63,572 nt of DNA, filler included, from Thraustochytrium aureum (GCA_012862495.1; 4 parts of 4 records of this genome joined end to end with filler, not necessarily neighbours in it), one strand, 5' to 3'. Positions 1-63,572 are shown, counted from the first letter of the whole stretch. Notes: generated by a model from the sequence alone, not told the origin. Made by a program: numbers and translations.

Positions 1-2
1 CG

Positions 3-1261
3 CTACCGCAGGACGAGGCAACGCGCGAAGCAGAGAAGAAGCGGCGCTGGGACGCGCTCACGTTCGGTCTGCACGACGCCATCGAGCGCTTCGATGACCG
101 GCTCATCTTCTTCAACTCGTGGGCGCAGCCCTACCCCTTGACGCGCGCCTGGTGCGTCTGGGAGATCTATGGTGCGGCCAAGCTCGGCAAGAGTCTAGAC
201 CTGCTATTTGCCCCGGGCGCCGTCGACAACTTTATGGCGACGCTCAACAGTGACTTCCACAGAGTCATGCAGAGCTTGGCAGACGTTGACATGCGCACGG
301 CCGAGTGCCACAGCGCCCAAGACTTGGAGATGATTCATAAAGCCGTGACAGACTCGGTGGGCTTCGACAACCTGAACAGCCAGATTGCTGGACTCCTGCG
401 CGAGTGGCTGATCGCGACCGCCAAGCGGGCAGTGGAGAATGCGAAAGGGGGAAGCGGCAGCCAAGTCGATCTGGCGCTTGTGCTCAACAACGTTGGGGGG
501 TTGGTGAGAGAGCACGGCGACAACGACCTCGCGCTGCGGTTTTATCAGCAAGCCCTGGCCCTCGGCAAGGAGGCGCTGGGGAGTAACCACCCAAAAGTGG
601 CCGTGTACCACAGCAACATCGGCGTAGTCTGCACCTCGCAGGGGAGGCTGGATGAGGCGCTGCAGCACTACTTGGAGGCGCTGCCATTGACAAGAAGGTT
701 TACGGGGAGAACCACCCTGAAGTGGCCACTGATCTAAGCAATGTTGGCGAAGCCTACATGGTGCAGGGCAGGTACGAGGAGGCCCTGCGACACAACGAGC
801 AGGCGCTGGCCATCGGGAAGGCCGCGCTCGGGGGCTCGCACCCACTTGTTGCGACTTACCTCAACAATTTGGGCGCCACGTACTACGCGCAGGACATGCC
901 CGACGAAGCGCAGCGTCACCACGAGCAGGCCCTGGCCATTCGCAAGAAGGCACTCGGGGAGAACCACCCAGACGTAGCTGCAAGCCTCAACAACCTTGGT
1001 TTGGCATTCTACGCGCAGGGCCGGTACGACGAGGCGCTGCAACACCACGAGCAGGCCTTGGCAATCCACAAGAAGGCCCTCGGCGCGGAACACCCTGACG
1101 TAGCCACTGACCTCAACAACATCGGCGCCGCGTACAAGGCGCACGGCAAGAGCGACGAGGCACATGCTGCCTTCTCCAAGGCGCTGGCGATCCGCACGGC
1201 CGTTTTCGGCGTCGACCATCCACGAACACTCAACACCAAGGCTTGGCTTGACAGCCTCTGA
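3..1261 (+). CDS. TPR-repeat protein (six 42-aa kinesin-light-chain-type TPRs) preceded by an LTRAWCxWE domain; 5'-truncated, one frameshift
   Basis: The frame is open from base 3 (…FFNSWAQPYPLTRAWCVWEIYGA…). Repeats follow the pattern VAxxLNNLGxxYxxQGRYDEALxxxEQALAIxKKALGxxHP. Adding one base near 684 restores LAIDKKVYGENHPE and joins ORFs 138-737 and 722-1261. Confidence 0.9.
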
Positions 1262-1744
1262 GCACAAAGAGCGACCTGCCCTCCGTGAGGAAGGCGGCCA
1301 AACCTGGCGCGGAGACGGCCGTCATCAGGCGATTATTTAGTTTTGGGGGAGCAAGACAAGGGTGAAGCATCCATCGAGTTGCTCATAGGGACTTGTGCCT
1401 GCCGCTATTGCCTTTCGAGACTGCTCGCTCCCCCGCAAGATTCTGAACCACAGTCGACGCTCCAAGAGTCTCACTTGGTTTATGCGTTGTGTTGTATGCA
1501 CGCCATTATGTCCAGAACTTCGTTTTCTGGCCNNNNNNNNNNNNNNNNNNNNNNNNNNNNNNNNNNNNNNNNNNNNNNNNNNNNNNNNNNNNNNNNNNNN
1601 NNNNNNNNNNNNNNNNNNNNNNNNNNNNNNNNNNNNNNNNNNNNNNNNNNNNNNNNNNNNNNNNNNNNNNNNNNNNNNNNNNNNNNNNNNNNNNNNNNNN
1701 NNNNNNNNNNNNNNNNNNNNNNNNNNNNNNNNNNNNNNNNNNCG

Positions 1745-2026
1745 CTCGGCATTCTTCTCGGAGAGATGGTGGAGCGAAGGCGGCCCTTCCACAGCGTCCC
1801 TTTGATAGCAGTTCCTGGCCTTTTGCAGAGCGGCGAACGACCCACCCTGTCGAGGCGATCAGCGACTTTTCCGGACTGGGTCTTTCACTTGATCCAGTCT
1901 TGTTGGGCCGGCGGCCGCTTGGACCGCCCAACCGCCAGGGAGGCTGCTGCAGTATTCGAGTCCAACCTGCCCGTCGAGGTCGTCTCGTTCGACTCACACG
2001 ACGAGCAGGCCCTGGCCTGTTCGTAG
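1745..2026 (+). CDS. Protein kinase C-lobe fragment (TKL-like, subdomains IX-XI); N-lobe is in the gap or lost
   Basis: LGILLGEMVERRRPF…GERP…LIQSCWAGGRLDRPTA matches kinase subdomains IX-XI. It is preceded by an N gap. Confidence 0.6.
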   Translation, partial: LGILLGEMVERRRPFHSVPLIAVPGLLQSGERPTLSRRSATFPDWVFHLIQSCWAGGRLDRPTAREAAAVFESNLPVEVVSFDSHDEQALACS

Positions 2027-2510
2027 CTCGCCACCCGGCGCCTCAGCGCGCATTTCTTCCGCTCCGGCCTCGGTCCAGCGACCTGAAAAAGCATGCAAAT
2101 CCACGGGGCATCGATAGTTGAGCTCGACGTCAGCTGTCTCGTGTTTTCTTGACAAGAAGGCAGCACACGAAAAATAAATAAAAGAACGGTTTGTTCATTG
2201 AGTACTCTACCGTGGTACAACCACAGTCGGTCTGCCAGGCGCGGCTGCGTCGGCAGCCCAGCTCCGCGAGCGCCAAACCCGCCACACCTCCAACTCGCCA
2301 AAACGCGGCGCCACCCGCTGCTGGGTCGGGGGCACCACTTTTTGCGGCGAGTCTTTTTCGTCGTTTTTTTGGCCTGCAAGGCGGCGGCAGTCCGCGTTGT
2401 CCATCCACGGAGGGACGGCGGCGCGAGCGTCCGTTGACGCGAGCGTGCGCGGGCTGCTGGTTTGCCACGCTACGCGCGCCATTTTGCCTCGGGTGCGTCG
2501 CTTGGCATGG

Positions 2511-3092
2511 ATGAGCGAGTCCACTCTGGTGGGCGAGCTGGCGGCTCGACTTGCAGGACGCCGCCCCGCTGGTGAACAGACTCGACGCGGCTCGCCCGGC
2601 GACCTGCTCTTCGGCTGCGATGCGGTGGAGCAGCGGTGGGAAGCCGGGGAATGCGTCAAGCTCAGCGTCGTGGAGGTCGTGGCTGCGCGGGCTCGGCTTG
2701 GGAGGAAAGTGGAGGACGTGGCTGCGAAGCTCGAAGCGAGCCACACCGCCGCGGAGGCTTGGGCCGACCAGGTTCGAGGCGGGGTTGGCGAATGCAGGCA
2801 AGGGATCGACGAGGCGTTGCGCCTCGTGGAGATCGTGCAGCGGACCGCGAGGCATGTGGAAGCGCTGCTTGACAGGGCCGTGGACGAGCAGCTCGCGTTG
2901 CGAGAAAGGGCAACGAGCGCGGCGCTCGCCGCGCTCGCCGCTGCGGCTGCGGCGGACGGCGACGGGCACCTTCGCCAGGGCCAACCTAGTGCGCGAGAGG
3001 GGACCCTTGCAGAGGTGAGCGTGCCGACGAGCGCGGGCGACCAGGCGCGGCTGGATGCCTTTTTTGGTGGCGACTTGGACGCCGACGAGTAG
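2511..3092 (+). CDS. Hypothetical helical/coiled-coil protein
   Basis: ATG at 2511, a helical Ala/Glu-rich translation with an acidic C-terminus, and more AT-rich flanks. No family recognised. Confidence 0.45.
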   Translation: MSESTLVGELAARLAGRRPAGEQTRRGSPGDLLFGCDAVEQRWEAGECVKLSVVEVVAARARLGRKVEDVAAKLEASHTAAEAWADQVRGGVGECRQGIDEALRLVEIVQRTARHVEALLDRAVDEQLALRERATSAALAALAAAAAADGDGHLRQGQPSAREGTLAEVSVPTSAGDQARLDAFFGGDLDADE

Positions 3093-3437
3093 ATTATGCG
3101 GCAGGCGCGCTTGCCAGCTGCTCGCTGTTTGACAACTTTAGAAAGCACCCGATTGATTGGGTTGATGCCCGTATGTAGCCTCCGAAAGCCATCTCGCCCT
3201 CGGCAGAGGCAGCAGCTCCAGAGACGCTCTCATCTGCATCTGACTCAACCATTCTGCTGCTACCAATGGCTTGCTTTTGATTGATCAAGAAAAGTACATG
3301 GCGATCGGCCCGCGCTTGGCCGCGCTCGCGCGCTCTCGCAGCCATTGTGCCAAGAACGGCAAGGGGCGCGCGCGGACAGTTAACAGCCGTTGAGGGTTGC
3401 GGTTTGTCGCGCTCGAGGGCGAGCCTCTCACGTACAA

Positions 3438-6400
3438 CTACACCGACGCGGTTGGGCGCGGCGTCGGGCTACGCGTCGGGAAGCGGGTCGGATGTAGCGT
3501 CTTGGGGGCGCGCAGAGTCGGGGCGAACGTGGGCACAGCCTTGGGCGGAGGCGTCGCGCTCGTGGCAAGACACGCTTGGTCAAAGTCCACGTCAATCGCC
3601 AGATCAAAGCCCAGATTGTACGACCATTTGCTGCGATGAACCTCGACAGCGACGAGATTGTCCCCGTCGACGAGCACGCCGCTGCCCGCGTAGTCGCGAA
3701 GTCCAGCGTCGGCGTTGCCGTTTCCGCTCACCGCCGCGAACGTCGCTGCTGTAGCGTCGCGAGCGAGTGTTTCGCTTCGAAACCACTCGTGCCCGTTCAA
3801 GTACGCCGCATACTCGTCCTCCGCGAAGAGGCGCGGCCTGATCGCGACCGCGCAGTGCGCCTTTTCCACGCTAAAGTGCTTACGAAAATACATGGTAATG
3901 GGCGACTCTGGCACGCCGCCTTTGCCAGTGTCCGTGCCGAGGTACCAAGCCCCAAACCCAACCGGCGCTACCGGCGCAGCTACCCAGCCCTGCTCGCTCG
4001 TGGCTGCGAGCGCCCAGGCCGGCGTGCGCAACGGCGTCACGCTCGGCTCGCTTGACTGCGCCTCGTCAGTATACAGCCAGCCCGGTCCTTTGCGCTGGAC
4101 CAGGGCGAGGGTCTTGTTGAGCACGCACGTTTGTCCTGTCAGGTCCACGACCTCCCCGGCGCGCGACGCGTCGGCACAGGTCTGCGCGACGGAGCTGGAA
4201 AGGGTCAGGTCAAAGCTCACGTCGCTGTAGCGCTTGTGAACCTCCACAGCGATGAGGTTCCTGGCCCCAGAGGACGAAAGCACCGGCGCCCCGCTCGCGA
4301 GCAAGTCAACCTGGAAGCCGTAGAAGCGGGTCTCGCTCCCGCTGTCCAAGGCAAGCGTGTCCTTGTTGACCTCGCCGGTGGGAAGACGAACGCGGTGGAC
4401 CTCAACGCCGTTCACATACACGATGCAGCCAGCGTCGCACAGCAAGCCAAAGTCTAGCGCGAGCGCGTCGCGCGTGAGAGGGAGCTCGCGAACAAAGTAT
4501 ACCGTTGTTGGCCACGGCGACGCGGACACGACGGTCGTGTCGTCTTCCTCGCCGTTGTTGAAGCCGAGCTTGCCCTTACCGAAAGGGAGCGACGCAACGA
4601 CCGGAGGACTGGGTGCTGGCCACCCTTCCGGCGCCTCGCCTGCGACATAGCGCCACTCCGACTTGGCGGCCACAGAGCCGAGCGTTACGTTGTACTCCGG
4701 GGCGGGCACGCAGCTTCCTCGAAAGCAAACGTCGCCTGGGGAGGCGCAGTCGAGGCCAAGCCCACGCCGCGTGTCTGGGCCGAGGTGCACAGCTTGGAGA
4801 ACAGGCGCCCACAGCCAATCGGCGGTGTTGTCCACGAGGCCGTCGCAGTCGTTGTCGAGGCCGTCACACCGCTCTGGCTCTGGCACTCGAGCCGTGCAGC
4901 CCGAGTAGACCCCGTTCGCACAAGTCTCGACCCCGACCCCGCAAGGCGTCCAGCACTGGCGCTGGAGCGGACCGCCATTTTCAGCTCGGTCCACGCGGCC
5001 GTCGCCGTCGTCGTCCAGGCCGTTGCAAGTCTCTGGTGTCGCTCGCGGCCCCGAGCAAGACCGCACGCGGTCCAAGAGCAGCTCCACATCGAAAGAGAGG
5101 TCTTCGCTAGCGGATGTAGAGCGTTGGTGCACCTCCACGCTGAGCAGGTTGGCGCCCTCGATGAGTGCGCTGGTCTCGAGCTCCACTGCAAAGTAGGTGC
5201 GCTCGTGCGGCTGGTGCGCCAGTGCGGGATCCGAGCTCCTGAGCGGGCCGTCCGGGAGGTTGACGCGGTACACCTCGACCCCATTAAGTGATACCAGCGC
5301 GCCCTCGTCGTAAATCAGGCCCAACGTCAGCTTCGACACGCAGGCCGAGTCGCGCACGTCGATCCAGCGCCGAAAGTAGGCGGTGATGCCTCGACTCGGG
5401 TGCTCCACGTTGGTCTCCTCGTCGCCGTCCCCGAATCCGAGCTCGCCGTGGCCGGAAGGCCACCCCGAGTCGTCAAACATGGGATGCTGGTATCCGACCG
5501 GCTTGGCAGCGTTCGGGTTGTGATCGGTCCCGTCGTTGCTGAACCTCCACTGCTCCTGCTTGTAGAGGGCTTGACACCGCTGCGTCGCGTCGCAACCGGG
5601 CGCGCTAGCTGTGACCGACACATCGACAAACTCGGCCGCTTCGGGGTGCAGTTCGACCACGAGTATGTCTGCGGCGGGCCCGGCGAGGGCGCAGACCTCG
5701 CTGTGAATGTGCGCTTTATTTCCGAACGGCGCTGTCTGTGGCTGGCGCCCGCTCAGCGAGTCGCAGTCTTTGAAGACCGACTTGCCGAGGGGAACGACCC
5801 GGCCAACGCTCGCCGTCTCAGGGAACGCGACCACGAGCGGGGCCGAGGAGCAACCCCCCACAAGCGCGCCAACGTGCAGCGTGCGCCCCTGCATGAATGC
5901 TAGCGCCTGCGCCCCGGGCCCGTCGACGTGCGTGAAGGTTGCTGTGTACGTGGCCGAATCAATCACGTTGGCGACAAACTCAAAGTGGAGCAGCGGGTGA
6001 AACCCGTTGACCGTGCGTTCCTCGTCCCAGTCCATGAACGGGCTCACTGTGATCACCTTGCTCGCCCCGCTCGAGTCGGTCCAGGCCAGCTCGAGTCTTA
6101 GGCCACGCATCAATGCCGGGTCGTCATTCTTCTCGACAATGTCAAATTCGATGCCAAGCGTTCGAAAGCATACGTTCGAGCAAAGGTGCGCGTTCCAGGG
6201 CTCGCGCAACTCGCACTTGGCTTGGTCGAGGATCTCGGGCGTGCTCGAAACTGCAAACTGATTGGAGCTCGGCAACCATATCGCTTGCTGCCACAGCGCG
6301 CTGCCGCGCTCAAGTGCGCCGGAATACAGGCCAAAGAGGGCCTCCCGTGCGCCAGGCAGGAAAGGAAGCGGGTCAAGGTGAACCAAGTTGGACCCGGTCA

Positions 6401-8667
6401 AAACGCGCGGCGCGACGAGCGAGTTGCGAGCATCAAAAGCGCCGTCCATGCGGCGCGTCGACGTGGATAGGGCACCCGCAGGACGGCACGAGAGCGGGAC
6501 ATAGTTTGCAAACTCGCAACCAGCAATGCTGCTGCCGCCCTGGGCCTGCGTGTGAGTGCTGAAGCGCGTCTCGTGAAGGCGCACGCCGACCAGGGGCATG
6601 AAGCGTTGGTACCCGTTTCCTGCGATCGAGCGGCCAACGGGAAAGTCGGCGCGGTTGGCGCCGGCGGGGACGTCGTGCAGATAAATTGCCGGAGTGTGGC
6701 AGCCGCCGTCCACGACGCACTCCACCGTGTATGACGAGTAGCAATCCTTCGGGTTGCCCACATTGTCGGTCTCGCCGACAAACAGACTGTCGTCGATGGT
6801 GACGTCCTGCACGTCGTCGAGGTCGACGCCGACCTGGTTGTCCGCAACGACAAGGCCCGTGAACCGGAGAGAGTCGCTGTTGTGCACAAACACGCCGGCG
6901 CGCTTGTTTTTGTACGAGAACAGCTCCGACAGGACAGACTGGCCACCGCCCTCGAGGCGCGGCCGGTAGCCGTGTGGGTACGTTCGCAAGCCAACCTCGA
7001 GGTTGCTGTGCGCAACGTTGCCCTCGAAGCGGTGCAGGCCGAGCGATCGCGTCGAGATGCCTTGGCCCTCGGGAAGCATCTTGCTTGGGCCGCGGATCGC
7101 ACCGAATTCAAACCAGAACCCGCTGTGGCTGCCGGCAGCGACGTTTCCGATCCACGTATTGTTTGGGTTGGTGATCCAGAAAGTCGACGGCCGCGTGTCT
7201 GTGTTGCCCTCGGGCTGGACGATGAGTTTCGTGACGGGGTAGTTGACCAAACCAATGTTTCTGATGAACCGGTTGCCCACTTCGGCGCCGTCTTCGAGCA
7301 TGTAGCAATGGCCGCGCGTGCGCAGCGCTACGTTCATCTCCACGTTTAGGTAGTGCGTCCCGTGCACAACCACGCAGCGCTGGTTCGTGTCGTGGATCGA
7401 GTTGTGCGTCACCTTGGAGAGCCCCAGCGTATCGCGGCACATGTGAAAGTGGAGGGGGTACCGTCCCATTGTCCCTTGTTGGCCCATGTTGAAGAGCTCG
7501 ACCCCCACGATGGTCTGTTGCCTGGCAGTATGAACGACAATCAAGTGCCCACCATGCAGCTCGTCCGTGGCGTCGGCCTGGCCGCTGATCGTGATCCGCC
7601 GCGTCACGAGCGCCACCTCGGCAGCTTGGCGGATCCCGTGGGGGCGAAGCGTGGACCCGGGCACTGCAAAGTCGGCGGACCAATGGTTTTCTCAAGCGGC
7701 GCGTCCAGCGAGATCACCACGGTGCCTTGCGTGCGCCAGCTCAAGTCCAACCACGGTTCGCTCCTCGGTGTCTTCGTAGCTGAAGTCGGTGCTTGCTACG
7801 GCCAGGCGATCCCCGACCGACCAGCAGCTTAGTAGGTTTGAGGCTGCTGACACGACGATGGTGGAGGCGCCCGGCAGAACTGTCTGCGACAGGTGCACCC
7901 ACGTCGAGCAAGCCGGGTCAAGACCGACGATCGTGACACGGCCTCCGACAACCGCAAAGGCCTTGTGGCCGATCGTGCCAGTCCGTCGCTCGCCGTTGCT
8001 CGCAGTGCGGCTCTTGTGGACAGCGGCGTTTTCAAGTAGCATTTCGGCGCGGCCTGGGGTTGTGGTCAGGACAAAGTCAAGCTTGTGTGAGAATGGCTGT
8101 TGCTCCGACCCAGCCAACAGTTGGCCTTCCACGAGAACGTATCTCGACTCGATCACGCGGTCGGCGTTGTCCTCGATGCGGAGGGAATCCTTCCACGTGA
8201 AGGCCGCTAAGCTTGATGAGCGTCAGCTTTTGGTTGTCCAGTGTCACGGCGGTCCCGCAAGGAATTGTAGCAACGCCATTCTTGATGCTGACTCCGCTCG
8301 GCCACGACCGCCAGTTTACGTTGCCAGACTCTAGCGCGCTGTTGCAGCCAAGGGCCTGGTATGAGAGGATGTGAGCAGTGCCCTCGCCGCTTTTATTGTT
8401 GGGTTCGCTGGTGGGCTTGAGCGCAGGGGTTGGTGTTGGCGCCGATACCGGGGCTGCGTCGCCTTTCTGGCGTTTCCGGCGCCTGCCGAGGTCTCGCCGG
8501 CCGCTCTTGTCGCGACTGTAGACGTCCTGCCGAGCCCGCACTTCGCTTGCGAGGAGGTCCTCGAGGTGGCGAGATGGCTGGGTGATCGAGCCGGCGTTCG
8601 CGGTTGCGCTCCCAAGACATGTTGCAACGGCTGCGACGAGAGCGAGCCGCCGCAAGGCGCGCATCAT
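3438..8667 (-). CDS. Secreted G8-domain/CEMIP-TMEM2-PKHD1L1-like beta-helix protein with three C-terminal beta-sandwich repeats, two MopE-type Cys/Asp motifs and a PT-rich tail (frameshifts near 8190 and 7700)
   Basis: Signal peptide MMRALRRLALVAAVATCLG. G8 domain (IPCGTAVTLD…VEG…LLAGSEQQPF). Family motifs WSVGDRLAVASTD, AEVALVTRRITISG, MGQQGTMGRYPLHFH, RCVVVHGTH, GHCYMLEDGAE and FWITNPNN. Joins ORFs 8077-8898, 7692-8156 and 3438-7664. Confidence 0.88.
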
Positions 8668-9458
8668 CGCCGACACCACCGAGCTGTTTTGATCGAAGGG
8701 ACCTGAAAGATTGTTGCGCTCACGTTGGGTTCGGGATCTGACCTGCTTGCGCCTCGATCGCGGCTCTCGCGTAAAGAGCCGCGAACTAGGTGGCACCAAG
8801 TACCACACCAAACCCCAGCTCGCTACTCGAAGTGAGGAGGTACAAAGGTAGTTGGTCTGGTGTGGTCTGGCTCGTTCCGAACTGCAACAATTGACCACCC
8901 AAGGGCGTGGATGAGCGGATCTCTCTCCGCCTTGGTTGGTAGTGCTCTACAAACGCTGTGGCTAGTGGCTTTAGCATTGGGGCCGTGNNNNNNNNNNNNN
9001 NNNNNNNNNNNNNNNNNNNNNNNNNNNNNNNNNNNNNNNNNNNNNNNNNNNNNNNNNNNNNNNNNNNNNNNNAAACACAAGCGATCCAACGCGCGCGGCG
9101 GCGACCGGAGAGGAGACACTTGGTCGTTGCCGTTGACAAAATCAAACGAACGGAGCGCTAACGTGGAACGGACAAGTAGCCCGACTCTGCTTCATCTGGA
9201 TGGCCCGCGCGGCTACATTCGCGGTGTTGTTTTCACGGGAAAGGTGGTCGATTCGATTCGGACTCGTTCTTCGGCCAGGGCAGAGCGACACGCGTGTAGC
9301 ACGGGGCAGCGCCGGGAACAAGCTGAACTGGAGCTCGAGAGAGATTTGGTGCAAAAAAAAAGATGAAAGAATTCTTGCGCGAGGTCACGGGCGAATCCGC
9401 GCGCACCCCAACGGTCGTGGCTTGCAGCTTGCGGCTGACTTGCAGCTCAACAGCGGCC

Positions 9459-12400
9459 TCAGCGCCGCTGGTGGTTGATAAAGGACATCACGGTAAAGGT
9501 GAGGAGGCGCAGGCCAATGATCCAAGCGCAAAGGACGCCGAGGTCCGTGAAGCGGTTCTCGTAATGGTAGTCCTTGGCAAAGTCGTCCAGCACAAAGGTC
9601 CGGGCCTTCATCTGAATCCCGCTGAGCTCCTTGAGCGAGTGGAGCGGGTTGCCCCAGTGAAAGTGGCCGTCAGGCGCCGTGGTGCAGAGCGGAAGCGATG
9701 CATTCGGAAAGAAGTGATGCACGAACTCCGCCGCTGGGCCAGTGAGCTTGAGGGGAACGCCCGCCGGAAGGCAGATCACCTCCTCGAGATCGTGAAACTG
9801 CGTGCTGATGAGGCCCTCCGAGCTGTACTTGAAAAAGGAAATCTCGTACAGCCACACATAGTACCACTGCAGATTCTGCTTGGGGACCATGATGCCGCAA
9901 AAGGTCATGAGCGTGATGAGCAGGGCGACACTGGCGAGCTGCGCTGCGAGCGCATCCGGGAAAAGCGAGGCCGAGAAGAGACCCATGCTCGTCATGAGGA
10001 GCAGGATGAGGAAGATGGCCACGGTGAAGTAGACGAACGGGAACCAGGTCTCCGTGTTCAGGTTGGTGAGAAAGTAGATGAGGGGCACGGTCGTGGCGAC
10101 TTGCACAATGATCCAGGGCACCTCTACGAAGCCCTCGGCGAGGTTGAAGCTCCAGACGCTGTACATGTTTTGCGCGCGCTCCCTGTAGTACAGTGCGCGG
10201 CGCGAGAGCGCAAAGGGCACCAGGGTGTACAGGNNNNNNNNNNNNNNNNNNNNNNNNNNNNNNNNNNNNNNNNNNNNNNNNNNNNNNNNNNNNNNNNNNN
10301 NNNNNNNNNNNNNNNNNNNNNNNNNNNNNNNNNNNNNNNNNNNNNNNNNNNNNNNNNNNNNNNNNNNNNNNNNNNNNNNNNNNNNNNNNNNNNNNNNNNN
10401 NNNNNNNNNNNNNNNNNNNNNNNNNNNNNNNNNNNNNNNNNNNNNNNNNNNNNNNNNNNNNNNNNNNNNNNNNNNNNNNNNNNNNNNNNNNNNNNNNNNN
10501 NNNNNNNNNNNNNNNNNNNNNNNNNNNNNNNNNNNNNNNNNNNNNNNNNNNNNNNNNNNNNNNNNNNNNNNNNNNNNNNNNNNNNNNNNNNNNNNNNNNN
10601 NNNNNNNNNNNNNNNNNNNNNNNNNNNNNNNNNNNNNNNNNNNNNNNNNNNNNNNNNNNNNNNNNNNNNNNNNNNNNNNNNNNNNNNNNNNNNNNNNNNN
10701 NNNNNNNNNNNNNNNNNNNNNNNNNNNNNNNNNNNNNNNNNNNNNNNNNNNNNNNNNNNNNNNNNNNNNNNNNNNNNNNNNNNNNNNNNNNNNNNNNNNN
10801 NNNNNNNNNNNNNNNNNNNNNNNNNNNNNNNNNNNNNNNNNNNNNNNNNNNNNNNNNNNNNNNNNNNNNNNNNNNNNNNNNNNNNNNNNNNNNNNNNNNN
10901 NNNNNNNNNNNNNNNNNNNNNNNNNNNNNNNNNNNNNNNNNNNNNNNNNNNNNNNNNNNNNNNNNNNNNNNNNNNNNNNNNNNNNNNNNNNNNNNNNNNN
11001 NNNNNNNNNNNNNNNNNNNNNNNNNNNNNNNNNNNNNNNNNNNNNNNNNNNNNNNNNNNNNNNNNNNNNNNNNNNNNNNNNNNNNNNNNNNNNNNNNNNN
11101 NNNNNNNNNNNNNNNNNNNNNNNNNNNNNNNNNNNNNNNNNNNNNNNNNNNNNNNNNNNNNNNNNNNNNNNNNNNNNNNNNNNNNNNNNNNNNNNNNNNN
11201 NNNTGACGTCCATGAGGGTCGTCTTGCCCGCCCCGGAGCTGCCCATGAGCGCAGTCATGCGACCTGGCAGGGCGTAAAAGCTGACGCCCTTGAGGAAGTC
11301 GATCGGCTCGCCCTGGATCGGGATCGTGTACCACAGGTCTTTGATGATGAGCGTCTTGGCCGGGGTCTGCAGCATGCTGAGACCTTGCGGGGACACGTGC
11401 GCGTTGCGGCGCGATTGGATCGAGGCGAGGACCGAGGGCGGCGTGTCGATGAAGCCGCCGTTGGCCCCGAGGGGCGTCAAAGCCGCCGAGGCGGACGCGC
11501 CCGTGTCCGAGCCAATCATTGGGCTCACGAGAGGGGAGCCCCGTTGCGGCGAGGTTGTGGAGCGCGCGCGGCGAGACGGCGTCCAGGTACTTGCTGTGCT
11601 CGTAGTCGCGCTTCTCGTCATTGATCTCCTTGGTGGTACGCTTGCCGGCTTGGTCGTCCCCCTTGGGTTCGGGCACGGCGCCCACCTTTTCGGTCTCGAA
11701 GCGGACGTTGTTGAGCGCATAGGCCATCACAGAGAGGAACAGTCCGATGAAGAAAAAGTTGACAACAACGGCGCCGGGAATGTAGCGGTCGTCGCTGCGC
11801 ACCTCGCGCACCTCGAGAAAGTACTCGCGGCAGTTGACGGGGAGCGTGAGCTCGATGTCAACGATCTTGAAGTGGCACCAAAAGTGGTCGTACTCGGGCG
11901 TGTGGTACTCGTTGATGGCTAGCGCGCGGTACGACCACGCGAAGGGGTTGATCCACATGAGCCAGCGGAAGGCCAGGGGGATCATCGACTCTGTGGAGAG
12001 CGCCCCTGAGGCCACGACGGAAAGAATGAGGTAGAGCGCGGCGCAAACGATGCCCGTGTCCTCGTCCGGGGTGATGAAGGGAAACATAGTCATGAGCGTG
12101 TTCATGCAAAACCCAAACGAGATGCAGACGGCCAGAAAGACCATGAAAGCGTCAAAGTGTGGGGCAAGGCCGCACATCCAGTACAGCGCGCTGCCGAAAC
12201 AGGCGACGTCAAAGCAGACAAAGGGCATCGAGACGATCCACTGCGCCAGCGTGAACTGGCTCGCAGAGTAGAATCGCGCCTCGATGTGCTTGTAGAACAC
12301 GGGCCGCTGCTGGCTGATGATCTGGACTACCGGGAACGCGGTGGAGACGAGGAAGATGAGCGCCATGGCGAAGAGCATCGCCTTGAGCCACCAATCGCTG

Positions 12401-14270
12401 ATGGTGAGCTGGAAGAAGAGCGTCCCGAAGAAGAACCCCACGAGCACATTGGCGATGACGCGCGCGGCGATCTGGATGCGGTCGCGCAGACGCAGGGTCA
12501 TGCTCCACACGATCGTGTGCCAGAGGCCCAGGATGTAGCTGCGGTCCGGGACGCGGTCGTAGTCGAAAAGGCGCGGGCGCACACGGTTGCGCTCTTGCTC
12601 GATGTCGTGCACCTCGCTGCGGAACTCGGGGCTCGCCTCCCAGCGGTCGGCAAACTGGTCCGCGGTGATGGGCGGGGCAGGCAGGCCGAGCTTGTCGAGC
12701 TCGGCGGGGTCGAGCTGCATGTCCACCCCGTTGCGCGTGGGGAGCTCGACGATAAAGTCGCCCAGGTCCTTGCCCTCCGGGAGGCGAAAGCCGAGGCCTT
12801 CAAAGTACTCTTGCACGTGGTCGCGCGACCCGTGGTAGATGATGCGGCCCTCCGCGAGCACGAGGATGTCGTCGAAGAGGTCGATGACCTCGGGCGGGGG
12901 CTGCAGCAGGGCCACCACGATCGACTTTTGCAGCGCGTGCGCGGCGGAGCGCAGGTAGGCCGTGATGTCAAACGTGGCTGCGCTGTCGAGGCCCGTGGAG
13001 ATCTCGTCGCAGCACATGACTTGGCTCCCCGTCACGAGCATCTCGCCGAGCGTGACGCGGCGGCGCTCGCCGCCCGAGACGCCCTTCAGGTTTTCGTTGC
13101 CAATAACAGTTTCAGCGCAGCCCGAGAGGCCCCAGGAGCGCCAGCGCGATGTCTACCTCGACGTCCTTGAGCGCCTTGGCGCGGTTTACGGCGGCCTCGC
13201 CCGAGTGGAGGCGGATCTGGTCCAGCGCCGCAGGGTCGCTGTANNNNNNNNNNNNNNNNNNNNNNNNNNNNNNNNNNNNNNNNNNNNNNNNNNNNNNNNN
13301 NNNNNNNNNNNNNNNNNNNNNNNNNNNNNNNNNNNNNNNNNNNNNNNNNNNNNNNNNNNNNNNNNNNNNNNNNNNNNNNNNNNNNNNNNNNNNNNNNNNN
13401 NNNNNNNNNNNNNNNNNNNNNNNNNNNNNNNNNNNNNNNNNNNNNNNNNNNNNNNNNNNNNNNNNNNNNNNNNNNNNNNNNNNNNNNNNNNNNNNNNNNN
13501 NNNNNNNNNNNNNNNNNNNNNNNNNNNNNNNNNNNNNNNNNNNNNNNNNNNNNNNNNNNNNNNNNNNNNNNNNNNNNNNNNNNNNNNNNNNNNNNNNNNN
13601 NNNNNNNNNNNNNGGCCGTCTTGCGAGCCGATCTTTGGCTTGCGCGCCGTGTATGAGAGGTCCTGGAACGAGATGGCCACGGCGTCGTCAAAGTCGGTGT
13701 TCAGCACCTTGCGCACGGCGTCGATGTAGCCGTCCACGCCCTGCTCGAGCAGCGCCTGGGCCGAGCTAAAGTCGGCCAAGAGCGCCATGGACTCGCGCCG
13801 CTGCAGTTCGCCGCCGTGCCCCTGCAGCGCGCCTGTGATGTCGGAGTGGAACTGTTTGTGCATCTCGCGCTCGGCGGCTTTGCGGTCGTGCGCGGCCCAG
13901 CCGGCCGACCTGTGCACGGTGTCCAGAAAGTGCTTGAATGCGAAGGAGGCCGAGTGCGCGGCCTGCACCATCTCGTGCTCGTCCTGGCCGCTCACGGCCA
14001 CGTTGGCTTGCAGGAGGAGGTCGCAGTCCTTTTCCTCGTTGTCGTTTCCCAGAAGCCGCTTCAGCCCTTCCTTGCCGTCGCCCTCGAGCATGTCCACAGA
14101 CTGTGCGCCGACGACGCTTCCGCCTTTACGCTCTTCACCTGCATGCCCACAGCCGCGGCGGCCTGCGCCCCGGCCCCATTCCCAGCGGCGCCATCCGCCA
14201 CGCGAGCCCCCAAGCTCGCCTCGTCCAGCAGCGGCTTTCGCAGGGCCTCGTCCGCCCCATTGCGCGGCAT
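9459..14270 (-). CDS. Full-size ABCG/PDR transporter (NBD-TMD-NBD-TMD), interrupted by two gaps and frameshifts
   Basis: NBD1 has GVSGGERRRVTLGEM…CCDEISTGLDSAATFDI and LLQPPPE. NBD2 has GRMTALMGSSGAGKTTLMDV. Two TM blocks contain RPVFYKH and RALYYRERAQNMY. The start at 14270 (MPRNGADE…) or 14091 is uncertain. Confidence 0.93.
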
Positions 14271-14764
14271 CGCCGTTGCAATAGCAAGCTACGTACCCAG
14301 CTACCTGCAGTGAGTGCCGCAACCACGCGCAGCTCGCACGCAACGCGCTCCAACGCGCGCAAAAGCCTGCACGAAGGCCTGCACGCACGCACGCACGCTC
14401 GCTCGCTCGCCTCGCTCGCCAGATGGCCGCCCCGCGCGATCCCTCGATAGGGGTCTGCCGCTGCAGCGAATCCAATGCATCAGTCCTGCCTTCCTATCTC
14501 CAAGGTGAGTCCAGCCGTTGCATGGCAATCACGCCTCCTCCGGGCTAACGGCGATTCCGGCGCGACCGTGGACACGCAGTGGATGCGAGCGAGGATGCGC
14601 CGGGCGCGGCGGCGCGCTGATAGCGCAGTCCGTCGCGGCGCTGCGCTGCACCCTGCTGCTGGGGATGACGGTCCATCTGGCAACAACGCGTCCATCCTCC
14701 CGCCCACCACTCACTCACTCCATCATGCCCGCGGCTGAGCGCCTGGTGCAAGCATATGAGTATG

Positions 14765-14789
14765 TGCACGCACGCACGCACGCACGCAC
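14765..14789. repeat. (GCAC)n microsatellite
   Basis: gcacgcacgcacgcacgcacgcacg. The same motif recurs near 14380, 18950 and (as GCGT) at 21790-21831. Confidence 0.85.
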
Positions 14790-15439
14790 GTAGAGCTGCG
14801 GCGAGCGACGCGGGTCGACGGCGACGGGTTGATGCGGGCTGTGGTCTTGACGGAGCAGACCGCATGATGGCGCGGGGCACACGAGGACAACAGCGAGCGA
14901 CATTTCGTTTGTCCGACTTCGCATGCCGCCGAGCGCGACGGAAGAGGCAAGGCCGGCCAGCCAGCCACATCCACCCGCTGGCAGCAGCGTCCGAGCGCGA
15001 TTTCCCTCCTCGAAGAGCGAGGGCGGTGAGTACGTACCCGGGTACTTCCGCGAAAGGCGTGTGCCGCGTGACGTCGCGTGCGTCCAACCCTTTGTGCAGC
15101 GAAGCCATCGCCGCCCGCCTGCTGCCGGCCGCAAACCACTGCGGCATGCCCGCCATGCGCGACAGCTCGCGCCTTCCGCCAGCGATCGGCGGCCTGTTCG
15201 CCCGCGGCGCGCTGGCGACCGCCCTGACCTGCCCCCCTATATCGCGGCGCTCGCGTTCGCTTGCGGGGTGGGGTGCGCGGCAGAGTAATAGAGGGGAGCC
15301 TGTCGTGGCGCTTGGTTGGCAGCGAGAGCTCGCACTCTTTTCTCTCTCTCTCGCGTGTCTCTGTCCGCGCGGAGACGGCCCAAGCGCCTTTGAGCGCAGC
15401 GGCCGCGGCTCGCTCGCCCGGTTTGGTTGCTCGGCTCGG

Positions 15440-15461
15440 TCGATCGATCGATCGATCGATC
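15440..15461. repeat. (GATC)n palindromic microsatellite
   Basis: tcgatcgatcgatcgatcgatc. Confidence 0.85.
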
Positions 15462-15911
15462 TATCTCGTGTCGCCCGTCGGTCGATTGGTCGGCTGACTG
15501 GTTGGTGCGTGCGGCCTCGCGGGGATCGTGGCAGGTTCACGCGCGCTGGTGGCAACGGGATTCTGTCGCGGTTTTCGGNNNNNNNNNNNNNNNNNNNNNN
15601 NNNNNNNNNNNNNNNNNNNNNNNNNNNNNNNNNNNNNNNNNNNNNNNNNNNNNNNNNNNNNNNNNNNNNNNNNNNNNNNNNNNNNNNNNNNNNNNNNNNN
15701 NNNNNNNNNNNNNNNNNNNNNNNNNNNNNNNNNNNNNNNNNNNNNNNNNNNNNNNNNNNNNNNNNNNNNNNNNNNNNNNNNNNNNNNNNNNNNNNNNNNN
15801 NNNNNNNNNNNNNNNNNNNNNNNNNNNNNNAACGGGTGGGAAGACGCGCTGCGTTTCGTGGTGNGGGTTTTTTGAGTCCGCGTGCTAGCGGACGGGTGCC
15901 GGGGCGGAGCC

Positions 15912-18110
15912 ATGGCGCCGCTGACCGCCCTGCTGTGCGCGACGTGCAAGACGGACAAAGCCCTTGCGGAGTTCAGCAAAAGGCAGCTCAAAAAGCAGGC
16001 GGAGCGCAGCTGCAAGGCCTGTATCGACAACAAAGAGCAAGCCGAACAGCGGGCAGCGCACAAACGCCGAGCGCGCAGCGGGAGCGACGGCAGCTCGGAA
16101 GAGGGCCAAGCTCTTGCCGACCGCCAAGCTGCTGCGAAAGAGGCGCCTCCCGTTCCCAAGCGCCAAGTTTGCGCGAAAGGCGCCGACAGCGCAGCGAACG
16201 AGCCATTTCCCTGCAGCGGCGCGCAGGCCACCGGGGCGGAGAAACAGAATCCCTACGACGCAGCGCTCCTGACCGCGGCAAGAGCACGCGTCTCCGAGTC
16301 GGAGGAATCTGAAACCTGCTCCACTGACGGCACCGATGCGGCCTCCAGCGTTCCTGGCACGATCAAACCACCCAACAAGCTCCCTGGGGGCGCCACCAAA
16401 TCCGCTGGCGCTGGCAGCAAGCCCGCTCTGAGCAAGTCTGCTGGGATTGCTAGCAAACTTGAACCGGCACTCGCCCCTGCAACTGCAAAACCTGCAACGA
16501 AACCGGTTGCCGGTTCTGACCACGCGCAGACTCGGCTCCTGCACAAGTGCTTGGCGCGACTGTCAGAGGCTTACTCGCGTGAGCAAGTCAGCGAGCTCCG
16601 GGATGCCTTTGGCGAGGATGTGGACGGCTTGGCTGCGCTCGTCAAGCGCCGCCTCGGATGGAGCGGCGACGCAGCCGAGCGGGCCCGAATTCGGGACGTC
16701 GTAGAAAGCCACCTCTTGGAAAGCGGGTTTGAGCAGGCCGAGGTGACCAGGTCGCTCAGCACAACGACCTACGTCAAGTTAGCTGAGGTTGCGCGCAAGT
16801 ACAAGCTCGACGTTGAAGCCCCCGCAAAACAAACCGCGTCGAGCGCAAAGGCGCCTGGCGCCGAAGCGCTGGCACAGAGCTCCACAACCGACGCGAAGGG
16901 AAGGGCGCCAAACGAGGGCGGTGCGCCAAACGAGGGCGGCGCGCCAAACGAGGGCGGCGCAGATGCGGCCCGCGCAGCGCTGGCACGCCGGTGCAAACTC
17001 CGGCTCGCCGAGGTCTACAACGACGCAGCGGTCTCAGGAGTCCTTGCAGAGTTTAAGGGTGACCTGGAAGGCCTTGAGCAGATGATCTCGCTCAAGCTTG
17101 GTTGGAAGGGCGACGCCGCGAAACGCCACCGGCAACGCGCCCTGCTGGAACGAGGGGCTCATCAAGCAGGGCCACTCGGCAGATTTGGTGCGCAAGACCC
17201 TCACGGGCTGGAGCTACAAAATGGTCGCCAAAGAGGTCAAACGCCTGCGCTCGAGCAGCATCGACCGCCAGAGTCACAGCGAGCCGGAAGCGGATGCCCC
17301 TTCCGGCGCCGCTCTGGCTGCGCAGCAGACCGCCGAGCCAAAGTCGAAAAAGCGGGCGCGCGAGGCCACCGCGGCGGCCACCTGTGACAAGTGCGATGGG
17401 CAGCACCCGACGGAGCGCTGCCCGCACTACAAAAAGTCGCGAGAAAACCACCCAGACGCGCAGAAGCGGCAGGGGATCGTCGACCTTGGCGGTGACGGTG
17501 GCAACGTTTTCATCCGGCCAAGTCAGGCAAGGGTGCATCGGCAGCCCGGGGACGGCTCGTGCCTGTTCCACTCGCTCCGCACCGGGCTCGGTGGCTCGCG
17601 CGAGGGCATTCCCTCGACCCACGCGCTCCGTTGCACCCTGGCGGACTGGGTCCGCAAGAACGCCCACGCTAAGATCGCCGACACCCCGGTCAAAGAGTGG
17701 GTGCGCTGGGACGCAGGCTGCAGCGTGGATTCGTACGCGAACCGCATGCGCCACGCAGCGTGGGCGGTGGGATTGAGATGGCGGCCTGCTCGCGCCAGTT
17801 TGACGTTCGTATCCACGTTTGGGAGCGCGTCAGCGCGGGCTACAAGCGCATCTCGTGCTTTGAGACCAAGTCGGCGCGCAAGACGGTCAACGTCTTGTAC
17901 TGCGGCGGGATCCACTACGACTATCTCGAAGTGACCGGGACGCCGGTCCGGGCCTCGCAGGTGGCGTCGCGGAAACCCGTTGCAGGCGCAGGCCGCCAAA
18001 GCAGAGGCGGAGGTCGAGGTAACAGTTTTAGTAGACCCGCAGCGAGGTTTTCCCATCAAAAGCAGCGAAACAAGCCTGCGCCGAGAGGGCGGCACCATCG
18101 AAGGTACTAG
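15912..18110 (+). CDS. OTU-family deubiquitinase with N-terminal Stc1-like Zn domain, duplicated helical domain and Zn knuckle (frameshifts near 17150 and 17765)
   Basis: CATCKTDKALAEFSKRQLKK…CKAC (Stc1-like), CDKCDGQHPTERCPH, OTU Cys box QPGDGSCLFHSL, GGGIEMAA and His box LYCGGIHYD. The tail is basic and Gly/Arg-rich. Confidence 0.85.
16905..16958 (+). repeat. Coding 18-bp tandem repeat x3 (APNEGG)
   Basis: gcgccaaacgagggcgg(t/c) occurs three times in frame. Confidence 0.85.
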
Positions 18111-18206
18111 AGGTCTCAAATTCTGGCCGTGGGGAGGAGCTGAAATGTCATGTGCGTGTCCGTCGCGAGCGCGCATTTGAAAAAATGAGTGTGTTTTTCG
18201 TTTTCA

Positions 18207-18905
18207 TCAACAGTTGTACTGATCAGACGGCACGCGAATCGCGACCTCCCTCTCCGCGGCCTTGGGGCTTGCTGGCCGCGCTGCAGAGAATGTGCCGGCT
18301 TCTACGAGAACGAGGCGAATGCGCACGTCTGGCACGGCAGCGCGGGACTCGCGGTAGTTTGCAAAGGTTACGACAATTTGCTGCCGGCGGACGGTCTGAA
18401 ACAAGACCTGGCCGCCGAGGGTTTCGTTGAGTGGCCCTAGCACCGCGACGTTGAGCCGCTTCTCGTACCGAACTAGGCAGAGTGGCTGCGGGTGGGTGGC
18501 CGTCGCGACGAGCATGCACAATACGAGCACGGTCGACGTCACGCCGCCAATAAGCAAGCCTCCTCCGATGCCCACCAGCGGTATGAGCCCGAGGCCGACC
18601 ACCACGATGACGAGTGTTGCGTAGTTGGCCTTGTAGAGCCACACCCAAACCCAAAACGCTTCGTTGTACAGCGCATTGGCCTCCTCTTGCAGCTTGGCGA
18701 CCGCCTCTGCATCGAGGCTGCTTGGCGCGCCGGCGGCGGCCAGCTTGGCAGCCACAACCTGGGAATCGCCCGACACCAGCGAGTCGTTGCGTTGAAACTC
18801 GGCGTCCACCTTCGATAGCCCGCATGGGGACCAGTACGGCGCTCGCACAAACGCCTTGGCGCTCATATCCAGCAGCACACCATCCTCTGCCGGTCCGGGC
18901 TCCAT
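18207..18905 (-). CDS. Hypothetical membrane protein (about 2 TM)
   Basis: Long ORF with hydrophobic LVIVVVGLGLIPLVGIGGGLLIGGVTSTVLVLCMLVA, convergent with the OTU gene. Confidence 0.6.
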   Translation of the reverse strand: MEPGPAEDGVLLDMSAKAFVRAPYWSPCGLSKVDAEFQRNDSLVSGDSQVVAAKLAAAGAPSSLDAEAVAKLQEEANALYNEAFWVWVWLYKANYATLVIVVVGLGLIPLVGIGGGLLIGGVTSTVLVLCMLVATATHPQPLCLVRYEKRLNVAVLGPLNETLGGQVLFQTVRRQQIVVTFANYRESRAAVPDVRIRLVLVEAGTFSAARPASPKAAEREVAIRVPSDQYNC

Positions 18906-20940
18906 GCCGGGCCCACAGCGCGACTCGCCCACCGATGTCGGTGTGCGCCACGCACGCACGCACGCACTTGCCGAGCAGCACGCGCACTGCGCCGTCGTAA
19001 AGGAACTGCGAGAGGTGATGAACCAACTGCTGCAGCTGCTGCTCCTACGAGTGACGCCTGTCGGTACTCTACCCTGGATCGACCATCAAGATCGACGGCA
19101 ACGATGCCTTGGTGTGCGGCGAGCAACTCCCACACCTCCTCCCTGCACCTTGCTTTTCTTGATTGATCACAAGAAGATTCAAAAATGGAGTTGAGCACTT
19201 TTTACTTTCCGTGCGAGTCCCGTCGGACGATCTGACGAGCGCAGAGGAACTGGGTCAACGACACCGTCGATGATACAACTCTTCNNNNNNNNNNNNNNNN
19301 NNNNNNNNNNNNNNNNNNNNNNNNNNNNNNNNNNNNNNNNNNNNNNNNNNNNNNNNNNNNNNNNNNNNNNNNNNNNNNNNNNNNNNNNNNNNNNNNNNNN
19401 NNNNNNNNNNNNNNNNNNNNNNNNNNNNNNNNNNNNNNNNNNNNNNNNNNNNNNNNNNNNNNNNNNNNNNNNNNNNNNNNNNNNNNNNNNNNNNNNNNNN
19501 NNNNNNNNNNNNNNNNNNNNNNNNNNNNNNNNNNNNNNNNNNNNNNNNNNNNNNNNNNNNNNNNNNNNNNNNNNNNNNNNNNNNNNNNNNNNNNNNNNNN
19601 NNNNNNNNNNNNNNNNNNNNNNNNNNNNNNNNNNNNNNNNNNNNNNNNNNNNNNNNNNNNNNNNNNNNNNNNNNNNNNNNNNNNNNNNNNNNNNNNNNNN
19701 NNNNNNNNNNNNNNNNNNNNNNNNNNNNNNNNNNNNNNNNNNNNNNNNNNNNNNNNNNNNNNNNNNNNNNNNNNNNNNNNNNNNNNNNNNNNNNNNNNNN
19801 NNNNNNNNNNNNNNNNNNNNNNNNNNNNNNNNNNNNNNNNNNNNNNNNNNNNNNNNNNNNNNNNNNNNNNNNNNNNNNNNNNNNNNNNNNNNNNNNNNNN
19901 NNNNNNNNNNNNNNNNNNNNNNNNNNNNNNNNNNNNNNNNNNNNNNNNNNNNNNNNNNNNNNNNNNNNNNNNNNNNNNNNNNNNNNNNNNNNNNNNNNNN
20001 NNNNNNNNNNNNNNNNNNNNNNNNNNNNNNNNNNNNNNNNNNNNNNNNNNNNNNNNNNNNNNNNNNNNNNNNNNNNNNNNNNNNNNNNNNNNNNNNNNNN
20101 NNNNNNNNNNNNNNNNNNNNNNNNNNNNNNNGTGTCGAGCAGCGAGGTGCGGATCGCGGAAGCATCCCGCCACGCCTCGCAGGATCTACTGGCAGAGCGA
20201 GATTCGCATCACTACAGCTAGCCAGAGAAAAGGATGCGGGTCCGCTTGCGTCGCGCTTGGCTGCGCGCACGTGGCGGCCGAATGAGCCAGTGCCGGGTTT
20301 GGGGGTTCCCCACTACTGTCTGCAGGGAAACTGCGCGCAACCAACGAGCACAGCGCTTGCCCTCTCTCGATTGGCAGGCTGGAGCGCAGCGGCGCGTGCT
20401 AGGCTCGTACGGGCTCTGATCATCGAGTACGCAGAGGGTAGGTAGGTAGGTGGAGTGATGAGTGAGTTCCTGGCTTGAAGTTGCCTTCTCGGTTGCAATA
20501 GGAATCCAAGCACACCTCTGCAGATCGTTGCTGGCGAAATTGCCCAAACGACTCGCAACGTCGAGCCCGCGCCAACTGCGCCCCATCGGCCAGCACTCCC
20601 GCACCGCGCACTACCAACGCGCGCGCGTCCTCACGAGCGCCAGAGCGCTCGCTCGCCGGTGGCAAGTGGTCTGGCGAGGTGCAAATATCCGCACAAGGCT
20701 CAAGATTTGCAGGTCGCGCGAGCAAGCAGACGCGGCCGGCAGGCCCATCCAGCACTGGCAGCCTCCCTGCGCGTGAGGCCCCGTCCGCACCGAGTCCAGC
20801 ACAAGGCCATCTATCCGTCCATCCATCCATCCATCGTTGCATCCATCTCCCCAGCGCAGCACGAACAAACAGACAGGCGAGCGTGCGTCTGGCAGATCCC
20901 CAACGGCGCCGTGTACGCGCAGGCAGGCACGCAGGCGCGC

Positions 20941-20990
20941 AGGCAGGCAGGCAGACGAGCAGGCAGACGAGCAGGCAGACGAGCAGGCAG
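20941..20990. repeat. AGGC/12-bp (aggcagacgagc) tandem repeat upstream of PTP
   Basis: aggcaggcaggcagacgagcaggcagacgagcaggcagacgagcaggcag. Confidence 0.75.
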
Positions 20991-21044
20991 GGATACTCCG
21001 CACGAAGCCGGCACAGATTACGAGGCTGGCCGTCTTGCGTCGGC

Positions 21045-21532
21045 ATGGCCGGCATGGCCGAGATGGCGCACGCGAACGCCGTGGAAGACGATGCTCGCGG
21101 CGTTGCGCACGTGAAGAGGCTGATGGTGGCGGTGTGCGCGAGCCGCGCGAAGGAGGAGCTCGAGGAGGAGTACCAGCGTATTGGGGAAGGGTCGCCGTAT
21201 CGCGAGACGGTGTGGGGGACGAGCAGCCATGAGACGATGATGCGCGACAAGCAGTGCGAGGTGGCCAAGAGCAACGTCGACTTGAACAGGTTTTGCAATA
21301 TCCTCCCGTTTGACAAGTGCCTCGCAACGTGCAGCCGCGGGTTCATCAACGCCTCCGTGGTTACCGCGGTGGGGCGCACGTTCTTGATTGCGCAAGGGCC
21401 GATCGAGGAGCCCGACACCCGAGAGACGTTCTGGTACACCGTGCTCGAGAACAACATCAAGGTCATGGTCAACCTGGCCCCGTTCGGGGCGGAATGCGCC
21501 GACTATATCACCGAGGGACAGTACGGCTCTGT
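21045..21532 (+). CDS. Classical protein tyrosine phosphatase, N-terminal part (truncated at scaffold end)
   Basis: LNRFCNILPFD (KNRY motif 1), FINAS, FLIAQGP, TRETFWYTVLENNIKVMVNL and C-ADY are PTP motifs 1-7. The catalytic HCx5R is not in the window. Confidence 0.85.
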
Positions 21533-21632
21533 NNNNNNNNNNNNNNNNNNNNNNNNNNNNNNNNNNNNNNNNNNNNTTAATTAATTAANNNNNNNNNNNN
21601 NNNNNNNNNNNNNNNNNNNNNNNNNNNNNNNN
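21533..21632. other. Artificial scaffold-joining spacer N44-TTAATTAATTAA-N44
   Basis: Exactly 100 bp, with a six-frame stop 12-mer, identical at three places. Confidence 0.97.
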
Positions 21633-22074
21633 AGAGCGGTGATTCTTTGTTCATCGCTGTTTTGCTCGTCGTTGCTTTCCCTTGTTCCTCGGTGTATTGC
21701 TCTTTTGTTCATTGAAAAGAAGGTGTTCTTTTTGTTCGTTGCGGATTTGGTTTGGGGTGGAGCAGCAGGCAGAAGCGAGCGGCGGCGAGTGCGTGCGTGC
21801 GTGCTTGCGTTCGTGCGTGCGTGCGTGCGTGCTTTGTTGCTTTGTTGCTTGCTGCGTGGAGGGCCCTGCGACGGCACAGGTCGTCGGCGGCTGTTGCTCG
21901 GCAGGCCGTCGCGCTGCTGGCGCAAGCAGCCCGTGCCGTGCGCAAGGGCTCACTCCGCTCGCAACTGGTTGGGCCACAGGACTGACGACGGTCGGCCTCG
22001 CCAGGGTCCTAGCGCTGTGCTGACGGTGCGAGGGAGAGACCGTTGACTAGCGCCGCAGAGGCGGAGGTGCAACG

Positions 22075-23993
22075 ATGTTTCAGACCTCGGCGCAGAGTAC
22101 CTCGTCGCCGTTTGGAGCCGCCAACTCGACAACTGGCACAGGCGGCGGCCTGTTTGGCTCGTCGGCGAATCAGTCGAGCGGGGGCCTGTTTGGCTCGTCA
22201 ACGAATCAGACGAGCGGGGGCCTCTTTGGCTCCTCGACGAATCAATCCAGCAACGGGTTGTTTGGCTCGTCCACGAATCAATCGGGCAGCAGCAGCCTCT
22301 TTGGCGGGACCAGCACCTCGAACAACGCCGGCGGCGGCGGCCTCTTTGGTGGGAGCAGCAACCAGCAAGGCGGTACATCGCTGTTCGGTTCTGGCGGCAG
22401 CAATGCAGGGGGGGGTGGCCTTTTCGGCAACAGCGGGACCTCGTCGGGTTTCGGCTCAAGCGGCCAGCAGGCGGGCGGCGGAGGAGGCCTCTTTGGTACC
22501 ACCAACACCGCGGGCTCCTCACTGTTTGGTGGCGGAACGGCGTCGGGCTTTGGAAACAACAACCCCCAACCGCAACAACAGCCGCAGCAAGCCGCAATCG
22601 CATTCGACGGCGCCCTTCCCCTCCTCGCGTACGCCGACGCGAGCGACCTTCGATTCGGTGTGATCCCTGAGGGGTCAACGGGGCTCGCCGACTGCATTCG
22701 CGTGCGTGTGATCCCCGACCCACTGCACAGCCAGCTTGTCGAACAGCAAGTCGAAATGAACAAACAGGGAAGCAAACTGAGCGAGATCCTCAACCAGTCC
22801 AACAAAGAAGTAGTCAGGCTCCTCGAGCAAACGGCGCAGATGGACCAGGGCGTCCTGCACCTCCGAAACGCGATCGTGCACCAGGAGGAGATGATCAAAG
22901 GCCTGAAAGAGGACGCCAAGACGCTCAAGGCTGTCGACAATGCCCTCCACGAGGCGCGGCGCATGGCAAACCCAGCCCGCTTCACTGTCGACAAAGCCGT
23001 GCCGTCGGATTTTTTCTGGGCCCTGCTGCAAGACCTCGAGTCTCGTATCGCACAGTACGAGCATCGCACAAACGAACTGACCAGCATGCTGACCAACCGC
23101 GCGCGGGGCAGAAGTCGGCCACCAATGCAGACCATCGTTTCCATCCTGCGCCAGCAGCACCAGGCCTTTCGCGCGATCGCCTCGCAGGTTGCCGAGATGC
23201 ACGACAAAATGGACGAGCTCCGAGACCAATACAAAGACTGGCACCTCATGCTCCACGGGGACGTTCCGCGCGACTTTGAGCAAGAGGACAACAAAGAGCG
23301 TGAGCACCAGCGCAAGCTCTTGCGCAAGGTCGAGGAGCAAGCATCCTTGATGAGCGGATCGTTCTCTGGTCAGCAGCCGCAATTGCAGCAGCAACAGCAG
23401 CAGCNNNNNNNNNNNNNNNNNNNNNNNNNNNNNNNNNNNNNNNNNNNNNNNNNNNNNNNNNNNNNNNNNNNNNNNNNNNNNNNNNNNNNNNNNNNNNNNN
23501 NNNNNNNNNNNNNNNNNNNNNNNNNNNNNNNNNNNNNNNNNNNNNNNNNNNNNNNNNNNNNNNNNNNNNNNNNNNNNNNNNNNNNNNNNNNNNNNNNNNN
23601 NNNNNNNNNNNNNNNNNNNNNNNNNNNNNNNNNNNNNNNNNNNNNNNNNNNNNNNNNNNNNNNNNNNNNNNNNNNNNNNNTCCGGCCTCTTTGGTGGGAG
23701 CTCCTCCGCGTCCACCAACGCCGGAGGGTCTGGGCTTTTTGGTGCAGGCTCCTGCAGCGGCTGCGACACCAGCAGGCGGCTCGTCGCTTTTCGGTGGCGC
23801 CTCAAGCGGTGGGCTCTTCGGCGCCTCTTCTAGCGCAGCAGCGCCGGCGGGCGGCTCGCTCTTTGGCGGTGCCACCCCGTCGTCCACTCCGCAGCAAAAC
23901 TCGGCCGGCGGCGGCGGCGTGTTCGGCAACTCGAGCTTCAGCGGCGCAGGCGCGCCCAAAAAGACGTCCAAGAAGACGCAGCGCCGCCGCTGA
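22075..23993 (+). CDS. NUP58: FG nucleoporin, Nup58/Nup49-like (GLFG repeats - coiled coil - FG repeats)
   Basis: Many GGLFG/SLFG repeats occur at both ends. The central PSDFFWALLQDLESRIAQY…HQAFRAIASQVAEMHDKM matches the Nup58/Nup49 core. Internal gap. Confidence 0.8.
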
Positions 23994-24236
23994 CCGGCTC
24001 TAGAGCCCTGCGAGGCCGAGGCAAAATCAAACGCATTTAGTTCGTACCCAATTCGTGCGCTCGCTAGTGCTCCATGCAGCACACGCTGAAGCGCTTCAAC
24101 TCGAACACTCTTGTCGAGGTGCGGGTAGGACGCAAGCATTGGCGGCAGCGTCAGAAGCAGCAACCTCGCGGGCCGCCGGCAAGCCTCGAACAGAGGCGAC
24201 CGACCGCACGCAGGCTTCCTTAGAGGCTCTCCCGAG

Positions 24237-25259
24237 ATGGCAGAGGACGGCGCGTCCGCCACCAACCCTGGCCGGCCCGGAGGTGAAGCGCCGGAAGAGC
24301 CTGGCTCGGGCTCGGCGCCGGCCGAATCGAGCGGAGGCAAGGGCATGGCCAAGACCACGCCAGCTGCCGAGTTCACGTATGAGGTTGCGCTGGACAGCCT
24401 GTTTGGCGTAGAGCGGGTCAACCACGGAGACCCAGACGAGCCTTTTGTCTGGGAGTGGCCCAAGCAAGACGAAGCCGCTGAGCTCCAGGTGGCCGAGGCA
24501 GCAAGGTGCCCGCTGCGTCTACATCTCGCGAACGGGTCGGTCCACCTCATGGCGCAGCACGTGTGGCAGTCAGCGCTGACGCTATCCGAAGAAATGGTGC
24601 GCGCAAAAGTGGACGTCCGCGGGAAGCATGTACTCGAGCTGGGCGCTGGGGCTGCGCTCCCAGGCCTCGTCGCTCGCCGCCTTGGCGCAGCGAGTGTGGT
24701 CATCAGCGACTACCCCGAGCCCGAAATCGTAGAGAACATGGAGCGCAATGTCAGGGAGAACCAGCTCGAATCTGACTGTCCCGTACAGGTCCGCGGCTTC
24801 AAGTGGGGCACAGACGTTCGCACGCTGGTGGACTGCATTCCCGGCGATGCGCAAATGTTTGACGTGGTGCTGATGGCGGACACACTCTGGCTGGAGAACC
24901 AGCACCACAACCTGCTCAAGTCGTGCCGGGATCTGATGCTCCACCCTTCCTGCAAACGCGAGTCCTTTCGGCTTGTCTTCACCTTCATGAACCACGACGA
25001 CGGCCGCGGCGTCGCTGGACGCTTCTTTCAACTGGCTGAAACCCAGTACGGCATGAAGATTCTTGAGCGGCGAACGCTTGCTTGGCGCGAAGCGCGTTCC
25101 CCTTTTGACGACCCCGAGGAGAGCGACGCGTCTGATCCAGAGAGGTACGGCCCAGTTTACCTGCGTGTGCTTGGAATGGCCGAGGAGGGCGCGCAGCTTG
25201 GAGACGCGGCCGCCGCCGAGGCGGCGTTTGCTGCGCCGCCGTCGAACCCCGAGGTGTAA
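24237..25259 (+). CDS. Seven-beta-strand protein methyltransferase, Methyltransf_16 (METTL21/EFM7-like)
   Basis: HVWQSAL, VLELGAGAALPGL, VVISDYP, FKWG and DVVLMADTLW. Confidence 0.88.
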   Translation: MAEDGASATNPGRPGGEAPEEPGSGSAPAESSGGKGMAKTTPAAEFTYEVALDSLFGVERVNHGDPDEPFVWEWPKQDEAAELQVAEAARCPLRLHLANGSVHLMAQHVWQSALTLSEEMVRAKVDVRGKHVLELGAGAALPGLVARRLGAASVVISDYPEPEIVENMERNVRENQLESDCPVQVRGFKWGTDVRTLVDCIPGDAQMFDVVLMADTLWLENQHHNLLKSCRDLMLHPSCKRESFRLVFTFMNHDDGRGVAGRFFQLAETQYGMKILERRTLAWREARSPFDDPEESDASDPERYGPVYLRVLGMAEEGAQLGDAAAAEAAFAAPPSNPEV

Positions 25260-25483
25260 TCCGCGGTTGGCGGCCCCTCTTGTCTGCTATTGCGCTCGTT
25301 GTACACCGGCTCTGTGAAGCGCGCCGAAAAGGTTTTCCCCGCTTTTACACATCAGACTCTTTCCCCTTGTTTGTTTGGTTAACTGTAGAGTTCCTTAGCG
25401 AATAGCGGCAAAAGAGTCCTCTAGCTTGCTCTAGCCAGCCTGAAAGCTCAAGAGCTAGCGCTCGAGCACAGACCAGCAGGCGC

Positions 25484-27664
25484 TCAATGCAGCGACGAAA
25501 GCTCTCTATACAGGGCCTTGAGGCGATTGCGGCGCTGCGTGCTCGAGCGAATCGCCTGCGCGTCCTCCGAGGACGAGTAGCCCGACCCGGCGCCTGCATT
25601 GCGGCTAGGGTGCGACCGCCCAGAGTTCCACGGCGGGCGCATCGAGGCCTCGTCGGCCCCACGGCTCTTTTCGCTCTCACGACGAGCGAGGCGGAAACCG
25701 CCACCGCCAACCAGCTCCCCATCGCTCATGCCCTCTTGCATTTGCACAGAGGTCTCCATTGACGCAGGGTCGCGGCCACGCTTGCCCCCGCCGTCCCTCG
25801 AGCCAGCGTCGAGGGAGGTGCGCACGCGTCTCTGCGGGCCGAGCCATTCCTCATCAGTGTCGGCTCCCAACCCATACGGCGGTGGGGTCTTGCTCTGCCT
25901 GCGCGCGACCGAAGACAGCGTGTCTCGCTCGTGAGAGCGCGGCCTCGGCTCCGCAGAGATCGAACGCCGCGCCCGAGCACGGCCACTTCCAAGAGCGCTT
26001 GTGAGCCTCGACGAAGTCGTTGGCGTGGCGGCGCTTTGGCGCTTGGCGCGCCGCTTCTTCTTGACAAGTTTCTTCGCAGACCTCCCTCGAGATGGCGAGG
26101 TGGCTTCCCGCGACTTGAAAGATGCCCCGGCGTCGTCTTTGTTGCGCACATTTGCAGAAGTTCGCACAATCTCGCGCAGCTCTTCATACGCAAGCTTGAA
26201 AGGCGACTGGCCGCGCCTGGACTCGCCCGGCGCGCTCTCGTCGTCTTCGATGGCGGCGGCACTCTCCTCTAGCATTTTGTTGAGGCGCTCTTGATGTTGG
26301 CGCCCGGCCGCGAGTCGCGCCTTGAGCTCGTCTTTGGTCTCGTGGATCACGTCCATGAACGACTCGACCCGCTCCATGCTGTCCGCGACGAGCTCACTTT
26401 GCGAGCGAAGCTTGCGCTCGACGGCGGCCAGGACCTCGTTGAGGTTGTCTGTCTTGTCCCTCACAATCTCCTCGACTACGCTGCGGAGCTGGGCATGGTC
26501 GAACGGAGCGCCCCGAGCTCCGAGCGGGCTAGATGGCCGAGGCGGGCTGGAATGCTGCGCTGCCAACTGGACATCGGCGTGCCGAGACAGCTCTGCTCGC
26601 GTTTCCTCGAGTGCTGCACGGAGCGCACTGTTCTCCTCGCTGACTGCAGCGAGCTTCTCCTCGAGGCCTGCGGTTCGCGCCTTTACGGCTAAAAGGGCTT
26701 GCTCCGTGAGCCGTGACTCTGCGGCCTGTTTGGCTTCCCTCTCCCGCGCAGTTTGGTTGATCTTTTTCTCCATCGCACGAAGCGTGTCCATGACTTGCTT
26801 GAGGTTGAGGTCGCTCAGCTGAGCGAGGTCTTGGCGGGTCTCGCTGATCTCGTCGCGCAGCTGAGCCTCCACAAGCTCCGAGGCAAACGCGACAGCCCTG
26901 CCAGCTTGTGTCCCAGACGCGCGGCGCCCGCCGCCAGCAGTGGCTTGGTCGGCGAGCTGCGCTGCCCCGTGAAACTTGAGCTGCTCCATGGCTGCGCTTA
27001 GGCGGTTTTCGAGCGATGCGATGCGAAAGTCCTGCTGCTCGCGCAGGGCGTTCAGCTGGACCTCCATCTGGCTCTGCAGCGTTGCCACAGCGGTTTTCGT
27101 TTCCTCGCGAGCGAGGTCTCCCAGTCCGCAGATCTTGGCCTCGTTCGAGCGCCCTCGCGCCTCGTCCAGGTCGAGCCGGCTCGCAAACTCCAAGACCTTT
27201 TGCTCCAGGCGGCGGCGGATCCCCTCCACTACGCCGTGCTGTCGCTCTTCGAATTGTGCGAGCTCGCTGTGGACGTTGTCCATCCTGTCGGAGACGCTTG
27301 CCATTTTGGCGTTTAGCGAATCGAACCCGTCGCGGAAAAAGGCTACTTGGTCACGCAACCCAGATATTGCGCCAAGGCATTCCCCGCTCTTCGTCTCGCC
27401 CTGCGCCTCGGCGATCTTGAGGGCCCTGGCAAGATTGTTCATCTTTTCATCCTGGCCCAAGAGCGACCCTTGGACCTGCTCGATCCGCTCACTAAAGCTC
27501 TGCGACGTCAGGCAGGCGGCGGAAACCCTCTCCAGCTGCACCTCCAAAAACGTGATGTACGCCGCCCGATCCGTCAGCAGCCGCTCATCTTCCAGCTTGC
27601 CTTTGCCACCGTTCTTCGCGCGCCGGTACTCCTCGTAGTACGACCCACCATGATTCGTCAACAT
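25484..27664 (-). CDS. Long coiled-coil protein with basic low-complexity C-terminus
   Basis: Uninterrupted ORF with heptad-rich sequence and an N-terminal motif AYITFLEVQLERVSAACL. Confidence 0.75.
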   Translation of the reverse strand: MLTNHGGSYYEEYRRAKNGGKGKLEDERLLTDRAAYITFLEVQLERVSAACLTSQSFSERIEQVQGSLLGQDEKMNNLARALKIAEAQGETKSGECLGAISGLRDQVAFFRDGFDSLNAKMASVSDRMDNVHSELAQFEERQHGVVEGIRRRLEQKVLEFASRLDLDEARGRSNEAKICGLGDLAREETKTAVATLQSQMEVQLNALREQQDFRIASLENRLSAAMEQLKFHGAAQLADQATAGGGRRASGTQAGRAVAFASELVEAQLRDEISETRQDLAQLSDLNLKQVMDTLRAMEKKINQTAREREAKQAAESRLTEQALLAVKARTAGLEEKLAAVSEENSALRAALEETRAELSRHADVQLAAQHSSPPRPSSPLGARGAPFDHAQLRSVVEEIVRDKTDNLNEVLAAVERKLRSQSELVADSMERVESFMDVIHETKDELKARLAAGRQHQERLNKMLEESAAAIEDDESAPGESRRGQSPFKLAYEELREIVRTSANVRNKDDAGASFKSREATSPSRGRSAKKLVKKKRRAKRQSAATPTTSSRLTSALGSGRARARRSISAEPRPRSHERDTLSSVARRQSKTPPPYGLGADTDEEWLGPQRRVRTSLDAGSRDGGGKRGRDPASMETSVQMQEGMSDGELVGGGGFRLARRESEKSRGADEASMRPPWNSGRSHPSRNAGAGSGYSSSEDAQAIRSSTQRRNRLKALYRELSSLH

Positions 27665-28307
27665 CCCGCCGCCAAGCCCGTCCGGGGAGCAGCCCAGCGG
27701 CAGCGGAGGCCTGCAGACCGCTAGAGCCACCTGCGCTGTCCCCTCGCGGCGCCGCGTGCGTCCGCCGCGTCCTCGTGCGCCGCCTCTGGGCACTGCCCGC
27801 GAGAAGGCGAGCGCACAAAAAAAGGCGTTAGGCACCACTGCGTCCGCCCCGTCAAAAAAAACCGCGGCCTCGACGTCCATCGNNNNNNNNNNNNNNNNNN
27901 NNNNNNNNNNNNNNNNNNNNNNNNNNNNNNNNNNNNNNNNNNNNNNNNNNNNNNNNNNNNNNNNNNNNNNNNNNNNNNNNNNNNNNNNNNNNNNNNNNNN
28001 NNNNNNNNNNNNNNNNNNNNNNNNNNNNNNNNNNNNNNNNNNNNNNNNNNNNNNNNNNNNNNNNNNNNNNNNNNNNNNNNNNNNNNNCGTCAGTCAACCA
28101 ATGTCCACACGCGAAGCCGCGCCAGCCAGGCAGACGCTCAATGGCGCGTAGACTGCTCCGGGCGTCGGCGTCCTGGGACCGGCACGGGCTTGCGCGCGCG
28201 CTCGCAGGGACGAACGCTTCCGGGACCCTGCGCGGGGCGTGCTGAGACGTTCGTTGGCTTGCCGCGAGAAGGACTGTCTGCTGCGATTTGAGCTGGCCGC
28301 GGCCGAG

Positions 28308-29370
28308 ATGGACGCGCCCCCGCCCGTGCGCGTCCTGCTGGTCGTGCAGGTCGGCAGGGCGCTGGTGGAGGTGGAGCGCGCCCCGCTTGGCGAGATCGAT
28401 ACGTTTGGCGACGTCAAGCGTGAGATCCTCGAGCGGGCTCGTGCGGTGGCGGCCGCCGAGCAAGGCAAGGGCTTCTCAGACCTGGCCAAGATCAAGCTCC
28501 TTGTGAAAGGCAAGGCGCGCGGAGACGATGAGGTCATAGTCTTGTGCCTCACAGCCGCGGAGCGCAAAAAGGAGCAAGTCACGCTCAAAGGCAGAATCTC
28601 GGCGCCGCCAGAGGCCTCTGCGGCGCTGGAAGCCCTCGAGAAGAGCTGCGTCCGCGAGGCGGCGGAGACGGCCACGGCGGGGGCCCCGGCACCAGCCCCC
28701 AGGACAGTCGATGCGAATGCGACCAGCGCAAGCGAGGGCTGCGCCGGCGAGAAGGGCGCCGCCCAGGACGGCGTCTGCGAGGCCCAGGGCGGCGAGACGG
28801 CTCCTGCAGTTGGTGCAGAGGCGGGCGTCCGAGAACTCGGTGAAGGCGAGTTTGTGATTCATGTGCAGCAAGGGGCCTTTAAGTACATAGTAGTGGCCCC
28901 ATCAGGGGCCTGGACCGTCCACGAGCTCAAGCGGAGCCTGCAGAGCCAGATCGCCGTGCCCGTATCGCAGCAGCGCATACTTGTGAAGGGCAAGGTGCGG
29001 ACAGACGGCGAATCGATGGTAAGAGTGCGGGCTTGCTCCGCAAGGCGGCAAAGCCATGCTACTCTTTTCGGACGGCTACCACCGCGCCGCGGACGGTGGC
29101 GCCTTCTTGGAGGTCGCCGAGCAAGAGGTGAAGGCCTCTCTCGCGTTGGTTGAAAAGTCGGGCGCGCAAATACGCCACCGCCTCGCAGATCCAGGGGAGG
29201 TGTTCCTTGAGGTTGCCGCCTCGCTCGACCGCGTTGAAAACATAGCCAGGCACCTTGAGGACAGACCAGTTCCAGCGAGCGCGGTCCCGCGCAAAGTCCA
29301 GGCGCTGCGCGAGCTGGCAGAGCTCGCGCAAGCCCTGCGCGTGTTGAAGAGCAAGGGCTTGCGCCGGTAA
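28308..29370 (+). CDS. Tandem ubiquitin-like domain protein with C-terminal helical (BAG-like) region; frameshift near 29025
   Basis: TFGDVKREI…IKLLVKGK and WTVHELKRSLQSQIAVPVSQQRILVKGKVRTDGESM. Shifting frame gives ECGLAPQGGKAMLL, completing the Ubl fold. Confidence 0.7.
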
Positions 29371-29452
29371 GCCAGCCAGGCGCTGCGCGCGACCCCAAAG
29401 CAAAACCGGACACATTGCGCTGGAAGCAGCTACATAACCGCTCCTCCCCAAG

Positions 29453-31564
29453 TTAGTCTTCCTTGCACCTCTGCAGCTCGATGTACTTTGAGCACGGCTC
29501 GTCGCCATTGTCTGGCGTCCCGAAGAGCGACTGACGAAGCCAGCGCTTGCGCCTCTTCCAGCTCGAGTCGAACGGCAGGCCGTTGATGGCGATGTGCAGC
29601 AACGGCGGAACAGTGCCTCCGTACACATCCAAGGCAACGATCCTGTCCCGGATCGACTGCGCCGTGTTGGCAAAGGCTTCCAGCTCGTACTTGGCCGCAA
29701 CGACGTCGAGCGAGAGGAGGCAGACCTGGAGAAGGATCTTGGAGATTTCGTGCCTGCTGAGCGGGCGATCCCACTCGTCCTGCGCGCAGTGGAACCCGAG
29801 GACCTGCGAAAGCGCGTAAAGTACAGTGCCGACGCGCAAGGCGGTCAAGCAGCGGAACACCTGCACCTCGTAGACAAATTCGCCGTAGTTCGGGTAGTGC
29901 GCGAAAGCCCAGACAGTACAGCAGAGGTCGCAAAAGTATATTGTCACAAGGGCCCTCGTGTCGAAGGACGGCGAAAACATGTTGAAGACCAGGCTCAGGA
30001 AGACGAAAACGGTGAGGCACACTGAGAGCCCTGTCCCTGACCAGATGCTTCTCAGCGAGGACATGTGAAAGTCGTTCTTGGCTCTCAAGTGGTTCCACTT
30101 GAGGTTGTGTGGCCACCTCACAAAGCTGAGCACCTTGTGCTCCCCTGGGCCGCAGCTCTCCATTGCAGTCCCGAGTGGCTCGTACTTGTGCGCGTGGTAC
30201 ACCTTGCCCACCACGGCGGTTCCGTCACCAGCCCCGCTCGGGACGAGCAAGTCACCCACCGACACCGGGCCCACCACACGGACGGGCACTTGCCCCAGAA
30301 ACCGCACAGCACGCCGGCATCCTCCTTGGCACCAAAGGGCACGCCAGCGGCCACAGAGGGCTTCGTGGGACGACCATGATGGGCCCCGTGCCGGAGGTGT
30401 CGAGCGAGACCTTTTGCTCTGGCGAGCGGAGCTGAACAACGTCGCCGCAATTTATCTTCTCAGCGGGGTCAAGCTTGGCAAACCACTCGGCGTAGTCGGC
30501 GGCCTCGGGCGGCGTCACGAGCTGGCCGTTGATCCCGCCCTCGACTGTGAGGGAGCCCTTGACAGAAAGGCTGCGCACCACCAAATCTCCGCCAAATATA
30601 GCGTCGCCCTCGACGCGAAGCGAGCCGCGGATCACCACTACGCCGGCGCTGGAGTCGTCCTCGTCTTTTGCCGCACGCAGTGTATGAGGCTGTTTCCCCC
30701 CGAGCTCTTGATGGAATCTGCGTCGTCGGTCATGTCGGCGGTGGAGACCGTCGACACCTGCGGCGAGGGTGGAATGTTTCCGCTCGAGTTGGACGAGGTG
30801 GCCGCGGCGCCGCCCGCGGCGATCGCGGCAGCGGCATCGCCGCCCGTGTGCTCGCTGTTTGGGCGCCTTCGCTTGGCGGACCGCGCCGGACTGTCGACTG
30901 GCCAGAACTGCACGAGGCTCGGGGCGTTCAGAACGACGAACGAGCGGCAGTTGGCGCGCGTCAGCGCCTCGTCCGAGCTCGCCCGCTGCAACAGCGTGTA
31001 GCAGCGACCGGAGAACCCGTGGTCCTCGTTGAGCCCTGCCTTGCACGTTCGAGTCTTGCGCGACATGTTGCGCGCCACAATACCGCGCGTGTGGTTGTGC
31101 CGCGCCGACCACCACACCTCGCCGTTGCTGAACGACTGAAACTTTACGCCGATTAGCGAGGAAGGGTCGCCGAGCATGCGCACGCGTTCGTGCTCTGGAA
31201 GCAGGCTGTGCTGGTTGCTCGCGACGTAGAACAGTCTGATCTCGCTGCAGATCGGCGACGCCTGCGGCCGGCAGGCGATTTGAGGCGCGAAGCGGCCCGC
31301 CTCGGCGGCTATCAGGAGGTCGAAAACCTGCTCGAACGTGAGTCGCCGCTCTTGCTCCGCATCGATTGTTTTCACGTTCTCATCCTTGGTGTCTCCGAAC
31401 AGCGCCGGCTCAAAATCTTCTGCTTCCTCGAACCAAATTGCGTCGAGAATGTCAAAGGCGTGCGGGTCGAACACGTTGTGCTCCACCTTGCCGTTCTGCG
31501 GCTCCATCGCGGGCTCCGGCTCGCGGCTCCCCTGCACCAGCGCGGCAGGGGATGCCTCGCTCAT
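29453..31564 (-). CDS. Putative membrane-anchored self-cleaving protein: CG-1-like domain, NLS, beta-helix, Peptidase_G2 (IMC) domain, about 4 TM; three single-base frameshifts
   Basis: Joins ORFs 30638-32014 (from ATG 31564), 30252-31115, 30118-30450 and 29453-30439. The first and last are in the same frame. IMC motifs are ADYAEWF, GDVV, GQVPVRVVGPVSVGDLLVPSGAGDG. C-terminal hydrophobic segments lie at about 29700-30030. Confidence 0.75.
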
Positions 31565-33470
31565 GTCGCCGCGGGCCTCGCTACCTGCCCCCCCCCTGCT
31601 CGACCCGGCGCTTTCCTCGCGCACGGCTCCCTCCGCCTGGGTCTTCGCACGGCAGCGCGGTGTGCTGCGCAAGCGTGTTCGCGGCCGTCCGGCGACTCGA
31701 CAGAATGGGGTCGGCGCAGCTCTCGAGGATGCGGGCGCGCAAGTCCCAGCGGCGTCTGCCAGCGCAGCCCGCGTCCGGGTCCTTTCTCCGCTGCTTCCGA
31801 CGCTCTCAGGCTGCCGCGCACGGGGCTCGCGCAGAGTGTCTACTGAAGTGCGAGCAAGTGTACGAGCCGAAGTAGCTCCAGAGCGGGGAGGAGAGGAGAG
31901 TCCTCTACTGCCACGGCGCCCTCGGGCCGGGAACAGCGCCCTCCGTGGCCTGCGTTGCACGAGCAGCGCGGTGCACGAGCGCCCTGAGGCCGTTGCACGA
32001 GCAGGACGTCGCACGAGCAGGTGTATGCTCTACGAGGACACCGTCTCCGCCACCTGCAGCGCCTCGCAGGCGTTGGAGGCCGCCGTGCAAGCCGGCAAGC
32101 CTCGCGCCAACGCGGCGCAAGCAAGCAAGAGCAGGCAGGACAGCAGCACAGCTCGCGCGGGACAGGCTGCTCGGTGGGAGTACGCAGAGTACTAGTACTC
32201 GCGTCTCGGGAGCAAATTGGACGGCCTGCTGACGGCTGGCAGCAGGCAAGAGGGCGGGAGGGAGCGAGCGTCAACGAGGATGGCAAGAGCTGCTCGTTCT
32301 GTCCGCCAGGTGCCCTGCGTGCAGTACAGCGCGGCGCGAGCACGATAACGCCGCCTGCTGCACCCGGGCCAGCAAGACAGGCGCGTGACACAGCGATGAC
32401 ACATTCGCCTGCTGGTACTCGCGTGGTACACCAGGTGTTTTTCGTTTGCTGTCGATCCATCGAAACAACTCGACAAGAATGGGATTTCAAGGAAAGCGCA
32501 AAACAAACAACATCGCGGAGCAGCAGAGTGTGCGGTAGTTCCGACGAACCGTGCACCTGCGTTTCCGTTCGGCGCTCGGCGTTCGGCGGATTTGGGACTC
32601 GGAGGATTTGCACCTCTGGAGAGGTGTCCGTTGCTCGCGGTGCGTGCGTGCGTGGCGGTTTGAAGGCCCGCTCCGACCTCGTTCGAGCCGGCTGACGGCC
32701 ATTGGGGTGCTTGCGCACTGTGGAGGCCGCCCTGGCGGCGGCGGACTGCCGTTTGCTTTTTATGGGCGCTGGAAAGCGCGCGACCAGGTGGGAAAGAAAT
32801 GTGGCCTTCATTTAGTTCAGCCACCTTGGGCGATGATGTGGTCCGGCCGCCGGAGTTTGCACTGGAGGCGCGTGGCCGGGCGACAAGGAGAGCGGGGGCG
32901 TGCCTTTGGCTGGTTGCTCCAGGTCTTGGAATCTTCCGACGACCTCTGAGAGGCCCAGAGGTCGAAACGCTCGAACTTGCAAGTGCACCGTGTTCAGTGC
33001 CACAATGGGACGCGCGGGATGCAAGGTGCAAATAATCTGCTGGTGCTGCACCTGCGGCGACGCTTGAGGTACAACCGTTTGCTTGGGCGTTGCTCTTCCT
33101 CGCTGATCACTCCGACCTGGGCCGTACACCATGCCGCACTTCAGAGCCGAAAAACGCGTCCTACCACAGTTGCCCAGTGCTGACTTTGCTCTACTTGCAA
33201 CCTTCGAGGGGCATGCTATGGGGACGCGCGAGCGAGGATTTGCAGCACTGGCCAGAAAGGCATCCTGCGCCAGCGACTAGGAACAAGGTGGGCGCACTGC
33301 ACATGCGTGGTGGGAAGCACGGGCGCAAGCGCCTGGACGGCCCCGACAAAGCCAAAACCGCACCGCAAGCAAAACCGCAACAAGCCCTGCAACCGACCAT
33401 CGCCATAGCCCACTAAGCAGCACCAAGCAACAGCAAACGTGGCGACGACGCGAGCAGCTCCCAAGTCAAG

Positions 33471-33918
33471 ATGCGCCTTTCTCTCGCCAACGCGGCGACT
33501 GCCGCCCTGGCACTCGTCCACGCGACAAACGCAATCTCTGTCGCCGAAGAGCAAAAGGCCGTCCAAGCCGTCACTGCGCTCCTCGAAAGCGACCTCAAAA
33601 ACGTGCCTCTCGCCGTGCGGCTCGTTTTTCACGACTGCTTTGAATCCGGATGCGACGGCTGCATCGACACCTCTTCGCGAGCGCACGTCGGCCTTGAGCC
33701 AATCGTCCGAAACCTGGACGCCATCCATGCCAGCCAAGCCCTGACAATGTCAAAGGCCGACTTGTATGCCATGGCAGGGACGCTGGCCCTGCGTATCGGG
33801 TCTTTAACCCCCGCCCGCCCAGTCGCCGGCCGCGCCGCAGGAGCCGTGGCCTCTTGGAGCAAGACGAAGCCCTCGTGGAGGAAGCCCTCGTGGAGGAAGC
33901 CGGCCAACCCAACGGCCA
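33471..33918 (+). CDS. Secreted non-animal haem peroxidase, N-terminal part (rest in gap)
   Basis: Signal peptide, distal motif VRLVFHDC, GCDGCID and MSKADLYAMAG. Confidence 0.85.
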
Positions 33919-34509
33919 NNNNNNNNNNNNNNNNNNNNNNNNNNNNNNNNNNNNNNNNNNNNNNNNNNNNNNNNNNNNNNNNNNNNNNNNNNNNNNNNNN
34001 NNNNNNNNNNNNNNNNNNNNNNNNNNNNNNNNNNNNNNNNNNNNNNNNNNNNNNNNNNNNNNNNNNNNNNNNNNNNNNNNNNNNNNNNNNNNNNNNNNNN
34101 NNNNNNNNNNNNNNNNNNNNNNNNNNNNNNNNNNNNNNNNNNNNNNNNNNNNNNNNNNNNNNNNNNNNNNNNNNNNNNNNNNNNNNNNNNNNNNNNNNNN
34201 NNNNNNNNNNNNNNNNNNNNNNNNNNNNNNNNNNNNNNNNNNNNNNNNNNNNNNNNNNNNNNNNNNNNNNNNNNNNNNNNNNNNNNNNNNNNNNNNNNNN
34301 NNNNNNNNNNNNNNNNNNNNNNNNNNNNNNNNNNNNNNNNNNNNNNNNNNNNNNNNNNNNNNNNNNNNNNNNNNGCTGGTGCTCGATAGCTCCGCCGCGT
34401 CCCGAGTCGTGTCGGCCTGTGCGTCACTCCGTCAGTGCCCGAAGCCGAGCCGACGAACGAGTTGCCGCACGCAGCGCGGTCGCGGCGGGGCAGCAGAGAG
34501 CCCGGCCCC

Positions 34510-36000
34510 ATGGCGAGCGAGTACGAGCAGCTCCGGCTGGAGCGCATCAAGGCGAACGAGGCGTTCCTAGCAGAGCTCGACGTCGCCCAGGACAAGGGCA
34601 CCCTTGAACGAAACAAGCGCAAGGCGAAACCTGCCGCGACAAGGACGAAGCGCACGAAGAGCGCGGCGCAGCAGGCAGTCGAGCCGGCCAGGCGCAGCTC
34701 GCGGCTGAGCGGCAAAGAAGCTGAAAGCCTCTACATTCTCTCCGCGTCCAGGGGCAAGGTCTTGGTCGGCGGCCAGCCGCCGACCATGCGCCCCGAGCTC
34801 GACTCGTCAGGCGCCCCGGTGGCAATGTACGACCTCAAGGGCGGAGGGTTCGCCCCGGCGCGCCAAAAAACTCGCTTTGAGGATCAAGTCCTCGACCTTG
34901 GCTTGCGCGCGGACCAGATGGACAAGTCTGGCAGCGATTTTTTTGCCTCGCTCAAGACCGCCGCCGCCGACGGCGGGGGGGTCGCGACGCACAGCAAAGG
35001 GGCCCTGGCGTACAGCGAGCGACTCAGCAAGCTCGAGTGCACAGCTGCGGTCAAGATCACTCCGGCGCGTGCTTATGCGGTGGCGTTTCACCCTCAGGTC
35101 CCCGTCGTCTGCGCTGGAGACCGGGATGGCAACATCGGTCTCTTGCGGTACTCAGAAAGCGATCTGGAGGCCGAGAGCGCCTCTCTGGAGTACAAGCCGC
35201 ACGTCAGCACCGTAAATGCGCTCGCCTGCGCCGAGACAATGTTGTACTCATTCAGCTACGACGGGACGGTGCGCGCTATGGACCTTGGAAAGCCGGGAAC
35301 CTTTCAACTTGCCTTCAAGTCGACCGCGAATGGAGCCAAGGACGTTTGGCTGCAGCATGGCGTTCTCTCCGCGAGCGGGAAGACCATGTATGTCGCCATG
35401 TCGGACGGCCACGTGGTGCACGCCTCGGTGAACGCCGGAAAGCCCATTTGGTCGTTTGCCGCGCACGACAAGAAGGTGCAGACGGTGTCGGCGAGTCCTG
35501 ACGAGCGGCTCCTCGCGACCGCGAGCCTAGACCGATCTATCAAGGTCTGGGACTTGCGCAAGTGCGGTGGCGCAAAGCCCAAGCCGCTCTGCACCTTCCA
35601 GGACTCCCACAGTATCAATAGCTGCACCTTCAACCCCACTGGCAGCAAGCTCGTGGCCGTCGCAATGTCCAACAAACTGCATCTTTTCGCGCACCCCGAC
35701 AAGACCACTGGCGACTCGCTCAACCCGACGCGTTCAGTGCGCCACGACAACCGCACAGGAAGGTACCTGGCCGTATTCCACGCGGCTTGGGACCCAAAAG
35801 AGCCGGACGCCTTTATTGTGGGCTCAATGGCCCAGCCGCGGCGCGTTGAGGTTTACTCTGCCGACAACGACGAGCTCAACCTCGTCATGAACCTTTCAGG
35901 GGACCTCTTGGGCTCCGTCCAGAGTCGCAGTGCTTTCCACCCGACGCTGGACCTTATCGCGTGCGGAAACGCTAGCGGCCGCCTCCACCTCTTCCAATGA
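34510..36000 (+). CDS. WDR76: WD40 protein WDR76/Cmr1
   Basis: N-terminal SEYEQLRLERIKANEAFLAEL and RRSSRL, followed by AVAFHP…AGDRDGNIGL, SYDGTVR, TASLDRSIKVWDLR, HDNRTGRYL and GNASGR. Confidence 0.85.
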   Translation: MASEYEQLRLERIKANEAFLAELDVAQDKGTLERNKRKAKPAATRTKRTKSAAQQAVEPARRSSRLSGKEAESLYILSASRGKVLVGGQPPTMRPELDSSGAPVAMYDLKGGGFAPARQKTRFEDQVLDLGLRADQMDKSGSDFFASLKTAAADGGGVATHSKGALAYSERLSKLECTAAVKITPARAYAVAFHPQVPVVCAGDRDGNIGLLRYSESDLEAESASLEYKPHVSTVNALACAETMLYSFSYDGTVRAMDLGKPGTFQLAFKSTANGAKDVWLQHGVLSASGKTMYVAMSDGHVVHASVNAGKPIWSFAAHDKKVQTVSASPDERLLATASLDRSIKVWDLRKCGGAKPKPLCTFQDSHSINSCTFNPTGSKLVAVAMSNKLHLFAHPDKTTGDSLNPTRSVRHDNRTGRYLAVFHAAWDPKEPDAFIVGSMAQPRRVEVYSADNDELNLVMNLSGDLLGSVQSRSAFHPTLDLIACGNASGRLHLFQ

Positions 36001-36187
36001 GAGGCGCTCGTTGTCGCCATCGCGGAGTCTATAGACAAGACTGAGTTTCGAATAATCTATCTGTTGTCGCAGCACTTTTAAGCGTTCGAGCACCCGAGAC
36101 CCTTGCTTCCGAGGGCCGGCGAGTGGCGACGCAGCCGAGCACCGCCATCGGCAATGGGCGCACGGCGCCTATCGCGTCGGCACTTGG

Positions 36188-39100
36188 TCATCCCTGCCCC
36201 GAGCCGGCCTCTCGCACCGCCGCCTCGTGAAGCGCCTCCATGGCCGCTTTGATGAGCGGTTGGATGCGAGAGGAAACCAAGTGGACGCCCAAGTCATTTG
36301 TGGATTTTGAGAGAACCCCAATCACGTGCCCTTTCGAGTCCAAGAGCGGCCCCCCAGAGCTCCCGTCGTGGTTCCACGGCGTGGCGTGGATGAAGGTCTT
36401 CTTCGGACTGAAGCCTACTGTGAAGCCGCTGTCTGTTGGCCGCACTCGGCTTGTCAGCCGCCGCTGCCGTTTCGCGAGCAACAAAGCCAGCCAGCGAGCC
36501 AGCCAGCGAGCCAGCCCCACCGCGAAACATGACACTTACCCATGCAGATCGTCTCGCCTCGGCGAAGCGGAAAGCCCAGCAAGCTCACCGGTTCGCCAAT
36601 ACGCACCAGCGACGAGTCCCCCATTTCAATCTCCGCCGGCAGCGGGAGCTGCACCGGGCCGATCCGCTCGAGCGAAAGCGTGCCGTAAACGGAGGACGGC
36701 ACCTTGGGCGGCTGCCCGGGCAGGCACAGGTGCGGGACCTCGCGAACCTCGTGCACAACCCGAAGCACCATCGCGTCAAGAAAGGCCGGCCCCTCGTCGC
36801 CAGCCAGGACGAGCTCGGCTTCGTAGCGCCACGGGGGGATGCTGTCCTCCGTCTCAAAGCAACCTATCACAAGTCGCTTCGAGCTGGCCTCCCCAAACAA
36901 AAACCGACGCATTCGAGTCGACGGGCTCGTGATCAGGTGACACGCAGACACGACGACCCCGCGCTCGCGGTCAATCACAAACCCTGTGCCCTGCTCTTGG
37001 AACTTGTGCAGTTTGGTGCAGAAGATCCCGATTCGGCAGATCGCCCGCGCGTCCACGAGCGTCCCGGATCCGAGCCGGAGTTCATACGCGAGCTGCTCTC
37101 GCCCCATCGGCTCGCTCTGCTCCGCGGCGCGCGCTAGCGATTGCGGCAAGTGTCCCCAGAGGCCCTGCTCGGAGAACCCCCCACTTCCAGACTGCAGGTT
37201 GTCGTGATGGTTCACATGGTGCGTTTGGTGAGCCGAATGCGAGGCGTACACTGGCGGCGGGGCCGGTGGCTGGTGCTGGTGCCCGTGCTCCAGGTGTGCC
37301 ACGGGAGCACCGAGGTGCGGATCGATTTGCGCCATCAACACCTCCTTGGGGCGAGGCGGTGGCAAGAGCCACATCAGAGGACAGTCATGAGCGAATATAT
37401 GCGTACTGTGCACTTCGCACATCATCGCGCAACGACGGTTTCGAACTGCAGCCGCCGTGGACGTATGGGGCGAGGCCGTCGAGGATGTCGAGGTGGACGT
37501 CTGCCGCCCGAGCCCGAGCAGAGCAGGGCCACCAACGTGTGAGGCGTCGCCCGAGTTGGTGTGCTGGATCGCACTCCCATGCATGCGGTGTTGGGCGTAG
37601 AGCTGCTCGCAGAGCTCGAGCCAGTCCTCGATGAGGTCGTCCTTACGGTTGCGCGCCATGCACTCGACGTCGAGGAGCTGGAACCAGTGAGCGTGGCTCA
37701 GGGGGTCCTGCGAGCGCAACCGCGACAGACAAACTGGGCAACGCACGAGGTAAACCCAGGTGATTCCCATGTACTCGTCAATGAGGATCGTCTCGATCAC
37801 CTTTTGCAGCTTGGAGACGTGCTCCCACATCTCGAAGAGCGATGTCTGCTGCCCGCGAGCGCAGACGTCGAGAACAGCCCGCTCGTGGTCAAACACGTCC
37901 CCGTCCTCGTCGACTTTCCTGTCGCCGCTCCCAGAGTCATCCGACCCGCCTCCGTCGTCGCCGCCCTGCCCGTCGTCCAACACCATTTCCTGGTGGAGAT
38001 AGAGCAAAAGCTTGATTTGCTGGCGGTGTGGGAGCCGCAGGCTTATGATGGACGCGTCGTTCCAAGTGCGCGTCTCCGTGTTGTTCACGTCAAAGAGCTC
38101 CGAGATGCGCGTCAAGATCTTGGCCATGATCCCGGGCGGGCGAAACCGGGTGAAGACGAAGCTCCTCCCAACCTCGATCTCGCCTACGTCATCGACGTGC
38201 ACGAGCTTGGGCCAGCGCTTTTCGAGGTCGATGGATTTGGTAATCAGGCACGGGATAAGCCAACGGCGGACCCTGTTATGCGAGGGCAGGGGACTGCAGA
38301 CATCAAACTGCTCCAGCACAGTAAAGAGGCCATCGTACACGGAGCGGTCGCGGACCCGGCGCTGGCCAGTGCGGTCGCGCTCAAAGAGCTCTGGCCAGAG
38401 CAGCTCGACCAGGGACTCGCAAAGAATGCCCTTGTCTTTGAGGTGGCAAACATCGCGTGCGATGATCGACTCGCGGTTGTTGATGGCGCCGCGGCTGGTC
38501 ATGTACTCTTTCTTGGTGCGTCGCGCGAGCTTCTTGACGATGTTGTGGTCCACGACGCGCTTGATGCAGTCGACGATCCACTTGGAGTCGAGGAAGAGCA
38601 TGCTGTCCGTGCCCCTGTTGTGGACGATATCGCCGATGTCGTTGAGAAAATAGACGCACTGCTGGACGTCCTCGTTGGTCACAGCGATCGCGGTGCGACG
38701 CGACACTTGAGCGATCTTGCGCTCGAGGTCCTCCCAGACGCAGACGGGCTGTTGCCGGCGCTCGTTTCGGAGCTCGCAGATCGCGTCCTCGACCACCGCC
38801 CACGTCATGGGGATGCAGGCCAGGTTGCTGACGTGCGGAAAAAGGGTCTCATTTCGAACCAAGCGAGACAGCGTCTGGCGGAGGTCTTCGAACCCGCGGT
38901 GCTCGCGCGACGACACGAGAAGGACGTGCCGCATGATGTGAGGCCGCTGTCGCAGCAGCACCTGCGGGCGCATCTCGTGGTACTCGTTGTCATCGACTTC
39001 GTTCACGAGGTCGTCGTCGAACTCGTCGTGGCCTACTGCCCCAAGGGCAGAAAGCACCGAGACGCTTTCAGTCGCCACAGTGCGCAGAGCTCCGGGCTTT

Positions 39101-42057
39101 GCGCCGTTCCAGGCTCCTGACACGCCGGAGGTGACGCTCATTGTGGATCCTATCTCGCCCATGTCCGCCTCTCGCTCGTCTTCTTCGAAAATCATCGCTT
39201 GTAGGTTGTTTTTTTGCCAGGTTTCGTGCTGCCGGATGCGGCGCAGAAGGATGCCGACGCGCTCGCGCGCCTGGTCTGCGCTCACCGTGTCAGACTTGGA
39301 GGCTATGATCTGAATCACGGCGCCAGGTACTCGCGCCTGGATGGAGTAGATCCAAAAGCACACCTCTGCGTCCAGCTCGGCGACACTGTACTTGCTGATG
39401 TCCCAGACCAGCAGGTAAAGCGTCCGCCGCGACAGGAAAAGTTGGTGTGAGCGGTAGTAGACAGACTGGCCGGCAAAGTCCCAGATGGACAGCATCTGCG
39501 CTGCGTGCGAGTCTCCGGCCCTCAGCTCGCACGGGTAGATGTCCACGCCAAACGTGCGCGCGTCCTCCGACGTCGTGTTGGGCTCGTTGCTCAACAGCGT
39601 CTTGATCAAGGAGGTTTTGCCCGCTGACTCGTGCCCCAAGACGACAATCTTAAAGTTGCGCTGCTGGCTTCCCAAGGATGGCTCTGGCATTGGCGAAATC
39701 TCCACTCTGGGCGTGGTGCCGCTGGCGCCATTCGCAGACGTCGGGCTGGCGGCGACCTCGATGGGGCTTGGGGCAGAGACGTGGGCGTCTTGCGGGGTTG
39801 CTCGCACGTCAGGGGGTTCGAGCGCGCCGCGGCCGGAGTCGTTGCCGCTTGATCCCTCGGCGCTCACAGGCTCCGGCTCGGGGCTAGGCTTGGCATCAGC
39901 TGACGAGGCCCCGGTTCACTCTGCGACGTGGCGAGTAGCTGGCGAGGCGGTCGTTCGTCCAATTGGCTCCCAGACGCCCCGCCCGTCGTGCGCGGTGCTG
40001 CCTGGGCCGCNNNNNNNNNNNNNNNNNNNNNNNNNNNNNNNNNNNNNNNNNNNNNNNNNNNNNNNNNNNNNNNNNNNNNNNNNNNNNNNNNNNNNNNNNN
40101 NNNNNNNNNNNNNNNNNNNNNNNNNNNNNNNNNNNNNNNNNNNNNNNNNNNNNNNNNNNNNNNNNNNNNNNNNNNNNNNNNNNNNNNNNNNNNNNNNNNN
40201 NNNNNNNNNNNNNNNNNNNNNNNNNNNNNNNGCTTGCAACGCCAAGAGAATCGAGCGAGCGGTTCGAAAGCGAGGTCTGCAGCGAAGTGATCGACGACGC
40301 TCGACCGCCCCGCGTCGACCACTGCTCGCTGTCGCCTGGCCCAAGCGAAGCCTCGAGCAACGGTGAGGTGGCGCTATCAACGCGCTGATGAGACAGCGGG
40401 GACACTTCATCGTGAGCATCGCTGTAGCCGACTCGATCAGCGGCGCTTGGTTGGCGCGGGGGCTGCAAAGCGGTTCCGGGGCGGAGACCTCCGGTCGACG
40501 CGCAGGCGATTCCGGCTCGATGGGAAGCGAAGACTGCAGAGGGCCCGTCGCACAGAGCCCGAGCGACTGGGCTTGGGCGCTCTGCCCTTCGGCTAAAGCG
40601 GTAGGACTCGCTGCCCCGGCGCTCGACGGAGGCGTCGACAGTCGCGGGTACATTCGGCGAGCTCCGTCTTTGGTGAGACTCCAAAAGTAGCGGCGCACGG
40701 ACTCTGGCCCGCTAGAGACCACGGAGAGGGGCGGCATTTGCAAGGGATTGCCGTTCGCTCGGAGCGTCTTGAGGCGGTCCATGAACTTGAAGCAGATAGG
40801 GAGGCCCGTGAGCTTGTTGGTGTGAATCGAGAGCTGCTCCAGCTTTAGCATGGCTTCGAAGAAACGCGGGTCGAGCGTGCCGGCCAGACTGTTCATTCCG
40901 AGATCGAGCGATTTCAGGGTCTTTCCCAGCGTGCTGTTCAGGGCCGTGATGAAGACGGCTGAGGCCTCGCGGTCCTCTGCTTCAACAGGCACCAGGACCT
41001 CGATGTGGTTGTCCCGGAGGTCCAAGAACTCTAACGCGGGCAGCGTAAGAAGCTGGCGCGGAAAAGCCTTGAGGTTGTTGTGGCTCACCGAGAGCAGCGT
41101 CAGGTTTGTCAGCGAGGCAAGCTCCGGAAAGCTTGACTCGGTCAGGCGGTTGTAGTCGAGGTGAAGCTCGCAGAGGCGCTCCAGGTCTGCGACGTGGTGA
41201 GGCACTCGGCGCAGCTTGTTCCTGTCTAGATCAAGGATGCCGAGGCGGAGGCGAGTCGCGTCGTGCTTTAGGACGTGTTTGAGACCGTGGATGGTGTAGA
41301 ACCCTTGAGAGCGCAGACTGAGCTCGATCGCCACACTGTCGCACCACTCGCGAATGAGCCGTTTGCAGCGCGACCGCAGCACTCTCCGGCGCTTCGAGTC
41401 TTTAATGCGCCGCGGCCGCCTTCCGTAGGCATTGCCGTGCTCGTCAATGCCGACCTCGTCGTGACTGCTGCCGAGGCTTACGAGGTCGGCTTTGCCGCTG
41501 TCGGTGTACAGAAGGCGGTCTTCGTCGATGACCCGTCAGTGAGCTTTCGCGTGGTGGGTGGACTTGGAACTCGAGCGCCCCGTCTTCGGCGAGGAGCTCG
41601 TCGAGTCCGTCCTGAGTTCCGGGAATGAACGCTTGGTGGCTTTCGTCGAATCCCTCGGTGGCGACGAGCCGGGTCGCTTCGTTTGACGGTGGCGATTGTT
41701 GCGCTTGTTGCGCTTTTTGTGGCCCGGTGTACTCGTCCTCGTCAGAGTCCTCGTCATCTTCGTCGTCCTCGTTCGAGTCGTCTTCGTTTGAGTCGTCGTC
41801 GTCGTCGTCGTTGGCTCTGGCCCTGCGAAGGCCGCCTGCTCCTTCCCTTTGGCCGTATGACAGGTCTTGATGGAACGAGCCCGATATTGCGCCGTCGTCG
41901 CCGCTGCTGTACACGAGCTCGTCTTCATCGGCTATTCCTGGACGCGCAGCGGCGGGTGCAGCGGTGAGCGCGTACAAGCCGAGCGGAGCCGGCGCCCCCG
42001 GTTGCCCCTGTTCTGCCGTCCGTACGCGCTCGCTCGTCTTCGTCTTCCTCAGCATTG
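36188..42057 (-). CDS. Roco protein: acidic N-terminus - LRR - Roc GTPase - COR - trypsin-like serine protease (one intron, gap, frameshift near 41535)
   Basis: LRRs at 40700-41260. Roc motifs GHESAGKTS, TFGVDI, WDFAGQSVYYRSHQLFLS and SKSD. COR motifs FLNDIGDI and FLDSKW. Protease motifs GTGFVID, SACH, LDAMVL, LLGFP and GSSGGP. Confidence 0.88.
36433..36539 (-). other. Spliceosomal intron (107 nt) in the Roco protease domain
   Basis: ATG G|GTAAGT…GCTGAC…CAACAG|AC AGC. Splicing gives in-frame ICMDSGFTVGF, leading to GSSGGP. Confidence 0.85.
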
Positions 42058-42608
42058 NNNNNNNNNNNNNNNNNNNNNNNNNNNNNNNNNNNNNNNNNNN
42101 NNNNNNNNNNNNNNNNNNNNNNNNNNNNNNNNNNNNNNNNNNNNNNNNNNNNNNNNNNNNNNNNNNNNNNNNNNNNNNNNNNNNNNNNNNNNNNNNNNNN
42201 NNNNNNNNNNNNNNNNNNNNNNNNNNNNNNNNNNNNNNNNNNNNNNNNNNNNNNNNNNNNNNNNNNNNNNNNNNNNNNNNNNNNNNNNNNNNNNNNNNNN
42301 NNNNNNNNNNNNNNNNNNNNNNNNNNNNNNNNNNNNNNNNNNNNNNNNNNNNNNNNNNNNNNNNNNNNNNNNNNNNNNNNNNNNNNNNNNNNNNNNNNNN
42401 NNNNNNNNNNNNNNNNNNNNNNNNNNNNNNNNNNNNNNNNNNNNNNNNNNNNNNNNNNNNNNNNNNNNNNNNNNNNNNNNNNNNNNNNNNNNNNNNNNNN
42501 NNNNNNNNNNNNNNNNNNNNNNNNNNNNNNNNNNNNNNNNNNNNNNNNNNNNNNNNNNNTGTCTCGACTCTCGACCGTCATTGCGTTCCGCTCATGCGTT
42601 CCGCACTT

Positions 42609-42950
42609 GGAAACGAACCGCTGTTCCTTGACCCTGGGAACGAGCCGCTGTTCCTTGCTATTGGGAACGAGCCGCTGTTCCTTTAATTCGGGAACGATTC
42701 GCTGTTCCTTGAGGTTGGGAACGAGCCGCTGTTCCTTGCTATTGGGAACGAGCCGCTGTTCCTTGCTATTGGGAACGAGCCGCTGTTCCTTGCCATTGGG
42801 AACGAGCCGCTGCTCCTTTAATTCGGGAACGATCCGCTGTTCCTTTAATTCGGGAACGTACGACTGCTCCTTGGCACAAGGGCGAGCTTTGGAAGTTCCT
42901 TGGCGCAAGATGGCATGCGTTCCGCACTGGGGAACGCACTGCTGTTCCTC
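42609..42950. repeat. 27-bp minisatellite, 10 tandem units (42609-42878) plus an isolated unit at 42930; each unit has GGAAC-N8-GTTCC dyad symmetry
   Basis: Consensus GGGAACGAGCCGCTGTTCCTT plus 6 variable nt. Units start at 42609, 42636, 42663, 42690, 42717, 42744, 42771, 42798, 42825 and 42852. Confidence 0.95.
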
Positions 42951-43808
42951 CCTGTGTTGTTCGCTCTATTCCCCTGTGAGAAGAGGAGGGGGAGGGAGGT
43001 CCTGTGCCACCGGCGTGCGCTTCAATTTCAGAGGGCGCAGAATCGCGATGAATCTGTGCTTGCGCTCCTCTCGAAGGGCACCAGCAAGTACAAGTCCGCT
43101 CCCGCACTTGCTGCTTGTCCACATAAACCGGTTCCCCTGGGTGGTTCCCCTGCTAGAGAGGGCTTGCGCAGTTTCCGCACCAGCACTCCGAGTCCCTTCT
43201 AGCTCTTGGCATGTACTAGCTAGTACCTACCGGTACTCGTCACTCCCAAGTCACCATTTCATTTTTTCACTTTCTTTTTTTTCACTTTCTTTTTTTTCCT
43301 TTTTTTCCACTATTTCCTCTTTTGTCCATGATGCGCCGTTTTTCAATTGATCAAGATGCTTCGAAGTGAGCGGACTGGTGCTTGTTTGTTGAGGGCGCCT
43401 GCCTGGCCGCTCCATCTGGCAGCCTGCCTCCCTGCCGTCGGTCCAGGAGGGAAAGAGAGCGCGACCAGGCCAGGCAGCTCCACCGTGCCGTGGCAGGTAC
43501 CTTACGTCGCGCGCCCGNTGGCTTCCCGGCGGAGCGGCGCGAGCGACCTGGGCGCGCAGCTCGGGCGAGCCCTGCGAAGCCGCAGCTGCGAAAAGCCGGA
43601 CCGACGCCTCGAGCCAGACGTCGCACGCCGTTGCTGGGCGGNNNNNNNNNNNNNNNNNNNNNNNNNNNNNNNNNNNNNNNNNNNNNNNNNNNNNNNNNNN
43701 NNNNNNNNNNNNNNNNNNNNNNNNNNNNNNNNNNNNNNNNNNNNNNNNNNNNNNNNNNNNNNNNTCTGTAGGGCGAGACCCGGACGCCCGTCGTTCCGCT
43801 TGCGAGGG

Positions 43809-44677
43809 ATGGGCGAGCCCTACGGGTTCGCGTGCGGCCTCGTTGCGGGAACAACCACCGCGGCCGTGTTCACGCCTGTGGACCGGGCGCTGTTTCTGGC
43901 TCATGTACACAAGCGGCCGTTCCTGCGCACGGCCAACTTCTCCAACCCCTTCCAGGGGGTGAACCAACTCATCTTGCATCGCATTATCTCGAGCGGCATG
44001 TGCTTTCCGCTGGAGGACTTCGTGCGGCGGACATCGCCGGCAGGCTCCGCGCAATGGTCGCGTGGGTCGGCGTGCCATAATTTTGCAAGCGGAATCATCT
44101 CCGGCTCGCTCATCGCCATTGCCACAAACCCGCTGGCCGTGATCACGGCGCAAAAGTGGTGCGCGAAAGAGCGCGGCTCGATCGTCTGCATCGCTCGGAG
44201 CATGTGGGCCCAATCTGGCGCGCGCGCCTTCAACCGCGGCATATGGTGCACTATCGCGCGCGACTCTTTATGGGGCGGCGTCTTCTCCTCTCTGCGGCAC
44301 GGCCTTCCGATGTTGCTGGACGGCGGCCACGACGCTTCGGCTCGAAGGGGCCCAGGGATGTACAGCCCAGGGGCTATCTCGTTCGTCGCCAACTTGGTGG
44401 CCGCGGGAGTTGCAACTGCTGTTTCCTCGCCCCTCAACTACGCTCGCAATCTGCAATTTGCGAGCGCCGGTTGCTCCAGCCTCTCCGCGCGCCAGATCTT
44501 CCAGGCGTTGGTGCACGACGCGGAGGCTCATTATGAAAGGACGGGGCAGAGTCGAGTTGTGTTTGCCGCACACCGGCTGGCGATTGGGTGGGGCACGCTG
44601 CGTGTTCTTTCGGGATGGCGCTGTCTTCGCAGATCTATTGTTACGCAATGTTTTGCGCCTCAATGCCACCGCGGTGA
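43809..44677 (+). CDS. Mitochondrial carrier (SLC25/MCF); frameshift near 44608
   Basis: Three carrier repeats with Px[DE]-like signatures (FTPVDRA, TNPLAVI, SSPLNYAR), RAFNRG and ARDSLWGG. The shifted tail reads FGMALSSQIY. Confidence 0.85.
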
Positions 44678-46176
44678 CGCGCGAGAAGCTGTACAGTCTG
44701 CTTTGGCTCCGCTTTGCTCTCTCTGTCTCCTAGCCGGCGCAAGCAGGCGATCGCTTCCGTGTCGGCCTTTGCCCTTTCATCGTCGGCCGATGGCGACGCG
44801 GCCAGCATGTGAAAAATAAACTGTAAGATACTTACTCCTCTAGGTACCTTTTCCGCGGCTTTGTCTGGGTGGGGTGGCATCGGCGCGGCCCCAATCAGCG
44901 AGACAGACGGTTGCAGCGCTCTCGCTGCAAACCCTACTGGCCTGGAGCGATGCCTATAGGTCGACGTGATACCCTATCTCAGCCCAAAGGGAGAGTGCGG
45001 GCGCCGCTTCAGCGCCAGCAGACGCAGGTGCGGCGCATCGACGCGCTTCCTCCCAATTTGAGGAGAGTGCGCCACACCACAGCCGACGTTTGGTAGGAAA
45101 GGCAATTGTTGCCAACGTATTCTGCGCTGTCCAAAACCGCGTCGGGGCTCCAGGGGCGCTCTTTCAAGCTCTGGCGCGCTGTGCTCCAACTGATGGGCAA
45201 AAATGGCCAGTTGCGACGAGCATGTCACGAATTTGAAGCCAGTGAACGGATATGGGCGCTTGTCACTGCGCCCGCGACGCACCCAAGCGCGGCGCAGACA
45301 ACCCACGAGGCCGTCGGCTTGTGATACAGAGCAGGTCTCCAAATCGCGCTTCCGCATCCAATTTGTTTCGGCCGCGGCAGTTTTGAGAAAGCGAGAAAGA
45401 AACGACAGCATTTTTTCTATCTTGCTTGCTCTCTTGCTTGCTGGCCTTGCTTGCTTGCTTGTGCTTTCATTAAGCCGACCTTGCGCGTCATCGACCTTTT
45501 ATCGAGCACCGCCGTTTGTCGCGCGCAGAGATGTCCTGTTTGGGGCGGTTTAGCGAGGATGGCGCACAGCGTCACCGCCGGCGCGTCGCCAGGAACACGA
45601 AAACCCCACGAGGTAATTTTACCGCTTTTCGCGGGTAAACTTTATCTGTTTTAAAACCCAACGGTGGTGGAAAGGTCCTCTAGTAAATGCCCCGATGCCT
45701 CAAGTGTGCGTTACGTTTGTCCGTTGAGTTTAGGAGGGGCCTTGCGAACAAACGGGGCGAGAGCCACCTTCGAACGGCCAAACCAAAAGAACGACGCCAT
45801 GCCAGCAACTCTCTTTTTCGAAGTTTCCATGGTGTTGACCCATTGTGTTGCTTAAAAAACTGGCTTCTATCGGAGAAGAGTCTAATCAAGCAGTATTGAA
45901 CGCAGTTGCCCCACCTTCACGATGACGCCGCACTCGACGCATGCACTGCCAACCCCAACAGAGCTGGCGCGGCGAGGCCCGCTATCAATATTTGAACCGC
46001 AGCGTCACCACCCACTTAACCACGAAACGTGTCGCGGTGAATCGGAACGGATGCTGAAAGAGCCGCCCGCCCCCACACGGCACCAAGCGAAAGTCGATCA
46101 CGTTCAGTGAGGGCGACCTATCAAAGCGGCATGGATATACTAGAAGGTGATGGGCGCATGAGAAAAGGAAAGAGTG

Positions 46177-47045
46177 ATGTCCGAAGCTCCTCCAGTCCCG
46201 CATCTCTACTCGTCGTTGGCTGCAGACGACTCTCCGAACGGGGCACGACTTACTCGCGCGCGAATCTCTGCCGCAGCTTTGCAAACCTTGGGCCATCGGC
46301 CTGGACGCACGCCCTCCTACACCATCGTCATCAATCGGCCTGGGCCTGCCTTCCCCGCGATGGCCCAAGCCGTGAACACGACAACGGTGACCATGGCAGA
46401 CCTCGAGGCTCTGGAGCTGCGCCTGACGCGAAACGACTCGATAATGTGGATCCTTCTGAACGTATTCAACATCCTTTCGATGCAAACTGGGTTCGCCCTC
46501 CTTGAGGCTGGCGGGGTCCGGAAAAAGCATCAAAAAAGCATCCTGACGAAAAACCTCATGGACGCCTGCTTTGGCGTGGTCGCCTGGTGCTTCCTCGGAC
46601 ACGGGCTCTCAACCGGTGATCCGACGAAGAGCATTTTTGGAAAGCTCGATGTGGACGACTTTGTATCGTTTATGCTCGGGTACGCCTTTGCTGTGACCAC
46701 AGCCACGATCATGTCGGGCGCGGTGGCAGCTCGAATGACACTCAAGGTATACCTGATTTCGACCGTGGCGCTCGTTGGCCTCTACTACCCCCTCGTTGCC
46801 TATGTGGTGTGGGGCGGCGGCTTTCTCACAGGTGCCTACGTCGACTTTGCGGGCGGCATGGTCGTGCACGGCATGGGCGGGGTTGTCGCTTTTGCGGGCG
46901 CCTACTTTTGCGGCCCGCGCGTGGGCCGCTTCGAAGACATCCTGGACCAGGGCTCACTTGGTTCGCAAGAGCTCATTCCAATATCGGCTTCAGGGGTGAA
47001 CGAGATCCCCGGCGCGAGCATCTCGTTGCAAGTGCTTGGGACTAT
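46177..47045 (+). CDS. AMT: Ammonium transporter (Amt/Mep), N-terminal half, truncated at scaffold end
   Basis: MQTGFALLEAGGVR, KNLMD, FAVTTATIMSGAVA, DFAGGMVVHGMGG and GPRVGRF. The start could be 46360. Confidence 0.93.
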
Positions 47046-47145
47046 NNNNNNNNNNNNNNNNNNNNNNNNNNNNNNNNNNNNNNNNNNNNTTAATTAATTA
47101 ANNNNNNNNNNNNNNNNNNNNNNNNNNNNNNNNNNNNNNNNNNNN
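47046..47145. other. Artificial scaffold-joining spacer
   Basis: N44-TTAATTAATTAA-N44. Confidence 0.97.
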
Positions 47146-47765
47146 TTGAGAATTGAATTGAATTGGTTGATTGGACGCAACGTGCTCTCGAGTTGAAGAT
47201 GCTCTCGAGTTGACGAGCCGATGGCCGGCCGGGCGCCCGCCAACGCTCCACAGTCGTTCGATAAGGCTCGCCAATCAGTGCGGCGCTGCCGTGTTGCTGC
47301 CCGACGAGCTGACAGCGCCCGGCAGCGCGGCCGCCGAGCGAGCGAGCGAGGTAGGAATGGGGCTCGGGACGACGTTTTGCCTCGTTCAACCGCTCTGAGC
47401 CTTGTTGGAAGAAGCGAGGAGCGCTGCTCGAGTTGAGAGACGGGGTAGCAGGTACTGGTGCTGCTCGTGAAGCAAACAAAACATGGCGCTGGGGAGTGCA
47501 GTGTGCTCCGCAGAATGACCGCGTCGGTCGCGGGTCCGAGCGCTGAGCGTGTGCTTGCCTGCGCGAGCCGTGCAAAACGATGTGCGTTGCAAGGCGCATG
47601 GAATGGCCGTTTGGTGCGGCACTGGGCGCTGCGAGCTCGACAGAGCCGAGCAAGCCGCGGGGCCGGCCAGCTCGGCCTTGGTGGTGCGGCGAGCTGAACT
47701 GGCTCTCTCCCGGAGTTGTAAATGCCGTTGGCAGGTTTTCGAGCCGTCGAATCCGCGAAGGCTAG

Positions 47766-47839
47766 AGCACGTGGCCGGGAGCCTCTATTAGCACGTGGCC
47801 GGCCGAGCCTCTGTGAGCACGTGGCCGGCCGAGCTTCTG
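47766..47839. repeat. Three tandem 24-26-bp units, each containing CACGTGGC (G-box/E-box)
   Basis: agcacgtggccgg(cc)gagc(c/t)tct x3, with CACGTG at 47768, 47792 and 47818. Confidence 0.75.
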
Positions 47840-48326
47840 CGGCTGGCTCGCTGGCTGGCGTTGGTCCCCTGCTGTCCGTCGGCGGCCCACCTGATAGTCG
47901 TTCGGAATTCCCGAGCAGCGTCACAGCGGGGCAGAAGGCCGCCTCTCGGCCGCGCACCACCAACGTTCTCGTGGACGAGACCACAAATCGCTGACCGGGA
48001 CCCGCTCGGCGGCCGTATTCGTCGGGTGTGTTTCTCCGGATCTGCTTTTCCAGGAAGCAAGGAGATATCGCGCGCTTCCGCGGCATATCCACGCCTTGTG
48101 CTCATGTTGCCGTGCCCGACACTGCCAGCGCCGAGCCAGCCCAGGGGCGCGGCCACGTCAGCTCCATGTATTTGGGGCCGCCACAGGAGGGCGGTGTGTC
48201 AGCTTTGCTGGCCGATCGCTACTGACTTGTCGATTCCGAAACTCGGCCCACCCGTGCAAAAAGGCCGAGCCCCACTCGAGCTCCAACGAAGCCTCGCCGC
48301 GCGCCGACCAGCCCCGACGGCACGGC

Positions 48327-51300
48327 ATGCCACCCTTGACGGCGACAGGCGCAACGAAGCCAGCAGTTGCCAGCGCCGAGGCCGCCGTTCTCTCGCACGT
48401 TGGCCGAACGATGTCCACGTGCCCGCTTGCCCCCCAGAGCAGGTCGAGTCCGCCCAGGCGGTCGTCGCTGTCCATGCACGAACAGCCCAAGCGGCGACGA
48501 GCAGGTCACGCCCAGGCCGCCGCTCGTACGTTACCGGCCTCCTCACGCCTTTTTCTTGAGGCAGTACTCGAGCACGAAAGTCCCAACTCGCCACCCTCGA
48601 GCTCGCCGCCAATGTCAGCAGTGTTCGACCTGACCTCGCAGGCGGACTGGACGCGGGCTAAGCGACGGCTCCGGCGCTGCGCGAGGCCGAGCGCTGCTCC
48701 TCGCCAGCAGGGGCTGCGCGAGCGCTGGGCCTCCCAACCGGGACGGCGGAGGAGCAGTTTGCAGTTGGAATGGCGCCGCCGGCGCCGCTCGCCGCCGCGT
48801 GGGGAGCGCAGCGAACTGCGCGCGTGGGCGCGGAGCTGCAGACTACTCTCGCCTGTGTTCACGGCGCGAGACCTGGAAGACACGCTGCGAGCGGCGCAAG
48901 GCGCGAGTTGCGAGGACGATGTCAAGGCCAAAGTCGACTGCGCGCGCGTTTCCNNNNNNNNNNNNNNNNNNNNNNNNNNNNNNNNNNNNNNNNNNNNNNN
49001 NNNNNNNNNNNNNNNNNNNNNNNNNNNNNNNNNNNNNNNNNNNNNNNNNNNNNNNNNNNNNNNNNNNNNNNNNNNNNNNNNNNNNNNNNNNNNNNNNNNN
49101 NNNNNNNNNNNNNNNNNNNNNNNNNNNNNNNNNNNNNNNNNNNNNNNNNNNNNNNNNNNNNNNNNNNNNNNNNNNNNNNNNNNNNNNNNNNNNNNNNNNN
49201 NNNNNNNNNNNNNNNNNNNNNNNNNNNNNNNNNNNNNNNNNNNNNNNNNNNNNNNNNNNNNNNNNNNNNNNNNNNNNNNNNNNNNNNNNNNNNNNNNNNN
49301 NNNNNNNNNNNNNNNNNNNNNNNNNNNNNNNNNNNNNNNNNNNNNNNNNNNNNNNNNNNNNNNNNNNNNNNNNNNNNNNNNNNNNNNNNNNNNNNNNNNN
49401 NNNNNNNNNNNNNNNNNNNNNNNNNNNNNNNNNNNNNNNNNNNNNNNNNNNNNNNNNNNNNNNNNNNNNNNNNNNNNNNNNNNNNNNNNNNNNNNNNNNN
49501 NNNNNNNNNNNNNNNNNNNNNNNNNNNNNNNNNNNNNNNNNNNNNNNNNNNNNNNNNNNNNNNNNNNNNNNNNNNNNNNNNNNNNNNNNNNNNNNNNNNN
49601 NNNNNNNNNNNNNNNNNNNNNNNNNNNNNNNNNNNNNNNNNNNNNNNNNNNNNNNNNNNNNNNNNNNNNNNNNNNNNNNNNNNNNNNNNNNATTCCCGCG
49701 CAGCCCGAGTTGGCAAGTTGGCTCGTAGAGCAGTGCCTGTCGCGCTGGCCGCGACCAGAGGGCGGGCCTGCGAACGTGCTTGTGGCCGCCCAATTCCTGG
49801 TGCGCCTTGCAGACGGCGGTGCGCACCCATGCGCCTGCGCCGTGGCAGACGCCCTTGCGGCCCACGCCGCGCTCAAGGGCACGGTTTGCGCGAGGCTGGC
49901 GTCTGCGATGCTCGAGTCGGGACACGATGCAGAGGACAGAACGGTCGCGGCGCTCTGCCTCGGCGCCGCGATACGGTCAAGCGACTGCTCCCCTTTCCTC
50001 GCCGCTGCTGCTGCGCGCGAGCTGGAGCGAACGTTAGAGAGTGGCTCTGTGGACCTGCGCGTCTGCGCGTGGGCGATGCGCGCGTGCGGCCGGCCGGGCA
50101 TTTGCAGGCTCTTGCGCATCGTGTCGGCGTCACGGTCTTCACCACGCTTCTCGGCAAAGGCGCGCGAATTCGCCTGTTGGGCGCTAGCCTTGGGCAGGCG
50201 CGACCTCGAAACCCCAACAATTGTGCTCCGTGCGCAGCGGCGCGGTGTCGGCGCGCTCCCCTCGTACCAGGTGTACCTCGAGCGCGCTGGGCGCGTGTCA
50301 CGGCTTGCACGGTGCGATGGCGTCCGGCTCGGCAACATGGGCAACCCGCAGCGCTTGCTAGTATTTGCTGCAGTGGAGGAAGTCCTTGATCGCGTCAGGA
50401 GCGCTGTTCACGGGATCTGCCGGGCATGCCGCGACTGGTGCACGCGGACTGATCGCGGCGCCGAGGGCGCTGCGCCATGGCTCTTGGGGGCGTCGGCAAG
50501 CTGCAGGTGTTTAATGTCAGATTCCGCCGACGCCGAGCCTCTGGCTGGCCCAGAGCTGGATGCGCTGCAAGACCCGGCGCTCTTCCCGCGCTCGGCCGGC
50601 GCCCTTGCAAAGGCAGTGAGCTGCGACCCGGAGCCCGATGTTTGCCAGAGCGCCGCGCTTAGCCTCGGCCGGCTGCTTGGGCGGGCGAGGTCGCACGAGT
50701 TTTTGTTCCAGAAAGCTATCCTNNNNNNNNNNNNNNNNNNNNNNNNNNNNNNNNNNNNNNNNNNNNNNNNNNNNNNNNNNNNNNNNNNNNNNNNNNNNNN
50801 NNNNNNNNNNNNNNNNNNNNNNNNNNNNNNNNNNNNNNNNNNNNNNNNNNNNNNNNNNNNNNNNNNNNNNNNNNNNNNNNNNNNNNNNNNNNNNNNNNNN
50901 NNNNNNNNNNNNNNNNNNNNNNNNNNNNNNNNNNNNNNNNNNNNNNNNNNNNNNNNNNNNNNNNNNNNTACCAGGGCGAGCTCGGGGCCTTTCGGTTCGT
51001 CGATGCAACGATTGGGCTTGCTGAACGGGCGTTGCGTGAGGACCGCATTTGGAAGGTGCGCCTCGAGGCCGTGATCTGCCTGGGCAAGTTTGGCGGCCTG
51101 GGCGCAGACCGCGCCGCGCCCGCCGTTGAGGACGCGATGCGCCGAGGCACAATGCGGCACCGAGCTGCCGGCGCAGCTCTTGCCAACATGGGGCAGGCCG
51201 GCCTCGAAGCCCTAGTCGACCTCGTACGCGCTGGCGCGCGCCAGGGTCCAGCAGGGCCAAGTTGCCGCTCTCGCGTCGCCGCGGCCCAGGGGCTGGGCTG

Positions 51301-51907
51301 CCTCGGAGGTACGCGGCACGCAGAACGGCTCAGGCGCGCAGTTGCCGCCCTCTACGCAGGCGCCACGCAGTGCGTTGGGCCAGTCCGCGCCGAAAGCGTT
51401 GCGGCGCTCGGCAAGGTCGCTCGTGGCGCTCGCGCGTCTGGACTTGCCGAGGCGGTGCCAAAGCTTTCGGAGCGCACCCTGGAGCCGTTCTTGCTGGGAG
51501 CGCTGGGCGATTCTAGCCTTGGCTGTGCCCGCGCTGCTGCCGAGGCTCTTGCCGGCCTGCAGCCAGGCGGCGAGCTGCTGCTTGTGCAAAGTCTGCACGA
51601 CCCTTCGCAACGTGCGAGGGTCGCTGCGCTCCACGGCCTCGGCTGCTGCGGCCCCAGTGCATTGCGCCTCGTGCTCTCGCACGCGGTCCGCGACGAGGTT
51701 GGCAAAGAGGAGCTGGACGCCGCGTGCCAGGCCATCGAGCTCGGAATGGGTCGGCAGGCCGTGGAAGCCCACGTTGCCGGCCTTGACGAAGCGCAGAGGC
51801 AGCTCGTTCGGGGCCTTGTGCTTCGTTTGGGTGCGAGGACGCGAAGGTTTGAGTTGCAGGGAGCGCTCCAGGGCGCGCTGGACTTGGCGGGCCCGCTCTC
51901 TAGCTAG
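48327..51907 (+). CDS. HEAT/PBS-lyase-like repeat protein (two gaps, frameshift near 51030; start uncertain)
   Basis: Repeats such as DPEPDVCQSAALSLGRL, WKVRLEAVICLGKF, VRAESVAALGKV, LGALGDSSLGCARAAAEALA and LHDPSQRARVAALHGLG. Confidence 0.7.
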
Positions 51908-52195
51908 CTAGCTCTGGAGAGAGAGACCAATTCCACTTGCGCTAGTCGGGAGCAACCGCTCGTCGCCTCATTCGATGCGGTTGGTTTCCGCGCTGCGATC
52001 CGCGTCGACGCTGGGAACGTCGGTTCAGAAAAGAAAGAAATGTAAGGGGAAAAAAATCGTTGATCTGATTAGTCTCGGCGCAAACGCCTGCGCGCCGTCC
52101 CTCGGAGGGCGCCTCGCACGCCCCGTGGCAGGCCGCTGCAGCAGCACTTGTCACGCTCAAGACGGGCTGGTGCACCGCGAGTGCTGGCGAGACGC

Positions 52196-54763
52196 TTAGA
52201 GGCGGTCCAGGTACCGGTCGAGCGGCGGGATCTCCTCGCTGAGGCCCTTGCGCTTGCGGATGGCGAGCACGACTTCGTTGCACTTGGTGCCCGGGGTGAG
52301 CGGGTCGGTGTTGAGCTTCTCCCAGTGGTCGAACGAGCACTGGGGGAAGGCCTTGCCGCCGGTGGCCGCACGGAGGGCCGAAGTAAAGCCGAACGACTCG
52401 GAGACGGGCAGGTAGGCCTTGAGCTGCACGATGGGCGAGCCAGGGCGCATCTCCTCGGCGAACACGTGGCCGCGGCGGGTGGTGAGCACGCCGTAAATGC
52501 CACCAGTGGCGTCCTGCGGGCACGAGATATCAGCGAGGTAGATCGGCTCGAGCAGGGTGGGCGAGGCGAGGAGCATGCCGGCGTAGAAGACGCGGCGAGC
52601 GACGGGCAGAATCTGGCCGGCACCACGGTGAATGGCATCGGCGTGAAGCGTAACGTCAATGACGCGGAGGATGACGCCGCGGCAGACCTCCTCGGACATG
52701 GGGCCCTCCTTGGTAGCCCACTGGAAGCCCGAGTTGACGTGGTCCTTGATCTCGTTGAGGTACTGCACACCCTTCGAGGCATCGAGGAGGAAGTTCGGGC
52801 CGGTGCCCTCGGGGCCGAAAGCCCAGATCTTGCGGGCCTCGCCGACGTCCATGCCAAAGTCATCGGCAAGGAGGCGGGCGCGGGCCTTGAACTCGTCGCG
52901 CGGGTTGATCTTGCCGTCCTCGATGGCGAGATCCACACCCTCGGGGAGCGGGGCGCACTTGCAGAACAGGCGGTTGTGCTTGTTGGCGGACTTGGAGAGA
53001 GCCATCTGGGACGACTCCTCGGTGACAGTCTCGCGGTAAGACACGACGGGGTCGGAGATCTTGATGGGAGCACCGCCCATAAAGTCGTCCTGGAGGTCCT
53101 TGAGGCAGATCTCGAGGTGGAGCTCACCAGCACCGGCGATAATGTGCTCGCCAGACTCCTCGGTCATGCAGAGCACGAGCGGGTCCGACTTGGAGAGGCG
53201 CTTGAGGCCCTCGACAAGCTTGGGGAGGTCCTGGGGGTTCTTGACCTCGACGGCGACGCGCACAACGGGGGACACCGAGTACTTCATCTGGCGGAACGAG
53301 TGCGACGACTCGATGGTGGTGATCGTGCCGGTCTTGAGCAGGTACTGGTCGATGCCGACGAGGCAGACGTTGTTACCGGCGGGCACGTCAGCGACCTGCT
53401 CGACGTAGCGGCCCATCTGGATGAGGGTGCGCTGGATCGACTTGATGTTGAGGTCTTTCTTGCCACCGGGCTCGTAGTTCGGGCCGTAAATGCGGACCTT
53501 CTGGCCGGTCTGGATGGTACCAGCAAACACGCGGCCAAAGGCGTAGAAGCGGCCCTTGTCCGAGGTGGGGACCATCTTGCTCACAAACATCATGAGCGGG
53601 GTGGTCTGGTCGCACGCGGCGATCGCCTGGGCCGCCTCGTCATCGAGGGGGCCGTCGTAGAGCACGGCACGCGGTACTTTTGCGCGCGGGCCGGCGAGGG
53701 CAGGTGCATGACCATCATCTCGAGGATCGCGTCGGCGGCCGGGAGCCACTTTTGCATGACCGGCTTGATGAGGGGCTTGCCGCGGAGCTCGAGGTCCTCC
53801 TTCTTGAGGTTGATGTCGAGGGCCTTGAGCATCTTTTGCACCTTCTTGTCCTTCTCGTCCATGATGGCGCTGCAGAGCTGCTGGATTGGGTCCAGGATGA
53901 ACTGCACGAAGGCGCGCTTGAGCCCGTTGGCGATGTTGGTGTGCGGGTTGCCCTTCTTCCACTTCTTCGACTTGGAGTCGAGGAAGTAGTCGCCCCACAG
54001 GCGGCGCATCATGTCCTGCGGCTTGATGCCGAACTTGTCGGCGTACATGACGGCGAACTTCTTGAGGGTGAAGCCCCACTGCTGGAGGCCCGACCCGAAG
54101 GCGACCGTGCCGATGGCGGGGTCGACCTGGACGGGGCCAAGGCCGCCCTCGGCGAGCTCCTTGGCGGGGTCCTCGGCCTCGTAGGGCGAGACGACCACGT
54201 TGACCGACTCTACAGCCTTGCGAAAGTTCTGGTAGGCCTCCTCGGAGTCCATCTTGAGCTCCAGGAAGGCGCGGTCGAGCTTGTTGACCATCAGCACGGG
54301 CTTGATCTTCTCACCCATGGCCTGGCGGAGCACGGTCTCGGTCTGCACGCACACACCTTCGATGCAGTCGACGACGACGAGGGCGCCGTCGGTGATGCGG
54401 AGCGCGGCGGTCACCTCGCTCGAAAAGTCGACGTGCCCGGGCGAGTCGATCAGGTTGATCATGTAGTTGATGTTGCCCTTCTCCGGGTCCTCCTTGATCT
54501 CCCCGGGCTCCTCGACCACCTCGACGGCGCCTTCGCCCCAGTATTGGGTCTTGTCGTACTTGAAGAACATCGAGATACCGGTGGACTTGATCGTCACACC
54601 GCGCTCCTGCTCGTCCTCGCGGGTGTCGGTGAACCGCGCATCGCCGGCGTTCTTCGCCGAGATAATCCCGGCCTTGGACACCAGCGAGTCGGTCAGGGTC
54701 GACTTGCCGTGGTCGACTGGGCAATCACAGACATGCTGCGAATGTTGTCGGGTAGCCCATCAT
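52196..54763 (-). CDS. EEF2: Eukaryotic translation elongation factor 2 (5' end in gap; frameshifts near 54750, 54720 and 53665)
   Basis: NIRSMSVIA(H)[61 protein letters not shown], the diphthamide loop [10 protein letters not shown] and FPQCSFDHW. Confidence 0.98.
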
Positions 54764-55157
54764 NNNNNNNNNNNNNNNNNNNNNNNNNNNNNNNNNNNNN
54801 NNNNNNNNNNNNNNNNNNNNNNNNNNNNNNNNNNNNNNNNNNNNNNNNNNNNNNNNNNNNNNNNNNNNNNNNNNNNNNNNNNNNNNNNNNNNNNNNNNNN
54901 NNNNNNNNNNNNNNNNNNNNNNNNNNNNNNNNNNNNNNNNNNNNNNNNNNNNNNNNNNNNNNNNNNNNNNNNNNNNNNNNNNNNNNNNNNNNNNNNNNNN
55001 NNNNNNNNNNNNNNNNNNNNNNNNNNNNNNNNNNNNNNNNNNNNNNNNNNNNNNNNNNNNNNNNNNNNNNNNNNNNGCTGCTTTGCGGCGAGGCGCTCAC
55101 GGAAGGGAGGTGGATTTCGCGCGTTTTACTCAAGGGTCGCGCGGTTTTGCGCAAGCC

Positions 55158-55300
55158 TTTGTTTTCTTTGTTTTACTTATTTTTATTTAGTTTTTATTTT
55201 TTTTTTTTTGTTTTTTTTTTTTTCTTTTAGTTTAGCTGTTTGTATGATTTTGTTGTTTTTTTTTTTGCTTTTCTTCTCGCTCTTCCTCTTCTTTGGTATC
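55158..55300. repeat. Poly-T low-complexity tract upstream of EEF2
   Basis: Near-continuous T runs in an otherwise GC-rich sequence. A similar tract lies at 43255-43325. Confidence 0.8.
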
Positions 55301-56079
55301 TTTGTACGACGGTCGGTCTTGGAGGGCCATGCACAATGGAATCCACGGCGGTTGTGAGCGCGTGGCAGACCGCCCTCTGCTATGTTCCAGGGGTTTGCAG
55401 GATGGATTTCTTTCAAGTTCTCCTGTCGCCGTGGGGTTGTGAAGGAGCTTGGATGTTCGATTTGACGTCTGTGCACGTTGTTCGTGTTTTTCCCTCCTCT
55501 CCTGCTCCTGAGGCAGGCGGTGGCGGGAGCCTCACAAAGCGGGCCAGCGCCTCTGCGACGACTGTGGTGGCGGCGAGGCACAGGCCGCGCGACTAGTCCG
55601 CCTTAAACCCAGCAAACCCCCTCACGAGACCGCCCACTCGGGCCACCCTGCAGTAAGGCGGACCTTGCTTGGTGGGGCATCTGGCGATCATCTCCGAAAC
55701 GACGGCTACACAAGCCACCACAGACGGAGATATACGGCCTCCACCTTGTTACATAATCGCTATTAAAACTGGGCTAGCAACGCAACCTGGAGCGGATTCT
55801 CCTGGGGCTAAAAGTGCAGACGACCACTTTCTACGGGTCAGTCGAGGCGCACCGGCCGCCCGCGGGTAATCCATGGCGCCAAGAATCTCGCGTCCAGTCA
55901 TTCTGCACCTCACAACGGCCACAAGTAAACAACAACGCCCCAGGGCGCCCCTCCCTATCCGCGCCGAATCTCCCTCCTGTGAGGCCCGGTCCCAACCCTA
56001 GCCCTGCCCCTCTATAGAGTAGTTTACCCTCTATTTATTCCTCCAACGAATTATTCGCGTACTTAAAGGGCTCTGCCCT

Positions 56080-56183
56080 CTATCGTGTTCCCTGTGATCG
56101 GCGGATTAGGTTATAGCGGAGCCGCCTATGTGACATAGCGGGGCTTACCTATCGTGTTCCCTATGTTCGGTGGTTTAGGTTAT
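56080..56183. repeat. Imperfect 35-bp direct repeat pair separated by a 34-bp hairpin-containing spacer
   Basis: ctatcgtgttccctgtgatcggcggattaggttat (56080-56114) vs ctatcgtgttccctatgttcggtggtttaggttat (56149-56183), with 4 mismatches. Confidence 0.8.
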
Positions 56184-56834
56184 TGAGCCACGTAAGTCAC
56201 CTTGCCAATGTATTTTAAAAATGCGGGGTGGAACACGTATAGAGGGTCAGGCGTGCGGTAGATCCGTTAGAGGCGCTGCGCTCGCGCCTGCGTTTTTGGC
56301 TGACTCGCTCGCTGGGGGCCGCCGCGCGCGTCGCGGTGGGGCATCGGGAGGCTCTGCGACGCGCCGGCCTTGGCCGTTTCCGCCGTTTCGCCCAGCGGTC
56401 GGGTTCCGCGCAAGGTCGGCGGTTTTGGTCGATGTTCCGCGATCACGCGCCCGCTGCTCCAGCGAATTGGCGCCGCGCATGCAAGCAGAGGAAAGAGGCG
56501 TAGGAGCGGATTGACTGATCGAGTTGACGCACGCCGAATCGACTGATTGCACGCGGAAGCGGCGCGGAGCCGCCAACTGCCACAGAGCGCCATTTGAGGA
56601 CCACGGGCGGCCGTCCGGAAGGGTTGAGAAGGCCCCGGAGCACCTGCACGGGGTTCGGTGAGGGCGTCGGCTGCCCAAGCGAGCGGGCCTCAACGCGAGA
56701 GGGTCGCTTCAAGGCGGTGGTGGGTGTACGGGCGCTTCAAGGCGTCCGTCCGAGAGGCCGGCGGCCGAGCTGAGCCGACGCGCCTAAACCTAAGCTTGCG
56801 CGCGCTCGCGCGCGCCCCCGACCGCACAACAACC

Positions 56835-57599
56835 ATGAGCGAGGACGACAGAGTGGCTCAGGAGATGAGCCTCGTCGCCATCTCGCCAACGTCAAAGGCA
56901 AAGCTAAAGGAGGACGCCAACTCGCTCAACCAAGCGCGCAAGCTTCGCAAACACGCAGAGCACGAGGTCCAGGCCCTGGAGAACCGCATCCTTTTGCTGA
57001 AGAAGGAGGAAGAGCGCGCGAGGCAGCGGATTCTGCAGACCAAAAAACGCGCCGAGGAAATCGTTCGGATGCGCGAGGAAAATCTGCTTCGCAAGCGAGA
57101 ACTCCTCCGCAACCGCGCCGACGTGCACCCCGCGGGGGGCGACCCCAACGTCGTCAAGCAACGCTTCATGGACAAGGAGCTCGCCAAGGCAGCGCGCCGC
57201 AAGTACATCAAGCAAGTTTACGACAAGAAGAAGGAGGACGCGCGCGAGTTCCGCACCGAGAAATTGCACCTAGAGCGCGACCTCACCACGCAGCGCAAGC
57301 AAGCGCAGGAAGAGGCACGGCGCAGGAAACAGGCCATCAAAACCCAGCGCGAGGAGGCCATGCGCAAGGTCCAGAGGGACCGAGAAAAACAGCGCTTGCA
57401 GGCGCGCCTCGAGTACAAGAGGCGGATCGAGTCCGAAAAGCAGGCCATCAAGAGCTTTGAATCCAAAGCGCACGAGCTCGAGACCCTGGAAGCCGAGCTC
57501 ATTGAGCGCCTGCAGCACACACAAAAGGTCCAGAAGAAAGCCTATGACGAGCTCGAGGTGGCGCTCACCTCAGAGCCATCTGTCTCCGGGTTCAGCTGA
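56835..57599 (+). CDS. Charged coiled-coil protein
   Basis: ATG in ACCATG context. E/K/R-rich heptads include LENRILLLKKEEERA and ELIERLQHTQKVQKKAYDELE. Confidence 0.75.
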   Translation: MSEDDRVAQEMSLVAISPTSKAKLKEDANSLNQARKLRKHAEHEVQALENRILLLKKEEERARQRILQTKKRAEEIVRMREENLLRKRELLRNRADVHPAGGDPNVVKQRFMDKELAKAARRKYIKQVYDKKKEDAREFRTEKLHLERDLTTQRKQAQEEARRRKQAIKTQREEAMRKVQRDREKQRLQARLEYKRRIESEKQAIKSFESKAHELETLEAELIERLQHTQKVQKKAYDELEVALTSEPSVSGFS

Positions 57600-58028
57600 C
57601 CAGGGCTAGACTCAAGCGCGCTTCTCTCGTGTGCAGAGCGGCGTGCAATGTTGCCAATGCCCGCGAAGAGCGGCCCGAGCGTTATTTCCCCCTCGCCCTT
57701 TCCGACTCGCGGAGGGAGGGACCTGCGGCTGCGGAAGCGCGTCGGCGTGGTGCCGGATACGTCGAGACGCTGCCCCCACAGAACTCTCTCTCGAGCTCTC
57801 AACTAGCAGAGAGAGACTCTCTAGAGCTAGTAGTCTCCAGAGAGCTTCGCAGATAGGCGAGCTCTTCTCCACAACCTCCACGTTGGTTGCGCTCAATTGA
57901 CTGTGAGGCCAGCTCGGGGCTGCTGGGCATGTCGCGTGCGATTGCCCCAAACCCCCTGGCTAAGCAATTGATTCCCCTGCTCGTTATCGTAGCCAAGCAG
58001 GATCCAACTTGTTCGTATTTCATCAGTT

Positions 58029-58712
58029 TCAGCTACATTTGTTGCTCTCGGAAGTCCTATACAGCCCGTTCTCACGAATGTACGCCGCCACCGCCGGCAC
58101 AACGTGAGCCCCTAACCCGGATCCGTCGCCTACACCGCACGCCGCCCTCGCCGCAGTGGAGGAGTGCGCGCCGAGCCCGTCCACCTGCTCGACCCAAACC
58201 CCAGCATGGGCCTGCGCGGGCGGCGGCGCCCCCTCGCGGCCAAACACGGCCACACGCACCATCGCGAGCAGCTCCTCGCCCCGTTTCCACTTGCCTCCAC
58301 AGAGGTCGGCAAACGTGTCTGCGCCAAGCAGCAGCACAAACTCGACGTCAGGTTGGGCCTCGCGGAGGTGAGAAACCACGTCAAAGGTGCCGACGCGCTC
58401 GGCGCTCGACTCGCACAGCTTGCGCTCCACATCCAGCACCTTGACGTTGTCCGCGCCGACCAGCTCGGGAGTAAAGCAGGCCCTGGCCATGGCCAGGCGC
58501 TGTTCGAAGGGCGCCAAGCCGCGCTTGGAGTCGAACAGGTGCGAGAAGACCGGCAGGACCCACACCTCGTCCAGCCTGCTCGCAAAGTGCCGCACTATCC
58601 CGAGGTGCGCCAGCGTTGGCGGGTTCAGCGAGGACCCGAACAGGCCCACCACGCGCCGCCCCGCGCCGCCACCGCCGCCGCCGCCACGCGTAGCCGCCGC
58701 GACCGCCGACAT
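58029..58712 (-). CDS. nadD: Nicotinate/nicotinamide mononucleotide adenylyltransferase, NadD-like
   Basis: GLFGSSLNPPTLAH (T/HxGH-like), DEVWVLP, FEQRLAM, LLLGADTF, W and SSTAAR. Confidence 0.82.
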   Translation of the reverse strand: MSAVAAATRGGGGGGGAGRRVVGLFGSSLNPPTLAHLGIVRHFASRLDEVWVLPVFSHLFDSKRGLAPFEQRLAMARACFTPELVGADNVKVLDVERKLCESSAERVGTFDVVSHLREAQPDVEFVLLLGADTFADLCGGKWKRGEELLAMVRVAVFGREGAPPPAQAHAGVWVEQVDGLGAHSSTAARAACGVGDGSGLGAHVVPAVAAYIRENGLYRTSESNKCS

Positions 58713-58950
58713 TTTCGCGGACGACGGCAAAGCATTNNNNNNNNNNNNNNNNNNNNNNNNNNNNNNNNNNNNNNNNNNNNNNNNNNNNNNNNNNNNNNNN
58801 NNNNNNNNNNNNNNNNNNNNNNNNNNNNNNNNNNNNNNNNNNNNNNNNNNNNNNNNNNNNNNNNNNNNNNNNNNNNNNNNNNNNNNNNNNNNNNNNNNNN
58901 NNNNNNNNNNNNNNNNNNNNNNNNNNNNNNNNNNNNNNNNNNNNNNNNNT

Positions 58951-61267
58951 TGCCTTCGCCGCTGTCGCGGTGCTTGCGACGACGGCGGCTGGTGGAAAGA
59001 CTGCTCGCGCTGCGCGCCCTGTGCGCCCCGGGGCCAAGAAGGCGGCGTTGGCGCAGGGCTGGGCTCAGCAAAAGCAGGAGACTGACCTGTTCATCGGCAC
59101 CGCCTCGCTCGTGCACGAGGTCCGAGCTGGATGGCTGGAGGCGCGATGCGGCCTCCTCGCCGAAGACGACGAGGCCGTCCTCGTTAACTTTTACTCCGGC
59201 TCGTGCGGGCACTGCCAGCGCTTTGCTGAGACCTGGAACTCCGTCGCCGCAGCCGCTGCGAGCGACCGATTCAAAGGCCGCGTCAGCGTCGTCGCGCTCA
59301 ACTGCGACGTGGAGCGCGATATTTGCACGACGTACAGTGTAAACTCCACACCCAAGATTGTTGGGTTTGGCGCAGGTACGGACCCTTGCAAGCCCGAGAC
59401 GGGGGCGCTACTCGGCGAGGCCTTCGAGGACATTCTGGCCTGGGTACAGCAGACGCTCGTCAGCGCCTCCCCACGTCCACCGCCAATGCCCTCCGCCGCC
59501 GACGCCACCGCCGCCAGCGACAACACGGACCCCGCCGACGCCGCGCTCTCGGCCGTATCAGCAGATGCGCCACCCGACGAGGACGCCGACGGGTCGGCAA
59601 CCAAAAGTGCAGCCGTCGCAAGCCTCGCGCTCGAAGACCTAGAGGCCGACCGCGTGGAGGATGAGAGTGCACCAGCGAGTGAGGGGGGGTGGAAAGCGCC
59701 TCGGAGACCCCAGGAACGACAGGCATCGTGACATCGCCGGCTCTGGTTCAGCCTTCCTCAGCAGATGGCGAAGCAAACGCGGGCCGACCTGTTCTTGCCC
59801 TAGACGGCACAGACGGCACAGAGGACGCTTCTTCGGACGAACCGGAGGACGAAGAGACCGTCGCACGGGCCTCGGCCAAGGAGTTGATGAAGCGCGACCT
59901 GGCAAATGCGGTCCGCTTCGGACTCGAGACGGGCGTCTTCCTCGGGAGGCACGAGCTCGTTGGGGATGAGCTCCACGCTCTGTTTGCATGGATCAACGTT
60001 CTTCGGCAGTCCTTCCCGGGCTCCCGGGAGCGAGCGCAGCTGGACAAGCTTTTGAGCCAGCTCAAGGCTCTGGAGAGCAGGGAAAGGGGGCGAATCTCTG
60101 CTGCCGCGTTTGACAGCATTTTGCGCACATGGGAATTTGCACGCTTTGACAAAGCCGAAGCGAACAGATTGGCCCACGTCGTGGACTCGTCAACCGAGGC
60201 GGGCAAGTGGCGAGCAACCTGGACGCTCTGCCGCGCGAAGCGGCTCAAGGACATCGGGGTCTACGGTGAGTTGTTGCGTGTTATCTGATAGGGCTGCGAA
60301 TCGAGTTGCTTGGAACGCGCTGTCTGCTTGGAATCGCGAGCATCGCAAGCTGACGAGCGCGCTGCGCGTGACAAAGGCGGCTACCCCTGCGCGCTCTGGA
60401 TGCTCTTGCACTCATTGACTGTGGCAAGCGGCGCGGGAGGCGCGAGCCCCGAGCTGACCCTCTCGGCCATGCATGGCTTTGTTGCCCATTTCTTCTCATG
60501 CAACGAGTGCCGGAAAAACTTTGTCGAGAGCAATCCCAATCCGCAGCGCGACGTTCTCAACAAGGCTGCTGCGATGGGCATCTCGCCAAGCCGGGCGCTC
60601 GTAATTTGGCTCTGGGCCGAGCACAACGCTGTGTCTCGCCGTCTCAACAGCGAAAACGTCAAGGCAGCGGAGCAGTCAAAGCGCCGCGGCAAGGCGCGCC
60701 TTGCGCGATCGCGCATGGTTTTCCCGCTCGTAGACCAGTGCAGGAAGTGCCGCCTGAGCGACTCGGCCAACACTGAACCGTCAACCAGCAGCGGCGGCCG
60801 CACCGCGCTCCGGTCTGCAGGGCCTGGGCAGAGCGCCCAGCGAGTTCGGCAGCGCGACCTCGAGTACCTCTCGAACCAGGTATCGCAAGGCCCGAACGCT
60901 GCGTAAGTTTGACTCGTGGGCTCGGAGATTCCTTTTCGGTCCGCTAACAGTATGACATCGCTGCAGCTTTCGCGACGTCCTCCCTGGGCCCGGTGCCAGC
61001 GTCGGGGTGGCGGCCACTTCGCAGGAAGAGGACTGGGATTTTGACGTCTTGCACTCATTCCTGGTCCACACGTACTGCTTCAATGACGGCAAGCTTCGGT
61101 GCCCGGAGGTGCGGTCAGAAGCGCCCGGCCCTTTCGCGGCCTTTCGTCTCGTCGCAGGGCTTAGCGCGGGCGTTGCTCTAGTCGCCTTGGCGATCTTCTT
61201 CAAGCCCCTTTCGCACGTTGTGCAGGCGGTGCGCCGGGCGATGAAGTCGCCCAAGCAGCGCCACTAA
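58951..61267 (+). CDS. QSOX: Quiescin-sulfhydryl oxidase (QSOX)-like: thioredoxin + Erv/ALR domain + C-terminal TM (5' in gap, frameshift near 59690, introns)
   Basis: Trx VNFYSGSCGHCQRFAETW. Erv GYPCALWMLLHSLTV, FFSCNECRKNF, WLWAEHNAVSRRL and FP…CRKC. TM LVAGLSAGVALVALAIFF. Confidence 0.88.
60266..60376 (+). other. Spliceosomal intron (111 nt) in QSOX
   Basis: TAC G|GTGAGT…GCTGAC…ACAAAG|GC GGC TAC CCC TGC gives in-frame YGGYPC. Confidence 0.8.
60903..60950 (+). other. Probable short intron (48 nt) in QSOX
   Basis: GTAAGT…CGCTAACAG. The downstream frame needs an additional indel, so the phase is unresolved. Confidence 0.55.
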
Positions 61268-61422
61268 GTGCTACCTTTTAGCGAAGAATAAATTCTACTG
61301 CGCTGCGCTCGGGGCCTGCCCCTGGACCGCCGAGGCCGTGCCTCGAGCTGGCGCAAGCGCCCGGACACTAGGGCTCCTACAGACACTAGGGCTCCTGCTT
61401 GCGGATCTTGGTCGGCCGGCCG

Positions 61423-61511
61423 GAGTCATCCGCGGCCGCCAACGAGTCATCCGCGGCCGCCAACGAGTCATCCGCGGCCGCCAACGAGTCATCCGCAGCC
61501 GCCAACGAGTC
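61423..61511. repeat. 21-bp tandem repeat x4 (minus strand reads DDSLAAA), probably the 3' end of a truncated minus-strand gene
   Basis: gagtcatccgcggccgccaac x4, next to an 18-bp-period duplication gacactagggctcct. Confidence 0.85.
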
Positions 61512-61644
61512 CTCGTGAGGCGGTTCGACCCGCTTGCCATGCTCGCAGGGCTCACTGGCAGCCGGTCGACCTGCACTCGGGCCAGCCGACTTGGGCACCA
61601 CAGGAAGGCTACGCGTAAGGCGCAGCTTCTCCCATGTGAGGCGC

Positions 61645-61744
61645 NNNNNNNNNNNNNNNNNNNNNNNNNNNNNNNNNNNNNNNNNNNNTTAATTAATTAA
61701 NNNNNNNNNNNNNNNNNNNNNNNNNNNNNNNNNNNNNNNNNNNN
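61645..61744. other. Artificial scaffold-joining spacer
   Basis: N44-TTAATTAATTAA-N44. Confidence 0.97.
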
Positions 61745-62491
61745 CACCTTTCTAGTGTGGGGGCCACCTTTGCGGGGCTTACGATAATGACGCAGCGCAT
61801 GCTCACCGAGACGCTCAACCCGCGCGACCGCCTGGGCGGCGATGGGCGCGGCCTGGGCGCCGAGCTTCGCTCCACCATCAAGCAGTGGCGGCCCCTGCTC
61901 GCCGACCCAAAGTTCAAGTCGGTCCTGGGCATGAACGTCATGTACTGGAGCTGCCTTTCCGGGTCGTACATGACCTTGCTGCCGATGATGCTAGTGCGCG
62001 AGGAGCTGGCGCTGACGCCGGCCGAAATCGGCGGAGTGTTTGCGATGACCTCGGCCGTCAACGTGCTTTGCACGCAGCCCGCGGCCTGGATGGCCGACCG
62101 GTTTGGCAAGCCCCCTGCCATCGTTTTCTCCAGCATCATCGTCAGCGGGGCGATGTTTGCGTTTCCCTTGATCCCCTCGCTCTCGCCGTCTCTGGCGGTG
62201 CTGGCCCTGTGGTCGATGGGCGGCACGATGTTTGGGATGGCGCCGACGGCGTATGTGACGGACATCGTGCCCGCGCACCACCGGTCGCAGGCGCTGGCCC
62301 TGCTTCGCACGACGGGGGACCTTGGCCTGCTGATGGGCGCGTCGACGACAGGCTTTGTCGCGGACCGCACCTCGCAGACGACGGCGATGCAGGGCAACGC
62401 GGGGGCCTTGCTTGCGACCAGCGTGTGGTTTGGGCTCGTTACCAAGAGCCAAATGACAAGTGCGGCCGCCGCGAAGCCGCGGCGGCCTTGA
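61745..62491 (+). CDS. MFS transporter, C-terminal half (5'-truncated)
   Basis: Multiple TMs, motif A-like AAWMADRFGKPP, and TAYVTDIVPAHHRSQALALLRTTGDLG. Confidence 0.88.
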   Translation, partial: HLSSVGATFAGLTIMTQRMLTETLNPRDRLGGDGRGLGAELRSTIKQWRPLLADPKFKSVLGMNVMYWSCLSGSYMTLLPMMLVREELALTPAEIGGVFAMTSAVNVLCTQPAAWMADRFGKPPAIVFSSIIVSGAMFAFPLIPSLSPSLAVLALWSMGGTMFGMAPTAYVTDIVPAHHRSQALALLRTTGDLGLLMGASTTGFVADRTSQTTAMQGNAGALLATSVWFGLVTKSQMTSAAAAKPRRP

Positions 62492-62637
62492 CGACGGCGA
62501 TCGGTCATGTGTATACGGTAGGAGGACGACAGCCGGCCGCGTCCTTTTGCATGCAAAGTCTACAGAGTAGTCCGAGCGTGAGCTCGGCCTTGGTGCCTTA
62601 CCCAGTAAGTGCCTGCGCAGGCGGCCTGCGTCTGCGC

Positions 62638-62715
62638 CCTCGGCTCTGGAGCTGAGCTGCTCCCAGCTCGCTGTGCGCCTCGGCTCTGGAGCTGAGCTGC
62701 TCCCAGCTCGCTGTG
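62638..62715. repeat. 40-bp-period tandem duplication in convergent intergenic region
   Basis: cctcggctctggagctgagctgctcccagctcgctgtg occurs twice. Confidence 0.85.
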
Positions 62716-62854
62716 TGGACAATGGACAACCAAGGAGGGAAAGGCAAGGTCTGCTCGGTGTCGGTGAGGAGGTGTGAAGGTACACAACTTTCTGTGAACG
62801 AATAGGGGAAATAGAACCGCCAGAACGCAACGCGAGTTGCTTGCTTTGATGCGC

Positions 62855-63572
62855 TTACATGTTCTTGATGATCTCGTCGCCAAACTCGGAGCACTTGAGC
62901 AGCGTGGCGCCCTCCATCATGCGCTCAAAGTCGTACGTGACGCGCTTGTTGGCGATGGCCTTCTCGATGCCCTTAATGATCAGGTCGCCGGCCTCCGACC
63001 AGCCCATGTGGCGGAACATGAGGTCGCCCGAGAGGATGACAGAGCCGGGGTTCACCTTGTCGAGGCCAGCGTACTTGGGCGCGTGCCGTGCGTGGCCTCA
63101 AAGATGGCGTGGCCGGTCTCGTACGAGATGTTGCCGCCCGGCGCGATGCCGATGCCGCCGACCTGCGCCGCGAGCGCGTCCGAGAGGTAGTCCCCGTTCA
63201 GGTTCATGGTGGCCACAATGTCAAACTCCTTGGGGCGCGTGAGGACCTGCTGGAGGGTGATGTCCGCGATGGCGTCGCGCACAAGCAGCTTCTTCTTCCA
63301 CTTGCCCTCGCCGTGCGTGGCGTAGATCTCATCGAGCACGCGGCGGACCTCCTGGAGGATCGCGGTCTGCTGCGCTTCGGTCATCATGTCGAAGCCGGGC
63401 TCAATCTGGCGGGCGTTCGTCTCCGCGTCGGTGACGCCGTTGTCGCGGTTGCCGAGGATCCAGCTCTCGCGCTCGGTGACAATCTCCTTGCGGAACTCGG
63501 TCTGGGCGAGCTTGTAGCCCCAGTCCTTGAAGGCGCCTTCGGTGAACTTCATGATGTTGCCCTTGTGGACGA
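62855..63572 (-). CDS. icd: Bacterial-type (E. coli Icd subfamily) isocitrate dehydrogenase, C-terminal part; frameshift near 63082
   Basis: [55 protein letters not shown](APKY)[21 protein letters not shown] and CSEFG. Confidence 0.93.

What the first reader, a model, noticed from the sequence alone, without database searches (positions are those of the whole stretch)
29453..31564. MYRF-like logic with different parts: putative membrane-tethered transcription factor released by a phage-type Peptidase_G2 autocleavage chaperone
SEEN: three single-base corrections (near 30700, 30370 and 30298; the first and last ORFs share a frame) give one protein of about 700 aa. In order it has an acidic N-terminus, a globular domain (31360-30900), AKRRRP, an S/A-rich linker and beta-strand repeats VIRGSLRVEGD…LSVKGSLTVEGG. 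These are followed by ADYAEWF (30500-30480), GDVV, KPSVAAG, GQVPVRVVGPVSVGDLLVPSG.GDG and about four hydrophobic segments (30030-29700). KNOWN: DYAE…GQVPVR is the signature of Peptidase_G2/IMC (PF11962; phi29 gp12 tail appendage), which chaperones trimerisation of an upstream beta-helix and then cuts itself off. Animal MYRF and Dictyostelium MrfA use a different phage chaperone (S74/ICA) to release an NDT80 DNA-binding trimer from a membrane anchor. INFERENCE: this protein has the same order (DNA-binding domain, NLS, beta-helix, autocleavage, TM) but uses G2 rather than S74 and a non-NDT80 head. That would be an independent origin of a self-releasing membrane transcription factor in a protist. 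I know of no description of it, but could not search.
Basis: partly seen in the sequence, partly recalled or inferred. Interest (0 to 1): 0.88.

Follow-up and report, generated by a model that had tools for sequence, protein, structure and literature searches.

The report
Self-cleaving membrane-tethered NAC-like transcription factor
A marine protist gene joins a plant-NAC-like fold that likely binds DNA to a phage-tail-type domain predicted to cut itself and to a likely membrane anchor, so it probably frees its own gene-regulator half as the animal factor MYRF does, but from unrelated parts.

Summary
The three frame breaks are assembly errors: one contig of another run bridges all three and carries the missing bases. 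They lie at 30298, 30368 and 30665, not 30700. The gene reads as 704 aa. Intact relatives, some from complete transcripts, occur in labyrinthulomycetes and pelagophytes.

The head models well (pLDDT 92) and best matches NAC DNA-binding domains (Z 8.1), then Ssr4 and WOPR. The middle domain of a close relative matches phi29 gp12's cleaved-off chaperone (Z 12.4), its Asp on gp12 Asp692, the first residue after the cut. All 51 head-plus-chaperone proteins keep the Asp and Glu. No S74 or NDT80 match was found, so it is not a MYRF member.

Cleavage, trimer, DNA binding and topology are inferred, not tested. The nearest chaperone relatives found are secreted bacterial proteins rather than phage proteins. 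Ten paper searches found no description. This scan had already noted the same idea in other genomes.

The parts
29453..31564 (-). Whole gene, no intron seen, 704 aa (about 76 kDa) once three one-base assembly deletions are allowed for
   Evidence: co-linear intact homologs of 647-793 aa
31346..31564 (-). Acidic, poorly conserved N-terminus (aa 1-73); possible activation region (inferred); no signal peptide by a hydropathy proxy
   Evidence: net acidic in 45 of 46 family members with over 30 residues before the head; signal-peptide proxy positive in 1 of 50
30899..31345 (-). Head domain (aa 74-222): NAC/WOPR/Ssr4-like fold of the WRKY-GCM1 clan, net basic; likely DNA-binding
   Evidence: AF2 pLDDT 91.7; Z 8.1, rmsd 3.3 over 107 residues to ANAC019; Ssr4 Z 4.8, WOPR 3.5 and 3.2; net positive in 51 of 51
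30860..30877 (-). Basic patch AKRRRP (aa 230-235), candidate nuclear localisation signal
   Evidence: basic cluster in the linker in 22 of 51 members against 5.3 from shuffles; somewhere upstream of the chaperone in 46 of 51
30639..30859 (-). Ser/Ala/Gly-rich unconserved linker (aa 236-309); holds the 30665 break
30513..30638 (-). Short beta-strand repeats (aa 310-351), likely a triple beta-helix stalk
   Evidence: conserved across the family; the triple-helix state is inferred from position and pattern, no trimer model could be run
30486..30497 (-). DYAE (aa 357-360); predicted cut between Ala356 and Asp357; Glu360 corresponds to gp12 Glu695
   Evidence: model Asp aligns to gp12 residue 692; gp12 691-695 reads S-D-F-A-E; mature gp12* ends at 691 (PMC6542822); Asp and Glu kept in 51 of 51
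30113..30497 (-). Peptidase_G2-type intramolecular chaperone, tandem beta-tulip (aa 357-485); holds the 30368 and 30298 breaks
   Evidence: homolog P0028 model vs 3gqh: Z 12.4, rmsd 2.4, 113 aligned, 26% identity; PF11962 in 21 of 38 members at E<=0.1, above the curated cut-off in P0017, P0019, P0043
29693..30043 (-). Four hydrophobic helices (aa 509-531, 539-556, 568-590, 608-625), likely membrane anchor
   Evidence: hydropathy; four-helix bundle in the P0028 model; generic matches to 4-TM proteins and to soluble bundles
29534..29557 (-). Basic C-terminal patch (aa 671-678), fits a cytosolic tail
   Evidence: sequence; net positive family average at this place; topology inferred

Best explanation
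This is one conserved stramenopile gene whose product is likely a membrane-tethered transcription factor that is predicted to cut itself free. Shown: one 704-aa frame with the order acidic region, NAC-like head, basic patch, linker, beta repeats, G2-type chaperone and four hydrophobic helices, conserved in labyrinthulomycetes and pelagophytes. Inferred mechanism: the protein inserts in a membrane (probably the ER) with both ends in the cytosol. Three chaperone domains associate and wind the repeats into a short triple beta-helix. The Glu of DYAE then drives cleavage between Ala356 and Asp357, as in phi29 gp12. A trimer of about 38-kDa N-fragments carrying three basic heads is released, enters the nucleus and binds DNA, while the chaperone stays on the anchor. 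The anchor may gate the timing, since relatives swap it for other membrane or sensor modules.
For: Single gene: and 'complete' transcript ORFs for relatives P0002, P0004, P0020, P0032. Chaperone: the top hit among 48,161 chains is the gp12 C-terminal fragment, Z 12.4, starting at its first residue 692; Foldseek ranks it 2nd and 3rd; phage pre-neck appendage models match at E 6e-10; Asp and Glu are kept in 51 of 51. Trimer-chaperone role and removal of the gp12 domain: bioRxiv 10.1101/216911 and PMC3357383 (passages). Head: NAC structures fill ranks 1-7; NAC, Ssr4 and two WOPR chains are ranks 1-4 of the wide search, the subgroup defined in PMC9252788. The head is net basic in 51 of 51 and basic clusters are enriched in the linker. 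Cytosolic N-terminus: signal-peptide proxy 1 of 50 against 71 of 81 bacterial relatives. The same head also occurs in non-membrane proteins with a long low-complexity linker and a shared C-terminal domain (19 of 27 tested).
Against: The head match is modest: Z 7.6-8.1, 9-12% identity, Foldseek E only 0.047, no Pfam match to NAM or CG-1. PMC9252788 says DNA binding is not supported for two members of this fold group (Ssr4, At3g16750). Most members score below the PF11962 cut-off (14-23 bits for P0001-P0004), and the match covers only profile positions about 17-99 of 228. Non-cleaving capsid cement proteins share the beta-tulip fold (Foldseek rank 1; Z 9.5-10.1). About 45 residues of gp12 (about 743-790) are missing. 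The residue before the Asp is Ala in 49 of 51 members, not Ser as in gp12. Helices 2-4 are only moderately hydrophobic in labyrinthulids (family mean 1.0-1.4), and 12 of 51 members show no segment of 1.6 or more after the chaperone, several of them probably truncated (counted).
Confidence: 0.6

Rival explanations
1. The G2-like domain only trimerises the protein, or cuts without letting go, so the head stays tethered, for example as an inner-nuclear-membrane chromatin anchor, or needs a separate protease.
For: The fold is shared with non-cleaving capsid cement trimers. The gp12 insertion is absent. gp12 needs ATP to release its chaperone (recalled; the paper is not held).
Against: The Asp and Glu at the gp12 cut site are kept in 51 of 51 proteins across two distant lineages. 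The structural alignment starts exactly at the cut. gp12 is the best structural match in the full-alignment search.
Confidence: 0.15
2. It cleaves itself, but the released head is not a sequence-specific DNA binder. It acts as a chromatin adaptor like Ssr4, or binds protein or RNA.
For: Ssr4 is the second-best fold match (Z 4.8-4.9). PMC9252788 reports functional shifts in this fold group. There is no sequence-level match to a DNA-binding family.
Against: NAC scores about 3 Z units above Ssr4. The head is net basic in 51 of 51, with invariant Arg, His and Trp, and it is flanked by an acidic region and basic clusters.
Confidence: 0.15
3. The C-terminal bundle is soluble, or the topology is reversed so that the released part is lumenal or secreted, like the bacterial fibre relatives.
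For: Helices 2-4 are weakly hydrophobic in labyrinthulids. Soluble and designed four-helix bundles match as well as 4-TM proteins.
Against: Helix 1 peaks at 2.18. 39 of 51 members have a segment of 1.6 or more after the chaperone, and many pelagophyte-like members have 3-5. There is no signal peptide by proxy, and both flanks are basic.
Confidence: 0.07
4. Pseudogene, or two or three separate genes.
For: The window itself has three frame breaks. The break at 30665 is repaired by one run only. Metagenome locus L009 also has a break.
Against: One contig bridges all three breaks with the missing bases, synonymous changes are in excess, many intact co-linear homologs exist, and the L009 break sits in a C run.
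Confidence: 0.02

Closest known systems
MYRF / MYRFL (animals) and amoebozoan relatives such as Dictyostelium MrfA (name recalled)
   Same: Same order and logic: DNA-binding domain, beta-helix stalk, trimerising self-cleaving chaperone, membrane anchor (PMC3742443 and PMC8326128, passages).
   Different: NDT80 head against a NAC-like head. S74/ICA chaperone with a Ser-Lys dyad against a tandem beta-tulip G2 domain with Asp/Glu. A four-helix anchor here; MYRF has one helix and a lumenal domain (recalled). No S74 or NDT80 match in 38 members.
phi29 gp12 pre-neck appendage C-terminal autochaperone (Peptidase_G2, PF11962; PDB 3gqh, 3suc)
   Same: Fold (Z 12.4), D-[YF]-A-E at the start of the released domain, the later LGQ strand, and the position after a beta-helix.
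   Different: The chaperone is not C-terminal but carries membrane helices. It lacks about 45 residues of gp12, has Ala instead of Ser before the Asp, and serves a eukaryotic regulator rather than a virion spike.
Secreted bacterial G2-bearing fibre-like proteins (named records: Flavivirga, Psychroserpens, Saprospiraceae, Planctomycetota)
   Same: Closest sequence relatives found for the chaperone (30-45% identity), similarly compact, with the same DYAEW motif.
   Different: They have N-terminal signal peptides (71 of 81 by proxy) and no NAC-like head.
NAC/NAM, WOPR (Gti1/Pac2), CG-1 and Ssr4 domains (WRKY-GCM1 clan), including plant membrane-tethered NAC factors (recalled)
   Same: Head fold (PMC9252788). 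Membrane-tethered NACs also put this fold on a C-terminal anchor (recalled).
   Different: Only 9-13% identity and no Pfam match. Plant membrane NACs are freed by separate proteases (recalled) and have no chaperone domain.

Membership tests
MYRF/MrfA family | NDT80/PhoG DNA-binding domain | tested here: not met
   no such Pfam hit in 38 members at E<=0.1; a confident head model matches a different fold, NAC
MYRF/MrfA family | S74/ICA chaperone with Ser-Lys dyad | tested here: not met
   no PF13884 hit; the domain matches gp12 G2 instead; invariant residues are D-Y-A-E
MYRF/MrfA family | Order: DNA-binding domain, stalk, chaperone, membrane anchor | tested here: met
   head before chaperone in 51 of 51; hydrophobic segment after it in 39 of 51
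MYRF/MrfA family | Autocleavage and nuclear entry of a trimeric N-fragment | not testable with these tools
   needs expression and mutants
Peptidase_G2 / gp12-type IMC (PF11962) | Profile score above the curated cut-off (25 bits) | tested here: inconclusive
   29.5, 29.4 and 26.1 bits for P0017, P0019, P0043; 14-23 bits for P0001-P0004; 21 of 38 at E<=0.1; window fragments none
Peptidase_G2 / gp12-type IMC (PF11962) | Tandem beta-tulip fold of gp12 D4 | tested here: met
   Z 12.4, rmsd 2.4, 113 residues to 3gqh, on homolog P0028
Peptidase_G2 / gp12-type IMC (PF11962) | D-[YF]-A-E at the cut site, Asp first after the cut | tested here: met
   the catalytic role of the Glu is recalled, not read here
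Peptidase_G2 / gp12-type IMC (PF11962) | Homotrimer with an upstream triple beta-helix | not tested
NAC/WOPR/CG-1/Ssr4 subgroup of the WRKY-GCM1 clan | Helix followed by a five-stranded open sheet | tested here: met
   ranks 1-4 of the wide search are NAC, Ssr4, WOPR, WOPR; Z 7.2-8.1 to seven NAC entries, next unrelated row 3.3; Z is near the tool's stated noise ceiling of 8
NAC (NAM, PF02365) or CG-1 (PF03859) family proper | Sequence-profile match | tested here: not met
   no hit at E<=10 for five head sequences, none at E<=0.01 for 55 further proteins
NAC/WOPR/CG-1/Ssr4 subgroup of the WRKY-GCM1 clan | Sequence-specific DNA binding | not testable with these tools
   only indirect: net positive charge in 51 of 51

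The most novel reading that the evidence does not exclude
Stramenopiles independently invented the MYRF device. A lineage-specific NAC-like DNA-binding domain was fused once to a G2 autochaperone of bacterial-fibre or phage origin and to exchangeable membrane anchors. This gives a second, fully non-homologous class of protease-independent self-releasing trimeric transcription factors, old enough to be shared by labyrinthulomycetes and pelagophytes. Its anchors (four-helix bundle, single helix, Cys-rich ectodomain, PLAC8-like) gate cleavage in response to different signals.
Probability: 0.5. Interest if true: 0.86.

Novelty: new variant of a known kind. Interest (0 to 1): 0.74.

Why it matters
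MYRF is the only described family of transcription factors that release themselves from a membrane by a phage-like chaperone, as far as my searches and recall reach. A second family built from unrelated head, chaperone and anchor would show this design evolved twice. It would give a eukaryotic job to the Peptidase_G2 domain, for which I found no eukaryotic report. It would also add an unannotated transcription-factor family to thraustochytrids and bloom-forming pelagophytes. The claim can be tested with one tagged construct and one point mutant.

Tried and rejected
No whole genome is held. No RNA holder is listed for this stretch; X2-X4 are only guessed to be RNA, so they are not used as evidence of expression. 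A second laying of reads on four further runs gave no answer, so the 30665 base rests on one run plus homology.

My first idea that the head is CG-1 proper got no profile support, and no CG-1 structure appeared in the solved-structure hits, so CG-1 against NAC is unresolved. Atlas search of the head: no usable feature hit, TM 0.32-0.41 to Cache domains from a poor model, rejected. Sequence searches of solved structures gave nothing significant for the full protein, only a tailspike at E 1.5 for the C-part, and chance CD276 and LGFP hits for the head. About 20 long repeat proteins among the 127 head hits matched only short stretches and fell out under my own head profile.

No head relative in prokaryote genomes (0 of 52 pattern matches confirmed). 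In viral contigs, 6 of 32 were weak 25-residue matches, taken as chance. Full-family query in viral contigs: 2 of 17 weak matches. tblastn of P0028 in phages: none. NCBIfam: nothing for the family. Profile comparison with a single gp12 sequence was weak (probability 5.5%, E 0.007). The PAS reading of the soluble relatives' C-domain is below the atlas bar and has no Pfam hit.

Paper searches: (Peptidase_G2 + eukaryot) 0; (MYRF papers only among the 20 of 41 listed); 1 irrelevant; 0; (PF11962) 0; phage papers; 0; 2; 1 (a MYRF paper); (MYRF + stramenopile) 0. The library lacks most subscription papers, including the gp12 structure paper. No supplements were read.

Full report
1. Observation. I laid contigs of four public runs on 28800-32300. 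All four show one extra base behind 30298 and behind 30368. One run (X1) shows an extra base behind 30665; the other three have no contig across that place. One X1 contig of 1194 bases spans all three places. With X at the breaks the gene is 704 codons from 31564 to 29453. Of 21 single-base differences inside it, 14 are synonymous against 24% expected (p=4e-5). The window has a similar slip in the next gene (29020, 4 of 4 runs), so the breaks are assembly errors. X1 may be the window's own sample, and X2-X4 come from one study. The neighbours are eukaryotic (WD40, peroxidase, ubiquitin-like).

2. Family. The N-part found four full-length relatives. Their profile found 44 proteins, 41 family-like and 3 bacterial. 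A head-only profile against 1.84 billion representatives found 127. Named sources are Mucochytrium quahogii (a thraustochytrid), Hondaea fermentalgiana, Aplanochytrium, Aureococcus anophagefferens and Aureoumbra lagunensis; the last two are pelagophytes (recalled). Several records are 'complete' transcript ORFs holding both halves. With profiles built from the family, 124 of 236 representative proteins (cluster members left out) carry the head and 51 carry head plus chaperone, the window's read-through included, always in that order. The window's protein groups with the Mucochytrium-type sequences in both trees, so the host is probably a thraustochytrid (inference).

3. Chaperone domain. PF11962 hits 21 of 38 members at E<=0.1, and neither S74 nor NDT80 hits any. 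Three members pass the curated cut-off; the four nearest do not. I folded P0028, an intact relative covering repeats, chaperone and anchor (pLDDT 80). Among 48,161 solved chains its best match is the phi29 gp12 C-terminal fragment (Z 12.4, rmsd 2.4, 113 residues, 26%), model residue 40, the Asp of DYAE, aligning to gp12 692. Foldseek ranks a capsid cement protein first and gp12 second and third. Phage pre-neck appendage models match at E 6e-10. gp12 reads S-D-F-A-E at 691-695 and mature gp12* ends at 691 (PMC6542822, passages), so the equivalent cut is Ala356/Asp357. The Asp and Glu are kept in 51 of 51 (48 DYAE, 2 DFAE, 1 DYSE); the profile that picked these proteins includes the motif, so this is partly selected. 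gp12's domain is a tandem beta-tulip autochaperone needed for trimer assembly (bioRxiv 10.1101/216911, passages) and is cleaved off after folding (PMC3357383, passages). The catalytic role of Glu695 and ATP-dependent release are recalled; that paper is not held. Differences: about 45 residues of gp12 are missing, and Ala replaces Ser before the Asp.

4. Head. The window's own head folds with pLDDT 91.7. Foldseek gives NAC domains at the top but only at E 0.047. The wide alignment search ranks NAC (Z 7.6), Ssr4 (4.8) and two WOPR chains (3.5, 3.2) first to fourth. A second look gives seven NAC entries at Z 7.2-8.1 and the first unrelated row at 3.3. PMC9252788 (passages) groups exactly NAM, WOPR, Ssr4 and CG-1 in one subgroup of the WRKY-GCM1 clan, and warns that DNA binding is not supported for Ssr4 and At3g16750. 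There is no Pfam match. The head is net basic in 51 of 51 (median +8, window +6). The N-terminus is net acidic in 45 of 46. A basic cluster lies in the linker in 22 of 51 (5.3 expected from shuffles) and upstream of the chaperone in 46 of 51. Of 73 head proteins without chaperone, 28 have 250 or more residues after the head; the rest may be fragments. Of 27 of those 28 tested (P0092 left out), 19 share another C-terminal domain that looks PAS-like only below the atlas bar. In the head tree (65 rows, quick method) these soluble forms are one branch, support 88 and unstarred, on the labyrinthulid side; the tree is unrooted.

5. Anchor. Four hydrophobic peaks occur in the window (2.18, 1.51, 1.35, 1.62) and in the labyrinthulid average (1.0-1.4). 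The model shows a four-helix bundle that matches 4-TM proteins and soluble bundles alike. 39 of 51 members have a segment of 1.6 or more after the chaperone; 12 do not, several ending soon after it (counted). A signal-peptide proxy is positive in 1 of 50 family members and 71 of 81 bacterial relatives, which fits a cytosolic N-terminus. Relatives carry other anchors: a single helix (P0127), a Cys-rich repeat region (P0147), a PLAC8-like end (P0124).

6. Origin. The chaperone region found 163 proteins, 120 listed. After the family, the hits are bacterial proteins with signal peptides (named ones mostly Bacteroidota) at 30-45% identity. That search covered only 369-1176 aa proteins. In a tree of 120 of 171 rows (90% dereplicated, quick method) the 48 eukaryotic domains are one side of a branch against 72 bacterial ones (SH-aLRT 99). 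No phage rows were included and there is no root, so a single acquisition fits but the donor is not shown. Phage and viral-contig searches gave nothing or weak matches.

7. Mechanism. Shown: one gene, domain order, folds, conserved cut-site residues. Inferred: membrane insertion with a cytosolic head, trimerisation, Glu-dependent self-cleavage, release of a roughly 38-kDa head trimer, nuclear entry and DNA binding. I put the whole chain at 0.6. The main rivals are no release (0.15) and a head that does not read DNA (0.15).

8. Comparison. It works like MYRF but is not a member: MYRF uses an Ndt80 domain and a Ser-Lys ICA domain (PMC3742443 and PMC8326128, passages). The 'GP12' that PMC8326128 lists as an ICA homolog is that of phage GA-1, not phi29. 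Ten paper searches found no description of this architecture; subscription papers are mostly not covered and no supplements were read.

9. Earlier findings. This scan's notes hold four similar readings in other genomes, none on this place or on look-alike sequence. They are unchecked AI notes. One named a NAC-like head shortly before my own fold search returned (the model was already made and the search submitted in the same turn), so my result agrees with it rather than depending on it.

10. Verdict. A real, conserved, apparently undescribed architecture; a new variant of the self-cleaving membrane-bound transcription factor kind, built from non-homologous parts. Interest 0.74.

Noticed in passing
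window 29020-29021: All four laid runs lack one base here, inside the ubiquitin-like ORF 28152-29153 (+): another likely assembly slip. X2 also shows 5 extra bases behind 31841 and X1 lacks 6 at 32188.
   Followed up: no
window 34390-36000 (+), 33417-33900 (+), 25484-27880 (-): Neighbouring ORFs: a WD40 propeller protein, a peroxidase cut by an N gap, and a long coiled-coil-like protein without a good family. No link to the finding seen.
   Followed up: partly
P0080, P0083, P0087 (Hondaea), P0099, P0110 and others: A non-membrane sister family joins the same NAC-like head through a long low-complexity linker to a shared, possibly PAS-like C-terminal domain: a candidate unannotated one-component sensor transcription factor family.
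   Followed up: partly
P0147, P0124, P0127: Same head and chaperone with different C-terminal modules: Cys-rich repeats, PLAC8-like, single helix.
   Followed up: partly
P0014 (Hondaea), P0190 (Aureococcus): P0014 is named 'F-box/WD repeat-containing protein 7' and P0190 carries a sugar-transferase-like tail; both look like gene-model fusions or misnaming of family members.
   Followed up: no
L009 4503-6244: A full-length relative on a eukaryote-like metagenome contig is split in two frames at a C run just before DYAE, probably another assembly slip.
   Followed up: partly
P0216-P0299: A large set of bacterial proteins with signal peptides, beta repeats and a compact G2 domain, most named only 'hypothetical'; two UniRef names call them S74.
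   Followed up: partly
P0169: Head domain with a weak PHD-finger hit (E 0.008), a hint of a chromatin role.
   Followed up: no
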